A stretch of DNA of 64,000 bases from a bacterium (GTDB taxonomy: Bacteria; UBA8248). Numbering within the stretch: the stretch's first letter is position 1; every line of letters begins with the position of its first letter. Shown here piece by piece: positions 1 to 64,000 of this stretch. The DNA lies in NCBI GenBank assembly GCA_963692865.2, contig OY843592.1:320001-384000 (forward strand), read 5' to 3'. Made by a program: the position numbers and the translations under genes. The notes under the pieces were generated by a model that was not told the origin of the DNA, made no database searches, and worked only from the letters and a program-made list of their open reading frames with translations.

Positions 1-683
1 CGGTTCACGGGCCGGTCGTAGAGTTCGATGGGCGGCCCCGCCTGGAGGATCTTCCCCTCGTCCATGACGACGATGCGGTCGCCCATCGTCATCGCCTCGG
101 TCTGGTCGTGGGTGACGTAGACGGAGGTCGTGCCCAGGCGGCGCTGGAGCTTGCGTATCTCGGCCCGGGCGGTGACGCGCAGCTTGGCGTCGAGGTTGCT
201 GAGCGGCTCGTCGAAGAGGAAGGCGACCGGGTCGCGCACGATGGCCCGGCAGACCGCCACGCGCTGGCGCTGGCCGCCCGAGAGCTGGCGGGGCTTGCGG
301 GCGAGCAGGTCTTCCAGCCCCATGAGGGCGGCGGCCTCCTTGACGCGGCGGTCGATGTCCTCCCGCGAAATCCGCCGCACGCGCAGGCCGAAGGCCATGT
401 TCTCGTAGACCGTCATGTGGGGGTAGAGGGCGTAGTTCTGGAACACCATGGCCATGTTGCGGTCCTTGGCGGGAATCTCGTTCACGCGCTCGCCCGAGAC
501 GCGTATCTCGCCGCCGGTGGGAAACTCCAGCCCGGCCACCATGCGCAGCGTCGTCGTCTTCCCGCAGCCCGAAGGCCCCACCAGGACGAGGAACTCCCCC
601 TCGGCGACTTCGAGGTCGATCCCGTCCACGGCGCGCACGCTGCCGAAGTGCTTGCTCAGGTTCTCCAGACTCACGGTGCCCAA
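1..683 (-). CDS. Carbohydrate ABC transporter ATP-binding protein (MalK/UgpC-like), partial, runs off window start
   Basis: Not in ORF track. Manual translation from TTG at 683 (GGAGGAG RBS upstream): [14 protein letters not shown]...GPSGCGKTT (Walker A), [19 protein letters not shown] signature, [12 protein letters not shown]. Confidence 0.93.
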
Positions 684-781
684 ACCGGCTCCTCCATCAT
701 CGCGCGCCGCGCCCCGAACGCGGCTGGTGGAAAACGCCCTGCGGGCGGGGTGAAATCGCTCTCCCTTCCAGCGCGCCCAAC

Positions 782-980
782 AACCACTCCCCCCTTGAGG
801 GGGAGTCGATGAGCTAAGGGCGCAAGCCCGTAAGCGAATCGGTGGGGGGTGCTTTTATGTTGAGAAAAATCCATATGATAGAACCACACCCCCCACCGCA
901 TCAGCCTTCGCGCAAAAACCGCTCGGCTTCTGTCGGGCTTTCCCCTCGGGAAGCCCGACCCCCTCAAGGGGGGAGTGGTT
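782..980. repeat. REP-like doublet, family A (CACTCCCCCCTTGAGGGGGAG ... CCCTCAAGGGGGGAGTG)
   Basis: 20-bp terminal inverted arms; related copies at 2995-3163 and 58050-58222. Confidence 0.85.
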
Positions 981-1050
981 TTCTTTCTTCTCATCGGTCG
1001 CGTTGAACCCTTATTCATCAGACCTTTCTCGACAACCCAGGCCGCAGCCA

Positions 1051-1899
1051 TCATTTCACCGCTCCCGCCGTTAAGGCGCGGATGAGATAGCGCTGCATGA
1101 AAAAGCCCACGAGCAGGGCGGGCAGCATGATCAGCGTCGCCAGGGTGGACATGTCCTGCCAGAAGACCTGCATCTCGCCCATGGTCTCCGCCAGCCGGAC
1201 GGGGATGGTGCGCGCGTGCACGTTCGTCAGCATGAACGCGAACATGAACTCGTTCCAGGCCAGCAGGAAGACGAAGATGGAGGTCGCGGCGATGCCCGAA
1301 GACGCGAGGGGAAAGGTCACCCGCGCCAGGGTGCGCAGCGCGCCGCAGCCGTCGAGCGCGGCGGCCTCTTCGAGTTCCTTCGGTATTCCGTCGAAAAACG
1401 CCTTCATCAGCCAGGTGCCGAAGGGGATGTTCAAGGCGGTGTAGATGAGGATCAGGATGAAGCGCGTGTCGAGTATCTGGAGATAGCGGAAGAGCAGGTA
1501 GAGCGGCACCACCGCCGTCACGGGCGGCAGCAGGCGCGTGGCCAGCATGAAGAAGAGCAGATAGTTCGACGCCCGGAAGCGGTAGCGCGAGAACGCGTAG
1601 GCCGCCAGGGATGAGACCAGCAGGGTGAGGAAGGTCGTCACCACCGCGATGAAGGCGCTGTTCCAGATGAACAGCAGGGCCGATTCGTTTCCGAGGCTCA
1701 GAAACTTCCAGTACGAGGAAAAATCGGGACTCACGAAGACCTTGGGCGGAATGCTGAAGATGGCGGTCTCGTTCTTCACCGAGGTGAGCATGATCCACAG
1801 AATCGGGAACAGGCTGAACGCGAGCAGCACCATCATCGCCCCGCGCGCCGCCGGGAAGGAGGGAATCCCCGGCCCGATCTGTTCCTCGCCCCGCGCCAT
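1051..1899 (-). CDS. Carbohydrate ABC transporter permease (MalG-like)
   Basis: Multiple hydrophobic TM segments; EAA motif ELEEAAALDGC; operon context. Confidence 0.93.
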   Translation of the reverse strand: MARGEEQIGPGIPSFPAARGAMMVLLAFSLFPILWIMLTSVKNETAIFSIPPKVFVSPDFSSYWKFLSLGNESALLFIWNSAFIAVVTTFLTLLVSSLAAYAFSRYRFRASNYLLFFMLATRLLPPVTAVVPLYLLFRYLQILDTRFILILIYTALNIPFGTWLMKAFFDGIPKELEEAAALDGCGALRTLARVTFPLASSGIAATSIFVFLLAWNEFMFAFMLTNVHARTIPVRLAETMGEMQVFWQDMSTLATLIMLPALLVGFFMQRYLIRALTAGAVK

Positions 1900-1902
1900 C
1901 GC

Positions 1903-2832
1903 CTAGCCGTCCCTGTCCCGGATGAGCCGCAGGTAGGCGAACGCTATCCCTGCGCCCAGCACGAGGAGGACGACCGAGGTGGCCGCCGCGTTGCCCACGT
2001 CGAAATAGCGGAAATAAATGCGCTGGATAAACAGGCCGTAGGGCATGGTGGACGTGCCGGGGCCTCCTTCGGTGAGGATATAGGGAATGTCGAACACCCG
2101 CAGCTTGAAGATGGTCTGGAACAGCAGCGCCACCACCAGCGGGGGAAGGATGAGCGGAAAGGTGATCCGCCGGAACACCTGCACCCGGTTCGCGCCGTCC
2201 ACGTGGGCGGCCTCGAACACCTCGCCCGGGAGCGCCGTGATGCCCGCCAGGAGGATCATGGTGACGAAGGGCGTCGAGCGCCAGACCTCGCAGATCACGA
2301 TGGCCCAGAAGGCGGGGCCCGTCTCGGCGAGCCAGTTCACCTTGGCGACGCCCACGAGGGTGATGAGGAGGTTCACGATGCCGATGTCGCGGTCCCACAT
2401 GAGCCGCCAGCCGAGGCCCACCGCGATGGGGGCGACCATGTAGGGGGTCAAGAGAAAGGACGTCATGAGCCGCCTGCCGCGCACCAGTCCGTAGAGCAGC
2501 AGCGCGCTCGCCACCCCCAGGATGAACTCCAGGGCGATGGTGGCCACGGTGAAGCCCAGGCTGAAGCGGGTCACCTGCCAGAAGTCGGGGTCGAACGTGA
2601 GCAGGTGCGCGTAGTTCGCAAAGCCGACGAAAGTGGAGATATGCGGCGTCGTGAGGCGCCATTTCCACATCGAGAGGTAGATGTTGTAGATCGAGGGATA
2701 GACCAGTATCCCGCCGAGGATGGCGAAGGCGGGCGCCATGAGCAGATAGGGCGCCAGCTTCTGCTTTCGCGCGGGGGTGAACCACGACCGGCTCCCCCGC
2801 CGCGCCGCATTCTGAACGGCTCCGGTATTCAC
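1903..2832 (-). CDS. Carbohydrate ABC transporter permease (MalF/UgpA-like)
   Basis: FVGFANY motif, EAA motif EVFEAAHVDGA. Start placed at GTG 2832 after GGAG because the track's longer start lies in a repeat. Confidence 0.88.
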   Translation of the reverse strand: MNTGAVQNAARRGSRSWFTPARKQKLAPYLLMAPAFAILGGILVYPSIYNIYLSMWKWRLTTPHISTFVGFANYAHLLTFDPDFWQVTRFSLGFTVATIALEFILGVASALLLYGLVRGRRLMTSFLLTPYMVAPIAVGLGWRLMWDRDIGIVNLLITLVGVAKVNWLAETGPAFWAIVICEVWRSTPFVTMILLAGITALPGEVFEAAHVDGANRVQVFRRITFPLILPPLVVALLFQTIFKLRVFDIPYILTEGGPGTSTMPYGLFIQRIYFRYFDVGNAAATSVVLLVLGAGIAFAYLRLIRDRDG

Positions 2833-2994
2833 GATCTTCTCCGTGCCTCCGCCGGCCTCCGGGTTTCTCGGATGGAGAACCCGGCTATCCCCGGAGGGGG
2901 CCTTCGTGTCCGGCTTCCGGCGTAATCGCCACCTCCATTGTAGGTGGCGCATATGGGGTTGTTGAAAAGCCCACAGAAGGAGCGTACCGAATTT

Positions 2995-3163
2995 CACTCC
3001 CCCCTTGAGGGTCGGGCTTCCCGAGGGGAAAGCCCGACAACGAGGCAAGGGCGAAGCCCGCAGGCGAGTTGGTGGGGGAGCTTTTTCTGTGGAATGTCCC
3101 CCCACCGGTTCAGCCTTCGCAGAAAACGCTCGGCTTCACCGACTCCCCCTCAAGGGGGGAGTG
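2995..3163. repeat. REP-like doublet, family A
   Basis: Same inverted arms and shared internal blocks as 782-980 and 58050-58222. Confidence 0.85.
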
Positions 3164-3544
3164 GTTCTTGCGCTTTCATCGGTCGCGTTAAACCCTCTTT
3201 CATCGGGGCAGTAATCCCCCCCACCCTCCCTTGTCGGACTTATTGAAAAACCCCTCGTCGGGTAGAAGGGCCTTGCTTTTTCTTGCCCCCCTGACAAGGG
3301 GGGTAAGGGGGGTTGCTCTGGTAGTGACAGCCCCTCCTCGGGGCTGTCACTACAACAATCATGGGGTCTTCGTAGGGGCGGCCCCCCGTGGCCGCCCGTA
3401 TCGGATATGTCCATCCCCTTGGTTACGCTTCACAGGGACAGGCACGGGGTCCTGTCCCTACAAATCCTCTATTTGCAGGACCCCATGCCGACTTTTCCAC
3501 ACCCCCCGGGATGCCTTCTCGTCCGGCTTGCTTCCCCGGTCGCT

Positions 3545-4819
3545 CTACTTGATTACCGCGTTGATCCGCTTGCAGGCGTCCCCCATGGCCTGCTTCGCGC
3601 TCTTCTTCTTCTGCAGGTAGTTGATGACTTCCTTCGAGGTGGCGTCGCTTATCTCGGACGCGCGCGGATGCTGCGCCGCGCCGCTGCCCCGGCTGATGGC
3701 GGTCAGCCACGCCTTCGCCACCGGGAACTTCTTGAGATAATCCGCGTTCGTGTAGACCGAACTGCGCACGGGGCCGTTCGCCCACTGCAGGGCGCCCCGA
3801 AGCTGGTTCTTCTTGTTGGAGAGCGCCATGATGAGCTCCCAGGCCGCCGCCTTGTTCTTGCTCTTCTTGTCCATGACGAGGTGCCAGCCGCCGTTCAGGG
3901 TGGCGCCCCGGTTCTTGCCGTCCAGCGTGGGGACGAGGAACCAGCCCAGCTTGTCCGCCGTCTTGGACTTCTTGGGGTTGGTCATCAGGCCCCAGTAGGG
4001 GGAGAAGTAGACCCCCATGGCGGCGCGGCCCTGCATCATGGCGTTGCGGTACTCGTCGCGGCCCCAGGCCAGCATGTCGGGCGGCGACCAGCCGCTGCGG
4101 AACGGCTTGCCGAATATCTCGAGCAGCTTGACCGAATCGGCGCGCTCCAGCAGGCAGGTCTTGTTGTCGGCCGAGAGCACGCCGTGGCCGGAACTGTGGA
4201 GATAGCGCAGGAAGTCCTGCTCCACGTGGACGCCCGGTTTCCCGCGCTGAACGACGCCGTAGACCTTGCCGGGCTGGTTCAGCTTCTCGGCCGCGGCGAG
4301 GAACTGACCCCAAGTCTTGGGGATCGCGACCTTGGCCGCCGCGAACAGGTCCTTTCGGTAATAGACGATTCCCGTTCCCGTCCGGTAGGGAACGCCGTAG
4401 GCGGGCCCGCCGGGCTTGGGGAAGCGGGTGGTGCCCGAGAGAGCGGGGATGAGGTCGCCGTAGTCGTAGCCTTTGGGCGCGCTCTTGATGTAGCTGTCCA
4501 GCGGCTCGAGGAAGCCTATCGTCTCGGGGTTGACCCAGGCGTCCACCCAGGACACCACGTCGAACTGCCCGCCTCCGGCGGCGAAGGAGAGCACCGCCTT
4601 GTCCTTGATCTTCCCGTAGGGGGTGGTCACCACGGTAACCTTGATGCCCTTCTCCTTCTCGAGGTCGGCCACGACGCCCTTCGGCCCCCCCGCCGCCTTG
4701 AACAGGGTCGGGTGGATGAGGAGGGTGACCTTCTTGGCCGCCGCGGCGGGAAGCGCTAACCCCGCCACCAGGGCGGTCACGGCGATAAGGCATATGAGCC
4801 GACGTCCGGAACGTTTCAT
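3545..4819 (-). CDS. Sugar ABC transporter substrate-binding protein
   Basis: Signal peptide (MKRSGRR...ALPAAA); SBP_bac_1-like motifs YYRKDLF, PKTW, GGW. Confidence 0.9.
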   Translation of the reverse strand: MKRSGRRLICLIAVTALVAGLALPAAAAKKVTLLIHPTLFKAAGGPKGVVADLEKEKGIKVTVVTTPYGKIKDKAVLSFAAGGGQFDVVSWVDAWVNPETIGFLEPLDSYIKSAPKGYDYGDLIPALSGTTRFPKPGGPAYGVPYRTGTGIVYYRKDLFAAAKVAIPKTWGQFLAAAEKLNQPGKVYGVVQRGKPGVHVEQDFLRYLHSSGHGVLSADNKTCLLERADSVKLLEIFGKPFRSGWSPPDMLAWGRDEYRNAMMQGRAAMGVYFSPYWGLMTNPKKSKTADKLGWFLVPTLDGKNRGATLNGGWHLVMDKKSKNKAAAWELIMALSNKKNQLRGALQWANGPVRSSVYTNADYLKKFPVAKAWLTAISRGSGAAQHPRASEISDATSKEVINYLQKKKSAKQAMGDACKRINAVIK

Positions 4820-4871
4820 CGTTTCTCCTCCCTTTGCTGGGTGATCGGATGATGCGAATTCCAGGGAGCGG

Positions 4872-6257
4872 TCACACGACCGCCCCGTCCTGTCGAAGCT
4901 TCTCCCGCAACGGCTCGACCGGCAGTTCGCGCGGGGTCGTCCTGCGCTCGGCGCACATGGCCGCCGCCGTGCCCGCCGCCTGCCCGATGGTCATGATGTG
5001 GGCCTGGTTGCGCACGGAGCCGTTCGCGAAGCGATCGCTCGATACGGGCCGGCCCGCCACGATGCAGTTCTCCACTTTCTGCGGGATCATGACGCCGTAG
5101 GGGATGCCGTAGGATTCCCCGTCCCTGACGTGCTTGTGCTCGATCACGCCGCTGGGCTGATGGACGTCCAGGCAGTAGGCCCCCTGGCCGATGTCGCGCG
5201 GCCCCTTGCGCGCCTCGATGCAGTCCTCGTCCGTGAGGGTCTCCTCCCCGATGATGCGGCGCGTCTCGCGCACCCCGATGGCCGAGGCCGAATCGACCAC
5301 GTAGCACTCCTCGAAGCCGGGGGCGTATTTGCGGTAGAAATCGCGCACCTTGAATATCTGCTCGCGGCCCTCGATGGCGACCTGGTTCAGATCGTCGTTG
5401 TCGACGCCGCTGTAGCCCAGCATGCTCGTCGAGTTGATGGTGACGACGCCCGGAATGGTGGTGACGGAGAACACCACCCGCTGGCGGTTCGGGTGGAACT
5501 CGCCGCGCGACTGGGCGAGCTTGACCGCCTCGTAATAGCCGGTCACGAGGGGGTAATCCTTGTGGGTGCGAAGGCCTGCGGCGATCTCCTCTCGGCTCTT
5601 CCCGATGTAGGGGTCCTCGCCGAGCATGAAGTTGTACGGGTTGGCCTTGACGTGCGCGAGATGGCGGTCCAGGTCCACGTTCCCCATCCGGGAGAAGAGG
5701 CTGATGGACATCAGCTTGCCCTCCTCGTCGCCGAGGTGGAAGGGCGCGCCCGCCTGCGCGGCGATGTCCGCGTCCCCGCTCGCGTCGATGACGACCTGGG
5801 CGCGGATTTCGCTCTCCCCGCTCTTGTTCACGATCCGCGCGCCGGCCACCCGGTCGCCGTCCATGACGGGTCCTATGGTGTAGGTGTTCAGCACCAGGTC
5901 CACGCCCGCCTCCAGGCAGAGTTTCTGGTTCACGAGCTTGAGCACCTCGCCGTCCTGGGGCGTCACGGAGTAGGAGTTGCCGTAGGCGTTATGGAGGTGG
6001 CCTTCGGGAAAGGCGCCGCCAAGCCGGATGAGTTCGTCCACGATCTCCTGGGGGATGCCGTCGCAGATCTGCTCCCCCTTCATGTTGTGGAAGGTGAGGA
6101 AGTTGCCGAGAAGGCCCGCGGTCGCGTTGCCCCCCAGGAAGGCGTAGCGATCCGTGAGGACCGTCCGAGCGCCGCCCCGCGCCGCGGCGATGGCGGCGCA
6201 CACCCCGGCCATGCCCGCTCCGACTACGAGAACGTCGACGTTGCTCCTGTCCGCCAT
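4872..6257 (-). CDS. FAD-dependent oxidoreductase (FAD_oxidored family)
   Basis: VVGAGMAG Rossmann motif, IDASGDAD, GVRETRRIIG, YGIPY, GQAAGTAAA. Start MADRSN with GGAG RBS. Confidence 0.9.
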   Translation of the reverse strand: MADRSNVDVLVVGAGMAGVCAAIAAARGGARTVLTDRYAFLGGNATAGLLGNFLTFHNMKGEQICDGIPQEIVDELIRLGGAFPEGHLHNAYGNSYSVTPQDGEVLKLVNQKLCLEAGVDLVLNTYTIGPVMDGDRVAGARIVNKSGESEIRAQVVIDASGDADIAAQAGAPFHLGDEEGKLMSISLFSRMGNVDLDRHLAHVKANPYNFMLGEDPYIGKSREEIAAGLRTHKDYPLVTGYYEAVKLAQSRGEFHPNRQRVVFSVTTIPGVVTINSTSMLGYSGVDNDDLNQVAIEGREQIFKVRDFYRKYAPGFEECYVVDSASAIGVRETRRIIGEETLTDEDCIEARKGPRDIGQGAYCLDVHQPSGVIEHKHVRDGESYGIPYGVMIPQKVENCIVAGRPVSSDRFANGSVRNQAHIMTIGQAAGTAAAMCAERRTTPRELPVEPLREKLRQDGAVV

Positions 6258-6323
6258 GGCTATCTCCTTCTTTCCGGTCAATTCATGAAGAATCCACCAG
6301 TTGAATTCATGGTTCCCCCTCAA

Positions 6324-6567
6324 GGGATTGTTGAAAAACCCCTCGTCGGGGGGACATCGCCTTTACCCCCCCTTGTCGGGGGTTGTTAAAAAAACCCCTT
6401 CTCGCTCGGAATTCACCACTCCCGTCATTTCGGCGTCATTGCCATTTCTGTTGTAGGGGCCGCATATATGCGGCCCTCCCCGTTCGTGGCATGCGGGTCG
6501 CATATATGCGACCCCTACACATCCCCTCGAATGGCGACCGTAGGGGCGGTTCGCGAACCGCCCCTAC
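6324..6567. repeat. Mosaic repeat region: two left TIR-like ends plus GTAGGGGC...GCCCCTAC REP palindromes
   Basis: GGGATTGTTGAAAAA at 6324; TTGTC followed by GGGGGTTGTTAAAAAA at ~6378; palindromes at 6453-6518 and 6540-6567. Confidence 0.75.
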
Positions 6568-6620
6568 TGCCGACTCACGTATATGATTCCCTTTCCTTTT
6601 CTCTCGTCCGTATCGTTCGC

Positions 6621-7655
6621 TTAATCCCGCACCGGCTTCGTGACCGCACGGGTCTCGCCGTAGGTCGGGAAGAAGAGCGTGTGGCTCCCCGGCCCTCCGG
6701 CTACACTGATGAGAATGTTCTCCGGCCCGTCCGCCACCGGCACGCCATCAGGTTCGGCGTCGCCAAAAAGCCCGGGCCGCCTCCCCCGCACGCGCCCGGC
6801 GATCTCGGGCGAAAAACTCTTCATGGGCACACGCGCCCCCTCGAACAGCGCGCGCTGCGCGTCCGCCCGGTCCACCCCGCCCGAGACGAGGAGACCCAGG
6901 TGCTGGGGGCTGATGACGAGGAGCACCTCCCCGCCGCCCTGGGCGTTGTTCGAGCCGGGGTAGGCCATCGTGCCCGCGATCATGCGCAGCACGCTCTCCG
7001 CACTGCCGCTCGCGTAATCGTTCACGTTTACGGGCGCATCCGCCGCCACCACCGTCACCGCGCTCTGCTCCGCGCGGAACCCCCGCGTCGCGTGGAGCGG
7101 CTCCCAGCCGCAGGCCGCCTCGGCGAAACAGGCGGCGTACTTCCCGCCGTGGCCGAAGGTGGCCATGTCGGTCTCGCCGGGAACCGCCATTCCCAGCCGA
7201 ACGGCGGCCAGGCGGACGGCGCGGCCGATTGTGGCGTTCGCCCGGAAACCCGGCCCCAGGCACCCGCTGCCGGAGTGCACGCCTATCCGCTCGGCGACAG
7301 GCCCGTGGACGATCACCAAAGGCGAGGCGAGCTCGGTGGTCGCCTGAATGGCCAGGAAATTGAACTCGGGCTCCATGACGGCTTCGAGCGCCGCCAGAAC
7401 GACAGGGAAGTACTCCGGCCTGCACCCTGCGGCCACCGCGCAGACGGCCGCCTCTTCGACCGTCACCTCTTGCATACCGGGCGCCATGACTCCCAGAACG
7501 TGGGTGGGACCTTCCTGGGCGGCGGCGAGCATGGCGTCGACCGCCCCCCGCGTGGGCGGGACGAGGGGCAGGCCGTCGCCCGGCCCATCCTCCATCGCGG
7601 CTTCGAGCGCGGCCTGAGCGCTCGGCGAGAGTTCGCTCAGGAGCGCTTCGGGCAT
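6621..7655 (-). CDS. UGSC-associated conserved protein (DGLPxxPPT family), paralog of the C-terminal part of the upstream selenoprotein
   Basis: Motifs DGLPLVPPT, AVAAGCRP, ANATIGRAVRL, WEPLH, VAGGPGSH, shared with 7659-8906. Confidence 0.8.
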   Translation of the reverse strand: MPEALLSELSPSAQAALEAAMEDGPGDGLPLVPPTRGAVDAMLAAAQEGPTHVLGVMAPGMQEVTVEEAAVCAVAAGCRPEYFPVVLAALEAVMEPEFNFLAIQATTELASPLVIVHGPVAERIGVHSGSGCLGPGFRANATIGRAVRLAAVRLGMAVPGETDMATFGHGGKYAACFAEAACGWEPLHATRGFRAEQSAVTVVAADAPVNVNDYASGSAESVLRMIAGTMAYPGSNNAQGGGEVLLVISPQHLGLLVSGGVDRADAQRALFEGARVPMKSFSPEIAGRVRGRRPGLFGDAEPDGVPVADGPENILISVAGGPGSHTLFFPTYGETRAVTKPVRD

Positions 7656-7658
7656 GGC

Positions 7659-9269
7659 CTAGTCGATCTTCCGCGTGACGGATCGGTGGTTCAGCGCGCC
7701 GGGCGCCAGGAGCGAGTTCGGCCCAGCACCTCCGTGCACCATGATGGTGATGTCCTCCCTCTCCTCGACGATGGGGAGGGTCGCGTTCTCCATCGTGTTC
7801 ACCCCGTAGAGCATCTGCTTCCAGTCGCTCCAGCGCTCCCGCGATTCGGGGGGATAGGCGTGGACCGGAATGCGGTGGACCTCGCAGAGGTAGTCTCGCA
7901 CGAGCTTCTTGTCGAACCCCGCTTCTGCGACCTTGTTCGCGTGGGTGGGACCGAAGATGAGCATGATCTCGCAGCGGCCGAACTGCGGCCGGGTGCCGGA
8001 GCAGGCGGCCACGGTGCCGAAGGTGCCCAGGATGCCCTGCGCGGTGAGCGCGCTGTGGTCGTCCACCATGTGGAGGGGTTCGGCGGTGAACACCGTCACC
8101 ACGCTGTCCGATTCGGCGAAGCCCTTCTCCACGTGGAGCGGCTCCCAGGGGCTCTGCTCGACGTTCTCGGTGATGGCGTCGAAATACTTGGCGAAATGGC
8201 CCTGGCAGGTGGCGCCCCGGTTTTCCAAGTCGCCGATGCAGTTGAACATGATGAGCTTGACCGCGCGGCCGATTGCCGCGTTCACCCCCCAGCCCTCCGC
8301 GCTCAAGTCGCGCCCGTCGCTCATCCCGACTTCGCGCGCGATGGGGCCGCTCACCACGACGATGGGGAACAGCGTGTGCGCCGTGGTGATGACGTGGTTG
8401 ACGTGGTACTCCTCCGCCCCCATGGCCTGCACCGCCGTAACGAGGATGGGCATGACGCCGGGCTTGCAGCCCGCCATGACGGCGTTGGCCGCGACCCGCT
8501 CCACGGTGATGTCCGCCAGCCTCGGCATGAGGCGGGCGATGACCTCATCGCCCTTGCGGCCCGAGGCCGCCACGAACCGCTCCACCATTTCAAGAGTCGG
8601 GGGGATGACGGGCAGCCCGTCCGTCGCCCCCAGATCGAAGAGCGCCCCGTTCGCGCCGATGGGGTCTCCCGCAATCGTGAGGACCCGCTCGATGGGGTCC
8701 TCGGCGACGGCTGCGGCGTCTCCCCCGTTCGCCGTGTTCATCCACTCGGCGGCCACCGAATCCACGCCGCTTTGCGCGATGCGCATCAGGGCGTCGCCGC
8801 CCTGGTGGGCCACGGTGTCGTCCACAAGGAGAAGACGCAGATGGGGGGATTTGTAGGCCTTGGCGAAACTGCGCGCCGCCGTCTCGAAGCCGTTTCCCAC
8901 CACCACGACGGTGGGGACGCCGCGCTTTTCAAGCTCGGCCGAGTCGTGGACACTCCACGACGTGCAACCCCCTCAGACCCCGAAGCCGGTCACCGCCACG
9001 TCACAGTTGGACGCGATCTCGTCCAGCGTCTCCTGGCCTGCGCCCTGGGCGGCCCAGCCCTTCTTTCGCACCAAAAGCTTGGCGCCGTGACGCTCGGCGA
9101 AGGCCTCTCCGACGTGGTTCAGAAAATCGCCCGCGTGGGGCATGGAGTTGTCGAGGAGGGCGATGCGGAGCCCGTCCAGTCCCGAGACGGCGGCGCCAAC
9201 GCCTGCGCCTTCCTCTTCCGCCACGGCGGCGATGGGGTTGATGATTTCGATTCGACCGTTTGCGTCCAT
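7659..9269 (-). CDS. UGSC-family selenoprotein (U-G-G-C motif) fused to DGLPxxPPT domain; UGA at 8973-8975 read as Sec; ~536 aa
   Basis: ORFs 8973..9305 and 7659..8906 are in the same frame, separated only by TGA. Read-through gives VAVTGFGV-U-GGCTSWSVHDSAELEKRGVPTVVV. Hairpin 11 nt 3' of the UGA. Confidence 0.85.
8943..8961 (-). promoter_or_regulatory. Candidate bacterial SECIS hairpin
   Basis: mRNA GUCGUGGA-GUG-UCCACGAC, a perfect 8-bp stem with G in the loop, starting 11 nt after the in-frame UGA. Confidence 0.75.
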
Positions 9270-9496
9270 ACCCGAACTCCCTCCGAATCCGCGGGGAACA
9301 CGCACTCCGCGCTTTAGGGGTTTAGCCGCGATCTTCGATTCTGCTTAGATAAATCAGTTATAAACAGGAAGCCGGTGAGATGTCAATTTCCCGGAGGCGC
9401 GCCCGACGGCCCTCCCCCTGTGAGAAAGGAAAGAGGCGGGCTTGCGCCCACAAGCGAAACGGGAAACTTTCCGCCCCTTGAAACGCGGGGGCGCCT

Positions 9497-10678
9497 TCAG
9501 GGTTTCCCGCGTTCGTCGAATCGTTCGAGCAGTTCGCCCAACGCGCCCAGCGGAACTACCTCGCCGTCCCGGCGGGACTGCCGCTCCGGGCCTCCATAGA
9601 CGACGGCTCCGTGAACGATACGCGGCAACGCCCTCGCCACACGGCGAAAGGCGTCGAACCAGTCGGAGGCGACCGTCGCGCCGGACTTGATCTCGATGAC
9701 GCCCACCCCGTCTCCGTTCTCGTAGAGAAGGTCGCACTCCAGCCCCCGGACGTCCCGGAAGAAGGACAGGTTGGAGCGGCGCCCCCGGTTGAAGCGGTGC
9801 TTGAGGGCCTCTGCGACGACGGCGTTCTCGAACAGCGTCCCCCGAAGCGGGTGGGTGCCCAATTGCCCGGCGTGTTCGATGCCGATGAGGTGGCTTGCCA
9901 ACCCGACGTCGTGGAAGTAGAGCTTGGGTGACTTGACCAGACGCTTGCGGACGTTGGCGAAAAACGGCGGCAGCTGGAAAACGATGTAGCTCGCTTCGAG
10001 AATCGTCAGCCAGTGGCGCGCCGTGGTGTGGGAGACGCCGGCGTCCGCGCCCAGGGCCGAGAGGTTGGCGAGTTGTCCCACGCGCCCGGCGCACAGGCGG
10101 ACGAACCGGCGGAAGCCGGAGAGGTTGCGGATCTCGCCGATCCGGCGCACGTCGCGCTCCACGTAGGTTTCGAAATAGTCGCCGAGCGCCTGGCGGGGTT
10201 CGAGCTTCTGGTCGTGAATCCGGGGGTAGAAACCGGAATAGAGAACGTCGTCGACCGCTTCGCTCGCGCCCGTCCGCCGCCTTTCGGCGAGCGAGAACGG
10301 CAGCAGGCGCAACAGCGCCGTGCGCCCGGCGAGCGACTGGCCGATGGCGTCGGAGAGCCGGAACTGCTCGCTGCCCGTCAGCACGAAGAGGCCGTTTCTT
10401 CCCGCCCTGTCGGCCAATACCTGGAGATAGGACAGGAGTTCGGGGACGCGCTGTATCTCGTCCAGGACGGCGCCGTCGCCCAGCCGGGAGAGAAAACCCC
10501 GGGGGTCGGTTTCGGCGAATTCCCGCTGGTCCGGCGCCTCGAGGTTGACGTATTCGAGGTGCGGAAAGGCGGCGCGGCAAAGCGTGGTTTTGCCCGACTG
10601 CCTCGGGCCGGTCACCGTGACGAACGGGTATTGTTCGAATAACGCCGTCAGGCAAGGGGTGATCTCACGCTCGATCAT
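9497..10678 (-). CDS. AAA ATPase with DUF4143 domain
   Basis: GPRQSGKTT Walker A, LDEIQ Walker B, TGS, LAGR, KSPKLYFHDVGL, LFEN, ECD..EIK. Start MIEREI, since the longer track ORF overlaps the tRNA. Confidence 0.9.
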   Translation of the reverse strand: MIEREITPCLTALFEQYPFVTVTGPRQSGKTTLCRAAFPHLEYVNLEAPDQREFAETDPRGFLSRLGDGAVLDEIQRVPELLSYLQVLADRAGRNGLFVLTGSEQFRLSDAIGQSLAGRTALLRLLPFSLAERRRTGASEAVDDVLYSGFYPRIHDQKLEPRQALGDYFETYVERDVRRIGEIRNLSGFRRFVRLCAGRVGQLANLSALGADAGVSHTTARHWLTILEASYIVFQLPPFFANVRKRLVKSPKLYFHDVGLASHLIGIEHAGQLGTHPLRGTLFENAVVAEALKHRFNRGRRSNLSFFRDVRGLECDLLYENGDGVGVIEIKSGATVASDWFDAFRRVARALPRIVHGAVVYGGPERQSRRDGEVVPLGALGELLERFDERGKP

Positions 10679-10816
10679 GGGGACAGGGTAGCGCGAAAAT
10701 GGCATAATTGCAAGTACTACTTTCAATATTGCAACATGCGCGGGCGTAGGCGGACGGCAAACATGCAAGAAAGCCGCGGGAAAGCCGGGCCTCGACACGG
10801 GCCCGCCGGTATGAAT

Positions 10817-10909
10817 TGGCGGAGAGGGAGGGATTCGAACCCTCGAGGCGCCTTGTGGGCGCCTATACGATTTCCAGTCGTACTCCTTCGGCCTCTCGGA
10901 CACCTCTCC
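10817..10909 (-). tRNA. tRNA-Ser (anticodon GGA)
   Basis: GGAGAGG acceptor stem pairing CCTCTCC, anticodon loop CT-GGA-AA, long variable arm GGCGCC..GGCGCC, GGTTCGAATCC T-arm, encoded CCA. Confidence 0.96.
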
Positions 10910-11008
10910 GCGGGAGCGGGGCCGCCGCGTGAAAGCGTAAGGCGGCCATGCGGGGATTTGTATACCACGGACGGCGGGGGACTGTCAGTCCGCCGTCTTC
11001 ATCGCGCC

Positions 11009-11037
11009 TTGACTTTTCGCAGCGCTTCCCGGATGAT
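11009..11037 (+). promoter_or_regulatory. Candidate sigma70 promoter
   Basis: TTGACT-17 nt-GATGAT, divergent from the tRNA, just upstream of a small terminated unit. Confidence 0.5.
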
Positions 11038-11043
11038 GCGGCC

Positions 11044-11213
11044 ACGTCAGAAAGGAGGTGATCCCAATATGAAAACACACTGTAGGGACGAGGTGACCGG
11101 CGTCTAGGGGAGAGAGCCCTCGGGAGATTCCCACGGGTTTATCTTCGCCCAGGCGAATCCCCACCAGGTCACCGAACGATGGGAAACCCCGGTCCGCGAG
11201 GGCCGGGGTTTTT
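11044..11213 (+). ncRNA. Candidate structured small RNA or micro-ORF transcript (12-aa ORF MKTHCRDEVTGV at 11069-11107)
   Basis: Promoter upstream; AGAAAGGAGGTGATCC SD; GGTGACC/GGTCACC and GGGGA/TCCCC long-range pairing; intrinsic terminator. Confidence 0.5.
11184..11213 (+). terminator. Intrinsic terminator
   Basis: AAACCCCGGTCC-GCGA-GGGCCGGGGTTTTT: GC stem, GNRA loop, T-run. Confidence 0.8.
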
Positions 11214-11280
11214 CACGTCGCGTCATTTGAAAACTTTCATCTTTCACGTCTTTTGTCTTCAAGCATAAGGAGCGCGTTTC

Positions 11281-11739
11281 ATGTCGCAGACGAACTGGAC
11301 GGTCTATCTATCGGGAGAAGTGCACACCGACTGGCGCGAGCGCATCACCGGGGGCGCGGAAAAAGCGGGGCTTCCGATCACCTTTCTCGCCCCCGTAACG
11401 GACCACGACGCGAGCGACGACTGCGGCGTGTCCATCCTGGGCGATGAGGAAAAGCCGTTCTGGAAGGACCGCAAGGGGGCGGGCGTCAACGCCATCAGGA
11501 CGCGCACGCTCATCGAGAAGGCGGACGTGGTGGTCGTTCGCTTCGGGGAGAAATACAGGCAGTGGAACGCCGCCTTCGACGCGGGCTACGCGGCGGCCCT
11601 GGGAAAGGCCCTCATCACCCTGCACGAGCCGGGTCACACGCACGCCCTCAAGGAGGTGGACGCCGCCGCCATGGCCGTGGCCGAAGAGCCCGAGCAGGTA
11701 GTGCGTATCCTGAACTACGCCGTCAACGGGACGTTGTAG
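11281..11739 (+). CDS. YtoQ family protein (nucleoside 2-deoxyribosyltransferase-like)
   Basis: VYLSGEVHTDWRE, HDASDDCG, RFGEKYRQWNAAFDAGYA motifs; AGGAG RBS. Confidence 0.88.
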   Translation: MSQTNWTVYLSGEVHTDWRERITGGAEKAGLPITFLAPVTDHDASDDCGVSILGDEEKPFWKDRKGAGVNAIRTRTLIEKADVVVVRFGEKYRQWNAAFDAGYAAALGKALITLHEPGHTHALKEVDAAAMAVAEEPEQVVRILNYAVNGTL

Positions 11740-11750
11740 CGGGCGTGCAT

Positions 11751-11977
11751 GGGGTTGCTGGAAAAGTCCGTTTCGCTCGGAATTGACCACCGCCGTCATT
11801 CCGGCGAAAGCCGGAATCCATTTTTCGCCTTTTGCCTTTCGTCAGGGTTCCCGCACATCGGCGGGGAAGGAAACGCCGCCGTTCATTCATCCGCATCCGC
11901 AAATGGATTCCGGCTTTCGCCGGAATGACGAACAAAACCGAACCGCCTCGAAAGGACAGGTCTCGACCTGTCCCTAC
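11751..11977. repeat. TIR-headed element carrying family B REP doublet (GTCATTCCGGCGAAAGCCGGAATCCA) at 11795-11929
   Basis: GGGGTTGCTGGAAAA left end; perfect 26-bp inverted REP arms; homologous to 23047-23367. Confidence 0.85.
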
Positions 11978-12035
11978 CACCCTCTCCGGTCGGGAGCGAC
12001 CTGCGCAGGAACGCGCCGGGGTTTCATCGGCTACT

Positions 12036-13043
12036 TCACCTCCCCCGCGCGAGGACCTCGTAGACTTCCGGGTTCACGAGCGTGGACGGCCGCTCGCCCC
12101 GGAAGTAGGCGAGCACGCACCCGGTCGTGTGGCGGAGCGTGTTGCGAATCGCGTCCTCGCCCCGGCCGCCGAGGTGGGGGGCGAGCACGGCGTTCTCGAG
12201 CGTGAATATGGGATGAGCATAATCGGGCGGCTCCTCGGGGAACACGTCTATCCCCGCGCCGCGGATGACGCCGCTCTGAAGAGCCTCGGTAACGGCGTCG
12301 AGATCGAAGACGGGCCCCCGCGAGGTGTTGAAGACGTAGGCGTCGGGCTTCATGAGGCTTAATATCTCGCGGTTTATGATGTGCGTCGTCTCGGGCGTCA
12401 GGGGCACGTGGCAGGTCAGGTAGTCCGATTCCCTCGCAAGCTCCTCCAGGCTCGCGAAGCGCACGCCCAACGCCTTCGCCGTCTCCTCGTCTTGCGCGAC
12501 GTCGTGGGCGATCACCTTCATGTCGAAGGCGACGGCCCGCTTCGCCACCTGCTTGCCGATGTTGCCGAACCCCAGTATCCCCATCGTCATCCCGTTCAGG
12601 GGGCGCATGGGGGGCTGAATCTCGCGCCACAGGCCCTTCCGGATTTCCGAGTCCAGCCAGCCGATGCGCCGGACGGCGCAGAGCAGCATGCCGAAGAGGT
12701 GCTCGGCCACGGACTGTGAGTTCTGCCCCGCCGAGTTCGCGACGACCACCCCCCGCTCGGTGGCCGCCGGTACGTCCACGTTGTTCACGCCCACGCCCGC
12801 GCGCACGATGATCCGCACGCCGGGGGCGCCGTCCATCACCTTGGCCGTATAGGGCTCCGCCCCCGCGATGACGGCGGTGACGCCCGGCAGGGCCGCGATG
12901 ACGTCTTCTTCGGGCATGTGGCCCCGGCACTCGTCGAGGCGCACCTCAAGGCCCTCCTCCACCAGGGGCCGGAACATCTCCATCGGGTTGTCGAAATTCA
13001 GGATAAAGGGGGTTCCCACCCAGACCACGGGTTTATCGCTCAT
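12036..13043 (-). CDS. D-2-hydroxyacid / phosphoglycerate dehydrogenase-like protein
   Basis: GVGVNNVD, SVAEH, GILGFGNIG, NTSRG, DVFPEEP, APHLGG. Confidence 0.9.
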   Translation of the reverse strand: MSDKPVVWVGTPFILNFDNPMEMFRPLVEEGLEVRLDECRGHMPEEDVIAALPGVTAVIAGAEPYTAKVMDGAPGVRIIVRAGVGVNNVDVPAATERGVVVANSAGQNSQSVAEHLFGMLLCAVRRIGWLDSEIRKGLWREIQPPMRPLNGMTMGILGFGNIGKQVAKRAVAFDMKVIAHDVAQDEETAKALGVRFASLEELARESDYLTCHVPLTPETTHIINREILSLMKPDAYVFNTSRGPVFDLDAVTEALQSGVIRGAGIDVFPEEPPDYAHPIFTLENAVLAPHLGGRGEDAIRNTLRHTTGCVLAYFRGERPSTLVNPEVYEVLARGR

Positions 13044-13105
13044 GCGCTCTCGTCTCCATTTCATTCGTTCTCGGCTGCATTGAGGGGAAATATGAAAATC
13101 AGAGC

Positions 13106-13873
13106 TTACCTGCCCCGCCAGACGGGCTTTCTCTTCTCGCGGAAGGCGAGGATGCCCTCCCTGGAATCCTCGGTGTGCAGGATGCGGTCCGCCACGTCGC
13201 GCGACATGTAGACCCTGTCGCGGTAGCCCAGGTCCTCGCCCCGGCGCGCCGCCTCCTTGATGGCGCAGACCGCCATGGGCGCGGCTTCGAGGATTTCGTG
13301 CGCATAGCGCACAGCCGTTGCGAGAAGCTCCTCGTGCGGCACCACCTCGGTGGCGATTCCCAGGCGAAGGCATTCCTCGGCGGGGATGAACTTGCCGCGC
13401 ATCAGGTAGCTCATCGCTTGCGTCCAGGGAATCGCGTGCGCGCACATGGCCGGGCCGCTGACCGAGGATATCCCCCGGAGCACCTGCGGCCAGCCCATGG
13501 AACCGCGTTCTGAAAAAATGAGGATGTCCGAGTTCAGCGCGAAGCCCGCCCCCTGGGCCAGGCAGGGGCCGTTAATGGCGCAGATGATCGGCTTGTAGAG
13601 ATAGCGGAGATAAAGATAAAGCTCGTCGTTCGACATCACCTGCGCGTCGCTCTCGGGCATCTTCTCCACGATGTCCTTGCCCGAGCAGAAAACGTCCCCC
13701 GCCGCCGTGATGATGGCCACCCAGACGTCCGGGTTGTGCTTGATGTCGGCGTAGGCGTCCTGCACCTCCTTGCGCATGGCGTAGTTGATGGCGTTTTTCT
13801 TCTCGGGCCGGTTGAGAGTCAGGTACGCGACGTGGTTCTTCACTTCATACGTGGTTGCTTCTCGATTCGCCAT
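13106..13873 (-). CDS. Enoyl-CoA hydratase/isomerase family protein
   Basis: LNRPEKKNAI, FCSGKD, KPIICAING, EDSREGILAFREKRKP. Confidence 0.92.
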   Translation of the reverse strand: MANREATTYEVKNHVAYLTLNRPEKKNAINYAMRKEVQDAYADIKHNPDVWVAIITAAGDVFCSGKDIVEKMPESDAQVMSNDELYLYLRYLYKPIICAINGPCLAQGAGFALNSDILIFSERGSMGWPQVLRGISSVSGPAMCAHAIPWTQAMSYLMRGKFIPAEECLRLGIATEVVPHEELLATAVRYAHEILEAAPMAVCAIKEAARRGEDLGYRDRVYMSRDVADRILHTEDSREGILAFREKRKPVWRGR

Positions 13874-14152
13874 GGCCGGGCTTCCTTTTCTGAAAGATGC
13901 GGGAGCGGCGCGGGCCGCTCCATGAAATCATCGTCGGGTCGAAGACGGCCATTGTAGCGAAAACCGCCCGAGCGCGCTCCCGCCCGCGTAAATTCGCAGA
14001 CTGTGCGCTTGAGCGGCCAGCCCCGGCCCCGTCGGCCCTCCTCGAAGCGGGGGCAGCCGATCAAGACCCCTCCCGGAGGGCTGTTGCCCCCCCCCGACAA
14101 GGGGTAACAGCGACGCCCCCCGCCAAGGAGTTAAAAAAGGCCCCCCTGGCAA

Positions 14153-14699
14153 GGGGATGTTGAAAAAGTCCTTCTTGGGGGACATCGCCTTTGCGGGAAG
14201 GCCGCTTTCGCGCGAACCCCCTCGTCGGAATCAACCCCCCTACCCCCCCTTGTCGGGGCTGTTGAAAAACACCTGATTTCGCGATTCGGCGAATGCAGCC
14301 GACCGGGAAGGGAGGGTTCGACGGTTTTGCTCGTCATTCCGGTGTCGGAGCCGACCGCGGAGGGAGGGTTCGACGGAATCCAGAGCCGATGTGAATTTCG
14401 AACCGCAGGACGACCATGAAAAACAATCATGCGAAAAGACGAATTCAAAAGCAAAGTCCCTGGATTCCGGCATGCGCCGGAATGACGGCGTGTAATCTCG
14501 ATTGTAGGGGCCGCATATCATGCGGCCCGTTGCCGGAGAGGCGAAAAAGGCCGGGCCGCATGATATGTCAGACATATATGTCTGACCTGCGGCGGGATTA
14601 CCGACTGACCTGCAAGGACTTTTTCAACAACCCCTTGTCAGGGGGGTACAAGAATGCGATGCGCTCCCGCGGGGCAGAGGGGGGTTTTTCAACAGCCCC
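14153..14699. mobile_element. Outer MITE-like element with TIRs, flanked by GGCAA/GACAA
   Basis: GGGGATGTTGAAAAA ... TTTTTCAACAGCCCC; near-duplicated 5-mer in a CCCCCTGACAAGGGGG-type target. Confidence 0.72.
14255..14634. mobile_element. Inner MITE-like element nested in the outer one, TTGTC target duplication
   Basis: TTGTC[GGGGCTGTTGAAAAA ... TTTTTCAACAACCCC]TTGTC; cargo of REP palindromes. Confidence 0.82.
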
Positions 14700-14845
14700 G
14701 ACAAGGGGGGTTGGGGGGTTCAAGGCCGAAACAGGCATCTCCCGGGAGGGGGAGGCATGGGCGCGTAAATTTCCTTGACGATAAACTTGTGAGAAACTCC
14801 CCCCATCGTTCAAAGCGCGTCCACCGAACCTACAGGAGAAGCCAC

Positions 14846-16501
14846 ATGCGCGTCGTCGACGTCATCGCCGGAATCCTGAAGCGCGAAGGGGTGAGCCACC
14901 TGAACTGCTACCCCACCACCGTCCAGATCGAAGCGGCCGCCGCCCTCGGCATCCGGCCCGTCGTCTGCCGCCAGGAGCGCGTGGGGGTGGGCATCGCCGA
15001 CGGCTTCGCCCGCGTCACCAACGGCGCCGCGCCCTCGGTGTTCACCATGCAGTACGGGCCGGGGGCGGAAAACGCCTTTCCGGGCATCTCCACCGCGTAT
15101 TCCGATTCCACGCCAATGCTGCTGCTCCCCCTCGGCCACGCCAGGGGGCGCGACCGCGTGTTCCCCATGTTCAGTTCGGTCGACTCCTACGCCTCGGTGA
15201 CGAAATCGGCCGAGCAGATCAACGTGCCCGAACGGACGGCGGACGCCATGCGCCGCGCCTTCCACGCGCTCAGGAACGGCCGCCCCGGCCCCGTGCTCGT
15301 GGAGTTGCCCGAAGACATCGCGGGAATGGAAGTCTCGGACGATATGCTCGAAGGCTACGCGCCCGTGAAGCGAACGCGCTCCCAGGCGGACCCGCAGGAC
15401 GTGGAGAGCGCAGCAGAAGCGTTGCTGGCGGCCGAGCGTCCGGTGATCCTCGCGGGCGCGGGCGTGCTCTACGCGGAGGCGACCGAGGAGCTGCGCGAAC
15501 TGGCGGAGCTCCTCCGGGTTCCCGTCCTGACCACCATGGAGGGCAAGAGCGCGATCTCGGAGGCGAACCACCCCCTGGCCCTCGGCGTGGGTTCGAGCGT
15601 CATGGCGGGTCCCGCCTACCATTTCCTGAAAGACGCAAGCCTGGTGTTCGCCGTCGGCACGAGCCTCACCGACCACGGCCTCGCCACGCGCGTGCCCGGC
15701 GGCAAGACCATCGTCCACGCGACGAACGACCCGGTCGACCTGAACAAGAGCTACGCCGCCGATTACCCCGTACTCGGCGACGCGAAGCTCGTGCTGCGCC
15801 AGTTCATCGACTGCTGCGCGGAGCGGATGAAGAACGCGGAGGGGAGCGGGCGGGTAGGAGTACAGGCGCAGGTGGCGGAGGCGCGAAAGGCCTGGCTCGA
15901 CGAGTGGGCGCCCAAGCTCGCATCTGATGAAAAACCCATCAACCCCTACCGCGTGATCCGGGAACTGATGCGCAACGTCCCGCCCGCGGAAGCCGTCGTG
16001 ACGCATGATTCGGGGAACCCGCGGTACGAGGTGCTGCCCATGTATCTGTGCGACACGCCGAGGTCCTATCTCGGCTGGGGGAAATCCCACCAGCTCGGCA
16101 CCGGGCTCGGCCTCGCCATGGGGGCGAAGCTGGCCGCGCCCGACAAGTTCTGCGTGAACTTCATGGGAGACGCGGCGTTCGGCATGACCGGGCTCGATTT
16201 CGAGACCGCCGTGCGCGAGAATCTCCCCATCTGCACCGTGTTGCTCAAGAACTCCACCATGGCGGTGGAGACCAATCACATGGCGCTATCGCATGAGAAA
16301 TACGGCACGCGCGACGTGGGCGGCGAATACGCCGACATCGCCAGAGCGCTCGGCGGCTGGTCGAAGCGCGTGGAGGAGCCGGGCGAGGTCGGCGCGGCCT
16401 TCCTGGAGGCGAGGCGTGTGACCGAAGAGGGAACGCCCGCCCTGATCGAATTCATCACGAGCGAGGAGATGGGCTACTCCCACCCCCGCCCGTTCGGGTA
16501 G
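14846..16501 (+). CDS. Thiamine pyrophosphate-requiring enzyme (acetolactate synthase-like superfamily)
   Basis: RQER, GPGAEN, GRPGPVLVELP, MGDAAFGM TPP motif; start MRVVDV after AGGAG. Confidence 0.9.
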   Translation: MRVVDVIAGILKREGVSHLNCYPTTVQIEAAAALGIRPVVCRQERVGVGIADGFARVTNGAAPSVFTMQYGPGAENAFPGISTAYSDSTPMLLLPLGHARGRDRVFPMFSSVDSYASVTKSAEQINVPERTADAMRRAFHALRNGRPGPVLVELPEDIAGMEVSDDMLEGYAPVKRTRSQADPQDVESAAEALLAAERPVILAGAGVLYAEATEELRELAELLRVPVLTTMEGKSAISEANHPLALGVGSSVMAGPAYHFLKDASLVFAVGTSLTDHGLATRVPGGKTIVHATNDPVDLNKSYAADYPVLGDAKLVLRQFIDCCAERMKNAEGSGRVGVQAQVAEARKAWLDEWAPKLASDEKPINPYRVIRELMRNVPPAEAVVTHDSGNPRYEVLPMYLCDTPRSYLGWGKSHQLGTGLGLAMGAKLAAPDKFCVNFMGDAAFGMTGLDFETAVRENLPICTVLLKNSTMAVETNHMALSHEKYGTRDVGGEYADIARALGGWSKRVEEPGEVGAAFLEARRVTEEGTPALIEFITSEEMGYSHPRPFG

Positions 16502-16507
16502 AGAGGC

Positions 16508-17497
16508 CTACACCTCGACGACGATCTTGCCCATCTGCTGGTTGGATTCCATGTACTCGTACGCCCCCGCCGCCTCGTCGAGCGGGAACGTCCTGGCGAT
16601 GACGGGCTTGAGCGCGCCCGATTCCAGGCCGTCGTAGATGAACTTCTTCCCCCGCTCCCTTTTTTCCGGGAACTTCGTGATCTCCATGATCGTATAGCAC
16701 CGGAAGGTCAGCCCTTTCCGGAGGGCCGGGAACAAGGGAATCACCGCATCCTCGGGCGAGAGGCGGCCGTAGAGGAAAATCGCGCCCTGGTAGGCGGCCG
16801 CATCGGCGAGCTTCGGCAGCGTGGACCCGACGACGGGGTCGAAGACGACGTCGGCGCCCGCGCCGGCCGTGATGTCCATCACCGACTCCGCCAGGTCCTC
16901 CTCGTCCGTCACGACGACCCGGTTCGCGCCGATGTTCAGGAGAAAATCCTTCTTGCCCGCCCCGCGCGTCGTGGCGATCACCCGCGCGCCCACTGATTTC
17001 GCTATCTGTATCGCCGCAACGCCGACGCTGCTGCTCGCCGCCGTGAGCAGGACGGTATCGCCCTCCTTCAATCCTCCGAATTCGATGAGCGCGCCGTATG
17101 CGGTGAAATACTGCATCCAGATGGCGGCTCCCTCGGCGGGCGAGAGTCTGTCGGGGTAGCGGGCGGCGGCGAACGCGGGCACGACCGCCTGCTCGCCGCA
17201 CACGCCGTGCTCCACCATCGAGAAGCAGGGAATCGTGCTCACGCGGTCGCCGACCGCCAGTTCCGCCACGCCCGGACCCACGGCGTCTATCGCCCCGCAG
17301 GCCTCGTAGCCGATTCGGGAGGGGAATTCGGGTTTGTCGTGGTAAAGGCCATGGCGGAAGAGAATCTCCGCCCGGTTGAGCCCTATCGCCTCAACTTTGA
17401 TGCGAACTTCCCCTTCTCCGGGCTGCAAGTCGGAAACCTCCGCCACGCGGAGCACGTCCGCGCCGCCCAACTCGTCAAAAAGAACCGCTTTCGGCAT
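16508..17497 (-). CDS. Quinone oxidoreductase-like MDR family protein
   Basis: AIGLNRAE, GYEACG, TAASSSVG, GKIVV. Confidence 0.9.
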   Translation of the reverse strand: MPKAVLFDELGGADVLRVAEVSDLQPGEGEVRIKVEAIGLNRAEILFRHGLYHDKPEFPSRIGYEACGAIDAVGPGVAELAVGDRVSTIPCFSMVEHGVCGEQAVVPAFAAARYPDRLSPAEGAAIWMQYFTAYGALIEFGGLKEGDTVLLTAASSSVGVAAIQIAKSVGARVIATTRGAGKKDFLLNIGANRVVVTDEEDLAESVMDITAGAGADVVFDPVVGSTLPKLADAAAYQGAIFLYGRLSPEDAVIPLFPALRKGLTFRCYTIMEITKFPEKRERGKKFIYDGLESGALKPVIARTFPLDEAAGAYEYMESNQQMGKIVVEV

Positions 17498-17521
17498 TCC
17501 CTCACCCTCCTTCGCTGTCGC

Positions 17522-18349
17522 TCAAAGAGCAGGCCCGATGGGCCACTCGATTACCGTCACCCCCAGGAACCACAGGGGTTCTATCCGGTAGGTCCAAAGA
17601 TTCGCCTCGGTGTCTCCGCTGAGAGCCGCGGCGGATATCCACGTCCTGATCTCGTTGCCCCCGTTCCCGCCCTTATCGATCTTCTCTTGCGGCCACGCGG
17701 AGAGACCCTTCGCGTCCGCGCGGCGCAGCATGTCGATCACCTCGCGGTCCCACCCCTCGTCGATGGCGCCCAGCTCGGGCGTCCCTATCCAGTGCGAGGG
17801 CGCGCCCGTCGCCACGACGGCGGCGCGCTCGCATCCTGCGTAGCTCTCCAGCAGTCGCCTGAGGGAAACGCCGAGATCGTACGCTCTCGCTGCGGGCGGC
17901 AGGGGCGGCGCCACCGTGTTTTGCAGGACCGGGACGACGGGGAGGCCCGTATCGCCCATCAAGGCCAGTGGCGAGACGAAGGAATGATCCAGCGCCAGTT
18001 CGCGGCAAACCAGGGGGTCGAAGCCGTTCGCCAGCAGCCCGCGCGCCAGATGGGATGCCAGCCCCTCCGCGCCCTCGTAAACGTCGCCCGGCAGAAAAGG
18101 CTCGGTCTCCACCGGGCCGAATCGAGGACCCGCGCCGACCGCCAGGGCGGGGTATCTGTCCATGGAGAAGGCGTGCAGGTGGTCGTTCCCCAGCAGGACC
18201 ATCGCCTCGGCCCCCCGCGCCACGATCTCGCGCGCCATCCTTCGGTAGGAGGAGAATACCTCTTCCCTCACCTCTTCTGCGGGCGCATCGTGCCTGAGCA
18301 GAAAAAGAGGCGTGTGGCTCGCCGCGAAGGCGCCGACGATCTGCGCCAC
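17522..18349 (-). CDS. Extradiol ring-cleavage dioxygenase, LigB-type beta subunit
   Basis: AASHTP, NDH, LDHS, SHW, GGNEIRTW metal/catalytic motifs; GTG start just after the LigA-like gene. Confidence 0.87.
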   Translation of the reverse strand: MAQIVGAFAASHTPLFLLRHDAPAEEVREEVFSSYRRMAREIVARGAEAMVLLGNDHLHAFSMDRYPALAVGAGPRFGPVETEPFLPGDVYEGAEGLASHLARGLLANGFDPLVCRELALDHSFVSPLALMGDTGLPVVPVLQNTVAPPLPPAARAYDLGVSLRRLLESYAGCERAAVVATGAPSHWIGTPELGAIDEGWDREVIDMLRRADAKGLSAWPQEKIDKGGNGGNEIRTWISAAALSGDTEANLWTYRIEPLWFLGVTVIEWPIGPAL

Positions 18350-18350
18350 C

Positions 18351-18629
18351 TTATATCTCTCCCTCATCGGGGCGCGGATAGGAGAGGCCCGCCAGCGCCG
18401 CCCTGTAATCCGCATCCGTTATCCCCGCGCGCATCTGCAGCACGCGCAGCAGGTAGGGGTTCGCGCCGAAGCTCCACAGCGCGCGCACGTCGGAATCGCG
18501 GACCGCCGCCAGTTCCGCGTCGGTTACGTCGTACCCGCGCGCGAACCCGTGCGGGTCGCGCAGGAACGCCTCGCGCTTCTCAAGGGGCTGGATATCGTGG
18601 ATCAAGCGGTTCAGGGCCAGTTTCGACAT
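18351..18629 (-). CDS. LigA-type alpha subunit of aromatic ring-opening dioxygenase
   Basis: 92 aa; LNRL..REAFLRDP..YDVTDAE..GANPYLL pattern; adjacent to the LigB-like gene. Confidence 0.8.
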   Translation of the reverse strand: MSKLALNRLIHDIQPLEKREAFLRDPHGFARGYDVTDAELAAVRDSDVRALWSFGANPYLLRVLQMRAGITDADYRAALAGLSYPRPDEGEI

Positions 18630-18743
18630 GGGGGAAGCCTACAGGAGTAGTCCGTGAAAATAAACGGGAATTGCATACGCCTCTCGACCGCGGGGAACAA
18701 GGTTCTGGATGTGGCAGGGAATGATGGAATCACTCCCTCTTGG

Positions 18744-19028
18744 AGGGTTGTTGAAAAACCTCTCCTTGCCCAAAAGTGACCACTGCCGTCATTCCAGCGT
18801 TATTGCCGCTCCTATTGTAGGGGCCGCATACATGCGGCCCAGCCTTTTCGCATTCACAATGCGGGTCGCATAATATGCGACCCCTACACTTCTATTGTCA
18901 TCCCGACTAAGGGGGAGTGGTTCTTCTCTTTAGTCGGAAGGAAATGCTGCATAAGAGGGGAGTGGTTTGATAAGCGCACGTCGATGGGGAAATCCATCCT
19001 TTTTGGGGGAGACTTTTCCAACAGCCCC
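18744..19028. mobile_element. TIR-bounded MITE-like element with REP cargo
   Basis: AGGGTTGTTGAAAAA ... TTTTCCAACAGCCCC; internal GTAGGGGC...CCCTAC doublet resembling 6410-6518. Confidence 0.7.
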
Positions 19029-19140
19029 GAGATGCGGAGGCGTCGTTCGATGGCGTATACGTCCACAGGTTCGTCATCGCTGGCCGATTCGTCCCGCGCA
19101 ACGGTATAATCCCGCCATCTCATCGAACGAGGAGAGCGAC

Positions 19141-20463
19141 ATGGAATGCGCGCCGGACCCGACGATTCCGCCCGGGCGCGGAAAACCGGGCAAGGAGATG
19201 ACCCCCGAGGAGGCGAACGGCTTCAAGCTCCTGGGCCACTGCGATTTCGGCGGCCGCAACAAGGGCGACGTCATGCAGCTTCTCGTGAAGGACGACTTCA
19301 TCCTCTGCGGCCACGTGGGCATGTCGGGCGCGGGCACGAGCGTGGTCGACGCGTCGAACCCCCGGAAGCCCAGGCTCGTGAACCAGATTCCCGCCCCGCG
19401 CAACACGCACAACAACAAGCTCCAGATCGTGGGCGACATCATGGTCGTCAACAACGAGCAGTTCGGCGGACGCGGCCCCGACTTCGAACCCTTCAAGGCG
19501 GGAATCGACATCTACGACGTATCGAACCTGCCCGAACTCCGCCCGCTGGGCTATTTCCACACCGGCGGGCGCGGGGTGCACCGGTTCTGGTTCGGCGACG
19601 GGCGCTACGCCTTCCTCACGGCGGGCGATGATGAATACATCGATCAGTTCCTGAAGATCGTCGATCTCGAAGACCCCACCCGCCCCAGGGAGGTGGGCCG
19701 CTGGGCGATGCCGGGCATGCGCATTGATGAGGAGCGCGACTGGCACCAGATGGGCCAGTTCCGCTTCAAGAAAAACCGCAAAGGCGAATACATCCCGCTC
19801 GGCGGCGAAGCGCCCGAGGGGATGAAGAAAAAACGCGCCTGCGTTCACATGTCCATGAACGTGGGCGAGAGGTGCTACGGCGCGTGGTGGGATTCGGGCT
19901 TCATCATCCTCGACATCGCCGACATCACGAACCCCGCGCTCGTAAGCCACACCCAGTGGCCGCCCGAGGAGAGTTCGGCCACGCATTCGGTGCTGCCCCT
20001 GCCCGAGCGGAACATCTGCATCGTCTCGGATGAATGCACGGCGGAGGACATGGAGGACATCCCCAAGCAAATCCGCGTGATGGACATAAGTGACGAGAAA
20101 AACCCGAAGGTGCTCTCCACCTTCCCCCACCCCGAGGGGGATTACGCCGAGCGCGGCGGACGCTCCGGCCCGCACAACCTGCACGAGAACCGCCCCGATT
20201 CGCTGATCGACGAAACCCGAGTTTACATGACGTGGTTCAACGGCGGCCTGCGCGTGTTCGACATCGAAGACCCCTTGAAGCCCAGAGAAGTCGCCCACTA
20301 CGTGCCCGAAACGCCCAGGCGCGACCCCATCCGCCCCCTGTGGGGGAGAGACTACGAACTCCTGCAGGTCCAGGTGGACGACGTCTACATGGCGGCGGAC
20401 GGCAGGGCCTACATCAGCGAACGCCTCGGCGCGGGGGTGTGGATTCTCGAGTCTGATTTTTAG
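19141..20463 (+). CDS. LVIVD-repeat beta-propeller protein
   Basis: Repeated VVDASNP, IYDVSN, IVDLEDP, ILDIADITNP, VFDIEDP strands; GPHNLHE motif. Confidence 0.82.
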   Translation: MECAPDPTIPPGRGKPGKEMTPEEANGFKLLGHCDFGGRNKGDVMQLLVKDDFILCGHVGMSGAGTSVVDASNPRKPRLVNQIPAPRNTHNNKLQIVGDIMVVNNEQFGGRGPDFEPFKAGIDIYDVSNLPELRPLGYFHTGGRGVHRFWFGDGRYAFLTAGDDEYIDQFLKIVDLEDPTRPREVGRWAMPGMRIDEERDWHQMGQFRFKKNRKGEYIPLGGEAPEGMKKKRACVHMSMNVGERCYGAWWDSGFIILDIADITNPALVSHTQWPPEESSATHSVLPLPERNICIVSDECTAEDMEDIPKQIRVMDISDEKNPKVLSTFPHPEGDYAERGGRSGPHNLHENRPDSLIDETRVYMTWFNGGLRVFDIEDPLKPREVAHYVPETPRRDPIRPLWGRDYELLQVQVDDVYMAADGRAYISERLGAGVWILESDF

Positions 20464-20511
20464 GGGGGTTCGAGTATTCAACGACGCTTCAGAAATGAGC
20501 GAGATAATCGA

Positions 20512-21471
20512 TTGAACGACTTCACACATATTTCCTTGGACGTAGAACATGATATCGATAATTGGGAGGTTGCCTATGAGCGCCCGACCGGTTCCCGGGC
20601 TAAGCTGACGCTCATCCGCGACAGAGACAATCAACATTTTATCTTCAAGCTGCCAAAAGAACATCGTGAGCATCAGATTTGGTCGGAACTTCTCGCATCG
20701 TTCATCGCAGGCGATCTTTTGTGCTGGGACGTCCAGCATGTATCTTTGGGCGTTCGAAACGGCAAGCCGGGGAATCTGCTCCACTATATTTACCAACCCG
20801 AAGTTCCAGAACATTTCATCGAAGGCTGGCAACTATGCAAAGAGGTTGACCCTGAATTCGACGTGGACAAAGGACAGCACCATACCTTGCCCTTGATTCT
20901 TCGAACCTACACCGATGTAATTGCCCCGAGCTTCAAGATTAAACGCTCTGATTTTATGATTTTCTGGTCACGGGCGCTTGCTCTGGATACACTGATATCC
21001 AACACGGATCGCCACGCGGAGAACTGGGCTGTTATTGTAACTTCAGAACCTGCAGTCCCGGCCAGAATGGCGGCACTTTACGATCACGGGTCGAGCATGG
21101 GATGTAGGCTGGATCTCGTAGGGCTGGATCGATATTTTGACGAAGATGGCCGCCTCAAAGTAGACCGCATGAACCGATTCAGAAAATCCGGGAGACATCA
21201 CGTTCGTCTCGAAGAACCCATGAAGAATGGAGCCCACTTCGAGCCTCTATGTCACAAATTGTTGGAACATCACCCGGAGGGCCGCGTTGTCTTTGAAGAA
21301 GTAGCCGGAATCGACCTGGAGATCGTGAACAAGTTGGTACATGAGATTGTCGCACGCGTCGAACTGCCGGAGCCCTATGCGCTCACGGATAGAAGGGCAG
21401 AACACATCTATGCTATTCTGAAACTCGGCATGGAGCGCATCGAGAACATCCTCCGCGAGACGAAAAAATGA
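20512..21471 (+). CDS. HipA-like Ser/Thr kinase
   Basis: IFKLP lysine, WSELLAS, LDTLISNTDRHAENW catalytic loop, LYDHGSS; visibly lower GC than flanks. Confidence 0.85.
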   Translation: MNDFTHISLDVEHDIDNWEVAYERPTGSRAKLTLIRDRDNQHFIFKLPKEHREHQIWSELLASFIAGDLLCWDVQHVSLGVRNGKPGNLLHYIYQPEVPEHFIEGWQLCKEVDPEFDVDKGQHHTLPLILRTYTDVIAPSFKIKRSDFMIFWSRALALDTLISNTDRHAENWAVIVTSEPAVPARMAALYDHGSSMGCRLDLVGLDRYFDEDGRLKVDRMNRFRKSGRHHVRLEEPMKNGAHFEPLCHKLLEHHPEGRVVFEEVAGIDLEIVNKLVHEIVARVELPEPYALTDRRAEHIYAILKLGMERIENILRETKK

Positions 21472-22196
21472 CGGACTTGATCACCGACCCCATACAGACG
21501 CGCCGGGCTTTATTTACGTGGCAGCGCCCCCTGGAACAGCCCGGTTCCCGCGACAGGTTCGCGGTCGCCGAATTGTTGCAGTGCGAGGGAGGCGTGGCGT
21601 TCTCTTATCTGGATGAAGGCAGCCTTGCTCCGGTTATGGAAGCTGGATTCCGTGGCTATCCCGGCTTGGCGCTCGGCGATGCGCACGAAGCCGAAACTGC
21701 GCTCGACGTGCTGGCCCGACGGCTGCCGCCCCGAGATCGGCCCGACTTTCATGAATTCCTGGAGACGTTCGGCCTCTCGCCGCAAGCCGATTTCTCCAAC
21801 CTCAGCCTGTTGGCCTATACGGGCGCCCGCGTAACCGGCGACAGCTTCGGCGTCACCGAGACTTTCGATGGTTTCGACCGCCCCTTTCGCTACGTTTTCG
21901 ACGTCTCGGGTTACCGACATTACCGAAACGATGCGCTTGACCTCGCTGTCGATGAACCCTTGATTTTCCGGCTCGAACCAACAAACGAGTATGATTCTGA
22001 TGCAATCGAAATAGCCCGAGAAAATGACGTCCGACTCGGCTACATCAATCGGTTGCAAGCTCAAACGGTACGGGGCTGGATCGAGCACGGGAACATAGAT
22101 GCGCGCGTGTTTAAGGTGAACGGTCGCTCGGCCTATCCACGATTATTCGTCATGGCCGATATCGAGCCGGCCATGCAAAAGGTCCATGCGGCTTGA
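21468..22196 (+). CDS. HIRAN-domain protein, probable partner/antitoxin of the HipA-like kinase
   Basis: ATGA overlap with kinase; N-terminal RRLPPRDRPDF...DSF HipS-like region; C-terminal EPTNEYDSDAI..LGYI HIRAN motif. Confidence 0.82.
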   Translation: MTDLITDPIQTRRALFTWQRPLEQPGSRDRFAVAELLQCEGGVAFSYLDEGSLAPVMEAGFRGYPGLALGDAHEAETALDVLARRLPPRDRPDFHEFLETFGLSPQADFSNLSLLAYTGARVTGDSFGVTETFDGFDRPFRYVFDVSGYRHYRNDALDLAVDEPLIFRLEPTNEYDSDAIEIARENDVRLGYINRLQAQTVRGWIEHGNIDARVFKVNGRSAYPRLFVMADIEPAMQKVHAA

Positions 22197-22230
22197 AAAT
22201 CCCTGCCGTTTAGCTGTTTTAGAGTTATCC

Positions 22231-22950
22231 TCACCCCAGCTTCTCGGCGAAAAACGCGAGGGTCTTCTCCCAGGAGTCCTCGCTCTGCGCGGCGCGGAAG
22301 CGCTCGGGGTTGTCCTCCCACTGGAATGCGTGACCGGCGCCGTCGTAGCGGTGGAAGACGTATTCCGCGCCCGCGTTTTTTAACGCCGCCTCGTAGTCGT
22401 CCACGTCTTCGGGCGAGGGGTTCTGATCCTCGTTGCCGAACACCCCGATGACGGGGCACGCGATGTTCGCGGTCAGCTCGATGGCGGGCGGGTTGCCCGC
22501 GCCGCGCACCTCCTTCACGCCGCCGCCGTAGAAGACGGCGCACGCGGCGTAGCGAGAATCCGTGCACGCGCCCAGCCAGCTCACGCGTCCGCCCCAGCAG
22601 TGGCCGACGATTCCGATCCGGCCCGCGTCCACGCTCTCAAGCGCCGCCAGGGCGTCGAAGCCCGCTTTCAAGTCCAGCGCCGTCTGCGCGTCGTTGAACT
22701 CATCGCGCTTTATCTGCATGTCGTCTTCTTTCGACCACCAGTGATAGAGAAAGGGGACGGACACCGCGTAGCCGTTCTCCCGGTAGCGCGCAGCCGTCTT
22801 GAGCGTGAAGGGGTCGCCATCGATCCCCGCGTGGCCCGGTATGTGCTGGCAGAGCACCAGCCCAGGATGGGGGCCCGCGCCTTCGGGCTCATACAGGTAA
22901 ATCTCCATCTCGCTGCCCTGGACCTGCGCCGTCTCGATTCGATAGCTCAT
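22231..22950 (-). CDS. Dienelactone hydrolase family protein
   Basis: GHCWGG nucleophile elbow, FYGG, D, YDGAGHAF. Confidence 0.92.
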   Translation of the reverse strand: MSYRIETAQVQGSEMEIYLYEPEGAGPHPGLVLCQHIPGHAGIDGDPFTLKTAARYRENGYAVSVPFLYHWWSKEDDMQIKRDEFNDAQTALDLKAGFDALAALESVDAGRIGIVGHCWGGRVSWLGACTDSRYAACAVFYGGGVKEVRGAGNPPAIELTANIACPVIGVFGNEDQNPSPEDVDDYEAALKNAGAEYVFHRYDGAGHAFQWEDNPERFRAAQSEDSWEKTLAFFAEKLG

Positions 22951-23046
22951 CTTTTTCCCTCTCTTTTTTATAAGTATGAAGCCGCGTGATTTGCTCAAAG
23001 ACTACAACAAGGAAACGCTTCGCGCATGGCCGGAAGCGCTCCTCCT

Positions 23047-23367
23047 GGGGTTGTTGGAAAAGCCCTCCTCGCTCAGAATTGACTACTGCCGTCATTCCGG
23101 CGAAAGCCGGAATCCATTTGCGGATGTGGGTGAATGAATAGCGGCGTTTCATTCCCTGACGATGCGCGGAAACCCTGACGAAAGGCAAAAAAGCGTAACA
23201 ATGGATTCCGGCTTTCGCCGGAATGACGAACAAAACCGCATGGCCTCGTAGCTTCCTCGGACAGGCACAGGGGTCTCGGACAACCATTGGGGGTTGTCCG
23301 CTACAAACCCCACTTCCCGGTCGATTCCATTCGCCAAATCACGAAATCAGGACTTTTTCAACAACCC
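23047..23367. mobile_element. TIR-bounded MITE-like element with family B REP doublet (23091-23227)
   Basis: GGGGTTGTTGGAAAA ... TTTTTCAACAACCC; homologous to the 11751 and 24468 elements. Confidence 0.8.
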
Positions 23368-23379
23368 ACCTGATGCGCC

Positions 23380-24342
23380 TCAGGCGTCCTCGAACACGAG
23401 ATTCTGCGGGTTTCCCCGCAGATAGGCCTCCACGTTGTCCACTGCGATGCGCGCCTCACGCTCCACCGCCCCCTCGGTGTGCGCGGCGACGTGGGGGGTG
23501 AGGACGACGTTATCGAGCGAGCGGAACGGGGAATCCCCCGGCAGGGGTTCCTCCGGCTCGAACACGTCGAGGCCCGCGCCCGCGATCCGCTTTTCCCGCA
23601 GCGCTTCGAGCAGGGCGTCCATGTCCACGAGCGCCGCGCGCGAGGTGTTTATCAGATACGCCGTGGGCTTCATCTGCGCGATGCGCTCTTTGGAGATGAT
23701 GCCTCTCGTCTCGGGCGTCACGTGAAGCTGGATCGTCACGAAATCGGCCCGCATGCACGCATCGAGCGTGGCCGCGCGCGCACCGGCCCCGGCGGCGCGC
23801 TCGGGCGTCATATTCTTCGACCAGGCGAGCGCCTCCATCCCGAAGCCCCGCGCCATGGGGACGACCTTGCTCCCGATGTGACCGAAGCCGATCACCGAGA
23901 GCGTCTTGCCGAGAAGCTCCACGCCCCGGACGCGCTCCCACGCCCCCGCCCGCATGGCGGGTCCCTGAAACGGCAACCGCTTCGCCAGGGCCAGGACCAT
24001 CATCATCGTGTGCTCGGCCACGGAGGGACTCCCCGCGCCGGGCGTCACGGCGACGGATACGCCCCGCTCCCGCGCGCGCTTCATGTCCACCGCCCGGGGG
24101 CGCGTGCCCCATACCGAGATGAGGCGAAGCCCCCGCGCCGCATCGAGCAGGGCGGCGTTCCTGAAGTCCGTCTGGTAGCGAACGGTGAGGATAACGTCCG
24201 CACCTGCGATGCGCGCGGCCATCTCTTCCTCACTCGCAGGCCGCTCGGTGAAATGGTCCACCTCGCCAAGCTCCATGAGGCGCGCGAGTTGGGGCGAGTC
24301 CGTGAAGTTGCCCTCGTAGTCATCCGGAATCACGATTTTCAT
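23380..24342 (-). CDS. D-2-hydroxyacid dehydrogenase family protein
   Basis: SVAEH, IGFGHIG, INTSRA, DVFEPEEP, TPHVA; start MKIVIPDDY. Confidence 0.9.
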   Translation of the reverse strand: MKIVIPDDYEGNFTDSPQLARLMELGEVDHFTERPASEEEMAARIAGADVILTVRYQTDFRNAALLDAARGLRLISVWGTRPRAVDMKRARERGVSVAVTPGAGSPSVAEHTMMMVLALAKRLPFQGPAMRAGAWERVRGVELLGKTLSVIGFGHIGSKVVPMARGFGMEALAWSKNMTPERAAGAGARAATLDACMRADFVTIQLHVTPETRGIISKERIAQMKPTAYLINTSRAALVDMDALLEALREKRIAGAGLDVFEPEEPLPGDSPFRSLDNVVLTPHVAAHTEGAVEREARIAVDNVEAYLRGNPQNLVFEDA

Positions 24343-24467
24343 GCGCGCACGCTCCCATCCTCGCCTTCCGGGCGCCACCGCCCCCTCAGGGGTCGGTCTT
24401 CCTTCCTCGGGAAGATCGATACCTGCGGTGCATTCGCCGCCCCCGCCGCTGTAAACGCCCGCTCATC

Positions 24468-24733
24468 GGGGTGGTTGAAAAAGTTCTCCTCGCTCGCAAT
24501 TGGCCACCGCCGTCATTCCGGCGCATGCCGGAATGACGAACAAAACCGCACCACTCGCATGGACAGGTCCCCGTGCCTGTCCATGCGAAGCCAACCACGG
24601 GGATGGACATATTCGATACGGGCGGCCACGGGGGGCCGCCCCTACGTCTCAAAACTTGGGTGGGTATGTATCCCCTCCCCGGTCGGCTCAATACCCCGAA
24701 TCACGAAATCAGGGATTTTCCAACAACCACCCC
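24468..24733. mobile_element. TIR-bounded MITE-like element with collapsed family B REP
   Basis: GGGGTGGTTGAAAAA ... AACCACCCC; GTCATTCCGGCGCATGCCGGAATGAC fused hairpin; shares subterminal TCACGAAATCAGG with the 23047 element. Confidence 0.75.
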
Positions 24734-24884
24734 TGGGGCGGCGATACGCCTCATCGACCAAAAGGTTTACGCCTCCACGGTATACCCCAATATGATTGAC
24801 AGAACATATCGTCTCAAGTAGTGCTATGGAATCGGACGAAACTACGCTTTCCCACCTCGCTTCCAGAGGATGCGCCCGAACGCC

Positions 24885-26063
24885 ATGATGCCGGACCTGA
24901 CCCCCGAAGAAGCCGAGATGGCGCGCCGCGCGCGCCGGATTGCGCGCGAGGACATCCTCCCCATCGCCGCGGCGAGGGACAGGAACTACGCGCCGGGCGA
25001 GGCCTATCCATGGCACATCGCCGACAAGCTCGATGCCGCGGGCTTAAGAACGCTCACCGTGCCCGAGAAGTTCGGCGGCTTCGGCGCGCGGCATCTTGTG
25101 CAGGCCATGGTGGCCGAAGAGATAGCCTACGGAGACCTGGGCGTCGCCGTCTCGATGGATCAGACGTATAAATTCACGCAACTGCTCACGAACGAGACCA
25201 CGCAGGCGCAGCGCGACCTGTACCTCGAAGACTTCATGACTGACCCGAGGGCGCTCCTCGCCCTCGCCACCACGGAGCCCCAGAGCGGAACCGACACCTT
25301 CCTCATGTACGACGCGCCGGGCGCCGGCCCGCGCATGACGGCGAAACAAGAGGGTGATTTCTACGTCCTGAACGGCACGAAGCACTACATCTCGAACGGA
25401 GGACTTGCGAAGTATTACTTCATCTTCGCGAGGACGGCGCCCGAGAAGAAGATGAGCGAGGGCCTCACCTGCTTCCTCGTGCCGCGCGACACGGAAGGCT
25501 TCGAGATCGGCGAGGCGCACTCGAAGCTCGGCAGGCGGCTGCTCCAAAACGGCGAACTCGTGCTCAGGAACTGCCGCGTGCCCGCCCACAACCTCTTCGG
25601 CGAGTGGAACGGGGGCCTGTCGATACTCAAGCGCATGGTGAGCGGCGCGCTCATCCCGGTGATGGGCCCCTCGCGCCTCGCCTACGATCTCGCGCGAACA
25701 GCGGCGCAGGAGAACGGGGCGGCGGATGAGCAGTGGGCGCAGATGGCGCTCACGGAAATGTATATGCTGATTGAGGCGGCGCGGACCTACCTGTATTCTG
25801 CGGCGTGGCATGCGGAAAAGCCGACGGACGATTCGAAACGCCGTCTGATGTCCAAGGTGTTCGCCTCCGAAGCCGGCATCAGGGTCTGCCGCACCGCGAT
25901 GGAGATCTGGGGGAGGACGGGCGCGACCCGGCGCGACGACAGGCCGACGCCCGAGAAATGCTGGCGCGACGTGCTGAGCTACCTCCACGGCTTCGGCACG
26001 AACGAGGCCGTGAAGCTCAAGGCCGCGCCGCTCCTCGCCCCCGCCGGCGTGGATGAATGGTAA
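24885..26063 (+). CDS. Acyl-CoA dehydrogenase family protein
   Basis: TEPQSGTD, LNGTKHYISNG, KLGRR, MSKVFASE. Confidence 0.9.
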   Translation: MMPDLTPEEAEMARRARRIAREDILPIAAARDRNYAPGEAYPWHIADKLDAAGLRTLTVPEKFGGFGARHLVQAMVAEEIAYGDLGVAVSMDQTYKFTQLLTNETTQAQRDLYLEDFMTDPRALLALATTEPQSGTDTFLMYDAPGAGPRMTAKQEGDFYVLNGTKHYISNGGLAKYYFIFARTAPEKKMSEGLTCFLVPRDTEGFEIGEAHSKLGRRLLQNGELVLRNCRVPAHNLFGEWNGGLSILKRMVSGALIPVMGPSRLAYDLARTAAQENGAADEQWAQMALTEMYMLIEAARTYLYSAAWHAEKPTDDSKRRLMSKVFASEAGIRVCRTAMEIWGRTGATRRDDRPTPEKCWRDVLSYLHGFGTNEAVKLKAAPLLAPAGVDEW

Positions 26064-26111
26064 ACTTGAAAATACGAGGTTTTTCGTCACATAACCGATA
26101 AGGAGACTGCA

Positions 26112-27080
26112 ATGCCCGCATACAAGAAATCGGACGCGCGCGCCTTCTGCAAGGAGAACATGCAGGGAATCTGGGCCGCCATCCCCTACCCCTTCGATGA
26201 GAACGACGACATCGACGAGGCGGGCCTGCGCGCCGACATCCGCCACTACATCGACGACCTCGACATCAAGGGGTTTTTCGTCGGCGGGTTGATCGGCGAG
26301 TTCTGGTGCCTCACCAAGGAAGAGCGCCTGCGCGGCCAGGCGATCGCCTGCGACGAGGCGGGGGACGTGCCCGTCATCGCGCACACCGGCCACACCTCGG
26401 CCAAAGAGGCGATTGAACTCACCAACGCGGCGATAGAGGCGGGCGCGACCTACGCGATCCTGGCGAACCCCTACCTCGGCGCGCAGGGGATACCCGAGCG
26501 CGTGCGCGCGTATTTCCGGGAATTCTGCAGCAACGTGGATATCGGCGTGTCGCTCTTCAACACGGCGGCGACCGGCTATTCCCTCTCGCCGGGCCTCGTC
26601 CGGCAGATCGTCGACGACAACGAGAACATCTGCTGCATCAAGAACGCGCAACCCAAACCCCACTGCGACAATGTGCGCGAAGCCGTGGGCGAGGACATCG
26701 TCGTCAGCGACCCGATGGAGACCCAGTGGTTCTTCAGCCGGGCCTATCACAAGCAGCAGACCTTCATGAGCGGCCCGGATCCTTTCCTCATGCAGCGCAC
26801 CGGCAACCTGGGGATGCAGCGATACACCGACCTGATCGACGAGGGGAACCTCGAGGAGGCCTGGACCGCGCGCGAGTCCATGAACCCCATGCGCCGCGTG
26901 GCCGACAAGTGGCTGTGGGAGCCCTGGACGCGGGGGGCGTTCCCCATCGCCGCGCTCAAGAACTGGATGGACCTGATGGGCATGCGCGGCGGCCCCACGC
27001 GCGCGCCGATGATCCCCCTGAGCGCGGACGAGAAGGCGGAGCTGACCTCGGATCTCAAGAGCGTGGGCCTCATCGACTAG
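26112..27080 (+). CDS. Dihydrodipicolinate synthase / class I aldolase family protein
   Basis: PF..D.IDE, GLIGEF..LTKEER, IAHTG, Schiff-base Lys in CCIKN. Confidence 0.88.
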   Translation: MPAYKKSDARAFCKENMQGIWAAIPYPFDENDDIDEAGLRADIRHYIDDLDIKGFFVGGLIGEFWCLTKEERLRGQAIACDEAGDVPVIAHTGHTSAKEAIELTNAAIEAGATYAILANPYLGAQGIPERVRAYFREFCSNVDIGVSLFNTAATGYSLSPGLVRQIVDDNENICCIKNAQPKPHCDNVREAVGEDIVVSDPMETQWFFSRAYHKQQTFMSGPDPFLMQRTGNLGMQRYTDLIDEGNLEEAWTARESMNPMRRVADKWLWEPWTRGAFPIAALKNWMDLMGMRGGPTRAPMIPLSADEKAELTSDLKSVGLID

Positions 27081-27116
27081 CTCGCTGCGTTCCTCGCGTT
27101 CATAAGGATTCGGCGC

Positions 27117-28265
27117 ATGGATTTCGCTCCCGGGGAGGCCACTCTCGCGCTTCAGGGCCTGGCGCGCGACTTCGCGCGTCAGGAAATCGCACAGCACTCG
27201 GATGCGCTCGACGAGGAAAAAGACCCGGAGAAACGCTTTCCCGGGGAGATACTGGACAAAGGCGACGCTCTCGGCCTGCGCACACTCTCCCTCCCGGAAA
27301 GCTACGGCGGAGGGGAAGCCGATCTGCTCAGCCTGTGCTTCGTGGCGGAGGAGATCGGCTGGGGGGATTTGGGCGTGGGCGTCATCTACGCTCAGGACTG
27401 GGCGCTCGCAAACGCAGTATCCCGCCTGTGGGATGAGGCCGCCTTCGCGGCGTTCGCGGAAAATTTCACGCAGGATCAACCGCTCCATCTGGCCCATGTG
27501 AAAATCACAGATACGCCCGCGCCAGAGGATAAGAGTCCTTATCCATCAGATGCGCGCCAGGGCGCATCCATCGGGAAAGATGGCGACGGCCTACGCCTCG
27601 ACGGCGGCGCGCGGCACGTGCTGAACGGCGCGGCCGCCGGCCTTTTTCTTCTGGAGTCAGGTTCTGCGGACGAGAACGAGCGGCAGGTCTTTCTCGTGGA
27701 AAATCGCGGGGGGGCAGGAATCACGGTCGCCCGCTACCATGACCCGATGGGGATGCGCTCCTGCCCGGATGTCGACCTGCGCTTCGAGGATGTAAAGCTC
27801 GACCCTCCGCTCGATTGCACGGACGAGAAATGGCGGAGCGCTACGCACGCTCTCCGCATCCTGCCTGCGGCGGCGGCGGTCGGATGCGCGAGGAAATCCC
27901 ACGAGCACGCGCATGAGCACGCCCGCGAGCGCGTGCAGGGAGGAAAACCCATCATCGAGCACCAGACGGTGGGCTTCATGCTTTGTGATAACCTGATGGA
28001 ACTCGACGCCGCCAGGAGAAGCCTCCAGGCGGCGGCATGGGCGGCGGAGCATGGCGAGAACGCGGAACCCTGGCGGAGCTTTCTCGCAAAGGCCTTCGCA
28101 ACCGAATCGTGCGAGCGCGTCGCGCGCCGCTCGATGGAGGTGTGGGGAGGCGCGGGCTACATGACCGAAGCGCCCATGGAACGGCTGGTGCGCAACGCCG
28201 TGGCCTTTTCCCATGGGTTCGGTATGGGCCACGCCGCGCGCTCCGCCGCGATGGATTTGCTGTAA
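27117..28265 (+). CDS. Acyl-CoA dehydrogenase family protein (degenerate FAD site)
   Basis: RERVQGGKPIIEHQ, WGGAGYMTEAPMER; lacks the TEPxxGSD motif. Confidence 0.85.
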   Translation: MDFAPGEATLALQGLARDFARQEIAQHSDALDEEKDPEKRFPGEILDKGDALGLRTLSLPESYGGGEADLLSLCFVAEEIGWGDLGVGVIYAQDWALANAVSRLWDEAAFAAFAENFTQDQPLHLAHVKITDTPAPEDKSPYPSDARQGASIGKDGDGLRLDGGARHVLNGAAAGLFLLESGSADENERQVFLVENRGGAGITVARYHDPMGMRSCPDVDLRFEDVKLDPPLDCTDEKWRSATHALRILPAAAAVGCARKSHEHAHEHARERVQGGKPIIEHQTVGFMLCDNLMELDAARRSLQAAAWAAEHGENAEPWRSFLAKAFATESCERVARRSMEVWGGAGYMTEAPMERLVRNAVAFSHGFGMGHAARSAAMDLL

Positions 28266-28298
28266 GATAAACCGTGAATGACGCGATGATGCCAAACG

Positions 28299-29225
28299 AT
28301 GGAGGGTGTGGAATTGAGTGAGAGAATCGCCTACGTCAAGGGCCGGTTCGTGCCGGAATCAGAAGCGACCGTGTCCATCCTGGATCGCGGCTTCCTCTAC
28401 GGCGATGGCGTGTACGACGCATCGCGCACCTTCGGCGGCCAGCCCTGGCGCCTGAGGGCGCACATCGACAGGCTCTATCTTTCATGCCGCTACGCGCGGC
28501 TCGACCCCGGCATGAACGCGGACGAGATGGAAGCCCTCACCATGGATCTCATCGAGCGAAACCGCGGCGTATACGCCGAGGGAGAGGAATTCCGCATCAA
28601 CCACTGGGTGACGCGCGGCGGCGGCATCAGTTCCGCCGCCACCCACACGCACGGGGCGCACACGGTGGTCATCTTCACCCTGCCGATGGACTATTCGCGC
28701 TACGCCCACGGCTACAGGGAAGGCGTGCCCTCGGTCGTCACCGGCGTGCGGCGCATTCCGCCCGAATGTCTCGAACCGCGCGCCAAGGTAGGCAACAAGA
28801 TGAACCACGTGCAGGCCGACTTCCAGGCCGCCGAGGCGGGCGCGTGGCCCATCATGCTCGACATCCACGGCTTCGTGGCCGAGGGGTCGGGCTACAACTG
28901 CTTCTTCGTGAGAGACGGCGAAATCCTCACTCCGACGGATCACAACTGCCTGGTCGGCGTCACGCGCACCCACGTCATCGACATGGCGAAGGAACTCGGC
29001 ATCCCGGTTCGCGAAGCCAACCTGACGCGCTACGACCTGCTGATCGCGGACGAGGCCTTCCATACCGGGAACAGCATCTGCATCCTCCCGGTCTCCTCCA
29101 TCGACGGAACCCGGATGGCGCACGGCGCTCCCGGCCCCGTCACCAAGCGCCTCATGGACCTGTGGGCGAGCCAGGTGGGCTGCGACTGGGCCGCGAAATC
29201 CCTCGCCGCCATAGAGGCCAGTTGA
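28299..29225 (+). CDS. Aminotransferase class IV (BCAT/D-amino acid aminotransferase-like)
   Basis: DRGFLYGDGVY, HIDRL, AK PLP lysine, EGSGYN, LVGVTR, ADEAF, PGPVT. Confidence 0.92.
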   Translation: MEGVELSERIAYVKGRFVPESEATVSILDRGFLYGDGVYDASRTFGGQPWRLRAHIDRLYLSCRYARLDPGMNADEMEALTMDLIERNRGVYAEGEEFRINHWVTRGGGISSAATHTHGAHTVVIFTLPMDYSRYAHGYREGVPSVVTGVRRIPPECLEPRAKVGNKMNHVQADFQAAEAGAWPIMLDIHGFVAEGSGYNCFFVRDGEILTPTDHNCLVGVTRTHVIDMAKELGIPVREANLTRYDLLIADEAFHTGNSICILPVSSIDGTRMAHGAPGPVTKRLMDLWASQVGCDWAAKSLAAIEAS

Positions 29226-29825
29226 AAAAGCCCTCGCCGGGGGTGTCGCTTCTATCCCCTGAGGAGGGGGCAAGGGGGCTTTTTCTACAACCACATACAT
29301 GCGCACCTTTGCTCTTGATCGTCATTCCGGCGAAAGCCGGAATCCATTTGCGGGCGCGGGTGAATACACGACGGCGTTTCACTCCCCCGCCGATGCGCGG
29401 GAACCCGGACGAAAAGCAAAAGGCGTAAAAATGGATTCCGGCTTTCGCCGGAATGACGGCAAAACCTCTCACATCAAGGTTTTTCAAGAGACCCCATAGA
29501 GGGAGAGTGGTTGTTGAGTGCTCTACAATGGGAGAGTGTTGTCTCCTCTCTTATCCCGGTCGGCTCCAAACCACCGTCCCGAACGGGCTTTGCAGAACCC
29601 CTGAAGCCCTCATCCTGAGTAGGCGCGCAAGCGCCGTATCGAAGGATGGGGGACATCTCCCCGGCGCGAGGCGTGATGATCCCGTAGGGACAGGCCTCCG
29701 TGCCTGTCCTTATTGTAACCATCCTGCAATAGGACAACCACGGAGGGTTGTCCCTACGGTGAACAATTCGATGTTCGGGATTCCCTCCTCCCTTGAGGGT
29801 TTTCAACAGACCCTATAGAGGGAGT
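29217..29825. repeat. Mosaic repeat region (short TIR element, family B REP doublet 29321-29457, CCTCATCCTGAG and GTAGGG REPs, further right TIR ends)
   Basis: Sequence blocks shared with the 23091, 58265 and 61667 repeats. Confidence 0.8.
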
Positions 29826-29883
29826 AAACAAGACACTCCGCTTCCATGCAGGATGGACAAGAAACGGAGCCTGCGAGTAGAGC

Positions 29884-31287
29884 CTATCGCCTCCCCCCGA
29901 AACCGGCCGAGAGGTCGGAGCGTTCGAGAACGCCGCCCATCCCCTCGTGCCTCGCGCCGAAGAACGCGCCCGTGACGACCCCTTCGTCTCCACCCGAACG
30001 GGAGAAGGCGTTGCCGCGCACTTCGACCGCGTAGCCGAGGCCGCCGTCCCCCCATCTCGCGCCGCCGTCGAACTGCATGTCGGTGAAGTCGAGTTGTCCG
30101 TCCAAATCCTCCAGAGCGACCGAAAGAAGAGAATCGCCGACGACCACCTCGCCTGACGGCGTCATACCCAGCAGCGCGCCGCTCCAGGCGGCGGTCCCGG
30201 ACAACGCCGCGTTTTGCGCCAGAGCCATCGGCGGCCCAGGCCCCGTGGCCCAGGGTTGCGCCAGGCCGTTCCTGAAAGCGGCGCCGAAGGAAACCGCCCC
30301 GCCCGGAATGCCCAGATCGCCTCGAACGTGCGACGACGCCTCATCCCAGGGGGCCAAACTCTCCGCCGATATTTCTTCGGGCTGCGCGCCGGGCCGGAAC
30401 CTGCCGTACGCCGCGAGCAGCGCCTCCCGGTCTATCAGGGAGAAGAGGAACGGGGGCAGGTTCGCCGGGATATTGGGATTGAGAGTCGCGTCCGGGAAGC
30501 GCTTCGGATCGGTATGGTTGGCGAAACCCAGGGCGTGGAGCAGTTCGTGAACGAGGACGTAGACGGTTTTTTCCTCGGAGAAATACCGGACCTCTCCGGT
30601 GTCGATCAATATATGGGCGGAGTCGGCTTCCAAGATGTCGTTTCGCCGCGTCCGGGAGTTGAACCTGGAGAGCGTTTGCAATTGCGTACTGCCGACCGCC
30701 CTCTCGCCCGCAACGCTCCCCGCCGGCCATCGGGACTGCGGAATGAATTCGATATGGATGCCGCCGCGCGGCACGTCTTCGACGTCCACCGGATCCGGAG
30801 CGGGAGAATCATAGAATGAAACGCGCTTGTCGGGAGGCAAGGCGGCGTTGACGATTTGGACGGCGCGCACCGCATGGCCGGCGTACGTCTCGTTCGTCCC
30901 CTCGACGACGCGGACGGTCGGCGGACGAGAGAACGTCGCGAGTCCCGCGGCGTCGGGATAAGTCGCCATCAGCCGCAGATACGCGATGACGTCTGCGGCG
31001 GCGGCGCCGCCCTTCACCGACCCCTTCGAGACCGACGCCCCGTTGCGTGCTCCCGCCGGTTCGAGTTCTCCGGGCGGAGGCGCGGCGGCCATCCCGATAT
31101 GCGCGGCGCCGCCGAAATCGAAAACGGGCGCCTGCGCCGCCCGGGCGGGGGGTGGCGGCCCGGCCGGGGGCGTCGCCGCGGGCGGGGCGGGCGGTGGCCC
31201 GGCGGCGCCTCCCCCGCTCCCGCCGCCGCAACCGTGCAGCGACATGACGATGAGAACGATCGCGCAGAAGATTCCCGAGGGTTTCAT
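29884..31287 (-). CDS. Predicted lipoprotein with zinc-metallopeptidase motif and C-terminal transferrin-binding-like beta-barrel
   Basis: Lipobox LHGC followed by a G/P-rich linker; HELLHALGFANH; C-terminal VTGAFFG...GGVL...AGFGG. Confidence 0.7.
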   Translation of the reverse strand: MKPSGIFCAIVLIVMSLHGCGGGSGGGAAGPPPAPPAATPPAGPPPPARAAQAPVFDFGGAAHIGMAAAPPPGELEPAGARNGASVSKGSVKGGAAAADVIAYLRLMATYPDAAGLATFSRPPTVRVVEGTNETYAGHAVRAVQIVNAALPPDKRVSFYDSPAPDPVDVEDVPRGGIHIEFIPQSRWPAGSVAGERAVGSTQLQTLSRFNSRTRRNDILEADSAHILIDTGEVRYFSEEKTVYVLVHELLHALGFANHTDPKRFPDATLNPNIPANLPPFLFSLIDREALLAAYGRFRPGAQPEEISAESLAPWDEASSHVRGDLGIPGGAVSFGAAFRNGLAQPWATGPGPPMALAQNAALSGTAAWSGALLGMTPSGEVVVGDSLLSVALEDLDGQLDFTDMQFDGGARWGDGGLGYAVEVRGNAFSRSGGDEGVVTGAFFGARHEGMGGVLERSDLSAGFGGRR

Positions 31288-31421
31288 TTCCATCCCTTTC
31301 CGAGGGCCGAACAACCCCCCCCCCCGGCTTTCACGCAACATCGGTCGGACGGCTAACACTACACGGAGTTTACGGCGCATTTTCATCCATGCCCATTGTA
31401 TATAATTCCGCCGCTGCGCCG

Positions 31422-31457
31422 TAGTCATTTCTCCGCAATCCCGATATATTGTCCGCC
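31422..31457 (+). promoter_or_regulatory. Duplicated promoter-like segment, copy 1
   Basis: TAGTCA-17-TATATT; 23-bp core GCAATCCCGATATATTGTCCGCC identical to 32954-32976. Confidence 0.6.
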
Positions 31458-31520
31458 ATCGATCATACATGTTCGCGCCCTCGGCGGCGCGCGCGGAGAT
31501 TCTCCCGGGAGGAGGTTCGC

Positions 31521-32807
31521 ATGAAGGCCACGGCGTCGAAAGCGAACGTGATTCCACCTCCATGCGGCGCGGCCCGCATGATCCGTCTGATCCGCTTTTT
31601 GGCGATCTTGATGGCCGCCGCGTACGGCGGCCTCGCCGGGGCTGCGCTTGCGCACGCCGCCCCGCTGAAGCTCGGTCTGCTGATGAACTACAGCAGCGGC
31701 TCCAAAGAGGTGTACAGGGACAGGCAGCGCGCCTTCGAGCTCGCCGCCAAACACGTCAACCAGGGCGGCGGCGTGCTCGGCCGGCCCGTGGAGTTCGCCG
31801 TCGGGGACACCACGTCGGACCCGGAAAAGGCGGTCGAGCAGGCGCGGCGTCTCATAGAAATCGAGCGCGTCCACGCCATCGTCGGCCCCAATTCCAGCGC
31901 CAACGCCCTGCCCGTGGCGGAGCGCGTCATCGGCCCGGCGGGGGTGCCCACGATCAGTTTCTCGGCCTCCTCGCCCAAACTGACGAAAGCGGCCGACCGC
32001 GGCTTCTTTTTTCGAACCGTCCTCTCCGACGTCGCGCAGGGCCCCGTCCTCGCCCGCATCACGCGCGAACGGGGCGGCGGCAACGTCGGGATGCTCTACG
32101 TCGACGACGCATGGGGAAGAGGACTCGCCGCCTCCTTCATGGCCGCGTGGAAGGGGAAGCTCAAGGCGGTTGCGTTTTCCCGGGGCCGGAGCAGCTTCGT
32201 CGACGCTCTGCGCGAATCCGCAAGCGAGGGCGCGAAGGCCCTGGTCGTGATCGCTTTCGAGACGGACGCCGAAACCATGGTGCAAGAGGCGCTCGCGCAG
32301 GGCATCTACCGCACCTTCACGTTCGGCGACGCCGCCAAGCGTCCGTATCTGGTCCGCTCTATCGGGGGAGACCGGCTCGGCGGCATGTACGGTTCCGGCG
32401 GCGGACTGGCGACCACGGCCCGGACCGCCTCCTCACGCGCGTGGGACGCCGCCTACGTCGCCGAATACGGTTCCCTGCCCGTGTTCGCCTACGTCCGGGA
32501 GACCTATGACGCCACCGTCGCTCTGGCCCTGGCGGCCCAGGCGGCCGGCAGTCTGGACGGCGCCGCCATCCGCGACCGGTTGCGCGCCGTCGGAGCGGGC
32601 CCGGGCATCGTCGTGACCGCAGGCCCGCGGGGCGTCGCCGACGCTCTCCGCATTCTCGCCGGAGGCGGAGAGGTCGATTACGAAGGGGCGGCCACGTCGC
32701 TGGACTGGGACGAGAACGGCGACCTGCGCCGGGGCCACGTCGGCATCTGGCGTTTCACGCCGGACGAGCGGGTCGAAACGGTCGGCGCGGAGCCGTATGA
32801 ACGATAG
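31521..32807 (+). CDS. Branched-chain amino acid type ABC substrate-binding protein
   Basis: Signal peptide; VNQGGGVLGRP, AIVGPNSS, FFRTVLSD, YDA motifs; GGAGG RBS (alternative start 31578). Confidence 0.88.
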   Translation: MKATASKANVIPPPCGAARMIRLIRFLAILMAAAYGGLAGAALAHAAPLKLGLLMNYSSGSKEVYRDRQRAFELAAKHVNQGGGVLGRPVEFAVGDTTSDPEKAVEQARRLIEIERVHAIVGPNSSANALPVAERVIGPAGVPTISFSASSPKLTKAADRGFFFRTVLSDVAQGPVLARITRERGGGNVGMLYVDDAWGRGLAASFMAAWKGKLKAVAFSRGRSSFVDALRESASEGAKALVVIAFETDAETMVQEALAQGIYRTFTFGDAAKRPYLVRSIGGDRLGGMYGSGGGLATTARTASSRAWDAAYVAEYGSLPVFAYVRETYDATVALALAAQAAGSLDGAAIRDRLRAVGAGPGIVVTAGPRGVADALRILAGGGEVDYEGAATSLDWDENGDLRRGHVGIWRFTPDERVETVGAEPYER

Positions 32808-32940
32808 GTCCGCCCCGCGATGCGGACTTCGCCGTTCCTCGTGCAACGAACCCTCCCGCGATCTCGTTTCCGCGGGACCGGCGGCGGGTCAACCAAAATT
32901 CGGGCGCTTCGATTCCCCCGCCGCCCCCGCGCCTTCCCTG

Positions 32941-32976
32941 TGGCCATTTGCCTGCAATCCCGATATATTGTCCGCC
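32941..32976 (+). promoter_or_regulatory. Duplicated promoter-like segment, copy 2
   Basis: TGGCCA-17-TATATT; identical 23-bp core. Confidence 0.6.
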
Positions 32977-33034
32977 GTCAACCACACATGAATGCGCTTC
33001 GCATCGTGCGGAGGTTTCCGGGAAGGAGACTCTC

Positions 33035-34069
33035 ATGAAAGCCATGGTTTTGAGGGAAAAAGGAGCGCCCTTTTCATTTGAAGACGTGCCCGACCCCGCG
33101 CCCGGAGAGGGCGAAGCCGTGGCGCGCGTCATCGCCTGCGGCTCGGGCCTCACGATTCACCACGCGCGCGCGGGCCGCGCGGAGATCGATTACCCCATGA
33201 TCATCGGCCACGAGGTGGTGGGCGAGATCGTCGAAACGGGCGGCGGGGTATCGAACGTGCGGGCGGGCGACGTCGTCACCTTCCACTGCTATCTCACGTG
33301 CGGGCACTGCCGCTGGTGCCGGGTGAACAGGGAACCGATATGCGACAACATGGCCGGCTTCGTCGGAAGACACCGAGACGGCGGCTACGCCGAATACATC
33401 AACCTCCCCGCGCGGAACTACGTCCACATACCCGACGGCCTGGACTACAAGGCCCACCCCGCCGAGGCGGCCGTCATCTGCGACGCGATCGTCACCCCCT
33501 ACAAAGTGCTGCGCCGCGCGCGGATCGAACCGATGGAGACCGTCGCCGTCATCGGGGCGGGCGGCGGCGTGGGGATCCACATGGTCATGCTCGCCCGCTG
33601 GGCGAACGCGCGCGTCATCGCCGTGGACGTCTCAGAACAAAAACTGGCCCAGTGCAAAGAACTCGGGGCGGAGGCCACCGTGGACGCCTCGAAAGAGAAC
33701 GTGACCGAAGCGCTGCTCGAACTCACCGGGGGCTTGGGCGTGAACGTGGCTATCGATTTCGTCTCCCAGGACACCACGCTCGAAGCCGCCGCCGAAGCTC
33801 TCGATATGGGAGGCCGCCTGGTGACGCTGGGCGGCTTCACGCCCAAGCCGTTTCGCCTCTCCGCCGGGAGCCTCCTGAACGGGGAGCTCGAGGTCATGGG
33901 CAGCCGCTCGTTCACCAAACAGGAGATCATCGAATCACTCGATCTTTGCGCGCGCGGAGACGTCTGGCCGCTGGTCACGGAAACCTACCGGCTCGAAGAA
34001 GCCGAAAAAGTGCACGAACGCCTCGAAGCGGGCGCGATTACGGGCCGCGCGGCGATCGTGATGGACTGA
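33035..34069 (+). CDS. Zinc-dependent alcohol dehydrogenase
   Basis: CGS, GHEVVG, CGHCRWC..C structural Zn, GAGGGVG. Confidence 0.92.
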   Translation: MKAMVLREKGAPFSFEDVPDPAPGEGEAVARVIACGSGLTIHHARAGRAEIDYPMIIGHEVVGEIVETGGGVSNVRAGDVVTFHCYLTCGHCRWCRVNREPICDNMAGFVGRHRDGGYAEYINLPARNYVHIPDGLDYKAHPAEAAVICDAIVTPYKVLRRARIEPMETVAVIGAGGGVGIHMVMLARWANARVIAVDVSEQKLAQCKELGAEATVDASKENVTEALLELTGGLGVNVAIDFVSQDTTLEAAAEALDMGGRLVTLGGFTPKPFRLSAGSLLNGELEVMGSRSFTKQEIIESLDLCARGDVWPLVTETYRLEEAEKVHERLEAGAITGRAAIVMD

Positions 34070-34099
34070 ACGAATTTTCTCTTAACCTCAAGGCGAACG

Positions 34100-35275
34100 A
34101 TGGATTTCACCCTCACCGAAAAACAGCTCGAACTGCAAAAGCTGGCGCACGATTACGCCAGAGATGAACTCAAACCCCATGTGCGCGAACGCGAGCGGAT
34201 TACGGACCCTGCCGAGCGATTCCCCTGGGATATTCTCGAGACCGGGAGCAGGCTGGGTTTAAGGACGCTCTCCATCTCGGAGGAGAGAGGCGGCGGCGGG
34301 GCCGACATTCTCACGCTCTGCATCGTGGGCGAGGAGATCGGCTGGGGGGATCTGGGCGTGGCCGTCACCTTCGACCAGACCTGGAAGGTCATTCATTTCC
34401 TGGACATCGTCTGGAACGAGGAACAGCGCGCGAAATTCCTGCCCGCGTTCCTTGAGGATCACCGCTTCCACCTCGCCGTCGGGATGACGGAGCCGGAGGT
34501 GGGTTCCGAGAACTTCATCCCCGAAGAAGGCCCCGACCGCGGCGTCCGCACGAGCGCAGTGCGAGACGGTGAGGACTGGATCATCAATGGAAAGAAGCAC
34601 TACATCAGCAACGGGGGTATCGCCAGGCTCTACGTGCTCGTCTGCCGCACAGACCCCACTGTCGGCGTCTCCAAGGGCGTGACCTACTTCATGGTGACGC
34701 CGGATATGGCGGGGTTTTCCATCGGAAAAATCCACGAGAAGATGGGCCAGCAGCTTTCCCAGAACGCTGAACTCATCTTCGAGAACTGCCGCGTATCGGA
34801 CGATTACCGCGTCACGGCGGTAGGCGGGGGCGTGGCGGCCCGCTCCGGTCCTTTCTCGCGCGGTTCGGTCATCGAATCCGCCGCCACGAACCTGGGACCC
34901 GCCCGCGCCGCCTATGAAGACGCGCTCGAATACGCCAAAACGAGAATCCAGGGCGGAAAACCCATCATCGAACACCAGGGCGTGGGCTTCATGCTGGCGG
35001 ACTGCTTCGTCGAGTACGAGGCATCACGCCGGATGCTCCACTACGCCGCCTGGCGGGCGATGCGCGATGGCTACGACCCCAAGCTCGGCTATATGGCCAA
35101 GGCGTACACATCGGAGGCCGGTTTCCGCATCGCCACGCGCGCGCTCGAGGTCTGGGGCGGAACGGGCTACATGACGGACGCGCCGATGGAGAAATACCTG
35201 CGCGACGTCATCAGCTTCCTCCACTCGGCGGGCACCAACCAGGCGCAGCGAATCCGCGCCATGAAGTATTTTTAG
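34100..35275 (+). CDS. Acyl-CoA dehydrogenase family protein
   Basis: MTEPEVGS, INGKKHYISNG, RIQGGKPIIEHQ, WGGTGYM. Confidence 0.92.
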   Translation: MDFTLTEKQLELQKLAHDYARDELKPHVRERERITDPAERFPWDILETGSRLGLRTLSISEERGGGGADILTLCIVGEEIGWGDLGVAVTFDQTWKVIHFLDIVWNEEQRAKFLPAFLEDHRFHLAVGMTEPEVGSENFIPEEGPDRGVRTSAVRDGEDWIINGKKHYISNGGIARLYVLVCRTDPTVGVSKGVTYFMVTPDMAGFSIGKIHEKMGQQLSQNAELIFENCRVSDDYRVTAVGGGVAARSGPFSRGSVIESAATNLGPARAAYEDALEYAKTRIQGGKPIIEHQGVGFMLADCFVEYEASRRMLHYAAWRAMRDGYDPKLGYMAKAYTSEAGFRIATRALEVWGGTGYMTDAPMEKYLRDVISFLHSAGTNQAQRIRAMKYF

Positions 35276-35346
35276 TCACCGAACGCATGTATTCGTCTCG
35301 ATTCCCATTCTCTTGAGGGCGCAAGCCCCGAAAGGCCAGGTGCAGC

Positions 35347-36384
35347 ATGAACAAGAAGATCGCCGTACTGGGCGCAGGCGCCATCGGCGGCAGCGTGGCC
35401 GCCGACCTGACCGACGCAGGCCTCGACGTCACCGTCATCGACCAATGGCCCGAACACGTGGAGGTAATGCGAAAAGACGGCTTACACGTCCAGATGCCGG
35501 ATCTGGATCTCAAAACGCCGCCCTTGCGCGCGCACCATCTGTGCGAACTCGCCTCGCTAAGGACGACCTTCGACATCGTCCTCCTGATCGTCAAATCCTA
35601 CGACACGCGCTGGATGTGCGAACTCATCAAGCCCTACCTCAAGAGCGGCGGGGTATTCGTCGGGGCGCAGAACAGCATGAACAACGACATGATCGCGTCG
35701 GTCATCGGGCGCGAGCGCGTGGTGGGCTGCTGCGTGGAGCTCTCGGCGGAGATATTCACGCCCGGCTTCATCCAGCGGAACACCCCGCGCAAGGGTACCT
35801 GGTTCGCCGTGGGGGAACTGGACGGCTCGGTAACCCCGCGCGCGGAGGAGGTTCGCGACATCTTCGCGCACGTCGCCGTCACCGAACTGAGCACGAACAT
35901 CGAGGGCACCAAGTGGACGAAGCTCATCGCCAACTGCATGACGATGGGGCCTTTCGGGCTGCTGGGACTCAAGAACGCGGAGACCCGCGAGCTTCCGGGC
36001 GTGATCGATCTCTCGGTCGGACTCGGCAAAGAGGCGATGGCGGTGGGCGAGGCGCTGGGCTACGGGGTGGAGCCCGTGTTCGGCCTCTCCTCGGATGATT
36101 TCGCGGGTTCTGACGATCAGGTGCTCGTGACGGCCATGAAGACGCTGCTCGGCCACGTGGGGCCTCGTTCGCGCACCGCGCCGATTCAGGACCACATCAA
36201 GGGCCGGAAGAGCGAGATGGAATACATCAACGGACTCGTCTCGCGCCGGGCGAGAGAACTCGGCATACCCACCCCGTTCAACGACGCGGTGACCGAGATC
36301 GCGCGGATGATAGACGACGGCGAAATCGAGATGGGCCGCCCGAACTACGAGCTTCTCCAGGCGAAAATCGCCGAACTGGTCTAG
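35347..36384 (+). CDS. Ketopantoate reductase (ApbA/PanE) family protein
   Basis: GAGAIGG, VKSYD, QN, WTKLIAN, SEMEYING, PTPFN. Confidence 0.88.
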   Translation: MNKKIAVLGAGAIGGSVAADLTDAGLDVTVIDQWPEHVEVMRKDGLHVQMPDLDLKTPPLRAHHLCELASLRTTFDIVLLIVKSYDTRWMCELIKPYLKSGGVFVGAQNSMNNDMIASVIGRERVVGCCVELSAEIFTPGFIQRNTPRKGTWFAVGELDGSVTPRAEEVRDIFAHVAVTELSTNIEGTKWTKLIANCMTMGPFGLLGLKNAETRELPGVIDLSVGLGKEAMAVGEALGYGVEPVFGLSSDDFAGSDDQVLVTAMKTLLGHVGPRSRTAPIQDHIKGRKSEMEYINGLVSRRARELGIPTPFNDAVTEIARMIDDGEIEMGRPNYELLQAKIAELV

Positions 36385-36413
36385 TCCGTAGGCCTGTCGC
36401 CGAAATACAGAGG

Positions 36414-36788
36414 ATGCCCGCCATGCCCTTTTACCACTGGGACGATATGAAAAAGCGCAACATCGTCTCCACCACGGATTCCGAAGGCAGCATGATTCTC
36501 GGCGCATCCACCACCCTGACGCGCCAGGAGCAGCCGCCCGGCAAGGCGACGCGCCCGCACAGCCACGGCTGCGAGCAGATAATCCACATACTGGAAGGCA
36601 CGGGCTGGTTCCGCGTCGGGGATGAAGAGAAGACATTGGGCGCGGGCGAGGTGGTCCACATACCCCTGGGCGTGGAGCATGAACTCGAAAATCCGGGACC
36701 CGGCGTTCTCGTCTATCTTTCGTTCAAGAACAGATCCCAAGACTGGCCGCCGCGAGAAGCGCTCGCAAGCGAAGCGGAGGGGGTCTGA
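36414..36788 (+). CDS. Cupin domain protein
   Basis: PHSH.CEQ...ILEG, GEVVHIPLGVEH. Confidence 0.9.
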   Translation: MPAMPFYHWDDMKKRNIVSTTDSEGSMILGASTTLTRQEQPPGKATRPHSHGCEQIIHILEGTGWFRVGDEEKTLGAGEVVHIPLGVEHELENPGPGVLVYLSFKNRSQDWPPREALASEAEGV

Positions 36789-36835
36789 CCCGCAGAGCCG
36801 GACCGGATGAAAATTTCCATAAGGAGACAGCAGCC

Positions 36836-37990
36836 ATGATCGATCCTTTCCGCATGTCCGCCGTGCCGCGCGTGCGCTTCGGCAGAGGCGAGGCCGCCTC
36901 CATCGGGGATGAGGCGAAGAGACTGAACATGACGCGCCCCATGCTGCTCGCGGACCCCGGCCTTTCGGGCGCGGGCGTGCTCGCTCCCGTGACGGATGGC
37001 CTCGATGCGGCGGGCGTCGAATACCGGCTGTATGAAGACGTGGAGCCCAACCCGTCGGACCCGAGCATCACGCGCGCGCAGGCGTTTTACGAGGCGAACG
37101 ATTGCGGCGGAATCATCGCCGCGGGCGGGGGAAGCGCCATCGACACCGCCAAGGCGATGGGGGCGCTCTTAACGAACGGCGGGAAGATTAGCGACTATTA
37201 CGGCGCGGACAAGGTGGAAAAATCCATTCCGCCCTTCATCACGGCCCCGACCACGGCGGGCACGGGCAGCGAGGTGACGCGCGCCTCCATCATCACCGAC
37301 ATCGAACGCGGAACCAAATCGAGCATCCACTCGGACGCGCTCTACGCCGACGCGGCGGTGGTGGATTCCTCCCTTCTGGCAACGCTGCCCAAATTCTTCG
37401 CCGCGGGCGCGCTGATGGACGCCCTCACCCACGCGGTGGAATCGCTAGGCTCCCCGCGCGCGAACCCCTGGACCCAGGCGCTCTGCTTCGAGGCGGTCGG
37501 GTTGATCGGCCGGAACGCGCGGCGCTTCGTCGCCGACCCCTCAGACCCCGACGCCGCAGACCCTCTGGCGCTGGCGGCGTGCCTCGCGGGCGCTTCTTTC
37601 ACGAATACCGGCCTCGGCATCGTGCACGGACTCACGCACCCGGTCTTCAACTTCTTCGGCGGCCACCACGGCACCACCAACGGAATCCTCCTCGCCCCCG
37701 TGATGCGCTTCAACCTGCCCGCCATGCGCGATACCTACGCCCGGCTGGCCCCGCTTCTGGCGAACCCCGAGGAGGGAGCGGACGATACGCAGGACGCGGA
37801 ACTCAGCATCCAGCGCGTCCGCGCCCTGGCAAACGACATCGATATCCCCGGATCGCTCGCGGCCATCGGCGCCAAGGAGGAGTACCTCGACCGCATGGCG
37901 CACGAGGCGGCCGCCAGCACAACGGTGGCGACGAACCCCGTGCCCGCCATTGCTGAGGACATGAAGCGGATTTATCTGGAGTTGATGTGA
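36836..37990 (+). CDS. Iron-containing alcohol dehydrogenase
   Basis: GGGSAID, PTTAGTGSE, DALTHAVE, HGLTH, HG. Confidence 0.93.
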   Translation: MIDPFRMSAVPRVRFGRGEAASIGDEAKRLNMTRPMLLADPGLSGAGVLAPVTDGLDAAGVEYRLYEDVEPNPSDPSITRAQAFYEANDCGGIIAAGGGSAIDTAKAMGALLTNGGKISDYYGADKVEKSIPPFITAPTTAGTGSEVTRASIITDIERGTKSSIHSDALYADAAVVDSSLLATLPKFFAAGALMDALTHAVESLGSPRANPWTQALCFEAVGLIGRNARRFVADPSDPDAADPLALAACLAGASFTNTGLGIVHGLTHPVFNFFGGHHGTTNGILLAPVMRFNLPAMRDTYARLAPLLANPEEGADDTQDAELSIQRVRALANDIDIPGSLAAIGAKEEYLDRMAHEAAASTTVATNPVPAIAEDMKRIYLELM

Positions 37991-38012
37991 GGGGATAAAG
38001 CGGCCTGCGGCG

Positions 38013-39191
38013 TTATTTCTTGGGTTCGAGAAGTTTTCTCAAGCCCTTCACTTCCTTCTTCTTGTCGTCCCCTTTCTCTGCGTTCACAAAACCCGCAACG
38101 TAGAGATCCCGCAAAATCTCTGTATCGCGCGAATCCTCGAACAAAATTTCCTTATTGGTCTGCACCCCATATTCAAGCAGGACCCTCTTGACGTAATCTA
38201 CATCGGCCGGTTTATTTTTCGTCGGTTTCGCCGACTGAAAATCTCCCTTCTTTTCCGTCAATCGCGGCAGAAAGTAGATTACCGGTGTCCCTTTTTTGAC
38301 ATTGATGATGTTCTTCAATTTTTCAATATCCGAATTGAAACATATTTTTTCAAAACCCCGATCATAAGTAGTACCGACATACCATGGGGTCGTGTTGTTA
38401 CCGATCCGCATTCCAACCACATATACACCACAAGTGGTGTTCAACTGCTTTTGTTCCTTTCCAAGAATACTACTCCATGTCTCTTCGACCTTAATGGCCC
38501 TTTCTTTGACCTTGTTAGGGTTCTTCATCAGAACGTCATGTGGACCATGTACGTCATATCGGAATTTCACTTCTTCGTGCCCGGTTACTTCAGCGGGTTC
38601 ATGCTTTATTCCAAATACGCCTTTGAGTTTGTCCACGCTCGGCGATGGATAATTTCTCGTATTCAAAAAACCCCGTATGGAAGTTTCCTTAATCATTTTC
38701 GTCATCGCTTTATTCAAAAGATCGTTATTTGCCGACAACGATTGCTGAATAAACATTTCTTCGACGAATCTCACCCCCAAGAACTCTTCCTGATTCGATG
38801 CCGGAGGAGAAAATCTTTCATTCTTATCATCAACTCGATCAACTCGCGCCAACAAGTACAAAAAAGGACGCCCCTCTCCGCCGTATTTGTTAATCAAGAT
38901 GCTGTTGTAATAATAAAGGTTCTTGAAATTGAAACATTCTTTTTTGAATGTAAGCTTCTCAGCTTTTCCCACATACCAAGGCAGTGTCTGTGCGGCCGTT
39001 CCTTTCATTCTGCCTTCTACGCCACGCATTCCGAAGAGATAAACGCCGCAAGCATCCGGCAAATCATATTCCTCCTCGCGGCCTCTCCGGCGGATTTTTT
39101 CCCAAAAACTATCCGTGTCTTCTCTATCGATCCAATTGGAATAGCCTTTATCGACTCCAATGTCATACGGACCATAAACCTTGAAGCGCAT
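38013..39191 (-). CDS. AT-rich hypothetical protein made of two tandem GIY-YIG-like domains
   Basis: Internal duplication: CGVYLFGMR..PWYVGK..CFN and CGVYVVGMR..PWYVGT..CFN. Confidence 0.7.
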   Translation of the reverse strand: MRFKVYGPYDIGVDKGYSNWIDREDTDSFWEKIRRRGREEEYDLPDACGVYLFGMRGVEGRMKGTAAQTLPWYVGKAEKLTFKKECFNFKNLYYYNSILINKYGGEGRPFLYLLARVDRVDDKNERFSPPASNQEEFLGVRFVEEMFIQQSLSANNDLLNKAMTKMIKETSIRGFLNTRNYPSPSVDKLKGVFGIKHEPAEVTGHEEVKFRYDVHGPHDVLMKNPNKVKERAIKVEETWSSILGKEQKQLNTTCGVYVVGMRIGNNTTPWYVGTTYDRGFEKICFNSDIEKLKNIINVKKGTPVIYFLPRLTEKKGDFQSAKPTKNKPADVDYVKRVLLEYGVQTNKEILFEDSRDTEILRDLYVAGFVNAEKGDDKKKEVKGLRKLLEPKK

Positions 39192-39426
39192 TCGCTCTCC
39201 TTTCCGGCATGGGATTTTAGGGGGATTATATACAAGAAAATGGCGTAAAAGGCATCCCGCAATCCTTGCGGGGGTTCCCGCCCGTTCCCGTAGGGAGCGG
39301 CCTCGTATTCAGCAGGCGAGCCGACTCTCCGGCAACTGCGCTTGTCGCTTCACGAGGATAATTTTGCAGATTTGCAAACGGATTGTCGGTGTGTTAGCAA
39401 AAAAGAACACGATAGGGGGCTCAGAC

Positions 39427-39600
39427 ATGGACGAAGAAATCAGGCAGGAATTCAAGAAACTTCACGAACGACTCAACGAAATCCACGAAGAAAACAACCA
39501 CTGGCATAATAAAATATATCAGCAGAATATAGGCAGAGACGCCAAAATCGAAGCGCTGGAAGAAAGGGTGTCCAGCATTGAAAGAGTCGTTTTTTCTTGA
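39427..39600 (+). CDS. Small predicted coiled-coil protein (57 aa)
   Basis: MDEEIRQEFKKLHERLNEI...IEALEERVSSIE heptad pattern; GGGGG RBS-like element. Confidence 0.55.
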   Translation: MDEEIRQEFKKLHERLNEIHEENNHWHNKIYQQNIGRDAKIEALEERVSSIERVVFS

Positions 39601-39734
39601 GGGATCAGGGTAAAGGGCCGGGCGGCGTCATGCGATACGCCGTCAAGGCGGCAAGGATCGCCACCGGGAAAATCACCGAATCTTGAATCGACAGGCAAAA
39701 GATTGCTCGCGAGGGCGGCAAGGTCCATACCGGA

Positions 39735-40355
39735 TCACGGAACCCACCGCCGCGCTTCTTCCCGGATGGCCCGCGCCTTGTCGGTCCCTTCCATCACCAG
39801 GTTGTCTGACGGCGGGCTGCCGCTGAATTTCTCGTTGCGCCAGCAGTGGTAGCGAAGCGCTTTTGGATACGGCGTCAGGTCCATCGCCTCGAAATAAGAC
39901 GCGGGCACTTCGCCCGGCTTGTGGGGGTCCATGCGGTCTTTCTCGTAGATCATCGTGCGCTTGATGACGCGCCACCGCCCGTCCCTGCGCTCGAACAGAT
40001 CCACCACGCTGCTCCAGGTCGAGAAGTCGAAATCATAGCCGTCCATCGTCCGCCTCTGGTGGAGGGTGAGGTAATACTCGCACACGCCGCGCTCCCCACT
40101 TATTCGAGTACGCGCGTTGCCCGCGACGTGTTTCTGGGAGTCGTCGGGATGGTGGCCGCCCATCATATCGCGCGATTCGGTGATGAACGCATGCGCGTTG
40201 CCCATGAACCACGAGGTGGTGATGTCCGCATCCGGGTGAAAGCAATCCAGCAGTCCGTCCCAGTCGCCCGTATCCCGGCAGACGTGCGAGAACATGGCGA
40301 CCTCCATCATTTCGAGTTTGTCCGCCGCCGCGCGCAGCCTCGCTTCTTCGCTCAT
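39735..40355 (-). CDS. SnoaL-like / NTF2 family protein
   Basis: RDTGDWDGLLDCFHPDA, DLFERRDGRWRVIKR..YEKDR. Confidence 0.85.
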   Translation of the reverse strand: MSEEARLRAAADKLEMMEVAMFSHVCRDTGDWDGLLDCFHPDADITTSWFMGNAHAFITESRDMMGGHHPDDSQKHVAGNARTRISGERGVCEYYLTLHQRRTMDGYDFDFSTWSSVVDLFERRDGRWRVIKRTMIYEKDRMDPHKPGEVPASYFEAMDLTPYPKALRYHCWRNEKFSGSPPSDNLVMEGTDKARAIREEARRWVP

Positions 40356-40427
40356 TCAATCGTCTCCTTCCGCGTGCCCTCGCCCGCCAATAGATGTTGG
40401 CCAAAAACACCTTCGCCGGGGCATCAC

Positions 40428-40717
40428 CTTTACCCCCTTGTCGGGGCTGTTGAAAAAGACCCGCCGAGGCGACCCCCGGTTTTCGCCTTTGCTCGTCATT
40501 CCGGCGAATGCTGGTGACAACCGACAGGTTGGCCAGAACCGATGCGAGAATCGGAGTCCGTGGAATCCTGCCGCCTGCGACGGATCGACGTATTTCCGCA
40601 TATCTTCCATTCGAGTCCGCTCTGGATTCCGTCGAACCCTCCCGTCTTGGTCGGCTCCGACACCGGAATGACGGTTGATAATCCCGATTGTAGGGGCTTC
40701 TTCAACACCGCCCCTAC
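40428..40717. repeat. TIR-headed mosaic repeat
   Basis: CCCCCTTGTC followed by GGGGCTGTTGAAAAA; expanded family B REP matching 14333-14386 in reverse. Confidence 0.75.
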
Positions 40718-42498
40718 AAAACGGTTCGCTCGCCGATGGCCGGCTCTCCGTGCCCCAGACCGGGAAGCTCCCAGGCGCCGGCGCCCACCGGGTTCCCCTC
40801 TCCCTGGATGTTCGCGTCGATCACGTAGGGACGCCCGGCCTTCACCGCCGCATCCACCGCCTCGCTCAAATCGGCCGCCTTGTCCACCCGCACGCCCGTG
40901 ATGCCGGCGGACTCCGCCATGGCGGCGAAATCGGGATTATACGGCGTAGCGGAGGCGTGCTCCTGGAAATCGGTGGCCAACTCCCGGCCGCCCAGGTAGC
41001 CCCGCTGAAGCCCCCGGATGGAGGCGAAGGCGTAGTTGTTCCAGACGACCCAGACGGCGGGTATGTCGTATTCCACCGCCGTGGTGATGGCGCTCAGGTG
41101 CATGGCGAAAGCGCCGTCCCCGCACACCGAGACGCAGGGCCTCTCCGGCGCGGCCAGCTTGGCGCCCAGCACGCCCGCCACGCCGAAGCCCATCGCTCCG
41201 AATCCCATGGAGCCGATGAGCGATTGCGGCCCCTTGGGGCGGCAGCACTGGAGCAGCCAGTTGTGGTGGACGCCGACGTCGCTGATGAGGATGGCGTCAT
41301 CCGGCAGGGCCCTGTCGATCTCATAAGCCGCCCGCTGGGGGTGGATGGGCTCGGTGTCCTCCCGGTAGCCGGGCGCGGTGAACTCCTCCCACTCGTTTCG
41401 CCAGCCGTCGATCTCCCGGAGCCAGTCCGCCCGCGCCGGGGGGATTTCCGCGTCTTCCGCACCGAGCGCTTCGTTCACCTGATCGAGAAAGACGTCCACG
41501 TCCGCCATGAGGCCTAAGGCTACGGGGTAGTTCCGCGCGATCTCCTCGGGGTCGATATCCACATGGATCAGCTTCGTCGGCGGGATGTTGAAAGAATATC
41601 CCGGCAGCCAGCTGCTCGAGGTGCGATCGTCGAAGCGGACGCCGAGCGCGAGCAGTACGTCCGCCTGTCGCGCTGCGTGGTTCGCAGGATAAGTCCCGTT
41701 TCTGGCGATGAGTCCCAAGGCCAAGGGATGACTCGCGTCGATGGCCCCCATCCCGCTCGATGAGCACGCCACGGGAATGTTCAGCTTCTCGGCGAGCGCG
41801 ACCATCTTCGCCGCCGCGCCCGCGTATTTCACGCCCTGCCCCACCAGGATCACGGGCCGCTCGGCGGTCGAGAGCATCTGGACGGCCTTTTTCACCCCTT
41901 CGGGGTCCGCCCCGCAGCGGCAGGAGACGTTCGCGTTCCACTCAGACGCCTGCGGCATATCGACCTCGGTTTCCTCCTTGAAGACGTCGAACGGCACGTC
42001 GAGCACGACGGGACCGCGCCTGCCCGTCATCATCGTCTTCCACGCCTGGCGCGTGAACTGCGGCACCATCTCCGCCCGCGTGGGCTGGTACACCCGCTTG
42101 CAGTAGGCCTGCACGGTCGAGGGAAAATCCGCCTGGTAGTGGCGGTAGGTCTCCTGGAACGCGCCCCGGTTGAACTGGTTGGTGGGGACGTTGCCCGTCA
42201 CGGCCAGGAAGGGGACCGAATCGAAAAAGGCGTTGGCCAGGGAAATCGGCATGTTGGCCGAACCCGGCCCGCAGGAGGTGAACGTCGCCACCGGCCTGCC
42301 CGCCACGCGGTAATAGGCGTCAGCCATGAAGCCGGAGAGCGACTCGTGGCGCACCGAGAGCGTCTTGATCTCATCAGCGCGCTCATGGAGCGCGTCCAGG
42401 AAACTGATGTTCCCGTGTCCGCACAAGCCGAAGACGTAGGGAACATTTTCCTGAATCAGGTAATCGACGATGATCTGGCCACCATTCATGCGGGTCAA
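40714..42498 (-). CDS. Thiamine pyrophosphate-binding protein (acetolactate synthase-like)
   Basis: FGLCGHGN, RHE, GPGSAN, GRRGPVVLDVP, GDGAFAM..WNN. Confidence 0.92.
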   Translation of the reverse strand: MTRMNGGQIIVDYLIQENVPYVFGLCGHGNISFLDALHERADEIKTLSVRHESLSGFMADAYYRVAGRPVATFTSCGPGSANMPISLANAFFDSVPFLAVTGNVPTNQFNRGAFQETYRHYQADFPSTVQAYCKRVYQPTRAEMVPQFTRQAWKTMMTGRRGPVVLDVPFDVFKEETEVDMPQASEWNANVSCRCGADPEGVKKAVQMLSTAERPVILVGQGVKYAGAAAKMVALAEKLNIPVACSSSGMGAIDASHPLALGLIARNGTYPANHAARQADVLLALGVRFDDRTSSSWLPGYSFNIPPTKLIHVDIDPEEIARNYPVALGLMADVDVFLDQVNEALGAEDAEIPPARADWLREIDGWRNEWEEFTAPGYREDTEPIHPQRAAYEIDRALPDDAILISDVGVHHNWLLQCCRPKGPQSLIGSMGFGAMGFGVAGVLGAKLAAPERPCVSVCGDGAFAMHLSAITTAVEYDIPAVWVVWNNYAFASIRGLQRGYLGGRELATDFQEHASATPYNPDFAAMAESAGITGVRVDKAADLSEAVDAAVKAGRPYVIDANIQGEGNPVGAGAWELPGLGHGEPAIGERTVL

Positions 42499-42611
42499 AA
42501 TGCGGCTCCTCAGGAGAGAATCGGGAAACTACCGGGGACGCATCGCCCGGAAAACAAAGAGCGACACATCAGATCTTGACCGGGATGATGCGGAAACATG
42601 AACGCCCGGAG

Positions 42612-43514
42612 TTACCAGCCTGACGGCTCGCTCTCGAAAATCCCGAGCGATTCGAGCGTCTTTTTCGTGTGGGCCTTGGCGTCATCGTCTGGCGGCAGAA
42701 TGGGTTTTCGCGTCTCCCCGACGGGCCGGCCCATGAGTTCCATCGCGTACTTGACGGTTGCGGGGTAGTTCGCCTGCAACAAGTGCAGGAGCACGTCCAT
42801 CTTGTATTGCAGGGCGCGCGCTTTGTCGTAATCTCCCGAGGCGCAGGCCTCATACAAGGACAGAACCATCCTCGGAGCGACCTCCCCGCAATTGGAGAAC
42901 GACCCCGAGCCGCCGACGGGAATCGACGTGAGCAGCCATTCGATTCCGGTGAAGACCGAGAAATCCGCGCGAGCGGCCGAAGCGATGCGGCATGCGCCCG
43001 TAAAATAGTTCATGTCGAAACTGGCGTCTTTCAAGGCGTGTAAGTTCGGGAGTTTTTCGAGCATCTCTTCCAGCATGTCGTGGGAGATGGTCACCTGGAG
43101 CCTGGGGTTGTTGTAGGCGATCATCGCGACATCAACGCACTTGCCCATCGTGAGGAAATAATCCAGATGGGCTTCGTCATCAGGCGCCCAATGATAAGGC
43201 GAGAGCACGACGATTCCCGTTGCGCCGATTGCCTCGGAGTGCCTCGCCAAATCAATGGAAATATCCGGTCCCGAAGAGGTCACGTTCACGAATACGGGCG
43301 CGCGGCCCGCCGCAGCGTCCACCAGCAGACGCGCCAATTCCTTGCGTTCGCGCTCGCTCAGGTTCAAGGACTCGCCGATGTGCATGGGATGGGCGATGAA
43401 GGGAAAACCCTGTTCGATCAGAAAATCGACTTGCCTGGCGAAAGTGTCGTAATCAACGGCGCCGTCGGGCCCAAACGCCGTCGTGGGCGCTCCCATGATG
43501 CCCTTGAGCTTCAT
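42612..43514 (-). CDS. Dihydrodipicolinate synthase family protein
   Basis: GESLNLSERER, YNNP, ALKDAS Schiff-base Lys; start MKLKG after GGGAGGGAGG. Confidence 0.9.
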   Translation of the reverse strand: MKLKGIMGAPTTAFGPDGAVDYDTFARQVDFLIEQGFPFIAHPMHIGESLNLSERERKELARLLVDAAAGRAPVFVNVTSSGPDISIDLARHSEAIGATGIVVLSPYHWAPDDEAHLDYFLTMGKCVDVAMIAYNNPRLQVTISHDMLEEMLEKLPNLHALKDASFDMNYFTGACRIASAARADFSVFTGIEWLLTSIPVGGSGSFSNCGEVAPRMVLSLYEACASGDYDKARALQYKMDVLLHLLQANYPATVKYAMELMGRPVGETRKPILPPDDDAKAHTKKTLESLGIFESEPSGW

Positions 43515-43595
43515 TCGGCCTCCCTCCCTCGGGTGGTGGATTCCGAAACCCATGCGCTCCAGGCGCCTTTCTGTCTCCGAGTCTCGTTCTCTTTA

Positions 43596-45356
43596 TTAGA
43601 CCGAGAGCTCTTCCATGCTTCCGAGTTTCCTGAAGACAATCGTTCCCAGCAGGAGGAGCGCAGTCTGAACGAGAGCGAACGCCGCCACGACGCCCAAAGC
43701 CTCGTTTTCCTGCAAGATGTAGAGCGCCACCGCCATGGGAGCGCTGTCTTCCGTCGCCAGGAGCACCGACACCGGCAATTCCCTGATGAACATGATGAAC
43801 AACATCAGATAAGCCGCAAAGATGCCCGGCCTCAAGAGCGGCACCGTGATCTTCTTTATCGTGGCGACGAACGAGGAGCCGCAGATTCTGGCGCTTTCTT
43901 CGAGTTCGGAGCTCAGCGATTGGAGCACCGAAGATATTGTTCTGAGACCATAGGGCAGATAGCGCGTCATATACGCCATCATGAGCAATAGCATGGGCAA
44001 CGCATAAAGCGGCGTCTTGATCCAAGTGATGAGAAAAGCCATGCCCATGATGAGGCCCGGCACGCCGATAGGCAGGGTGCTCAGGTAATCGACCGCGCCG
44101 CTGAGCTTCTTGTTCCTGCCCCTGAGAATCACCATGGAGAGGAACGTGCACAGCACCACAGTGATGAACCCTCCCACCAACCCGAGGATGAGACTGTTCT
44201 TGGTGGCGCGGACGGCGTACTCGTATTCAAACAAAACATACGCCCAGTTGTAGATGGAAAGTTGGCTCCAGCGGAATCCGCCCAGCCAGGCGCGGTTGAA
44301 CGACGCCAGCATGAGCGCTCCCAGCGGGAGGATGACCGCCAGAAGAACGTAAAAACAATTGAAAGCGAGCGCGACGTATTTCCAGTGTCCCAAAGAAACG
44401 CGGCTGGGGCGGTAGCCTTTCCCCGTCACGGTCACGTAACTTCTCGGCGCGATAATCTTTCTCTGGATATAGAGTCCCAGCGCGGTAAACACCATCAGGA
44501 CGCTTCCCAGCGCCGCCGCCCCGCCGATGTCCAGGGGGTATTCCTCCATCTTCGTATAAATGATCGTCGAGAGCGTCGATATTCTCGCGATAGGCCCCAG
44601 CAGGCTTGGCACGCCGAAAACACCCATGCTCACCACGAAAACGATGATCGCTCCGGAGAGCATCGCAGGCGTGGAAAGCGGAATCGTCACCCTCAGGGCC
44701 GTACGCAAAACGCCGGTCCCGCATACCCGCGCGGACTCCTCGAGGGCCGGGTCCATCCGATTCAGGGAGCCTATCGTAAACAGATACATGTAGGGCGTAT
44801 AAAACAGCGCCATCACCATGACGATCCCGGTCATCGAATAGATGTTGAAAGGCGGGGCCGACAACCCGAAGAGATCGATCATCCAGCGGTTCAACATGCC
44901 CGTCCTCGGGGCGGCCAGCGCCCACCAAGCGACGGCCCCCAGGAAGGAAGACAGAAAGAAGGGGATCAGGGTCAACGCCTCCAGAATCCTCCGGAAAGGC
45001 ATATCGGTCCGCGCATGGAACCAGGCGAGCGAAACGCCCGTCAGACAAGAGAATACCGATGTTCCCAACGCAATGATCAGGGTATTCAGCGAAGCGTCGA
45101 ACACTTCGGAAGTGGAAAAGGTCTTCGTGAAGTTCGTGAACGTGAATATGGACTTTCCGGATTCGGGGTGGGTCACGAACGCGCTGTAGAGAAACACGGA
45201 TACCGGCAGGATGGCGAGAACGGTGAGCAGACCGAGGGAACCCAGTTTCAGCGTGTTTTCAGAGTTGAAAAAACGCCCCGCGGGAGCGGAGGCCGAAGCG
45301 GCCGGTTTCGCTCCGGCGCCTCGGGCCTCCAACTCCGTTTTTGATACGTTGCTCAA
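43596..45356 (-). CDS. Iron(III)/thiamine-type ABC permease (FbpB-like)
   Basis: Two EAA loops (LEESARVCG, LEESARICG); many TM segments. Confidence 0.9.
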   Translation of the reverse strand: MSNVSKTELEARGAGAKPAASASAPAGRFFNSENTLKLGSLGLLTVLAILPVSVFLYSAFVTHPESGKSIFTFTNFTKTFSTSEVFDASLNTLIIALGTSVFSCLTGVSLAWFHARTDMPFRRILEALTLIPFFLSSFLGAVAWWALAAPRTGMLNRWMIDLFGLSAPPFNIYSMTGIVMVMALFYTPYMYLFTIGSLNRMDPALEESARVCGTGVLRTALRVTIPLSTPAMLSGAIIVFVVSMGVFGVPSLLGPIARISTLSTIIYTKMEEYPLDIGGAAALGSVLMVFTALGLYIQRKIIAPRSYVTVTGKGYRPSRVSLGHWKYVALAFNCFYVLLAVILPLGALMLASFNRAWLGGFRWSQLSIYNWAYVLFEYEYAVRATKNSLILGLVGGFITVVLCTFLSMVILRGRNKKLSGAVDYLSTLPIGVPGLIMGMAFLITWIKTPLYALPMLLLMMAYMTRYLPYGLRTISSVLQSLSSELEESARICGSSFVATIKKITVPLLRPGIFAAYLMLFIMFIRELPVSVLLATEDSAPMAVALYILQENEALGVVAAFALVQTALLLLGTIVFRKLGSMEELSV

Positions 45357-45384
45357 TGCCTGACCCCTCGGGTATTACGCATCG

Positions 45385-46533
45385 CTATTTCTTCGTCCCC
45401 GATCCGAACACTTCGATGAATTCCGCCTTCCATTTCTTCACGTCCGAGGGCGTGATTTTGCTCCAGTCGGTCGGGATGACGTTGATCTTGTCGATGGGCG
45501 GCGCGATGCCGTCTTTCGCCAGGATGAGCTTGTTGATCTTCTCATCCTTGTGCGGCGGCAGCGGCCTGCCGGAATTGAGCGGATTATAGTTGAGGAGCAT
45601 GTGGTGGCCTCTTACGCTCCGCCAGTAATCGACGAACAGCTTCGCCATGTTGGGGTTTTTCGCTTTCGCCATGATCACGGAACCGATGGGAAGCGCGACT
45701 ACGCCTTCTTTGGGGTAGATGGGGTCCATCTTCACACCGGCTTTCTTCGCAATCCAGTTGTGCCTGGCCATAATCGTCGTTCCGAGCCAGTATTCCCCCG
45801 CCATGAGGGAGCGTCTCTGCGCGGAGCCTCTCGCCATCACGCCGGCGCCTGCGGCGCTTAATTTCTGAAAGTAGCTCTTTGGCAGCCGCTCGCGAAGTCC
45901 CTTGTACCAAAGCGTGTACGTCTCGGAGGGCCTCGCATCGCCGACCAGCACCTTGCCCTTGAACTCGGGTCTCAGCAAATCGTACCAACTCGTCAGCTTG
46001 ACGTTGCCCGCCAAATCTCGGTTGACGGCCATCGTGTTGATTTGCCCATCGGACACCCAGTAGCCGTCACCGTTCATGTTCGCTTTTTCCGCCAGGTTGT
46101 AATGCTTGTCTTCCGGCGAGACGTATTTCATCAAATGCCCGCGCCGCTTCATCGAGTGCAGCCAGGAGGCCGCAGCCAGCACGACCACATCCACGGAAAG
46201 CTTGTTGGCCTTGATCTCCTGCTCGAAACGCTTGATGAGCGTACCGGAGCGCCTGTTGGCGAAACGGAATTTCACCTTCGGCAGTCCGTAGAGTTTCTTG
46301 AAGGCCTTTTCCATCGCTTTGGCCGCTTTCACGGGAGCAAGGTTCGTGGCCCAGGAGAAATTGCCTTCTTTTCTGGCGCCTTCAATCAATTTTGCCACGC
46401 GGGCTTTTTCCGCGCCTTTGAGTTCTTTCAGGATGGGCGCCTCTGCAGCGTGGGCGGGACCGCCCAGCGTGAACGTATATGCCAGTAATACCGCCACTCC
46501 AAGTGTGCAAATCAATCTTGTTTTCATCAACAT
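45385..46533 (-). CDS. ABC substrate-binding protein (Fe3+/polyamine-type fold)
   Basis: Signal peptide; ARKEG, SWYDLLRPEFKGK, YPKEG, AKNPNMAKLFVDY. Confidence 0.87.
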   Translation of the reverse strand: MLMKTRLICTLGVAVLLAYTFTLGGPAHAAEAPILKELKGAEKARVAKLIEGARKEGNFSWATNLAPVKAAKAMEKAFKKLYGLPKVKFRFANRRSGTLIKRFEQEIKANKLSVDVVVLAAASWLHSMKRRGHLMKYVSPEDKHYNLAEKANMNGDGYWVSDGQINTMAVNRDLAGNVKLTSWYDLLRPEFKGKVLVGDARPSETYTLWYKGLRERLPKSYFQKLSAAGAGVMARGSAQRRSLMAGEYWLGTTIMARHNWIAKKAGVKMDPIYPKEGVVALPIGSVIMAKAKNPNMAKLFVDYWRSVRGHHMLLNYNPLNSGRPLPPHKDEKINKLILAKDGIAPPIDKINVIPTDWSKITPSDVKKWKAEFIEVFGSGTKK

Positions 46534-46599
46534 TTCTCCCAAGGAAATAGTAAAGAAAAAACCGGTTCCGCGCAGGAAAGCATTCGGTATGCCCTCCCT

Positions 46600-47694
46600 T
46601 CAATCACGCAACACCACGCACCTTGAGGGAGATATGCTCATGGTTGCGGGCTGACCAACCAGAATCTCCGCATCGCCACGAACGTGCACCCTCAATTCCA
46701 GACTGCCCGATTGAACCAGGCAATCCCAGGATTGCCCCAGATAAACGGCATCGCTTACCTGGCCCTTCAAAACGTTGTTGTCGTTCGGCCCGTCATCTGC
46801 GAATTCGATGTATTCGGGCCGAACGGTGACCAGCAGATCGGATCCGACCGGAATATCGCGCTCGATCCCTTTCGCGCAGAGGATTTTCGATTCCAGGGAC
46901 GGGACTTCCACCCAAAGGCCTTTACTGTCGTCTCTTTCAGCCGCTTTGCCTTCGAGAATGTTCGTCACGCCGATGAAATCGGCGACGAAACTGTTGGCCG
47001 GTTCGTTGTATGTGGCGTGCGGGTCCCCTTCCTGTTGTATCTTTCCATCTCTCATGACGATGATCCGATCGCTCATCACCATGGCTTCGGCCTGATCGTG
47101 AGTGACGTAAATGGCCGTCAGTTTGAGTTCCTTGATCAGGTTGGCCAATTCGACCCGCATGCGTTCACGCAGCTTCGCATCGAGGTTGCTCAGCGGCTCA
47201 TCGAAAAGAAGAACGCGCGGGTTGTAGGCCAACGCGCGGGCGAGGGATACCCGCTGCTGTTGTCCTCCGGAGAGTTTCGTGGCGTTTCTTTCGCCCAGAC
47301 CGCTCAAGCCGACGAGTTCGAGCGCATTGACGACCTTTTCGTTCACTTCAGCGCGACTCGCCCCCTGGGCCTGAATGCCGTAAGCGACGTTCTCTGAAAC
47401 CGACATGTGGGGCCATATGGCGTAAGACTGAAACACCATGCCGAGGCGGCGCTTCTCGGGCGGCAGGCAAACTCCGTTGCGGCTCGAAGTGAACACTTCG
47501 TCCGCGATGAGGATGTCTCCCTCATCAGGGGTTTCGAGTCCTGCAATGCAGCGAAGCGTCGTCGTCTTCCCGCACCCGCTCGGACCCAGCAGGGTCACGA
47601 ATTCACCCTCTCCCACGGTGAAGCTGACGTTATCCACCGCCAGGGTTTCCGTACCGAAGCGTTTCACCAAGTCCTTTACGACTACTTCCGCCAT
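46600..47694 (-). CDS. ABC ATP-binding protein (PotA/FbpC-like)
   Basis: [26 protein letters not shown]-terminal TOBE-like region. Confidence 0.94.
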   Translation of the reverse strand: MAEVVVKDLVKRFGTETLAVDNVSFTVGEGEFVTLLGPSGCGKTTTLRCIAGLETPDEGDILIADEVFTSSRNGVCLPPEKRRLGMVFQSYAIWPHMSVSENVAYGIQAQGASRAEVNEKVVNALELVGLSGLGERNATKLSGGQQQRVSLARALAYNPRVLLFDEPLSNLDAKLRERMRVELANLIKELKLTAIYVTHDQAEAMVMSDRIIVMRDGKIQQEGDPHATYNEPANSFVADFIGVTNILEGKAAERDDSKGLWVEVPSLESKILCAKGIERDIPVGSDLLVTVRPEYIEFADDGPNDNNVLKGQVSDAVYLGQSWDCLVQSGSLELRVHVRGDAEILVGQPATMSISPSRCVVLRD

Positions 47695-47779
47695 GCAGAG
47701 GTCCTATTCATAAGTGCCATGTATGTATTGGTAATACGTTCATCCTATTTCATATCCATCAAGAATGTAAGTCGTGCGG

Positions 47780-49432
47780 TCATGAATTCGCAGAATGCCC
47801 GATTGCGGCATCCTCTTGCTCGATTTCGTTCGGCATCAAATGAAAGCCCTCGTATCCCGCCTCCACGATTTTCGCGCATTTTTTCGAATAGACGTCGAAC
47901 CCGGCGATGTAGGGCATGAACACGCGCGGCTTGCCCGGTACGTTCGCCCCCAGATACCAGGAGGCGCACTTGTAGCGAATCGTCTTGGCGGTCTCCTCGT
48001 TGTTGTGCGCCACCCAGGCGTCTTCCGCCTCCACCGAAGCCTCGATGGACTTCATCCCGTTTTCGCGCAGATACGCGAGGCACGCGCCTATCCACTCGAC
48101 GTGATGGTCGATGGAGGTCTGCATGTTCGTCAGCACCGAGGGGCTCCCCGGACCGGTGATGGTGAACATGTTCGGGAATCCGGCCGTCATGAGGCCGAGA
48201 TAGGTGCGGGGGCCTTCTCTCCACTTGTCCTGCAGGGTGCGTCCGCCGCGCCCTCTGATGTCGATCCTGAGCAGGGTCCCCGTCATGGCGTCGAACCCCG
48301 TCGCCAGGATGAGGGTGTCGATGTCATACACTTGGCCCCCCGTCATCACCCCCTCTGGCGTTATCTTCTCGATGGGCGATTCGCTCACGTCGACCAGGCG
48401 CACGTTCGGGCGGTTGTAAGCCTCGTAATACTCCGTAACGACGCAGAGGCGCTTGCATCCGATGACGGTCGTGGGGCAAAGCAGTTCCGCGGTTTTCGGA
48501 TCCTTCACGACCGAGCGAATCTTGTTGCGGACGAATTCGCCCGCCGTCCGGTTCGCCTCCTCGCTGTAGCGCAAATCCGTGAAGGCGGAGAGGAAGGGCA
48601 GACCCCCGTGCGCCCAGCGTTTCTCGAATTCGCGCTCGCGTTCTTCTTCGCCGACCTTCAGGGCCTCCCGCTCGCCGAAGGTCTGATCGAATCCCGTGGC
48701 CGACTTCTTGGCTCTCGCCCGGATTTGCGGGTAGTTCGCCTTCACCTCGCGCTCGCGCTCCTCGCCGAGGGGGCCGTTTTGCGCGGGCACGGCGTAGTGC
48801 GCCGTTCGTTGGAAGACGAACACTTCGTCCGCCTCACGCGCGATGATGGGAATCGACTGCATGGCGGATGAACCCGTGCCGATGACGCCCACCCGTTTCC
48901 CCGAGAAGTCCACCTTTTCGTGCGGCCAGAGTCCGGTGTGGTAGACGGGGCCGCCGAAGCCGTCCAGCCCCTCGAAGGCGGGAAAATTGGGCGAGGAGAG
49001 ACACCCGGTGGCCATCACGCAGAAGCCGGCCGAGACCCGCTCGCCGCCGTCCGTCTCGACGACCCAGCGGCTCGCCTCCTCATCGAATACGGCGGAGACG
49101 ATTCGCGTGTTGAACACGACGTCCCTTCTCAAATCGAAGCGCTCGGCCACGTGCTCGATATAGCTGAGAATCTCGGGCTGGGCGGCGTAGCGCTCGCTCC
49201 ACTCCCATTCCTGCTGGAGTTCTTCTGAGAACTGGTAGGAGTACTGGACGCTCTCCGTGTCGCATCGCGCGCCCGGGTAGCGGTTCCAGTACCAGGTGCC
49301 GCCCACGTCGCCGCCCGCCTCGTAGACGCGCGCCCTGAAACCGCGCGTGCGCAGCCTGTGGAGCATGAAAAGGCCGGCGACGCCCGCGCCGACGATGAGG
49401 ACATCGAGGTCCGGTTTATCGTTGCCTTTCAA
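47780..49432 (-). CDS. Type I Baeyer-Villiger monooxygenase (cyclohexanone monooxygenase-like)
   Basis: GAGVAG, GGTWYWNRYPGARCD, FGGPVYHTGLWP fingerprint, GTGSS, ATGFD. Confidence 0.94.
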   Translation of the reverse strand: MKGNDKPDLDVLIVGAGVAGLFMLHRLRTRGFRARVYEAGGDVGGTWYWNRYPGARCDTESVQYSYQFSEELQQEWEWSERYAAQPEILSYIEHVAERFDLRRDVVFNTRIVSAVFDEEASRWVVETDGGERVSAGFCVMATGCLSSPNFPAFEGLDGFGGPVYHTGLWPHEKVDFSGKRVGVIGTGSSAMQSIPIIAREADEVFVFQRTAHYAVPAQNGPLGEEREREVKANYPQIRARAKKSATGFDQTFGEREALKVGEEEREREFEKRWAHGGLPFLSAFTDLRYSEEANRTAGEFVRNKIRSVVKDPKTAELLCPTTVIGCKRLCVVTEYYEAYNRPNVRLVDVSESPIEKITPEGVMTGGQVYDIDTLILATGFDAMTGTLLRIDIRGRGGRTLQDKWREGPRTYLGLMTAGFPNMFTITGPGSPSVLTNMQTSIDHHVEWIGACLAYLRENGMKSIEASVEAEDAWVAHNNEETAKTIRYKCASWYLGANVPGKPRVFMPYIAGFDVYSKKCAKIVEAGYEGFHLMPNEIEQEDAAIGHSANS

Positions 49433-49750
49433 CCCTTACCCCTTTATTTCGTTTCTTTTTCCTGTAATCGGAGCATCGCACATTTTCTTTCATTTTTCGA
49501 TGAACGTTGCATATTTATCGAATTTTTCACTTATTCCGCTCAAGTGGCTTATTTCCACTATACCCACCGCCGACTGATGCCAAAAGTTGATGAACAACTA
49601 CGGGCGATTAAGGGGTATTGCCGACATTTGCAAGGACCATAAGGAGAAAGTCGGGCCTCATTATGGGAAATATACGCTTGACTGGCCAAGCGTATATTTC
49701 CCGTTCGATGAATCGCTTCGGTATTTCCCTGTGGATTTTGGGGGCGGGAG

Positions 49751-51211
49751 CTACCTCACCGCTGAAACACGGTTCCGGGATCTTCGCTTTCGGCGCCTCC
49801 TGGGTGCGCCGGCTACGGGTCCACCAGGAGCGGTCCGCTTCCCGGAAAAACCCGGATATTCGGGTTTCGACCCATTCGAAGCCGGCACGCCTGGCGGGGT
49901 CTGCTGTTCGGGTACGTTTCCATTTGATGCGGATCGACGGCTGCCGCCCGATGCGCCACGGCGCCTGGACGCTGCCCGCCCGGAGGCGGACGGTTTGGAC
50001 CGCTTCTGCCCTCCGGGCGCAGTGGCGCTTTGATGGGGGTGGTTTTCGACGATGGATATGGGCTGTTTCGTTACCCGCTCGATGTCGCGGAGAAAGGTCC
50101 GCTCTGAGGGGTCGCAGAATGAGAATGCGATTCCTTCGGCGCCCGCCCGTGCGGTTCTCCCGACACGGTGGACGTAGCTCTCGGGGATGTTGGGAAGCTC
50201 ATAGTTGATGACGTGGCTGACGCCGGAGATGTCGATGCCGCGCGCAGCAACGTCGGTGGCGACGAGAAGACGGGCGCGCCCGTTCCGGAATTTCTCGAGG
50301 GCGCTCTGACGAGCGTTCTGGGTCTTGTTGCCGTGTATGGCCTCTGTCGAAAAACCTGCTTTTTCGAGCTGCTCGGCGAGGCGGTTGGCCCCTCGCTTCG
50401 TGCGCATGAATACGAGCACGCGGCTCATGTCGGCGTCCTTGAGAAGGTGCGTCAGCAACGATCGCTTGTTTGGCGTGTCGGTAAAGAAAACCCGCTGGTC
50501 GACCTGCTCGACGGTGATAATTCTCGGGGAGACCTCGACCCGGACGGGATCGTTCAGTATGTCTCTGGCCAGGCGCGCGACGTCGGATGGCATGGTTGCC
50601 GAAAAAAGCATCGTCTGCCGCTTTTCAGGCAGGGAGACCATGATCTTCCGCACATCGCGCAGAAAGCCCATATCGAGCATTAGATCGGCCTCGTCCAGGA
50701 CGAGGTGGGATATCTGATCAAGGCGGACGTGGCCCTGCTCTTTCAGATCCAGCAGACGCCCGGGTGTGGCTACGAGGATGTCCACCCCGCCAGAGAGAGC
50801 GCGAACCTGAGAATGCTGGCTCACGCCGCCCAGGATGACAGTGTGGCGCAACGGCAGGCGCCGCCCGTAGGCGCGGAAGCTCTCCCCAATCTGGATGGCG
50901 AGTTCACGCGTGGGCGCAAGAATGAGGGCGCGCGGGGCGGGTCGCCGGCGGTTTCTTTCGCCACGATCTCCTTTGCCGCCGGGGGTTCTATACTCGCCCG
51001 GCCGGCCGGCGGAAAGATGCTGCAAGATGGGCAGGGCGAAGGCGGCGGTTTTTCCCGTGCCGGTCTGGGCGATGCCGAGCAGATCCTTTCCGGCGAGGAG
51101 TTGCGGAATAGACTGTTCCTGAATTGGGGTCGGGTGGGCGTAGTTCTCCGCGCGAAGGGCGCGTAGGAGTGGCTCGGCCACGCCGAGATCGGTGAATGAA
51201 CTTTGAAGCAT
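49751..51211 (-). CDS. rhlE: DEAD-box RNA helicase (RhlE-like)
   Basis: PTPIQ, AQTGTGKT, PTRELA, TPGRL, DEAD, SAT, ARGID, HRVGRTAR; basic C-terminal tail. Confidence 0.9.
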   Translation of the reverse strand: MLQSSFTDLGVAEPLLRALRAENYAHPTPIQEQSIPQLLAGKDLLGIAQTGTGKTAAFALPILQHLSAGRPGEYRTPGGKGDRGERNRRRPAPRALILAPTRELAIQIGESFRAYGRRLPLRHTVILGGVSQHSQVRALSGGVDILVATPGRLLDLKEQGHVRLDQISHLVLDEADLMLDMGFLRDVRKIMVSLPEKRQTMLFSATMPSDVARLARDILNDPVRVEVSPRIITVEQVDQRVFFTDTPNKRSLLTHLLKDADMSRVLVFMRTKRGANRLAEQLEKAGFSTEAIHGNKTQNARQSALEKFRNGRARLLVATDVAARGIDISGVSHVINYELPNIPESYVHRVGRTARAGAEGIAFSFCDPSERTFLRDIERVTKQPISIVENHPHQSATAPGGQKRSKPSASGRAASRRRGASGGSRRSASNGNVPEQQTPPGVPASNGSKPEYPGFSGKRTAPGGPVAGAPRRRRKRRSRNRVSAVR

Positions 51212-51782
51212 GTAATCGAACTTCCTTCTGCCAGTATTCGCCGCCCCTTTAGGCGGACGTATGCTTGGCTGGTACCGCTTTCCACACGCATCTGGAGAAG
51301 ACGGAGGGTAACTGGATAGAACTCGGGATGAGAGGCGCTTCCGATCACCAGGAAACACAACGCGTGATCACGAGAAATGTCGAGGGGGTTTATGCACTCC
51401 CCGCGCCTGAATGTCAAGAGGGAGGGAAAAAGGCGCCTCCAATGGCGCGCGCAGTCATACTGATGCCGTTTTCTCGATGATTCCCATCGCGCCAAAGACC
51501 CTCGATAATTATCGGGTTTCAATGATACCTTTTGGATTGCCGATAAGCATTCATTTCCTCCCTCCTCGGTCGGCCAAGCGGAATCGGCGCAAGCGAAAAA
51601 TACGGGCAAATGCGCGCGACGAACCGACGCGATACCGGAGGTCTCCGGTTCTTTCTCTCGTTCGGCCTCCCGCCGTTGCGAAAACCGGGCGTCGCCCCTA
51701 GTATTCCCGCATCGTCTGAAACCGGAAACGCTCCCCAACCCACAGGGGAGCAGGAACACGGCACAACACGAAAGGATGCGTC

Positions 51783-54095
51783 ATGGAGGATAAGAGCGGG
51801 GCGTTCCGTCTGGAGGAAGCGTCCATCGAAGACCTGCACGCGGCGATTCGCGCGGGACGCACGACGTGCGTAGCAGTCGTGGAGCACTACCTCGCGCGCG
51901 TCCGCGCGTACAACGGCGTCGCCAGCATGCTCGTCACCGAAGACGGCGCGCCCGTTCCCGAAGCCAGGGGCGTGGTTCGCGGCGGCGCGCCGCTCGAGTT
52001 CCCGACCGAAACGGTGAAGGCTTCCGACTACCTGCCCGACCTGGACGAATACGCAGGCCCGCCGCTGGAGTTCGGACGCATGGAGGCCACCGCGTCCGAC
52101 CCCGAGGTCGAGCAGCAGTACGGCATGATCGTCGGCATCCCCAACGCGGGCCAGGTGAACGCCCTCGCCACCCTGAACATCCGGGGCGAGCGATCCGTCA
52201 CGTGCAAGGGCGATTTCGACAGGCATCCCGCGGAAGGCCCCCTGCCGCCGGGCGCGCCGCCCATGTGCGAGGTCTTCCGCCATTACCCCGACGCGCTTGA
52301 GCGCGCGGCGGAGCTCGACGCGGAGTACGGCGCCGACCCCGACCTCGAAAAAATGCCGATGTTCGGCGTCGCCTTCTCCTTCAAGGACCCCTTCGACACG
52401 AAGGACATGCGCTCCACCGGCGGGGGCGACGCGGCCTATGACATCGATTTCCCCGCGCGCGACCACGTCCTCGTCGAGCAGCTCAGGAACAAGGGCGCCG
52501 TCATCTTCGCCAAGGCCGTGAGCACCGAATACAACGGGCGCGCGGGCGACCCGGGCGGGCGGCACGCGCCCGAGAAGGCGCTGCCCTCGGTGCTCGGCTA
52601 CCAGCGCAGCACGTGGGGCGGGAACCCGTCCAACCCCTACGACACCACGCGGGCGGCCTCTCTGGGTTCGAGTTCGGGCTCCGCCCTCTCGGTGAGCACG
52701 AACATGGTGATGGCGAGCCTGGGCGAGGAGACGAGGGCCTCCTGCCGGGGGCCGTCGAACCACAACGCCGTCGCGCTCATCCTGCCGCACAAGGCGATGC
52801 TCGGGTTTGACGGCGGCGCCATCGGGGCGGACATCTACTGCGACAGGAGCGGCGTCATCACGAAATCACTCGCCGATTGCGCCAGGGTGCTCGACGCGCT
52901 CAAGGACCCGGTGAACGGCTACTACGACCCGCGCGACCCGTTCACCACGGTGCCGCGCTCCTCCGTTCTGGATACGCCCTACGCCTCGCACATACGGACG
53001 AGCGGGGAGGCGGGCGCGCTCGAAGGCGCGCGAATCGGCGTCATCCGCGAGTCGATGGTCTATCCCAGAGGGTCGAAATCGGAAGAACCCATCGTCAACG
53101 CGGCGGCGAGGGAGATAAAGGAAGTCCTGGGCCTAAAGCTGGGCGCCAAACTCCTCGAATCCACCGACCCCCTCTGGGCGGGCGACCCCGAGGTCGAGAC
53201 GATGAAGACGGATTTCCGCCGCGCACTCGCCAGGCTCATCCCCGTCTTCATGCCGGACATCATGTTCCGCCTGACGCCCGGGGGCGAGCCGCTCTTCACC
53301 GAGTTCGCAGAGGCCATCGCGCCCACCGAGTTCGCGCCGGGCGTCGTTTTCGGCTCGGGCGATATGCAGCCCATCGACTACATGCTCGCCATGGGCGAGG
53401 GCAGGATCGAGCAGCCGATAAACCTGGACCTCGCCACCGTGCAGCAGCAGGAACTCGCCATGACGTTCCGCTACCACATCCACCAGTACCTCTCGCGCCG
53501 GGCGGAGGACTGGGAGGCGCGCGGATACAGCGAGACCATCACGGGATTTCCAGAGCTGAACGCGCGCTCCAAGTTCTGGGGCGACGACCACCGCGCCGCC
53601 TTCAGGAACTGGGAGGAAGTCTCAGACCCGCGCAACCCCCACGGGGACCGCCAGGGGGTGAACGAGCGCATCATGCTGCGCGAACTCCTGCGCCGCGTGG
53701 ACATGATGGTGATCCTGGAGAACGACCTCGACGCACTCGTGCGCCTGCATACGCCGTTCCCGCCCGCCGTCATCGGCGGCGCGGTCCAGCCCGGCCTCCT
53801 GCTCAACTCCCGGCCGGAATCCCAAAGCGGGCCGAACGCGGGGCTGACGGAAGTGCTCGTGCCGGCGGGCTACGTGCGCACGACGTACGACCCCGTTTTC
53901 GAGCTGAGCGAGGACGGGACGCGGTTCGTCTCCGCCCACAACGATGAGGCCACCACCATCCCCGAGCCGGGCCTGCCGTTCTCGCTCGTCTTCCGCGCGG
54001 AACCCGGCAGGGAGGACGTGCTGCTCAAGATCGCCTCGACGTATGAGGCGGCCTCGAAGCGCCGCATCCCCCCGCCCGATTTCGGGCCGCTGTAG
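51783..54095 (+). CDS. Amidase signature family protein
   Basis: KDPFDT (Lys), GSSSGS (cis-Ser), GEETRASCRGPS (Ser nucleophile), C-terminal R..P. Confidence 0.88.
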   Translation: MEDKSGAFRLEEASIEDLHAAIRAGRTTCVAVVEHYLARVRAYNGVASMLVTEDGAPVPEARGVVRGGAPLEFPTETVKASDYLPDLDEYAGPPLEFGRMEATASDPEVEQQYGMIVGIPNAGQVNALATLNIRGERSVTCKGDFDRHPAEGPLPPGAPPMCEVFRHYPDALERAAELDAEYGADPDLEKMPMFGVAFSFKDPFDTKDMRSTGGGDAAYDIDFPARDHVLVEQLRNKGAVIFAKAVSTEYNGRAGDPGGRHAPEKALPSVLGYQRSTWGGNPSNPYDTTRAASLGSSSGSALSVSTNMVMASLGEETRASCRGPSNHNAVALILPHKAMLGFDGGAIGADIYCDRSGVITKSLADCARVLDALKDPVNGYYDPRDPFTTVPRSSVLDTPYASHIRTSGEAGALEGARIGVIRESMVYPRGSKSEEPIVNAAAREIKEVLGLKLGAKLLESTDPLWAGDPEVETMKTDFRRALARLIPVFMPDIMFRLTPGGEPLFTEFAEAIAPTEFAPGVVFGSGDMQPIDYMLAMGEGRIEQPINLDLATVQQQELAMTFRYHIHQYLSRRAEDWEARGYSETITGFPELNARSKFWGDDHRAAFRNWEEVSDPRNPHGDRQGVNERIMLRELLRRVDMMVILENDLDALVRLHTPFPPAVIGGAVQPGLLLNSRPESQSGPNAGLTEVLVPAGYVRTTYDPVFELSEDGTRFVSAHNDEATTIPEPGLPFSLVFRAEPGREDVLLKIASTYEAASKRRIPPPDFGPL

Positions 54096-54247
54096 GGATA
54101 GGCCGTTTCGGGCCTAATTTTTGCGTTGAAGACGCTTAGCACCTTTACTCACCGGGAATAAAGACCATCCATCCCCACAAAACCGCTAGACCCGATCAGA
54201 GATCCCCTAGTAGTCTAGGGGAAAATTCTTGCTGCAAAGGAGGGGCC

Positions 54248-56461
54248 ATGGTTCGATTGAAAACTGCCGCTACCATCCTCGAAGGCGCCGAAAAATGGAA
54301 GCAGCGATGCCTGCTCGAAGGCGGCTCACTGTTCTCTGAAGAGCGACTCGGGACAAGGGAAAACTTCGGGGAACTTCAGACCTACTTCGTCGAGCGTCCC
54401 GATGAGGGAAGCGATTCGTTTGAAGAGAAACTACGACGCCAACTTGATCCCGCACCCCCAGAAGCGAAGCGTCTGTGGGCGGAAATGACGTGGGTGTACT
54501 ACCTCGTCGTGGAGCCTGTAACACGGGTAAAGAAGTTCGACAGGATCAGCACAGTCTGGGAGTGGTCAGGCTCTGCGCTGCCCGAGGATCACTGGGCGTT
54601 GGGTGACGTTCTGGACGGTGGGATGATCAGTCCGGGCACGGCCTACCTTGTGCACCAATGGCTTGAGTTCAAGTTCATCATCACCATGATGCTCGACTGG
54701 TGCTCCCGTTCTGCACGGGAGCGGGAATCATTGCTGAACGAGCCTTGGGGTTTCGCGGAATGGGTTGACGGACAGGAAGACGGCCACCGGCGTCAATTCC
54801 GCCATGCCCTGTTGTTTCTGCTGTTCCCTGGCGAGTTCGAAGACATCGTGGCGCGGCGTCACAAGAGAGACATCGTCAAGGCTTTTCATGAGGAAATTGG
54901 CGAAACATACGATGTCGACCGCATGAGTCTTGCCGAACTCGACAGAGCGTTACTTTCGGTAAGGAGACGCTTCGAAGACGAGCATCCCGGAAAAGAAATA
55001 AACTTCTACGAGCCATCCTTGAGGGAACGTTGGCAAGGCAGTTCGACGACGCCGAACGGTGGCGATTGCACAGACGATCCTGGTGATGAGGCATGGTTCC
55101 AGGAGCGCTTCGGTACGGTGAACATATGGGCCATCGCAGCGGGTGAGGGTGCTCGCTTGTGGAGGGATTTCCACGAGCATGGTATCGCGGCGATCGGGTT
55201 CGACGAGCTCGGAGACCTCAATGAATATAACTCAAGAGAAGACGTCCAAAGTGCTTTGATCGAGAACGGCGCAGGACAAAACCCGAGCAACCATTCGCTT
55301 GCCGTTTGGGAATTTATGCACGAGATGAAGCTCGGGGACATTCTCATCGCCAAGAGAGGGCGTAAGACCATACTCGCATGGGGGAAGGTCACCGGAGATT
55401 ACGTCTACGAGCCCGAGCGGCCAGAGTACCGGAACCTTCGGAAGGTCGAATGGCATCCTTGCAGCGCACCGATCAACCTTCAGGATCCGATCACCACCAA
55501 GACGTTGACTCGATTCACCCCTTACAAGAGTTGGTTGCGGAATGTCTTCGAATCGATCGATGCCGAACCGCCGGGAGACGGGCCTATTGAGCAAACCCGA
55601 CCCTATGACATTTCCGACGCAATCGTTGACTTGTTCTTGGAGGAAGCACAATTCCGCCGCATTCTCGACTCCATAGCGCTTCGCAAGAACCTGATCCTCC
55701 AAGGGCCGCCGGGTGTCGGCAAGACCTTCATCGCCCGGCGGATCGCATGGTGCCTGATGGGTCGCAAAGACTCACGACCTATCGAGATAGTGCAATTCCA
55801 TCAGTCCTATGCTTACGAGGACTTCGTGCAGGGCTGGAGGCCGACGGAAACCGGCGGCTTCAGGTTGCGCAACGGCGTATTTTACGAGTTCTGTAAACGC
55901 GCGGAACAACAGCCCGAGACGCCGTTCGTCTTCATCATCGACGAGATCAACCGAGGCAATCTCTCGAGGATATTCGGAGAGTTGCTCATGCTCATCGAAG
56001 CGGACAAGCGTGGCCCCAGGCACGCTATCGCGCTGACATACGGCGCGCCCGGAGAACGCTTCAGCGTTCCTGAAAACGTACATGTCCTGGGACTCATGAA
56101 CACCGCTGACCGTTCTCTGGCGATAGTGGACTACGCGCTGCGCCGCCGGTTTGCGTTCGAGACGCTCAAGCCCGCCTACGGCACCAGCAAATTCCGGGAA
56201 CACTTGCTGGAAGCGGAGGTCGACAAGGACCTCGTTGACCGGATCGACCGCAATCTGTCGGCGCTCAACGAGCGCATCCGTGATGACAAGGATCTCGGCC
56301 CCGGCTTCCAGATCGGACACAGCTACTTCGTGCCCGAGGGATCGGCGGATGAGCAGTGGTACCTGGGCATCGTCGATACACAGATCGCGCCCCTGTTGCG
56401 CGAATACTGGTTCGATCGTCCCGAGCATGTAGATGAACTGGTCGAGGTCTTACAGCGATGA
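54248..56461 (+). CDS. mcrB: McrB-family GTPase of a modification-dependent restriction system
   Basis: GPPGVGKT, QFHQSYAYEDFV, IIDEINRG, MNTADRS, DYALRRRF, IGHSYF. Confidence 0.93.
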   Translation: MVRLKTAATILEGAEKWKQRCLLEGGSLFSEERLGTRENFGELQTYFVERPDEGSDSFEEKLRRQLDPAPPEAKRLWAEMTWVYYLVVEPVTRVKKFDRISTVWEWSGSALPEDHWALGDVLDGGMISPGTAYLVHQWLEFKFIITMMLDWCSRSARERESLLNEPWGFAEWVDGQEDGHRRQFRHALLFLLFPGEFEDIVARRHKRDIVKAFHEEIGETYDVDRMSLAELDRALLSVRRRFEDEHPGKEINFYEPSLRERWQGSSTTPNGGDCTDDPGDEAWFQERFGTVNIWAIAAGEGARLWRDFHEHGIAAIGFDELGDLNEYNSREDVQSALIENGAGQNPSNHSLAVWEFMHEMKLGDILIAKRGRKTILAWGKVTGDYVYEPERPEYRNLRKVEWHPCSAPINLQDPITTKTLTRFTPYKSWLRNVFESIDAEPPGDGPIEQTRPYDISDAIVDLFLEEAQFRRILDSIALRKNLILQGPPGVGKTFIARRIAWCLMGRKDSRPIEIVQFHQSYAYEDFVQGWRPTETGGFRLRNGVFYEFCKRAEQQPETPFVFIIDEINRGNLSRIFGELLMLIEADKRGPRHAIALTYGAPGERFSVPENVHVLGLMNTADRSLAIVDYALRRRFAFETLKPAYGTSKFREHLLEAEVDKDLVDRIDRNLSALNERIRDDKDLGPGFQIGHSYFVPEGSADEQWYLGIVDTQIAPLLREYWFDRPEHVDELVEVLQR

Positions 56462-57498
56462 ACGACAGGAAAATTCCCATCGCCAACATCTATTACCTCC
56501 TGTGCTACGCCTGGGGCCATGTCGAGGAACGCGATATGGTGCGGCTGGAGGAGTTGGAGGGACTGGAAAAAATACACGACCTTCTGGCCAAGGTGCTGGC
56601 CGAAGGGACATTCCGGCTGATACGCAGAGGCATCGATCGCGGCTACCGGGAGGTGCGCGAGGACCTTACTGGCATTCGCGGAAAGATCGCTGTGGGAGAA
56701 ACCGCGAAACGGGCGTTACTCGTACGCGGACAGGTGACTTGCGACTTCGAAGAACTATCCCACGACGTTGTTCACAACCGCATCCTGCGCTCCACGCTGA
56801 GATCCCTGCTGCGACTCAAAGACTTGCACTCAAGTGTGCGCGCTCAAGTCCGGAACGCCTATTCGAAGCTCGACGGCGTAAGCGTAGTGCCGCTTAACCG
56901 CCGGTTGTTCCAACAGGTGCGTCTCGACCGCAACCGCCGGTATTATCGATTCTTGTTATCCGTGTGCCGGCTCATCCATGAGAAGTTGCTGATCGATGAG
57001 CGCTCCGGGGAGGCCACGTTCACCGACTTCAGCGAAGAGCAGATGGAAAGACTGTACGAGGACTTCATCATCGAGTTCTACAGCCGTGAGCAGGACCGTT
57101 ATCAGGTCAACTATCGCGGTCGCACCATCGCATGGGTTGACGAGGGTACGCCCGACCACCAGCGTTCGAAGCTTCCGCGAATGGAAGCCGACGTCATTCT
57201 CGAAGCGCCGGGTCGCCGAATCATCATGGACGCCAAATACTACCGGGAGGCCCTGGGCGGCCGTTACGGCGGGAAGTTGCATTCGAACAATCTCTACCAA
57301 CTCATGTCTTACCTGCGCAATCGTGAGGCTACCGAAGCGCCGGGGCCTAGACACGAAGGAATCTTGCTCTACCCGACAGTTGATATACCTTTGGCGGTCG
57401 ATGTCCGCCTGGAAGGCTTCTCAATCCAGGCCCGCACCATCGACCTTGCCCAGGACTGGCGTAAGATACACGATGGTATGTTAGCCTTAATCACGTAA
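56458..57498 (+). CDS. mcrC: McrC-family PD-(D/E)xK nuclease
   Basis: IPIANIYYLLCYAW, ADVIL..IIMDAKYY, NLYQLMSY, GILLYP; ATGA overlap with mcrB. Confidence 0.93.
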   Translation: MNDRKIPIANIYYLLCYAWGHVEERDMVRLEELEGLEKIHDLLAKVLAEGTFRLIRRGIDRGYREVREDLTGIRGKIAVGETAKRALLVRGQVTCDFEELSHDVVHNRILRSTLRSLLRLKDLHSSVRAQVRNAYSKLDGVSVVPLNRRLFQQVRLDRNRRYYRFLLSVCRLIHEKLLIDERSGEATFTDFSEEQMERLYEDFIIEFYSREQDRYQVNYRGRTIAWVDEGTPDHQRSKLPRMEADVILEAPGRRIIMDAKYYREALGGRYGGKLHSNNLYQLMSYLRNREATEAPGPRHEGILLYPTVDIPLAVDVRLEGFSIQARTIDLAQDWRKIHDGMLALIT

Positions 57499-57530
57499 TT
57501 GAGTTTGCATTTCTATTGAAAGTAGCGAAT

Positions 57531-57855
57531 TCGGCGGCGCTGTCCAGCCCGGCCTCCTGCTGAACTCACGGCCAGAATCCCAGAGCGGCCCGAACGCGGG
57601 CCTGACCGAAGTGCTCGTGCCCGCGGGCTACGTGCGCACGACGTATGACCCGGTATTCGATCTCAGCGAGGACGGGACGCGGTTCGTCTCCGCCCACAAC
57701 GATGAGGCCACCACCATCCCCGAGCCCGGCCTGCCGTTCTCGCTCGTCTTCCGCGCCGAACCCGGCCGGGAGGACGTACTGCTGCGCATCGCCTCGACCT
57801 ACGAAGCGGCCTCGAAGCGCCGCATCCCCCCGCCCGATTTCGGGCCGCTGTAGGG
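57531..57855 (+). pseudogene. Orphan duplicate of the amidase 3' end (direct repeat of 53773-54097)
   Basis: 325-bp colinear repeat with ~25 substitutions by manual alignment; lacks the 5' part of the gene. Confidence 0.9.
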
Positions 57856-58049
57856 GGGGCGGAATCCGAGGCATTTGGACGGCGCTTTCCTGTTGTAGAG
57901 GCGATTCACGAATTGTTGGAACGACGAGGCTTCGTAGGGGCGGACCTGTGTGTCCGCCCCTACAGTACCATCGCGTCTTTGCGTAGGGGCCGTTCGCGAA
58001 CGTGGGCCGTTTACAAACGGCCCACTACAAAATCGCCGGGTCGCGGATT

Positions 58050-58222
58050 CACTCCCCCCTTGAGGGGGAGTCGGTGAGGTGAGGGGGATTTTGCCCGAAA
58101 CCGAACCGGTGGGGGGAGCTTTTTCTGTGGCATGTCCCCCCACCGAATCGGCCTTCGCACAAACCGCTCGGCCTCTTCGTCCGGCTTTCCCCTCGGGAAG
58201 CCAGACCCTCAAGGGGGGAGTG
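58050..58222. repeat. REP-like doublet, family A
   Basis: Same arms as 782-980. Confidence 0.85.
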
Positions 58223-58240
58223 GCTCGACCCGACCCTCAA

Positions 58241-58563
58241 TGGGTTGTTGAAAAACCCCTCTCCGCCTCATCCTGAGTAGCGGCGAAGCCGCGTATCGAA
58301 GGCACGAACCCCCTCGTCGGAATCAACCCCCCTACCCCCCCTTGTCAGGGGTCAAACGCGAGTGAGGAACGAGCGTTTGCAGAAGCCATTGATGAGAAAC
58401 ACATCGGTCCGCAATTTCTCGCTCATCGCTCGAAATTGACCCCTGACAAGGGGGGTAGGGGGGGTTGGTTTTTAAGCCGACTAGGGGTGTAAAGGTGGGT
58501 GGTTTTCCAGTCGAGAAGGGGCGTCCCCTCTCCCCCTTGAAAAGGGGCTTTTTCAACAGCCCC
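58241..58563. mobile_element. TIR-bounded element carrying an uninterrupted family C REP doublet (58324-58467)
   Basis: TGGGTTGTTGAAAAA ... TTTTTCAACAGCCCC; internal CCCCCTACCCCCCCTTGTCAGGGG ... CCCCTGACAAGGGGGGTAGGGGG. Confidence 0.78.
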
Positions 58564-58700
58564 CTTGATCAGGTTAGATACCGGAATGACGAGCGAAACC
58601 CGCGCGCCGCTCGAACTTCACCGGCGGAGCGCAAACGTCTGCAGGCGCGCCCGCCGGACGCACAGGACGCCGATTTCTTAAATGCGCCGCAAGCGGAGCG

Positions 58701-59000
58701 CTAAGCCGGACGCCCGGTCGTCCAATCCCACTGACGCACCTGGGATTCGGCGAATAGGCCCGCTTTGGCGTAGGGGCTGTCGGCCAGGAAAGATCGCGCC
58801 GCCTCGATAGAGGGCGCTTCGATCGCCAGGAGAAGGCCGTCGACGTCCTCTCCGTTGTCGGCAATCGTCGGCCCGCCGTGATGATAGGTCACATCGGGAT
58901 GGCCGGGGTGACCGCGCAAATAGGCGGCGAAGGCGTCATACAGGTCACTGCGCGTTTGCGACATTCCGGGCTTGTGCGTGACGAAAACCGCAAAATACAT
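58701..59000 (-). CDS. YciI family protein
   Basis: 99 aa; GGPT..D.G...G.LL, A.S.E.AR.FLADSPYAKAGLF pattern; AGGAGG RBS. Confidence 0.82.
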   Translation of the reverse strand: MYFAVFVTHKPGMSQTRSDLYDAFAAYLRGHPGHPDVTYHHGGPTIADNGEDVDGLLLAIEAPSIEAARSFLADSPYAKAGLFAESQVRQWDWTTGRPA

Positions 59001-59047
59001 GGGTGTTCTCCTCCTGTGGGGTAGTAAGGTCGAGTTGCGTCGATCAG

Positions 59048-59103
59048 GATATTTCTTCACTCGTCATGCCGTCAAGATATTTCTTCACTCATCACTCCGT
59101 CAA
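59048..59103 (-). promoter_or_regulatory. Tandem 28-bp duplication, each unit resembling a sigma70 promoter for the YciI gene
   Basis: Minus strand: TTGACG-18-TATCTT overlapping TTGACG-18-TATCCT. Confidence 0.55.
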
Positions 59104-59181
59104 AAGGCCGCACGGGATGGCGTCTCTCCGCATCCGCGCCCCGGGAGCGCTCCGGTGCCGGGTTGAAGAAAACATGGCGAT

Positions 59182-60948
59182 TCACGACCTTTGGCCGGGA
59201 ACCGCCCCGGGCGGTTCCACGCGGACCGTCACGATATCCGTGCCGTGGTATTGCTGATGGCGGACCGAGGACGCGAGATGACGCAGCAGCCGGAGCGACA
59301 CTTCCCGTTCGATCAAATCTCCGGCGCTCGCCTCGCCGAGCAGCGCAATCCGGTCCTGAAGGTTCTCCTCGCCTTTCGAGGCGACGAACTCGAGGACCGC
59401 GCCGCCGTCCTCGCTGCGCGCGACGAGGAGCAGCCGACGCCGCTCGGGTTCTTCACCGGCCTCCTCCTGGTCCAGGAGCGTCAGCAGCGTCTCCTCGCCG
59501 GCGGCGTCCAGGCGGGCCGCCATGGCTTCACCCCAGCCGCTTCGCGACGCGAATGCGCCGATGAACTCCCGGATTTCGCCCAAGGCCGAAAGATCGCATT
59601 CCACCTCGATCCGGCTGGGCCGGGGTTTCGTCAGTTCCATGAGCGCGGTCATGGCGATGGCCGTGAGACCTCCGGCCATCATCCCGTTTTGCAGAAGGCC
59701 GCCCGCGAAGCCCGATACGTGCTCGGGGAAAATCGCGCCGTTCTGGAAGCCTACGCCGACCCAGAACGAGATTCCGGCGATCAGGCCGCCCCGATAGTCG
59801 AGCCCGCCCTGAAGGATCACCTTCGTGCCGATGATGAAGATTCCCGCCATCGTGATGGTGATGAACGCCGCGACGACCGGACCCGGTATGGCGAGCACCA
59901 CGGCGAGCGCTTTCGGAAGACACGCCAGGGTGATGAGCACCCCTCCGAGCGCGATTCCGACGTAGCGGGAACTGACCCCGGTGATCTCGATCATCGCCGC
60001 GCCGTTGGGACGCAGCGCGATCGGCATCGTACCCGCCAGACCGGTCAGCAGATGGCCCACCCCGTCCGCGGCGACCGCGCCCTGGACCGTCCGGAAATCC
60101 ACGGCCCGGGGTTCGGCCCAGGATACGTGCTGGTTCGCGACGGAGCCGCTGATGGTCTGAATCGTGCAGATCAGGGCGATGAACAAAAACGCCGGAAGCA
60201 GGGCCCAGAAGGCGGGCCCGAAATCGAGAACGAAACCCGGCCATTCGGCCCCCGGAACCCCGATCCACGAAGCCCGGGCGATGAGATCGACGTCGTAGAG
60301 GCCGAAGGCGCCCGAGACCGCCGAGCCGGCGACGATCCCGATGACCGGCGCCCACAGGCGCAGCGTCGCTCTCCCCTTCAGCACGATGCAGGCGACGACG
60401 AGCAGGGTCGTGGACGCGCACAGGGGAGCGGCCAGCGGCGGCGTCCCCTCCGGCACGTTCGTCAATTGTTCGAAGATGTGCGGCATCACCGTAACCGGCG
60501 TCAGCATGATGACCGTCCCGGTCACGGTCGGGGTCAGGATGCGGCGGAACAGGGAGAGTCGTGCGGAAAACGCGAACTGGCACAGAGCCAGGGTAAAGAC
60601 CATGGCGGCGAGCAGCGAGGGACCGCCCGCCTTGAGCGCGGCGATGCTGACGGCGATGGCGGCCCCGGCCGTTCCCATCGGATGGATATAGCCCGTGCCC
60701 AGGCGACCGACCCGCAGCGATTGCAGCATCGAGGTCAGGCCGCAGATCATGACCGAGGCGAACACGGCCCAGAGGACAACCGCCTCGGACTGGCCGGCCG
60801 CCCGGAACACGATCGTCGGAATCAGCACGATACCCGGCAGCACGAGGCCGACGAGTTGAATGGCGAGACCCAGTGTGAGCGGCGCGGGGATTTTTCCGTC
60901 GGGATGGAGGCGTTCTCCGGAGCGTTGGTCGGAATTGTCGGTCCCCAT
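59182..60948 (-). CDS. Xanthine/uracil (NCS2) permease-like protein with C-terminal HATPase_c/RsbW-like domain
   Basis: LTLGLAIQ, TPTVTGTVI, GAVAADG, ITGVSSR, IPGPV NCS2 motifs; soluble ~140-aa C-terminal extension. Confidence 0.8.
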   Translation of the reverse strand: MGTDNSDQRSGERLHPDGKIPAPLTLGLAIQLVGLVLPGIVLIPTIVFRAAGQSEAVVLWAVFASVMICGLTSMLQSLRVGRLGTGYIHPMGTAGAAIAVSIAALKAGGPSLLAAMVFTLALCQFAFSARLSLFRRILTPTVTGTVIMLTPVTVMPHIFEQLTNVPEGTPPLAAPLCASTTLLVVACIVLKGRATLRLWAPVIGIVAGSAVSGAFGLYDVDLIARASWIGVPGAEWPGFVLDFGPAFWALLPAFLFIALICTIQTISGSVANQHVSWAEPRAVDFRTVQGAVAADGVGHLLTGLAGTMPIALRPNGAAMIEITGVSSRYVGIALGGVLITLACLPKALAVVLAIPGPVVAAFITITMAGIFIIGTKVILQGGLDYRGGLIAGISFWVGVGFQNGAIFPEHVSGFAGGLLQNGMMAGGLTAIAMTALMELTKPRPSRIEVECDLSALGEIREFIGAFASRSGWGEAMAARLDAAGEETLLTLLDQEEAGEEPERRRLLLVARSEDGGAVLEFVASKGEENLQDRIALLGEASAGDLIEREVSLRLLRHLASSVRHQQYHGTDIVTVRVEPPGAVPGQRS

Positions 60949-61190
60949 GCCGTGGCCCCCAAGCCTGCGGTAATGTCCAGGGCGGCCGCCGCCCGCTTTG
61001 TGTCGAGGCATCCTCGCACACCCGTCCTTGGTTCTCAAGAAAAACCACCCCTCGGGACTGCCCAAAAACCCCTCGTCGGGGGGGCGTCCTTTTGCTTTCG
61101 CCGGAATGACGGGCGTAGGGGCGACCCCCTGTGGCCGCCTTTTTCGGACAGGCACAGGGGCCTGTCCCTACGGGTCAACCCGACTGAGGA

Positions 61191-61260
61191 TGGGTTGTTG
61201 AAAAAGGCCGCGCCGGTCGGGATTGACCCGCCTCGCGGCACCGGGCTTTTCAACTGCCCC
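61191..61260. mobile_element. Minimal (~70 bp) TIR-bounded element
   Basis: TGGGTTGTTGAAAAA ... TTTTCAACTGCCCC. Confidence 0.65.
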
Positions 61261-61307
61261 CTAAGCGGGGAGACCCCATAAAGGCAACCCCCCCTACCCC
61301 CCTTGTC

Positions 61308-61489
61308 GGGGCTGTTGAAAAAGTCCTGATGAACGAATGTTTCACCTGACCGGGGAGGAACGGTTTTTGTAGGGGCCGCATATCATGCGGCCCGCCTTGT
61401 GGAGGCGAAAATCAGGGTCGCATGATATGTCAGACATATATGTCTGACCTACAAACAAATTGTCTCTCTCCGGCTTTTTCAACAACCCC
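61308..61489. mobile_element. MITE-like element with TTGTC target duplication
   Basis: TTGTC[GGGGCTGTTGAAAAA ... TTTTTCAACAACCCC]TTGTC. Confidence 0.83.
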
Positions 61490-61601
61490 TTGTCAGGGGG
61501 TATAAAAAGGCGATACGCCTTGCCGAGTCAGGGGGGCGGTGAAAAAGGCGAGGTTCCCCCGCCGGATAGAGGGGGCTTTGCTTTTTCTTACCCCCTGACA
61601 A

Positions 61602-61803
61602 GGGCCTGTTGAAAAAGCCCGATGCGGCGCAATCCCCCTCCTCGTCCTGTGCAACCCACCGTTTCGCCTCACCCTGAGTAGCGGCGAAGCCGCGTATCGA
61701 AGGGCGAAATTAGCGCCCGCCGGAGAGATGCGCCCTCCATCCTTCGATACGCCGCCTCCGGCGGCTGCGCAGGATGAGGCAAAGGGGGTTTTTCAACAGC
61801 CCC
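61602..61803. mobile_element. MITE-like element with GACAA target duplication
   Basis: GACAA[GGGCCTGTTGAAAAA ... TTTTTCAACAGCCCC]GACAA; cargo is a CCTCA(C/T)CCTG REP doublet. Confidence 0.83.
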
Positions 61804-61936
61804 GACAAGGGGGGGTTGGTTTTCTCTCTTTGCCAGGGGGTAACGGGTAACAGCGATGACCTGCGCCAAGGGCTTTTTCAACAGTTCCCCCTCGTCAGGG
61901 ATGTTCCGGGGCGCCTCGAACCGGATCGAGGAAGCG

Positions 61937-63253
61937 CTAGAACAGACCCATGACCCAGAGGCAGGTTGCGGGCGCGAACAGGATGATCGCCAGGAGAACG
62001 AAGCCGCTCAGCAGGAACGGGACGATGCCTCGGAATGACTCGCCGAGCGGGATGCCCTCGGCCAGCGAGTTGATGACGTAGACGTTGAGGCCGATTGGCG
62101 GAGTGATCAGGCCGATCTCGACGACGATCAGGACCAGAATCCCGAACCAGATGGCGATCTCCTCCTCCGTATAGCCGAAGTCGAGTCCGGTCACCAACGG
62201 AAAGAAGACGGGCACCGTCAGCAGGATCATGGCCAGACTGTCCATCACGCAGCCGAGGATCAGGTAGACGAGCAGTATGCCGATCAGGATCGACATCGGC
62301 GCCAGTCCCGACGCCGCCAGCGCATCGGCCAGCTCGGTCGTGACCCGCGACAGCGCGAGGAAGCCGTTGAAGACCTCGGCGCTGATGAGGATGAGGAAGA
62401 TCATCGCGGTGGCTTGCGCGGTCTCGAGCAGACTCGATACGAAGGCCGCCCGGCTCAACCGGCCCGACGCAATCGCCGCCAGGGCGATAGCCGCAGCCCC
62501 GATGGCGGCGGCCTCGGTCGGGGTGAACACCCCGAAGTAGATCCCGCCGATGACCGACAGGAAGATGACCGCCACCGGCGTTACCGCGATCAGGCTGCGC
62601 AGGCGTTCCCTGAACGGCGCGGCCGGTATGACCGGACCCGCCTCGGGCTTCAGCCGGACGTACACGCCAATCGCGATCGAGTAGCCGAGCGTCGCGATGA
62701 TTCCCGGTACCAGCGCGGCCAGGAACAGCTTGCCGATGGACTGCTCCGTGATGACGCCGTAGATCACCAGGATCAGCGACGGCGGAATCAGGATGCCCAG
62801 CGTTCCGCCGGCGGCCAGCGTACCCGTAGCCAGCGCTCCGGAATAACCCGAGCGCCTCATCTCGGGCAGCGCCACCGTGGTCATCGTCGCTCCGGTCGCG
62901 ACCGAGGACCCGCAGATGGAGCCGAACGCGGCGCACCCGCAGATTGTCGAGATGGCCAGCCCGCCGCGGCGATGCCCCACCCAGGCGCGGGCCGAGTCGA
63001 ACAGGGATCGGCTGAGCCCGGACCGGGTCGCCAACTGGCCCATCAACAGGAACAACGGCACCACCGAAAGCGTGTAGCTCGATACCCTGCCGAACGGCGC
63101 CGTGTTCAGCAGGTTGAGGAACGCCGACCATCCCGCGATGGAGGCGAAGCCGAAGCCGCCGACCGCGAACATCGCCACCGCGACCGGCATCCTCAGAGCG
63201 ATCAGCGCCAGACAGACGCCGAACAGGAGCCCGCCGTACTCGATGTTCGTCAT
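61937..63253 (-). CDS. dctM: TRAP transporter large permease
   Basis: VPLFLLMG, GSSVAT, GTLGILIPPS, FTPTEAAA, GLITPPIGLN. Confidence 0.94.
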   Translation of the reverse strand: MTNIEYGGLLFGVCLALIALRMPVAVAMFAVGGFGFASIAGWSAFLNLLNTAPFGRVSSYTLSVVPLFLLMGQLATRSGLSRSLFDSARAWVGHRRGGLAISTICGCAAFGSICGSSVATGATMTTVALPEMRRSGYSGALATGTLAAGGTLGILIPPSLILVIYGVITEQSIGKLFLAALVPGIIATLGYSIAIGVYVRLKPEAGPVIPAAPFRERLRSLIAVTPVAVIFLSVIGGIYFGVFTPTEAAAIGAAAIALAAIASGRLSRAAFVSSLLETAQATAMIFLILISAEVFNGFLALSRVTTELADALAASGLAPMSILIGILLVYLILGCVMDSLAMILLTVPVFFPLVTGLDFGYTEEEIAIWFGILVLIVVEIGLITPPIGLNVYVINSLAEGIPLGESFRGIVPFLLSGFVLLAIILFAPATCLWVMGLF

Positions 63254-63810
63254 CGCCTGAGGGCATGCAGGCGGCGGCAGGCCACCAGAGCGCAGACCAC
63301 GGTCAGCAACACAGCGCCGAGCAGCGCAGGGAAGTACGCCCAGTGGAGCGGAATGGCGAGAAAGAGCGTCGTCTCGCCGTCAATGAACTTGCGCGCGCCG
63401 CCGACGGACAAGCGCCATGTGATCAAGCCGGCAACTATCGTGAAGGCGCAATTGTGCGCCGCCTCCAATGCCGCCTTGTGGCGCGGGCGCATTTTCTCGG
63501 TGAAGAACTCTACGACGATGTTGCCGTTCCTGGCGTGGCAATAGGGCAAGAAAGCGAACACCGCGACCCCGCAAGCGAGTTCGGTGATCTCGTAGTCGCC
63601 GGGTATCGGAGCGTTGAAGAGGTAGCGTCCGAATACGCTGATCACGGTCATGGCCATGACCCCGATCAGCAGCGCCCCTCCCGCAAGCGCGGCTCCGCGG
63701 CTCAGCCAATCCAGACCGGCTCCGGTGGTGTACTCCGATGAGGAGGGCGCCGGGCTGTGAGGCGTGGTTCCCGCCTCCTTGTCCGTTACCGGCTTACCGG
63801 CGCGGCTCAT
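63250..63810 (-). CDS. dctQ: TRAP transporter small permease
   Basis: Four TM segments, GRYLFNAPIPG.YE, NIVVEFF; exact start uncertain. Confidence 0.88.
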   Translation of the reverse strand: MSRAGKPVTDKEAGTTPHSPAPSSSEYTTGAGLDWLSRGAALAGGALLIGVMAMTVISVFGRYLFNAPIPGDYEITELACGVAVFAFLPYCHARNGNIVVEFFTEKMRPRHKAALEAAHNCAFTIVAGLITWRLSVGGARKFIDGETTLFLAIPLHWAYFPALLGAVLLTVVCALVACRRLHALRR

Positions 63811-64000
63811 TGCTGTACTTGGCGACCAGACGCCTGGCGTCGGCAAGCATGGCCTCCCCGTCATGCCCCATGGCTTTGACCTTTTGGACCCAGCTGTCGA
63901 TCACCGGACGGGTGGCCGCCCTCCAGCGCTCGCGCTCCGCTTCGGTGAGCGAAACGATCGAATGGCCCCGCTTCAGGGCGATCGCGCGGCCGGGCTTCTC
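63794..64000 (-). CDS. dctP: TRAP substrate-binding protein, C-terminal fragment (runs off window end)
   Basis: Manual translation EKPGRAIALKRGHSIVSLTEAERERWRAATRPVIDSWVQKVKAMGHDGEAMLADARRLVAKYSNEPRR*; upstream of dctQM. Confidence 0.8.
   Translation of the reverse strand, partial: EKPGRAIALKRGHSIVSLTEAERERWRAATRPVIDSWVQKVKAMGHDGEAMLADARRLVAKYSNEPRR

What the first reader, a model, noticed from the sequence alone, without database searches (positions are those of the whole stretch)
11009..11213. Stand-alone small transcript with a 16-nt perfect complement to the 16S rRNA tail and a 12-codon ORF
Seen: promoter TTGACT-17-GATGAT, then AGAAAGGAGGTGATCC (11049-11064), the exact complement of the conserved GGATCACCTCCTTTCT 16S end. 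It is followed by ATG, MKTHCRDEVTGV and a stop. The ORF end is enclosed in long-range helices (GGTGACC 11092-11098 with GGTCACC 11167-11173; GGGGA with TCCCC) before a GNRA-capped terminator. The other RBSs I read here are much shorter. Inference: an undescribed ribosome-binding RNA (30S sponge or stalling RNA), a micropeptide gene, or an attenuator of the YtoQ gene.
Basis: partly seen in the sequence, partly recalled or inferred. Interest (0 to 1): 0.7.

Follow-up and report, generated by a model that had tools for sequence, protein, structure and literature searches.

The report
Ribosome-docking small mRNA with full-length Shine-Dalgarno
This is a conserved, stand-alone RNA of about 170 bases whose front end pairs perfectly with the whole free tail of the ribosome's 16S RNA and is followed by a 12-codon reading frame; it belongs to a little-studied but already described kind of ribosome-binding mini-mRNA, found here outside the bacterial groups where that kind was known.

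Summary
Window 11049-11064 is the exact complement of this genome's own 16S 3' tail. The only other copy of that 16-mer in 4.15 Mb is the 16S gene itself, and the next-longest match is 12 nt.

The unit spans 11044-11213, with a promoter-like site and a hairpin plus T-run. A covariance model finds it in 37 of 41 other genomes of the family and 5 of 7 of a sister family. Downstream genes differ between genera, so it is not a ytoQ attenuator.

It is not undescribed:
- It is the kind reported as rreB/rre small mRNAs in Alphaproteobacteria (PMC5711450), which bind 30S and are weakly translated.
- Its core is homologous to the uncharacterised Rfam sRNA Ms_IGR-5. Relatives score up to 43.4 bits against a cut-off of 45. 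A model without the SD still finds the actinobacterial and Ignavibacteria copies.

In 54 of 54 copies from three phyla a start codon follows the SD, and the stop lies exactly 9 nt after an invariant in-frame GAGGUG. The peptide itself is not conserved.

Best reading: a ribosome-docking small mRNA. Its cellular role is unknown.

The parts
11009..11037 (+). Promoter-like site: -35 TTGACT (11009-11014), 17-nt spacer, -10 GATGAT (11032-11037)
   Evidence: 1 site found, 0.1 expected. TTGAC and a -10-like hexamer are kept in most relatives while the bases between the -10 and the conserved block vary.
11044..11213 (+). Whole element (about 170 nt): inferred transcript from a +1 A to the end of the T-run
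   Evidence: The CM hit covers G000:C1:331044-331213 at 192 bits. The conserved block starts at A11044, 7 nt after the -10. Metatranscriptome contigs of 4 studies cover about 11056-11225 or further (contigs only, so the ends are not shown).
11045..11048 (+). H0 helix, 5' strand (CGUC); pairs with 11087-11090
   Evidence: 4 of 4 pairs show changes on both sides. Variants are CGUC:GACG, CGCG:CGCG, CAUC:GAUG, CAC:GUG and GCU:AGC.
11049..11064 (+). SD1: 16-nt exact complement of the organism's 16S 3' tail
   Evidence: Predicted duplex with the tail is -29.2 kcal/mol, against -11.6 for a canonical SD. The 5' half is predicted 0.76 unpaired. Nearly all substitutions inside it in relatives are A to G, which keeps G.U pairs; the exceptions are at its 3' edge.
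11069..11107 (+). sORF of 12 codons (MKTHCRDEVTGV) plus the TAG stop (11105-11107)
   Evidence: The frame, start and stop are kept in 50 of 50 aligned copies and in 4 of 4 further copies.
11087..11090 (+). H0 helix, 3' strand (GACG); spans codon 7 and the first base of codon 8
11090..11096 (+). SD2: invariant in-frame GAGGUG(A), ending 9 nt before the stop; also the 5' strand of P1
   Evidence: the G, G, U, G columns never change. Searches (9-nt spacing in 50 of 50; 4 of 4). Duplex with the tail is -13.2 kcal/mol.
11092..11100 (+). P1/P1b 5' strand (GGUGAC, then GG)
   Evidence: pair 63:198 reads AU 27, GC 11, GU 11.
11102..11108 (+). P2 5' strand; contains the stop codon
   Evidence: 6 of 6 pairs show changes on both sides.
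11109..11147 (+). P3: variable apical hairpin
   Evidence: 4 of 4 pairs show changes on both sides.
11148..11154 (+). P2 3' strand
11155..11163 (+). Conserved unpaired loop GAAUCCCCA; the AAU bases are invariant within the family and kept in all but two copies across phyla
11164..11173 (+). P1b/P1 3' strand (CC A GGUCACC); its UCACC is identical to part of the 16S tail
11187..11213 (+). Intrinsic-terminator-like hairpin (stem 11187-11195 with 11200-11208, loop GCGA) and T-run 11209-11213
   Evidence: 12 of 13 pairs show changes on both sides. The simple scan did not call it.
10817..10909 (-). Divergent tRNA-Ser(GGA): a neighbour, not part of the element
   Evidence: A tRNA lies upstream in several relatives.

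Best explanation
The element is a stand-alone small mRNA of the rre type and a distant homologue of the Rfam sRNA Ms_IGR-5.

Shown here:
- It has its own promoter-like site and terminator-like hairpin.
- It carries a 16-nt block complementary to the entire free 3' tail of the organism's 16S rRNA.
- A start codon sits at a workable distance, followed by a 12-codon frame.
- Covarying helices H0, P1 and P2 contain codons 7-12 and the stop codon.
- An invariant GAGGUG lies 9 nt before the stop.

Inferred mechanism:
1. The 5' half of the block is exposed in the loop closed by H0 and captures a free 30S subunit by a duplex of about -29 kcal/mol.
2. This over-long duplex allows initiation but slows clearance, as measured for rreB.
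3. When the ribosome does elongate, it must melt H0, P1 and P2.
4. At the stop codon its anti-SD can re-pair with GAGGUG at ordinary SD spacing.

The RNA would thus hold a ribosome at both ends of a very short track. The act of ribosome binding and translation, rather than the peptide, would set the RNA's conformation and lifetime. What the cell gains from this is not known. Possibilities are sensing or buffering of free 30S, or a trans role for the unfolded 3' domain.
For: Exact, unique 16-nt complement of the organism's own 16S tail.

Conservation as an independent unit:
- CM hits in 37 of 41 other genomes of family f1 and 5 of 7 of f4; 0 of 2 in the two other families of the order.
- The downstream gene differs between genera.

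Pairing with 16S is what is conserved:
- Nearly all substitutions inside the 16-mer are A to G; the exceptions lie at its 3' edge.
- In the 2 family genomes where I checked both, the 16S tail is unchanged, so G.U pairs remain.

Structure:
- 13 of 41 pairs show compensatory change in a MAFFT alignment of 28 family copies.
- On the 55-row model-fitted alignment, 94.4% of cells pair, 29 of 41 pairs change on both sides, and 0 of 500 shuffles reach this.

Translation is part of the design:
- 50 of 50 copies keep an in-frame start (ATG 39, TTG 9, GTG 2) 7-11 nt after GGAGG.
- Stops are TAG 41, TGA 7, TAA 2.
- A 3-nt in-frame insertion occurs in f4.
- The stop is 9 nt after GAGGUG in all 50 and in 4 of 4 further copies.

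The constraint is at RNA level:
- Residue 7 changes D to G or S together with changes in the H0 helix, compensatory in one copy (U-A to C-G, L072); a synonymous GAC to GAU change is matched by G to A at the 5' end (L078).
- GGUG:CACC never varies while neighbouring pairs covary.
- Peptides from different phyla share only E-V, which is the GAGGUG motif.

Accessibility: the 5' half of SD1 is 0.65 unpaired on average, the 3' half 0.34.

Homology to Ms_IGR-5: the SD-less model R2 gives 8 hits in 577 kb, all at the expected spot in the Ignavibacteria locus and 7 actinobacterial loci. RF02471 scores 43.4, 42.0, 34.7, 32.7, 29.1 and 25.7 bits on relatives.

Published biochemistry for the analogue rreB: 30S co-sedimentation, weak translation caused by the long SD, and stabilisation when the start codon is removed (PMC5711450; abstract and sections 13, 18, 19 read).

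Transcript: short contigs in 4 of 4 metatranscriptome runs from 4 studies cover the element.
Against: - Nothing here shows ribosome binding for this RNA. That step is borrowed from rreB, and sequence homology to rreB is not shown: CC2171 scores 24.2 bits against a cut-off of 75, and R2 gives no hit in the alphaproteobacterial loci.
- In rreB the complementarity runs into a GTG start. Here an ATG lies 4 nt beyond it, so translation may be less impeded.
- The rreB authors saw no growth effect of over-expression and argued against simple ribosome sequestration (section 19).
- RNA evidence is from contigs only. These cannot show ends, strand or level. One contig runs on into ytoQ, and DNA carry-over is not excluded.
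- The constant 9-nt spacing could be a by-product of the fixed P1-P2 geometry.
- The 55-row alignment was fitted to the model, which inflates pairing counts.
- The start codon of the window's copy is predicted to be mostly paired (0.23 unpaired).
Confidence: 0.6

Rival explanations
1. It is an ordinary micropeptide gene. The 12-residue peptide is the functional product, and the long SD serves only to drive expression.
For: - The reading frame, start and stop are kept in 54 of 54 copies, with turnover among start and stop codons and an in-frame 3-nt insertion.
- Within the family, Cys5 and D/E-V are mostly kept.
- The rre sORFs are conserved within their clades (PMC5711450, section 18).
Against: - Between phyla only E-V is shared, and it is encoded by the SD-like GAGGUG that also forms P1.
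- Codons 5-9 are nearly frozen at synonymous sites within the family.
- Residue 7 changes to G or S together with changes in the H0 helix, one of them compensatory.
- ORF length varies from 10 to 14 codons while the GAGGUG-to-stop distance does not.
- In rreB the long SD lowers translation rather than raising it (PMC5711450).
Confidence: 0.15
2. It is a trans-acting base-pairing sRNA. The SD-like 5' block or the AAUCC loop is a seed for mRNA or RNA targets, and the sORF is incidental.
For: - It is a stand-alone unit with a conserved unpaired loop and a strong terminator hairpin, as in many sRNAs.
- The relatives Ms_IGR-5 and CC2171 are catalogued as sRNAs and detected by Northern blot or RNA-seq (passages read in bioRxiv 10.1101/2021.12.14.472595, bioRxiv 10.1101/2022.01.24.477521 and PMC8780764).
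Against: - The 5' block matches the 16S tail over its whole length and ends where the tail ends. Its substitutions keep pairing with an unchanged tail.
- Start and stop codons are maintained in every copy.
- I did not search for any target.
Confidence: 0.1
3. It is a leader-peptide transcription attenuator of the downstream ytoQ gene.
For: - ytoQ follows on the same strand in 21 of 23 loci of the genus.
- No second promoter-like site was found between the terminator and ytoQ.
- One RNA contig runs from the element into ytoQ.
Against: - ytoQ follows in 0 of 7 loci from other genera.
- In the five other genera scanned, the next genes are an amino-acid kinase (opposite strand), URO-D, an amidase, a PNPOx protein (opposite strand) and a glyoxalase.
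- Actinobacterial and alphaproteobacterial relatives are stand-alone sRNAs.
- I saw no alternative antiterminator pairing and no run of regulatory codons.
Confidence: 0.05

Closest known systems
rreB / rreR (rre) small mRNAs of Alphaproteobacteria (Hahn et al., RNA Biol 2017, PMC5711450)
   Same: - A stand-alone transcript of about 165-170 nt with its own promoter and terminator.
- 16-17 nt of perfect complementarity to the whole single-stranded 16S 3' end.
- A very short sORF directly downstream (14 or 18 codons there, 12 here).
- The 5' part of the SD is predicted single-stranded and the 3' part is in a hairpin.
- A tRNA gene is the neighbour (tRNA-Gly there, tRNA-Ser here).
- An SD-like motif lies a few nt before the stop in several rre types (a post hoc observation).
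   Different: [quoted passage not shown]
- There is no detectable sequence homology beyond the SD and the terminator.
- The start is an ATG 4 nt after the complementarity, rather than a GTG overlapping it.
- The core here (GAGGUG, AAUCC loop, CAG-UCACC) is not seen in the alphaproteobacterial loci.
- 30S binding and weak translation were measured for rreB, not for this RNA.
Rfam RF02471 Ms_IGR-5 (actinobacterial sRNA, uncharacterised)
   Same: - The 5' SD block.
- A 12-codon sORF ending x-E-V-x-x-x and then a stop.
- The H0 helix just before AGGUG.
- P1 GGUG:CACC and the AAUCC loop.
- The SD-less model built from this phylum finds 7 of 9 actinobacterial loci at the right spot.
- Family relatives score 43.4 and 42.0 bits against a cut-off of 45.
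- Position 1 of the conserved block is A; a +1 A start site is reported for IGR-5 (passage in bioRxiv 10.1101/2021.12.14.472595).
   Different: - The window copy scores only 16.7 bits.
- It comes from a different phylum.
- P3 and the 3' part differ.
- In the papers I searched and read, Ms_IGR-5 is not linked to an extended SD, a sORF or rre genes.
Rfam RF01867 CC2171 (Caulobacter sRNA)
   Same: The Rfam consensus begins with the same GAAAGGAGGUGAUCC block and ends in a GC-rich terminator. The element is the best CC2171 hit in its own genome (E 0.007). A Bosea locus with the block scores 88.5 bits.
   Different: The score is 24.2 bits against a cut-off of 75, and the middle of the alignment has low confidence. 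The resemblance lies in the SD and the terminator only.
STAB-SD-type 5' stabilisers and SD-dependent programmed pauses or frameshifts
   Same: An SD-like sequence engages the anti-SD of a ribosome for a purpose other than, or in addition to, ordinary initiation.
   Different: Those elements sit in the leaders or coding regions of long mRNAs. Here the whole transcript is built around the two SD-like sites.

Membership tests
rre small mRNAs (rreB/rreR) | At least 16 nt of perfect complementarity to the organism's own 16S 3' end, upstream of a sORF | tested here: met
   16 of 16 nt at 11049-11064 against the 16S gene end.
rre small mRNAs (rreB/rreR) | Stand-alone small transcript (about 165 nt) with its own promoter and terminator | tested here: inconclusive
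   Supported in silico: promoter-like site, covarying terminator hairpin and varying neighbour genes. RNA contigs cover it, but the ends were not mapped.
rre small mRNAs (rreB/rreR) | Short sORF conserved within the clade | tested here: met
   12 codons in 36 of 36 family copies; 14 codons in 5 of 5 copies of the sister family.
rre small mRNAs (rreB/rreR) | The complementarity region runs into a GTG start codon | tested here: not met
   An ATG lies 4 nt downstream of the 16-mer. The paper notes ATG starts as an exception in Azospirillum (section 18).
rre small mRNAs (rreB/rreR) | Strong association with 30S subunits, weak translation, start-codon-dependent decay | not testable with these tools
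   Only computed: duplex energy -29.2 kcal/mol and predicted accessibility.
rre small mRNAs (rreB/rreR) | Sequence or structure homology to the alphaproteobacterial genes | tested here: not met
   CC2171 scores 24.2 bits against 75. The SD-less model R2 gives 0 hits in the 69 other loci, most of them alphaproteobacterial.
Rfam RF02471 Ms_IGR-5 | Score at or above the gathering cut-off (45 bits) | tested here: not met
   The window copy scores 16.7 bits. Relatives score 43.4, 42.0, 34.7, 32.7, 29.1 and 25.7 bits.
Rfam RF02471 Ms_IGR-5 | Shared core architecture (H0, GAGGUG/P1, AAUCC loop, sORF with the stop 9 nt after GAGGUG) | tested here: met
   The loci that pass RF02471 (62-102 bits) align to the model built from this phylum.
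Rfam RF01867 CC2171 | Score at or above the gathering cut-off (75 bits) | tested here: not met
   24.2 bits.
Leader-peptide transcription attenuator | Conserved linkage to the regulated downstream gene | tested here: not met
   ytoQ follows only within one genus. The next gene differs in the 5 other genera scanned and is convergent in 2 of them.
Leader-peptide transcription attenuator | Mutually exclusive terminator and antiterminator pairings, and regulatory codons in the leader | not tested
   None was seen in the consensus fold and the peptides have no codon runs, but I ran no dedicated search.

The most novel reading that the evidence does not exclude
Small mRNAs with a full-tail SD may form one widespread, functionally unified class of ribosome-engaging RNAs. 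The class would span Alphaproteobacteria (rreB, rreR, CC2171), Betaproteobacteria, Actinomycetota (Ms_IGR-5), Ignavibacteria and this small phylum.

Their shared design holds the ribosome twice: at initiation by a duplex covering the whole 16S tail, and at termination by a second SD-like site about 9 nt before the stop.

On this reading the RNA reports on or buffers the pool of free, mature 30S subunits, or marks ribosomes. The peptide would be a by-product.
Probability: 0.25. Interest if true: 0.8.

Novelty: new member of a known kind. Interest (0 to 1): 0.55.

Why it matters
Small mRNAs with a full-length SD have been reported only from Alphaproteobacteria, and their role is still called elusive.

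This element shows three things:
- The same device exists in a small, unrelated phylum.
- Its core is shared with an orphan actinobacterial Rfam sRNA (Ms_IGR-5) and with Ignavibacteria.
- Some features survive across phyla while the peptide does not: the full tail complement, a closing helix that presents it, an in-frame GAGGUG exactly 9 nt before the stop, and an AAUCC loop.

These invariants turn an open question (what do such RNAs do at the ribosome?) into specific mutations to test. Tractable organisms already carry a homologue, namely Mycolicibacterium smegmatis and Streptomyces.

For annotation, it argues that Ms_IGR-5 and CC2171 should be read as small mRNAs, and that the Rfam models miss relatives outside their founding phyla.

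Tried and rejected
- **Rfam at gathering thresholds.** It found only the tRNA in the window. The element is seen only in E-value mode.
- **blastn hits outside the element.** Four of the 37 genomes counted (G024, G031, G037, G040) match only through 21-31-nt stretches of the terminator or P3. I did not count these and used the CM searches instead.
- **Terminator scan.** It returned none.
- **Small pairs inside the SD region.** RNAalifold proposed helices 2-4 there, but one search shows no change on both sides for them, so I treat them as unsupported. A hairpin between the 3' part of SD1 and codons 5-7 is clear by eye in f4 and the actinobacterial copies but weak in this genus. I did not test it formally.
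Not supported.
- **RNA contigs.** No contig of the four RNA runs covers 10922-11055, and three contigs begin at 11056-11057. These are contigs, and I laid no DNA run beside them, so this does not map a 5' end. I draw no habitat conclusion beyond noting the runs' labels (marine and sponge metagenomes). The contigs differ from the window by 3 to 26 letters, so they come from relatives.
- **Fifteen genomes of other phyla.** They gave only 19-25-bit hits. The three best are terminator-like hairpins without the SD block, so 0 of 15 is credible. They are a small sample.
- **Naming the organism.** NCBIfam names of 10 window proteins give no taxon hint. The one public record of the same genus is titled only 'MAG: bacterium' (L111).
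- **Stop-proximal SD-like motif in other rre types.** In a shuffle test, 5 of 7 multi-member types have a median p below 0.1. I chose the 5-11-nt window after seeing the data, and kin are not independent, so it is a lead only.
- **Alignments: rows left out.** A1 used 28 of 30 loci. I left out L009, whose element is identical to L006, and L033, which is cut by a contig end. A3 used 37 distinct cores out of 41.
- **Papers.**
  - PMC5711450: abstract, sections 13, 18 and 19, and term searches.
  - The other four papers (bioRxiv 10.1101/2022.01.24.477521, bioRxiv 10.1101/2021.12.14.472595, PMC8780764, PMC10454040): only passages around search terms.
  - Li et al. 2013, the source of Ms_IGR-5, was not read.
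  - Supplements were closed. Fig. S1 of PMC5711450 (extended alignments) may bear on the homology question.
  - 'Not in print' rests on the searches only.
Full report
**What is there**

- TTGACT (11009-11014), 17 nt, then GATGAT (11032-11037).
- The 16-mer AGAAAGGAGGTGATCC (11049-11064).
- ATG at 11069, a 12-codon frame (MKTHCRDEVTGV) and TAG at 11105-11107.
- GGTGACC (11092-11098) facing GGTCACC (11167-11173).
- A GC-rich hairpin (11187-11208, loop GCGA) followed by five T.

The promoter scan finds exactly this one site in 10900-11320 (0.1 expected). The RNA 11044-11216 folds at -77.4 kcal/mol, with z = -4.21 against 200 shuffles. A tRNA-Ser(GGA) lies divergently at 10817-10909.

**Is the 16-mer really the 16S tail, and is it chance?**

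The genome holds one 16S gene (C1:510897-512447 on the minus strand, 1585.9 bits). Its 3' end, read on the plus strand, is the same 16-mer. In 4.15 Mb the 16-mer occurs exactly twice, in the element and in the rRNA gene. One further site has a single mismatch, inside what reads as coding sequence.

Among 15,146 GGAGG-anchored sites, the contiguous match to the 16-mer is 16 nt at those two places, then 12 nt (3 sites) and 11 nt (9 sites). The element is a lone outlier, not the top of a continuum of strong ribosome-binding sites.

**Conservation and independence from neighbours**

A covariance model built from 28 family copies (A1, R1) gives these counts:

| Group | Genomes with the element |
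|---|---|
| Other genomes of family f1 | 37 of 41 (all 22 of the genus) |
| The two other families of the order | 0 of 2 |
| Sister family f4 of the same class | 5 of 7 |

The phylum has only 51 held genomes.

ytoQ (TIGR03646) follows the element in 21 of 23 loci of the genus and in 0 of 7 loci from other genera. In the five other genera scanned, the next genes are an amino-acid kinase and a PNPOx protein on the opposite strand, and URO-D, an amidase and a glyoxalase on the same strand. The unit is therefore autonomous. This removes the ytoQ-attenuator reading as its general function. Within this genus, read-through into ytoQ remains possible: no second promoter-like site was found, and one RNA contig spans both.

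**Structure**

The consensus fold has these parts:
- A short helix H0 between nt 2-5 of the RNA and the four bases just before AGGUG. It closes a loop that holds the 16-mer and the start codon.
- A long-range helix P1/P1b (GGUGAC, GG with CC, GUCACC).
- P2, which contains the stop codon.
- A variable apical hairpin P3.
- A conserved unpaired loop GAAUCCCCA.
- The terminator hairpin.

In the MAFFT alignment of the family, 13 of 41 pairs show compensatory change. On the wider, model-fitted alignment of 55 rows:
- 94.4% of cells pair.
- 29 of 41 pairs change on both sides.
- 0 of 500 shuffles reach the observed values.
- Sliding the partners by 1-3 columns drops pairing to 34-57%.

That alignment leans towards the structure by construction. 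H0, however, is bracketed by invariant anchors and can be read directly from the sequences. It occurs as CGUC:GACG here, CGCG:CGCG in f4, CAUC:GAUG and CGC:GCG in other genera, CAC:GUG in Actinobacteria and GCU:AGC in an Ignavibacteria genome.

**Coding or not?**

In all 50 full-length copies aligned (36 f1, 5 f4, 1 Ignavibacteria, 8 Actinobacteria), one search shows:
- An in-frame start 7-11 nt after GGAGG (ATG 39, TTG 9, GTG 2).
- 12 codons in 45 copies and 14 codons in the 5 f4 copies, which carry a 3-nt in-frame insertion.
- A stop (TAG 41, TGA 7, TAA 2) exactly 9 nt after GAGGUG.

Four more copies from the Ignavibacteria class have 10-11 codons and the same 9-nt spacing. Starts and stops are thus maintained through turnover, which argues that translation matters.

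The peptide sequence, however, does not behave like the selected product:
- Between phyla only E-V is shared, and E-V is GAGGUG.
- Within the family, codons 5-9 are nearly frozen at synonymous sites.
- Where residue 7 changes (D to G or S), H0 changes with it. In L072 one pair is compensated (U-A to C-G) and another is lost; in L071 the change leaves a U-G pair. In L078 a synonymous GAC to GAU change is matched by G to A at the 5' end.
- The four pairs GGUG:CACC never change on the 5' side in any phylum, while the neighbouring pairs covary.

This points to a sequence-specific role for GAGGUG beyond forming a helix. Its predicted duplex with the 16S tail (about -12 kcal/mol) equals that of a canonical SD (-11.6), and the 5' block reaches about -29.

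**Pairing with 16S is the conserved property of the 5' block**

Nearly all substitutions seen inside the 16-mer in relatives are A to G; the exceptions lie at its 3' edge. In two complete family genomes with such a change the 16S tail is unchanged, so a G.U pair replaces A-U. The one f4 genome checked also keeps the 16S tail.

The 5' nine bases of the block are predicted mostly unpaired (mean 0.65; 0.76 in the window copy). The 3' six bases are less so (0.34). This is the arrangement proposed for rreB.

**What it is related to**

Rfam's curated thresholds give nothing. In E-value mode the element aligns end to end with two orphan sRNA families: CC2171 (24.2 bits, cut-off 75) and Ms_IGR-5 (16.7 bits, cut-off 45).

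I scanned one genome per species for the 15-nt core of the block followed by a start codon.
- Most are Alphaproteobacteria.
- Others are Streptomyces, Kitasatospora, Nocardioides, Isoptericola and other Actinomycetota.
- Also present are an Ignavibacteria MAG, Burkholderiales/Bordetella, Gemmatimonadetes and Phycisphaerales.

Of the 18 loci tested, four of the six actinobacterial ones pass RF02471 (62-102 bits) and a Bosea locus passes RF01867 (88.5 bits).

Because those loci were selected by the SD, I built a second model without the SD and terminator, from this phylum only (A3, R2). In 577 kb it gives eight hits with E up to 10. All lie at the expected spot, in the Ignavibacteria locus (28.4 bits) and seven of nine actinobacterial loci. 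None lies in the other 69 loci.

In the other direction, RF02471 scores 43.4 and 42.0 bits on copies from other genera of this family, and 29.1 and 25.7 bits on f4. In the Ignavibacteria class, 5 of 41 sampled genomes carry it at 42-52 bits. Fifteen genomes of other phyla gave nothing credible.

The element is thus a diverged member of the Ms_IGR-5 lineage. With the alphaproteobacterial RNAs it shares the kind (SD block, sORF, terminator) but shows no detectable homology.

**Literature**

Hahn et al. (PMC5711450; abstract and sections 13, 18, 19 read) describe rreB:
- It is a 165-nt small mRNA with 17-nt complementarity to the 16S 3' end and a 14-codon sORF.
- It localises to the ribosomal fraction and co-sediments with 30S.
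- It is translated weakly because of the long SD and the GTG start.
- It is stabilised when the start codon is removed.

They report analogues only in four alphaproteobacterial orders and call the function elusive. Their text does not mention Rfam, CC2171, Actinobacteria or an internal SD.

IGR-5 is called 'validated but yet uncharacterized', with a +1 A start site and an NAD cap (passages, bioRxiv 10.1101/2021.12.14.472595). It is detected as a sRNA unit in Streptomyces avermitilis (passage, PMC8780764). CC2171 is confirmed by Northern blot in Methylorubrum (passages, bioRxiv 10.1101/2022.01.24.477521).

Six library searches found no paper that extends rre genes beyond Alphaproteobacteria or links Ms_IGR-5 to them. 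Only three papers in the library cite the rreB paper, and all appear to come from the same group.

**Expression**

Four of four metatranscriptome runs, from four studies, hold a contig over the element:
- Three contigs are only 182-186 nt long and cover about 11056/11066 to 11225/11233.
- One contig of 298 nt runs on to 11349.

The contigs differ from the window by 3-26 letters, so they come from relatives. Contigs cannot show ends, strand or level, and DNA carry-over is not excluded. This is supportive but weak.

**How it most likely works**

Shown here: the anatomy, its conservation, and the maintenance of the start, the stop and the two SD-like sites.

Borrowed from rreB: strong 30S binding and impeded translation.

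Inferred:
1. The 5' half of the block, presented in the loop closed by H0, seeds pairing with the 16S tail. The duplex then spreads over the whole tail.
2. Initiation at the ATG is possible but clearance is slow.
3. An elongating ribosome must open H0, P1 and P2.
4. With the stop codon in the A site, GAGGUG lies at ordinary SD spacing from the P site, so the anti-SD can re-pair there.
5. The UCACC strand of P1, which matches part of the 16S tail, is released at the same time.

I put 0.6 on this ribosome-docking small-mRNA reading. The alternatives get 0.15 (peptide as the product), 0.1 (classical base-pairing sRNA) and 0.05 (ytoQ attenuator).

**Verdict**

- The thing is a new member of a known kind, not a new kind.

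Its interest lies in three points: the extension across phyla, the link between two orphan Rfam families and the rre concept, and the invariant GAGGUG-9-nt-stop rule, which can be tested at the bench.

Noticed in passing
window 11794-11823 and 11901-11930: A perfect 30-nt inverted repeat pair, 77 nt apart, lies just downstream of ytoQ. Each arm is itself a small palindromic hairpin, so it looks like a REP-type intergenic repeat. I did not count its copies in the genome.
   Followed up: partly
L083-L162 (genome-contig loci): Small ORFs behind the same 15-nt SD block fall into several unrelated types:
- MSHGSA, 18 aa, in Sphingomonadales.
- MSR.xLE.GVGT, 18 aa, which looks like rreR.
- MSHC, 23-27 aa, which looks like CC2171.
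- MSSxF, 21-26 aa.
- MRDxQG, 24-26 aa, in Burkholderiales/Bordetella.

Single cases occur in Gemmatimonadetes and Phycisphaerales. Most are followed by a terminator-like hairpin.
   Followed up: partly
L083-L162, sORF 3' ends: In several of these other types, an SD-like purine-rich motif ends about 5-11 nt before the stop codon. In a composition-preserving shuffle test the median p is below 0.1 in 5 of 7 multi-member types. I chose the window after seeing the data, and the rreB paper's text does not mention it.
   Followed up: partly
L078, L079, L080, L082 (relatives in other genera): A tRNA gene lies 140-210 nt upstream of the element on the opposite strand, as in the window. In L080 a bacterial small SRP RNA lies next to that tRNA. 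rreB is also reported next to a tRNA gene (PMC5711450, section 13).
   Followed up: no
L111:5987-6211: A public MAG of the same genus carries a group II intron domain (RF02005, 168.6 bits) about 340 nt beyond the tRNA-Ser that lies upstream of its copy of the element. No such hit occurs in the window.
   Followed up: no
window 9497-10903 (-): The mechanical ORF upstream overlaps the tRNA-Ser gene at its 5' end, so its true start must lie further in. It has no NCBIfam match at E 1e-10.
   Followed up: no
G067:C5:7750-7846 (Kitasatospora genome of L097): Model R1 gives a second, partial hit there (28.5 bits, model positions 49-167), away from the Ms_IGR-5 locus. It may be a second copy of the 3' domain or only a terminator.
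   Followed up: no

Follow-up and report, generated by a model that had tools for sequence, protein, structure and literature searches.

Nested MITEs with IS1182-type ends and the GC-rich palindromes into which they insert in an uncultured bacterium

In one intergenic region of a bacterial chromosome, a short element flanked on both sides by TTGTC lies within a longer element that has the same terminal inverted repeats. This arrangement raises the questions of whether the short element was inserted into the long one, which enzyme could have moved them, and why both are found in arms of the same palindrome. The locus belongs to the window, the 64,000-nucleotide stretch of DNA that was analysed, which in turn lies in the 3.94-Mb contig C1 of a 4.15-Mb assembly of eight contigs. 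The seven small contigs (C2-C8) are ~97% variants of parts of C1. A first-pass annotation of the window had described a pair of MITEs, one inside the other, belonging to a self-nesting and intergenic family of non-autonomous elements moved by a DDE-type transposase, site-specific for one REP family and carrying that family as cargo.

The local anatomy proposed in the annotation is borne out by the sequence (Table 1). The inner element starts with GGGGCTGTTGAAAAA and ends with TTTTTCAACAACCCC, giving the annotated 15-bp inverted repeats between exact TTGTC flanks, and the outer element has the same terminal repeats, with one mismatch in its left end, between the annotated flanks GGCAA and GACAA. 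The duplication around the outer element is imperfect, and its left context (CCCCCCT-GGCAA) is close to the right arm of a palindrome family that we call B (CCCCCCT-GACAA); as judged from this resemblance, GGCAA appears to be a decayed copy of GACAA. The cargo of the outer element consists of the left arm and the spacer of a B palindrome doublet. Further copies of the inner element were found at C1:2896573-2896930 (90.6%), 3069296-3069652 and 3806036-3806345, and the flank is different in each.

Table 1. Coordinates of the elements, flanks, palindromes and insertion sequences discussed in the text; positions are those of the window unless preceded by C1.
Feature	Position	Strand	Description
Inner MITE, 380 bp	14255-14634 (C1:334255-334634)	+	15-bp terminal inverted repeats; no transposase gene; listed among the exact 5-bp pairs
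TTGTC, target duplication of inner element, left copy	14250-14254		read from sequence
TTGTC, target duplication of inner element, right copy	14635-14639		read from sequence
Outer MITE	14153-14699	+	547 bp including the inner element, 162 bp excluding it; ends GGGGATGTTGAAAAA (1 mismatch) and TTTTTCAACAGCCCC
GGCAA, left flank of outer element	14148-14152		4/5 identical to 14700-14704
GACAA, right flank of outer element	14700-14704		followed by GGGGGGTTGGGGGG, the B right arm
B-type palindrome arm (CCCCCCC/TTGTC/...) cut in two by the inner element	14241-14262	+	sequence, and uninterrupted arm in relatives
Mosaic block, 767 bp, enclosing both nested elements	13995-14761		missing at the orthologous intergenic position in 9 same-genus genomes and in one X1 contig
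CGCGTAAATT, 10-bp direct repeat left of the 767-bp block	13985-13994		read from sequence
CGCGTAAATT, 10-bp direct repeat right of the 767-bp block	14762-14771		read from sequence
Intact B palindrome doublet, both arms empty	58324-58467		C-type palindrome within; inside a MITE with ends at 58241 and 58563
Intact B arm, CCCCCCCTTGTCAGGGG	58334-58352		read from sequence
Intact B arm, CCCCTGACAAGGGGGG	58443-58460		read from sequence
MITE, 182 bp, in left arm of a B doublet	61308-61489 (C1:381308-381489)	+	exact TTGTC duplication; junction TTGTC/GGGGCTG
MITE, 202 bp, in right arm of the B doublet also hit at 61308	61602-61803 (C1:381602-381803)	+	exact GACAA duplication; junction GACAA/GGGCCTG
IS1182-family IS, 1514 bp	C1:1499149-1500662		TTGAG/TTGAG duplication
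IS1182-family IS, 1514 bp	C1:1724374-1725887		CTCAA/CTCAA duplication
Second nest	C1:195622-196036		CATTT on both sides; contains 195776-195955, flanked by TCATC/TCCTC
Third nest	C1:712098-712589		GATTG on both sides; contains 712308-712517, TCCTC on both sides

The composite is also present, with the same flanks, in contig C5, which represents a sister strain ~97% identical, and this argues against an assembly chimera. Contigs from the public runs X21, X22 and X23 match positions 13600-14254 and 14617-14710 with zero differences, which places three of the four junctions (outer left, inner right and outer right) inside these contigs; among the listed contig pieces from public runs, none bridges the inner left junction at 14254/14255.

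Both elements sit inside a larger mosaic block that is bounded by a 10-bp direct repeat. In nine genomes of the same genus, only a short conserved spacer separates the genes that flank the block, and this block-free locus contains CGCGTAAATT once, slightly diverged. Similarly, a contig from run X1 joins position 13984 to 14762, with ten letters fitting both sides (side 255). The outermost sequence on either side of the block (~95 nt at 13995-14087 and ~40 nt at 14722-14761) has no counterpart elsewhere in the genome, the sister-strain contig excepted, and comparison of the block ends with the whole genome gave no match that would assign the block to any element. A sponge-metagenome run contains a ~95% relative of the flanks of the locus.

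Elsewhere in the window, the annotation had listed recurrences of the TTGTC/GACAA-type junction at 61308, 61602, ~40443 and ~6378, a degenerate form at ~3236, and an intact palindrome that removal of an element would restore. All of these were seen, those absent from Table 1 lying at 40443, 6379 and, in degenerate form, ~3236.

These junctions belong to an abundant genome-wide family. Allowing up to two mismatches, 27 copies of the terminal motif GGGGYTGTTGAAAAA were counted in the 64-kb window where 0.12 were expected, a number that none of 100 shuffles reached, and the whole genome contains 1073 such ends (540 left, 533 right), 806 of which have at most one mismatch. Neighbouring left and right ends are mostly spaced 100-600 bp apart, and clusters of ends with gaps below 600 bp add up to 116.9 kb, or 3.0% of C1. 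Being small, gene-less and present in many copies, as these 1073 ends attest, the elements have the properties of MITEs, and searches with tblastn and blastn detected no transposase sequence within them, two fragments excepted.

An identical flanking 5-mer was found for 63 of 367 left ends on C1 paired with a right end 60-700 bp away, compared with 0-2 of 367 in displaced controls. Other duplication lengths (3, 4, 6, 7, 8 and 9) gave 11, 21, 3, 0, 1 and 0 pairs on the same contig. The target duplication is exactly 5 bp, as the annotation had stated from the window. The duplicated 5-mers include singletons (e.g. CATGG, CCATT and AAAAC), and the duplication signal therefore does not come from the palindromes alone. 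Elements in exact-duplication pairs measure 79-510 bp. The exact 5-mer partner was found for 17% of left ends on C1 and is absent for 83%, and many adjacent end pairs have flanks drawn from different palindrome families; most copies are therefore old or decayed, recombined or remobilised, and their history is unreadable.

The confinement to intergenic DNA that had been annotated holds as a strong bias. Under a rough gene model, in which coding-like ORFs were defined by a codon-position G+C filter, such ORFs contain 16.4% of the ends and cover 77.5% of the chromosome. With 200-codon open frames, a weak test at high G+C, 37 of 63 restored sites lie inside, compared with 89% of random sites.

An autonomous partner was sought by pairing all ends 700-4000 bp apart, and an insertion sequence with the same terminal repeats was found in two copies that are 100% identical and lie outside the window, each flanked by a 5-bp duplication (Table 1). 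Each copy has perfect 19-bp inverted ends, GGGGCTGTTGAAAAACCCC, which enclose one ORF of 480 aa (C1:1724400-1725839 in the second copy). The protein scores 345.5 bits against the NCBIfam model NF033551 (IS1182; cut-off 270), and 345.9 for both copies in a genome-wide search, and it matches the Pfam models PF05598 (DUF772, 1.2e-17), PF01609 (DDE_Tnp_1, 3.7e-10) and PF13751 (DDE_Tnp_1_6, 2.6e-15); these matches identify it as a predicted IS1182-family DDE transposase. IS1182 elements are typically about 1.3-2 kb in size, and the insertion sequence has the corresponding layout of a single ORF within inverted repeats over 1514 bp. The only other traces of it in the genome are two ~380-nt fragments with 84% identity. 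Within the 64-kb window no homologue of the 480-aa transposase was found, which bears out, for homologues of this enzyme, the annotated absence of a transposase there.

With this insertion sequence the MITEs share only the terminal 15-19 bp, that is, GGGGYTGTTGAAAAA extended by about GCCC. The position weights of the MITE ends agree with the ends of the insertion sequence, and the duplications of both are 5 bp, so that matching ends and duplication length support the annotated view of the MITEs as non-autonomous elements moved by a DDE transposase. The ends presumably also resemble those of IS6/IS26, an affiliation against which the 5-bp duplication speaks. Searches of this 97.4%-complete genome for other enzymes gave 0 matches to Y1/RAYT transposases (PF01797, whose positive control gave a signal in 6 of 14 named genomes) and likewise 0 to Tn3 transposases (PF01526, also with positive controls).

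Relatives of the transposase in other species occupy 44 loci, most with 76-82% identity, in six MAG chromosomes. Both ends were located in 39 of the 44, and the end type is the same in all 39; an exact 5-bp duplication is present in 17 and a one-mismatch duplication in two, and a C-run or G-run stands beside the duplicated 5-mer in 36. More distantly, an IS1182-family element on a Bradyrhizobium plasmid, 60% identical and inserted within another transposase gene, has ends GGGGTCGTTGAAAAA and a CGCGT duplication. The end type and the 5-bp duplication are therefore properties of an IS1182 clade.

The preferred target is the centre of a short GC-rich palindrome composed of a C-run, five bases and then a G-run or GGTC. 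Four such families were defined together with their empty sites. Family A (CACTCCCCCC TTGAG GGTCGGGCTTCC) is an arm of a long hairpin and has 42 exact empty sites, or 77 with at most one mismatch. Family B (CCCTACCCCCCC TTGTC AGGGGGGTA), which usually forms an inverted doublet with arms ~70 nt apart, has 20 and 37, respectively; family C (CAAACGCTCCT TTCTC AGTCGCGTTTG) has 8 and 13, and family D (CGATTCCTCCC TCATC GGTCGGAATCG) has 5 and 31. At restored sites, at least six of eight flank positions are complementary in 36.5% (n=63), compared with 3.6% of 5000 random sites. Among 1023 ends on C1, 103 are A-type (TTGAG/CTCAA), 62 B-type (TTGTC/GACAA) and 78 C/D-type, and 51 adjoin a fifth palindrome family, GGGGCCG-CATAC, giving a total of 294; 527 ends have flanks outside both the pyrimidine-run and the GACY classes. 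The ends beside GGGGCCG-CATAC form only six two-sided pairs, which follow no pattern, and no recognisable duplication was found for them, also when the outside flank was included.

Site-specificity for a single REP family, as first annotated, thus goes too far: palindromes are preferred as targets but are not a specific site, at least four families are used, TTGTC/GACAA accounts for only the 62 ends above and is outnumbered by TTGAG/CTCAA, and roughly one end in two is flanked by something else. The term REP fits in part. The targets are high-copy extragenic palindromes arranged as inverted doublets, with 30 (own genome) to 403 (the related genome G012) exact 16-mers of the B arm and 40 doublets among 100 listed arms, but the genome lacks matches to a Y1/RAYT transposase.

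Isolated B arms fold weakly (-4.2 and -4.9 kcal/mol; z -1.1 and -0.25), no better than shuffles, and at the A-type site of this genome (CCCCCC TTGAG GGTCGG) the immediate flanks are poorly complementary, at 3-5 of 8 positions. The target may be recognised by DNA shape or, equally possibly, by the letters of the C-run, 5-mer and G-run. Re-use of junctions as targets, in which the GGGG of an end would remake the C-run/5-mer/G-run pattern, was considered and rejected as a major route: a right end, 5 nt and a left end follow one another only once, and three cases have a spacing of 4 or 6 nt.

The palindromes are associated with the MITEs also where they are empty. Empty A-D sites lie at a median distance of 70-145 nt from the nearest element end, compared with 3186 nt for random positions, and about 47% of them (range 25-50%) have a left end on one side and a right end on the other within 500 nt, compared with 2.6% of random positions; the annotated carriage of palindromes as cargo is upheld by these values, which depart far from random. 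Across the 21 genomes searched, the nine that contain the B 16-mer are exactly the nine that contain the MITE end, and the 16-mer was found neither in four genomes of the same genus nor in any searched genome outside it. For 12 inspected B doublets of G012 with no exact end close by, degenerate ends lie within ~130 nt on both sides of five, on one side of another five and beside none of the remaining two. Because empty sites are bracketed by ends, the B 16-mer occurs together with ends, and the G012 doublets are flanked by them, the palindromes are largely the cores of the MITEs themselves.

Exact ends number 413 in the genome under study (G000) and 338 in G011, 218 in G012, 184 in G005, 177 in G003, 136 in G002, 74 in G008, 39 in G006 and 31 in G004. 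They number 0 in G001, G007, G009 and G010, which belong to the same genus, and 0-2 in other genera; as a control, the reversed motif gave 0 in all genomes searched. The four same-genus genomes with zero ends are 3.0-3.7 Mb in size, and the nine with 31-413 ends are 3.7-4.4 Mb. Occupancy of the sites is high on C1, with 62 junction ends against 34 empty sites for B and 103 against 72 for A.

Relatives of the outer element provide an uninterrupted state of the arm that the inner element divides. In G012 and G002, outer-type elements consist of a left end, ~87 nt and then a B doublet, whose arm CCCCCCC TTGTC AGGGGGG is unbroken at the position of the inner element; the doublet is whole in these relatives and truncated in the outer element of the window. 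No uninterrupted copy of exactly this outer element was found in its own genome. In that genome, independent insertions of other elements into the same arm of this subfamily are present at C1:3829715 and C1:1039568. Genome-wide, there are 108 duplication-consistent pairs with at most one mismatch in the 5-mer, 65 of them exact, compared with 10 in the displaced control. Among them are three nested pairs with duplications at both levels, including the one with 14153-14699 as its outer member, and zero crossing pairs. These counts, and the uninterrupted arm in relatives, bear out the annotated self-nesting.

A further copy, C1:2896508-2896930, is colinear with and near-identical to positions 14255-14699, and it occupies an A site, flanked left and right by TTGAG. 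It consists, in order, of the inner left end, the inner right end, TTGTC, a B half and the outer right end. It is most simply explained if, in such a nest, the transposase took the left end of the inner element and the right end of the outer one; by remobilisation of this kind, palindrome halves would become cargo and interiors would become mosaic.

Empty and filled alleles, a contrast that the annotation had proposed to look for, did not yield a clean pair between the two strains of the assembly. The indels between C2-C8 and C1 are complex replacements and a 56-bp indel between two direct copies of an end, and at one intergenic region two different MITEs occupy neighbouring positions. MITE content differs between closely related strains. 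One contig from run X1 skips 14255-14638 and was considered as an empty inner site; its shorter side covers only 20 letters, its depth is 10.6, and it probably represents another copy of the palindrome in a relative.

The pairing of the ends at 14153-14699 could also be drawn without a nest, as two interleaved or recombined elements (14153-14634 and 14255-14699) brought together by homologous recombination between dispersed copies. Inverted-repeat pairing is indeed strongest between the outer left and inner right ends (33 nt, 94%) and between the inner left and outer right ends (49 nt, 84%), the 14255-14699 unit recurs as one piece at C1:2896508-2896930, and chimeric flanks are common genome-wide; moreover, hybrid direct repeats produced by recombination between IS copies are described in the available portion of Tobes and Pareja (PMC1525189). 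The strongest pairings cross between the two elements, however, because their flanks are the two arms of one palindrome family. The interleaved parse yields reverse-complement flanks, and direct 5-bp flanks arise only under the nested parse (TTGTC/TTGTC exact, GGCAA/GACAA 4/5). Crossing pairs are absent genome-wide where three nested ones were found, the B arm is unbroken in relatives, and the copy at C1:2896508 holds the inner right end, TTGTC and the B half in the order expected from a nest. We regard interleaving as improbable at this locus.

Two broader alternatives concern the enzyme and the palindromes. The elements could be BIME-like mosaics, built from structural or protein-binding motifs and dispersed by recombination or by an enzyme of another kind, either a RAYT or, as with TIMEs, a Tn3-type transposase; the IS1182 element would then only share a motif. 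The interiors are indeed mosaics of several palindrome families, and ends beginning GGGG with a 5-bp duplication are also a signature of the Tn3 family, in which the ends are 38 bp long. This possibility appears very remote, given that the models for both enzymes found no match in a 97%-complete genome where controls were positive, that the IS1182 element has identical 19-bp ends, the 5-bp duplication and the same type of target here and at 39 relative loci, and that duplicated singleton 5-mers are not a product of recombination. Less easily set aside, though still unlikely, is the view that the palindromes are an independent, older REP-like family, and that MITEs seem to carry them as both gather in permissive intergenic spots. 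In favour of this view, the 403 copies of the B 16-mer in G012 exceed the 218 exact MITE ends there, of 100 listed arms only 32 have an exact end within 350 nt, and two of the 12 inspected G012 doublets have no ends. Against it, the other ten of these doublets do have a degenerate end, 16-mer and MITE end coincide in their distribution over the 21 genomes, about 47% of empty sites in the own genome are bracketed by ends, and in the hybrid at C1:2896508 a palindrome half has moved between MITE ends.

The MITEs are therefore best described by a model that we consider very probable, in which they are mobilised by an IS1182-type transposase encoded elsewhere, prefer GC-rich palindromes that they themselves carry, and hence pile up. 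Given the ends, the duplication length, the transposase family, the target bias, the cargo, the nesting and the one remobilised hybrid copy, all of which are observed, we infer that the IS1182 transposase is the enzyme moving these elements. It would bind any left and right end that face each other and cut the target with a 5-bp stagger, repair of which would duplicate the 5-mer; the observed preference is for the centre of short GC-rich palindromes of at least four families. As such palindromes form the core of many MITEs, new copies often land in old ones. At 14153-14699, the outer element would have inserted first, into the right arm of a B palindrome (GACAA), and the 380-bp inner element would then have entered the left arm (TTGTC) carried by the outer one. 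After nesting, any inward-facing pair of ends could move together and take palindrome halves along, generating mosaic interiors.

Several parts of this model have precedents. IS1272 and TnSha1, of the IS1182 family, delete or replace hairpin targets without a duplication, according to the portions of PMC5678879 and PMC4923244 available; for palindrome targeting by members of the family both refer to Siguier et al. 2015, and pathway c in Figure 13 of PMC5678879 puts forward duplication of the loop alone as a possibility. As far as these portions describe them, IS1272 and TnSha1 have in common with the present elements the transposase family and the preference for inverted-repeat or hairpin targets. 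They differ in that here both arms of the palindrome are kept and exactly 5 bp are duplicated, whereas IS1272 deletes or replaces the hairpin, and in that here non-autonomous derivatives outnumber the insertion sequence ~250 to 1 and carry the target themselves.

Insertion sequences that target REPs include IS1397 and ISKpn1 (IS3), IS621, ISPpu9 and ISPpu10 (IS110), and ISRm22, and the families named in the available text of PMC1525189 are IS3, IS110, IS4, IS256 and IS5, with 0 occurrences of IS1182 in that text. The elements treated there resemble ours by inserting into abundant extragenic palindromes, at the symmetry axis or close to it, with some hybrid flanks explained by recombination; their targets are proteobacterial REPs of the RAYT type, whereas here no RAYT was found and the palindromes are largely MITE cores. 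TIMEs are presented, in the available part of PMC4133298, as mosaic non-autonomous transposons generated by non-autonomous elements. Unlike these, the present elements have an IS1182 partner and 15-19-bp ends, and no Tn3 transposase was found in the genome. Literature searches found nothing on bacterial elements for nested MITEs in bacteria, and nothing relevant on MITEs of Nitrospinota or of sponge symbionts. That IS1182 elements target hairpins is already published, and the behaviour is of a known kind that is unusually abundant here. Particular to this genome are the 5-bp duplication at the centre of a retained palindrome, the scale, the self-carried target and the documented hybrid copy.

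The family makes up ~3% of the chromosome and breaks short-read assemblies exactly at element ends. It offers a complete natural example of how a hairpin-seeking DDE transposon can give rise, in an uncultured bacterium, to an extensive repeat landscape that nests within itself and is mostly intergenic. All the components are available: the autonomous element together with ~500 non-autonomous derivatives, targets both empty and filled, nests, and a hybrid copy that was remobilised. A 480-aa enzyme, 19-bp ends and 16-19-bp targets also provide a defined substrate for the question of shape versus sequence in IS1182 transposases. More tentatively, and with somewhat less than even confidence, we suggest that the family may be autocatalytic, in that its preferred landing palindrome would be the core of its own commonest members. 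If so, one or two targets would be gained with each transposition, and recombination among nested ends would give rise to new mobile mosaics. Such a process would account for the lineage-specific burst, the strict co-occurrence of palindrome and element, and the high occupancy of the sites, and the element would be making its own safe intergenic habitat rather than exploiting a pre-existing REP family.

Genome-wide, 51 of the 1023 ends of the MITEs (the gene-less elements with 15-19-bp ends common to an IS1182-family element) were found to be directly adjoined by a half palindrome, ...GGGGCCG-CATAC, here called family E, which is related to GGGCCGCATATCATGCGGCCC, a sequence present inside many MITEs. 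No 5-bp duplication was seen at any of these 51 ends, and family E flanked both sides of only 6 left-right pairs of MITE ends. At one locus on the main contig, a unit in which a MITE end follows GTGCAGGGGCCG-CATAC is present in four tandem copies at a spacing of about 360 bp. A further arrangement was observed in B doublets, the pairs of inverted family B arms with TTGTC at the centre of the left arm and GACAA at that of the right: at two loci a C-type palindrome (CAAACGCGAGT GAGGA ACGAGCGTTTG) lies between the arms, and the palindrome families are therefore nested in one another.

The 767-bp mosaic block, which lies between two genes and holds both the inner and the outer element, is bounded on each side by a copy of the 10-bp direct repeat CGCGTAAATT and is missing in 9 same-genus genomes and one public contig; the sequence at its two ends (~95 and ~40 nt) is unique in this genome. 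Within it, a B-like arm reads CCCCCCCCC GACAA GGGG and is followed by a spacer similar to the one usual after the TTGTC (left) arm, which gives the impression of an inversion of the 5-nt centre.

The seven small contigs of the assembly (C2-C8) range from 17.8 to 50.5 kb in length. At ~97-98% identity, all of them are variants of main-contig stretches, and they represent a second strain within the bin (bin contamination, 6.69%). Because these stretches are duplicated, repeat counts over the whole assembly take about 0.2 Mb twice. Both strains have a copy of a decayed IS1182 transposase gene fragment (~380 nt, 84% nucleotide identity, residues 163-290). At another locus the strains differ by a 56-bp stretch between two direct MITE left ends, laid out as end, 40 nt, A arm (family A), TTGAG and end; the difference arose either by nested insertion or by deletion between those ends.

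Coordinates of the features described (C1, main contig)
Feature	Window	Contig, outside window
Family E flank, examples	2950-2969	C1:1167487; C1:1464927
Four tandem units		about C1:2,149,700-2,150,900
B doublet with C-type palindrome	58324-58467	C1:195660-195990
Mosaic block with its bounding repeats	13985-14771	
B-like arm	14084-14105	
Transposase fragment		C1:414456-414833; C2:17150-17526
56-bp strain difference		C1:1185777; C4:8093
Interior module, inner element	14416-14517	

Finally, in contigs of public sponge and related metagenome runs, the summed depth over the interior module of the inner element reached 12,000-109,000, compared with 20-50 on the flanks; this module must be extremely abundant across the organisms of these samples.
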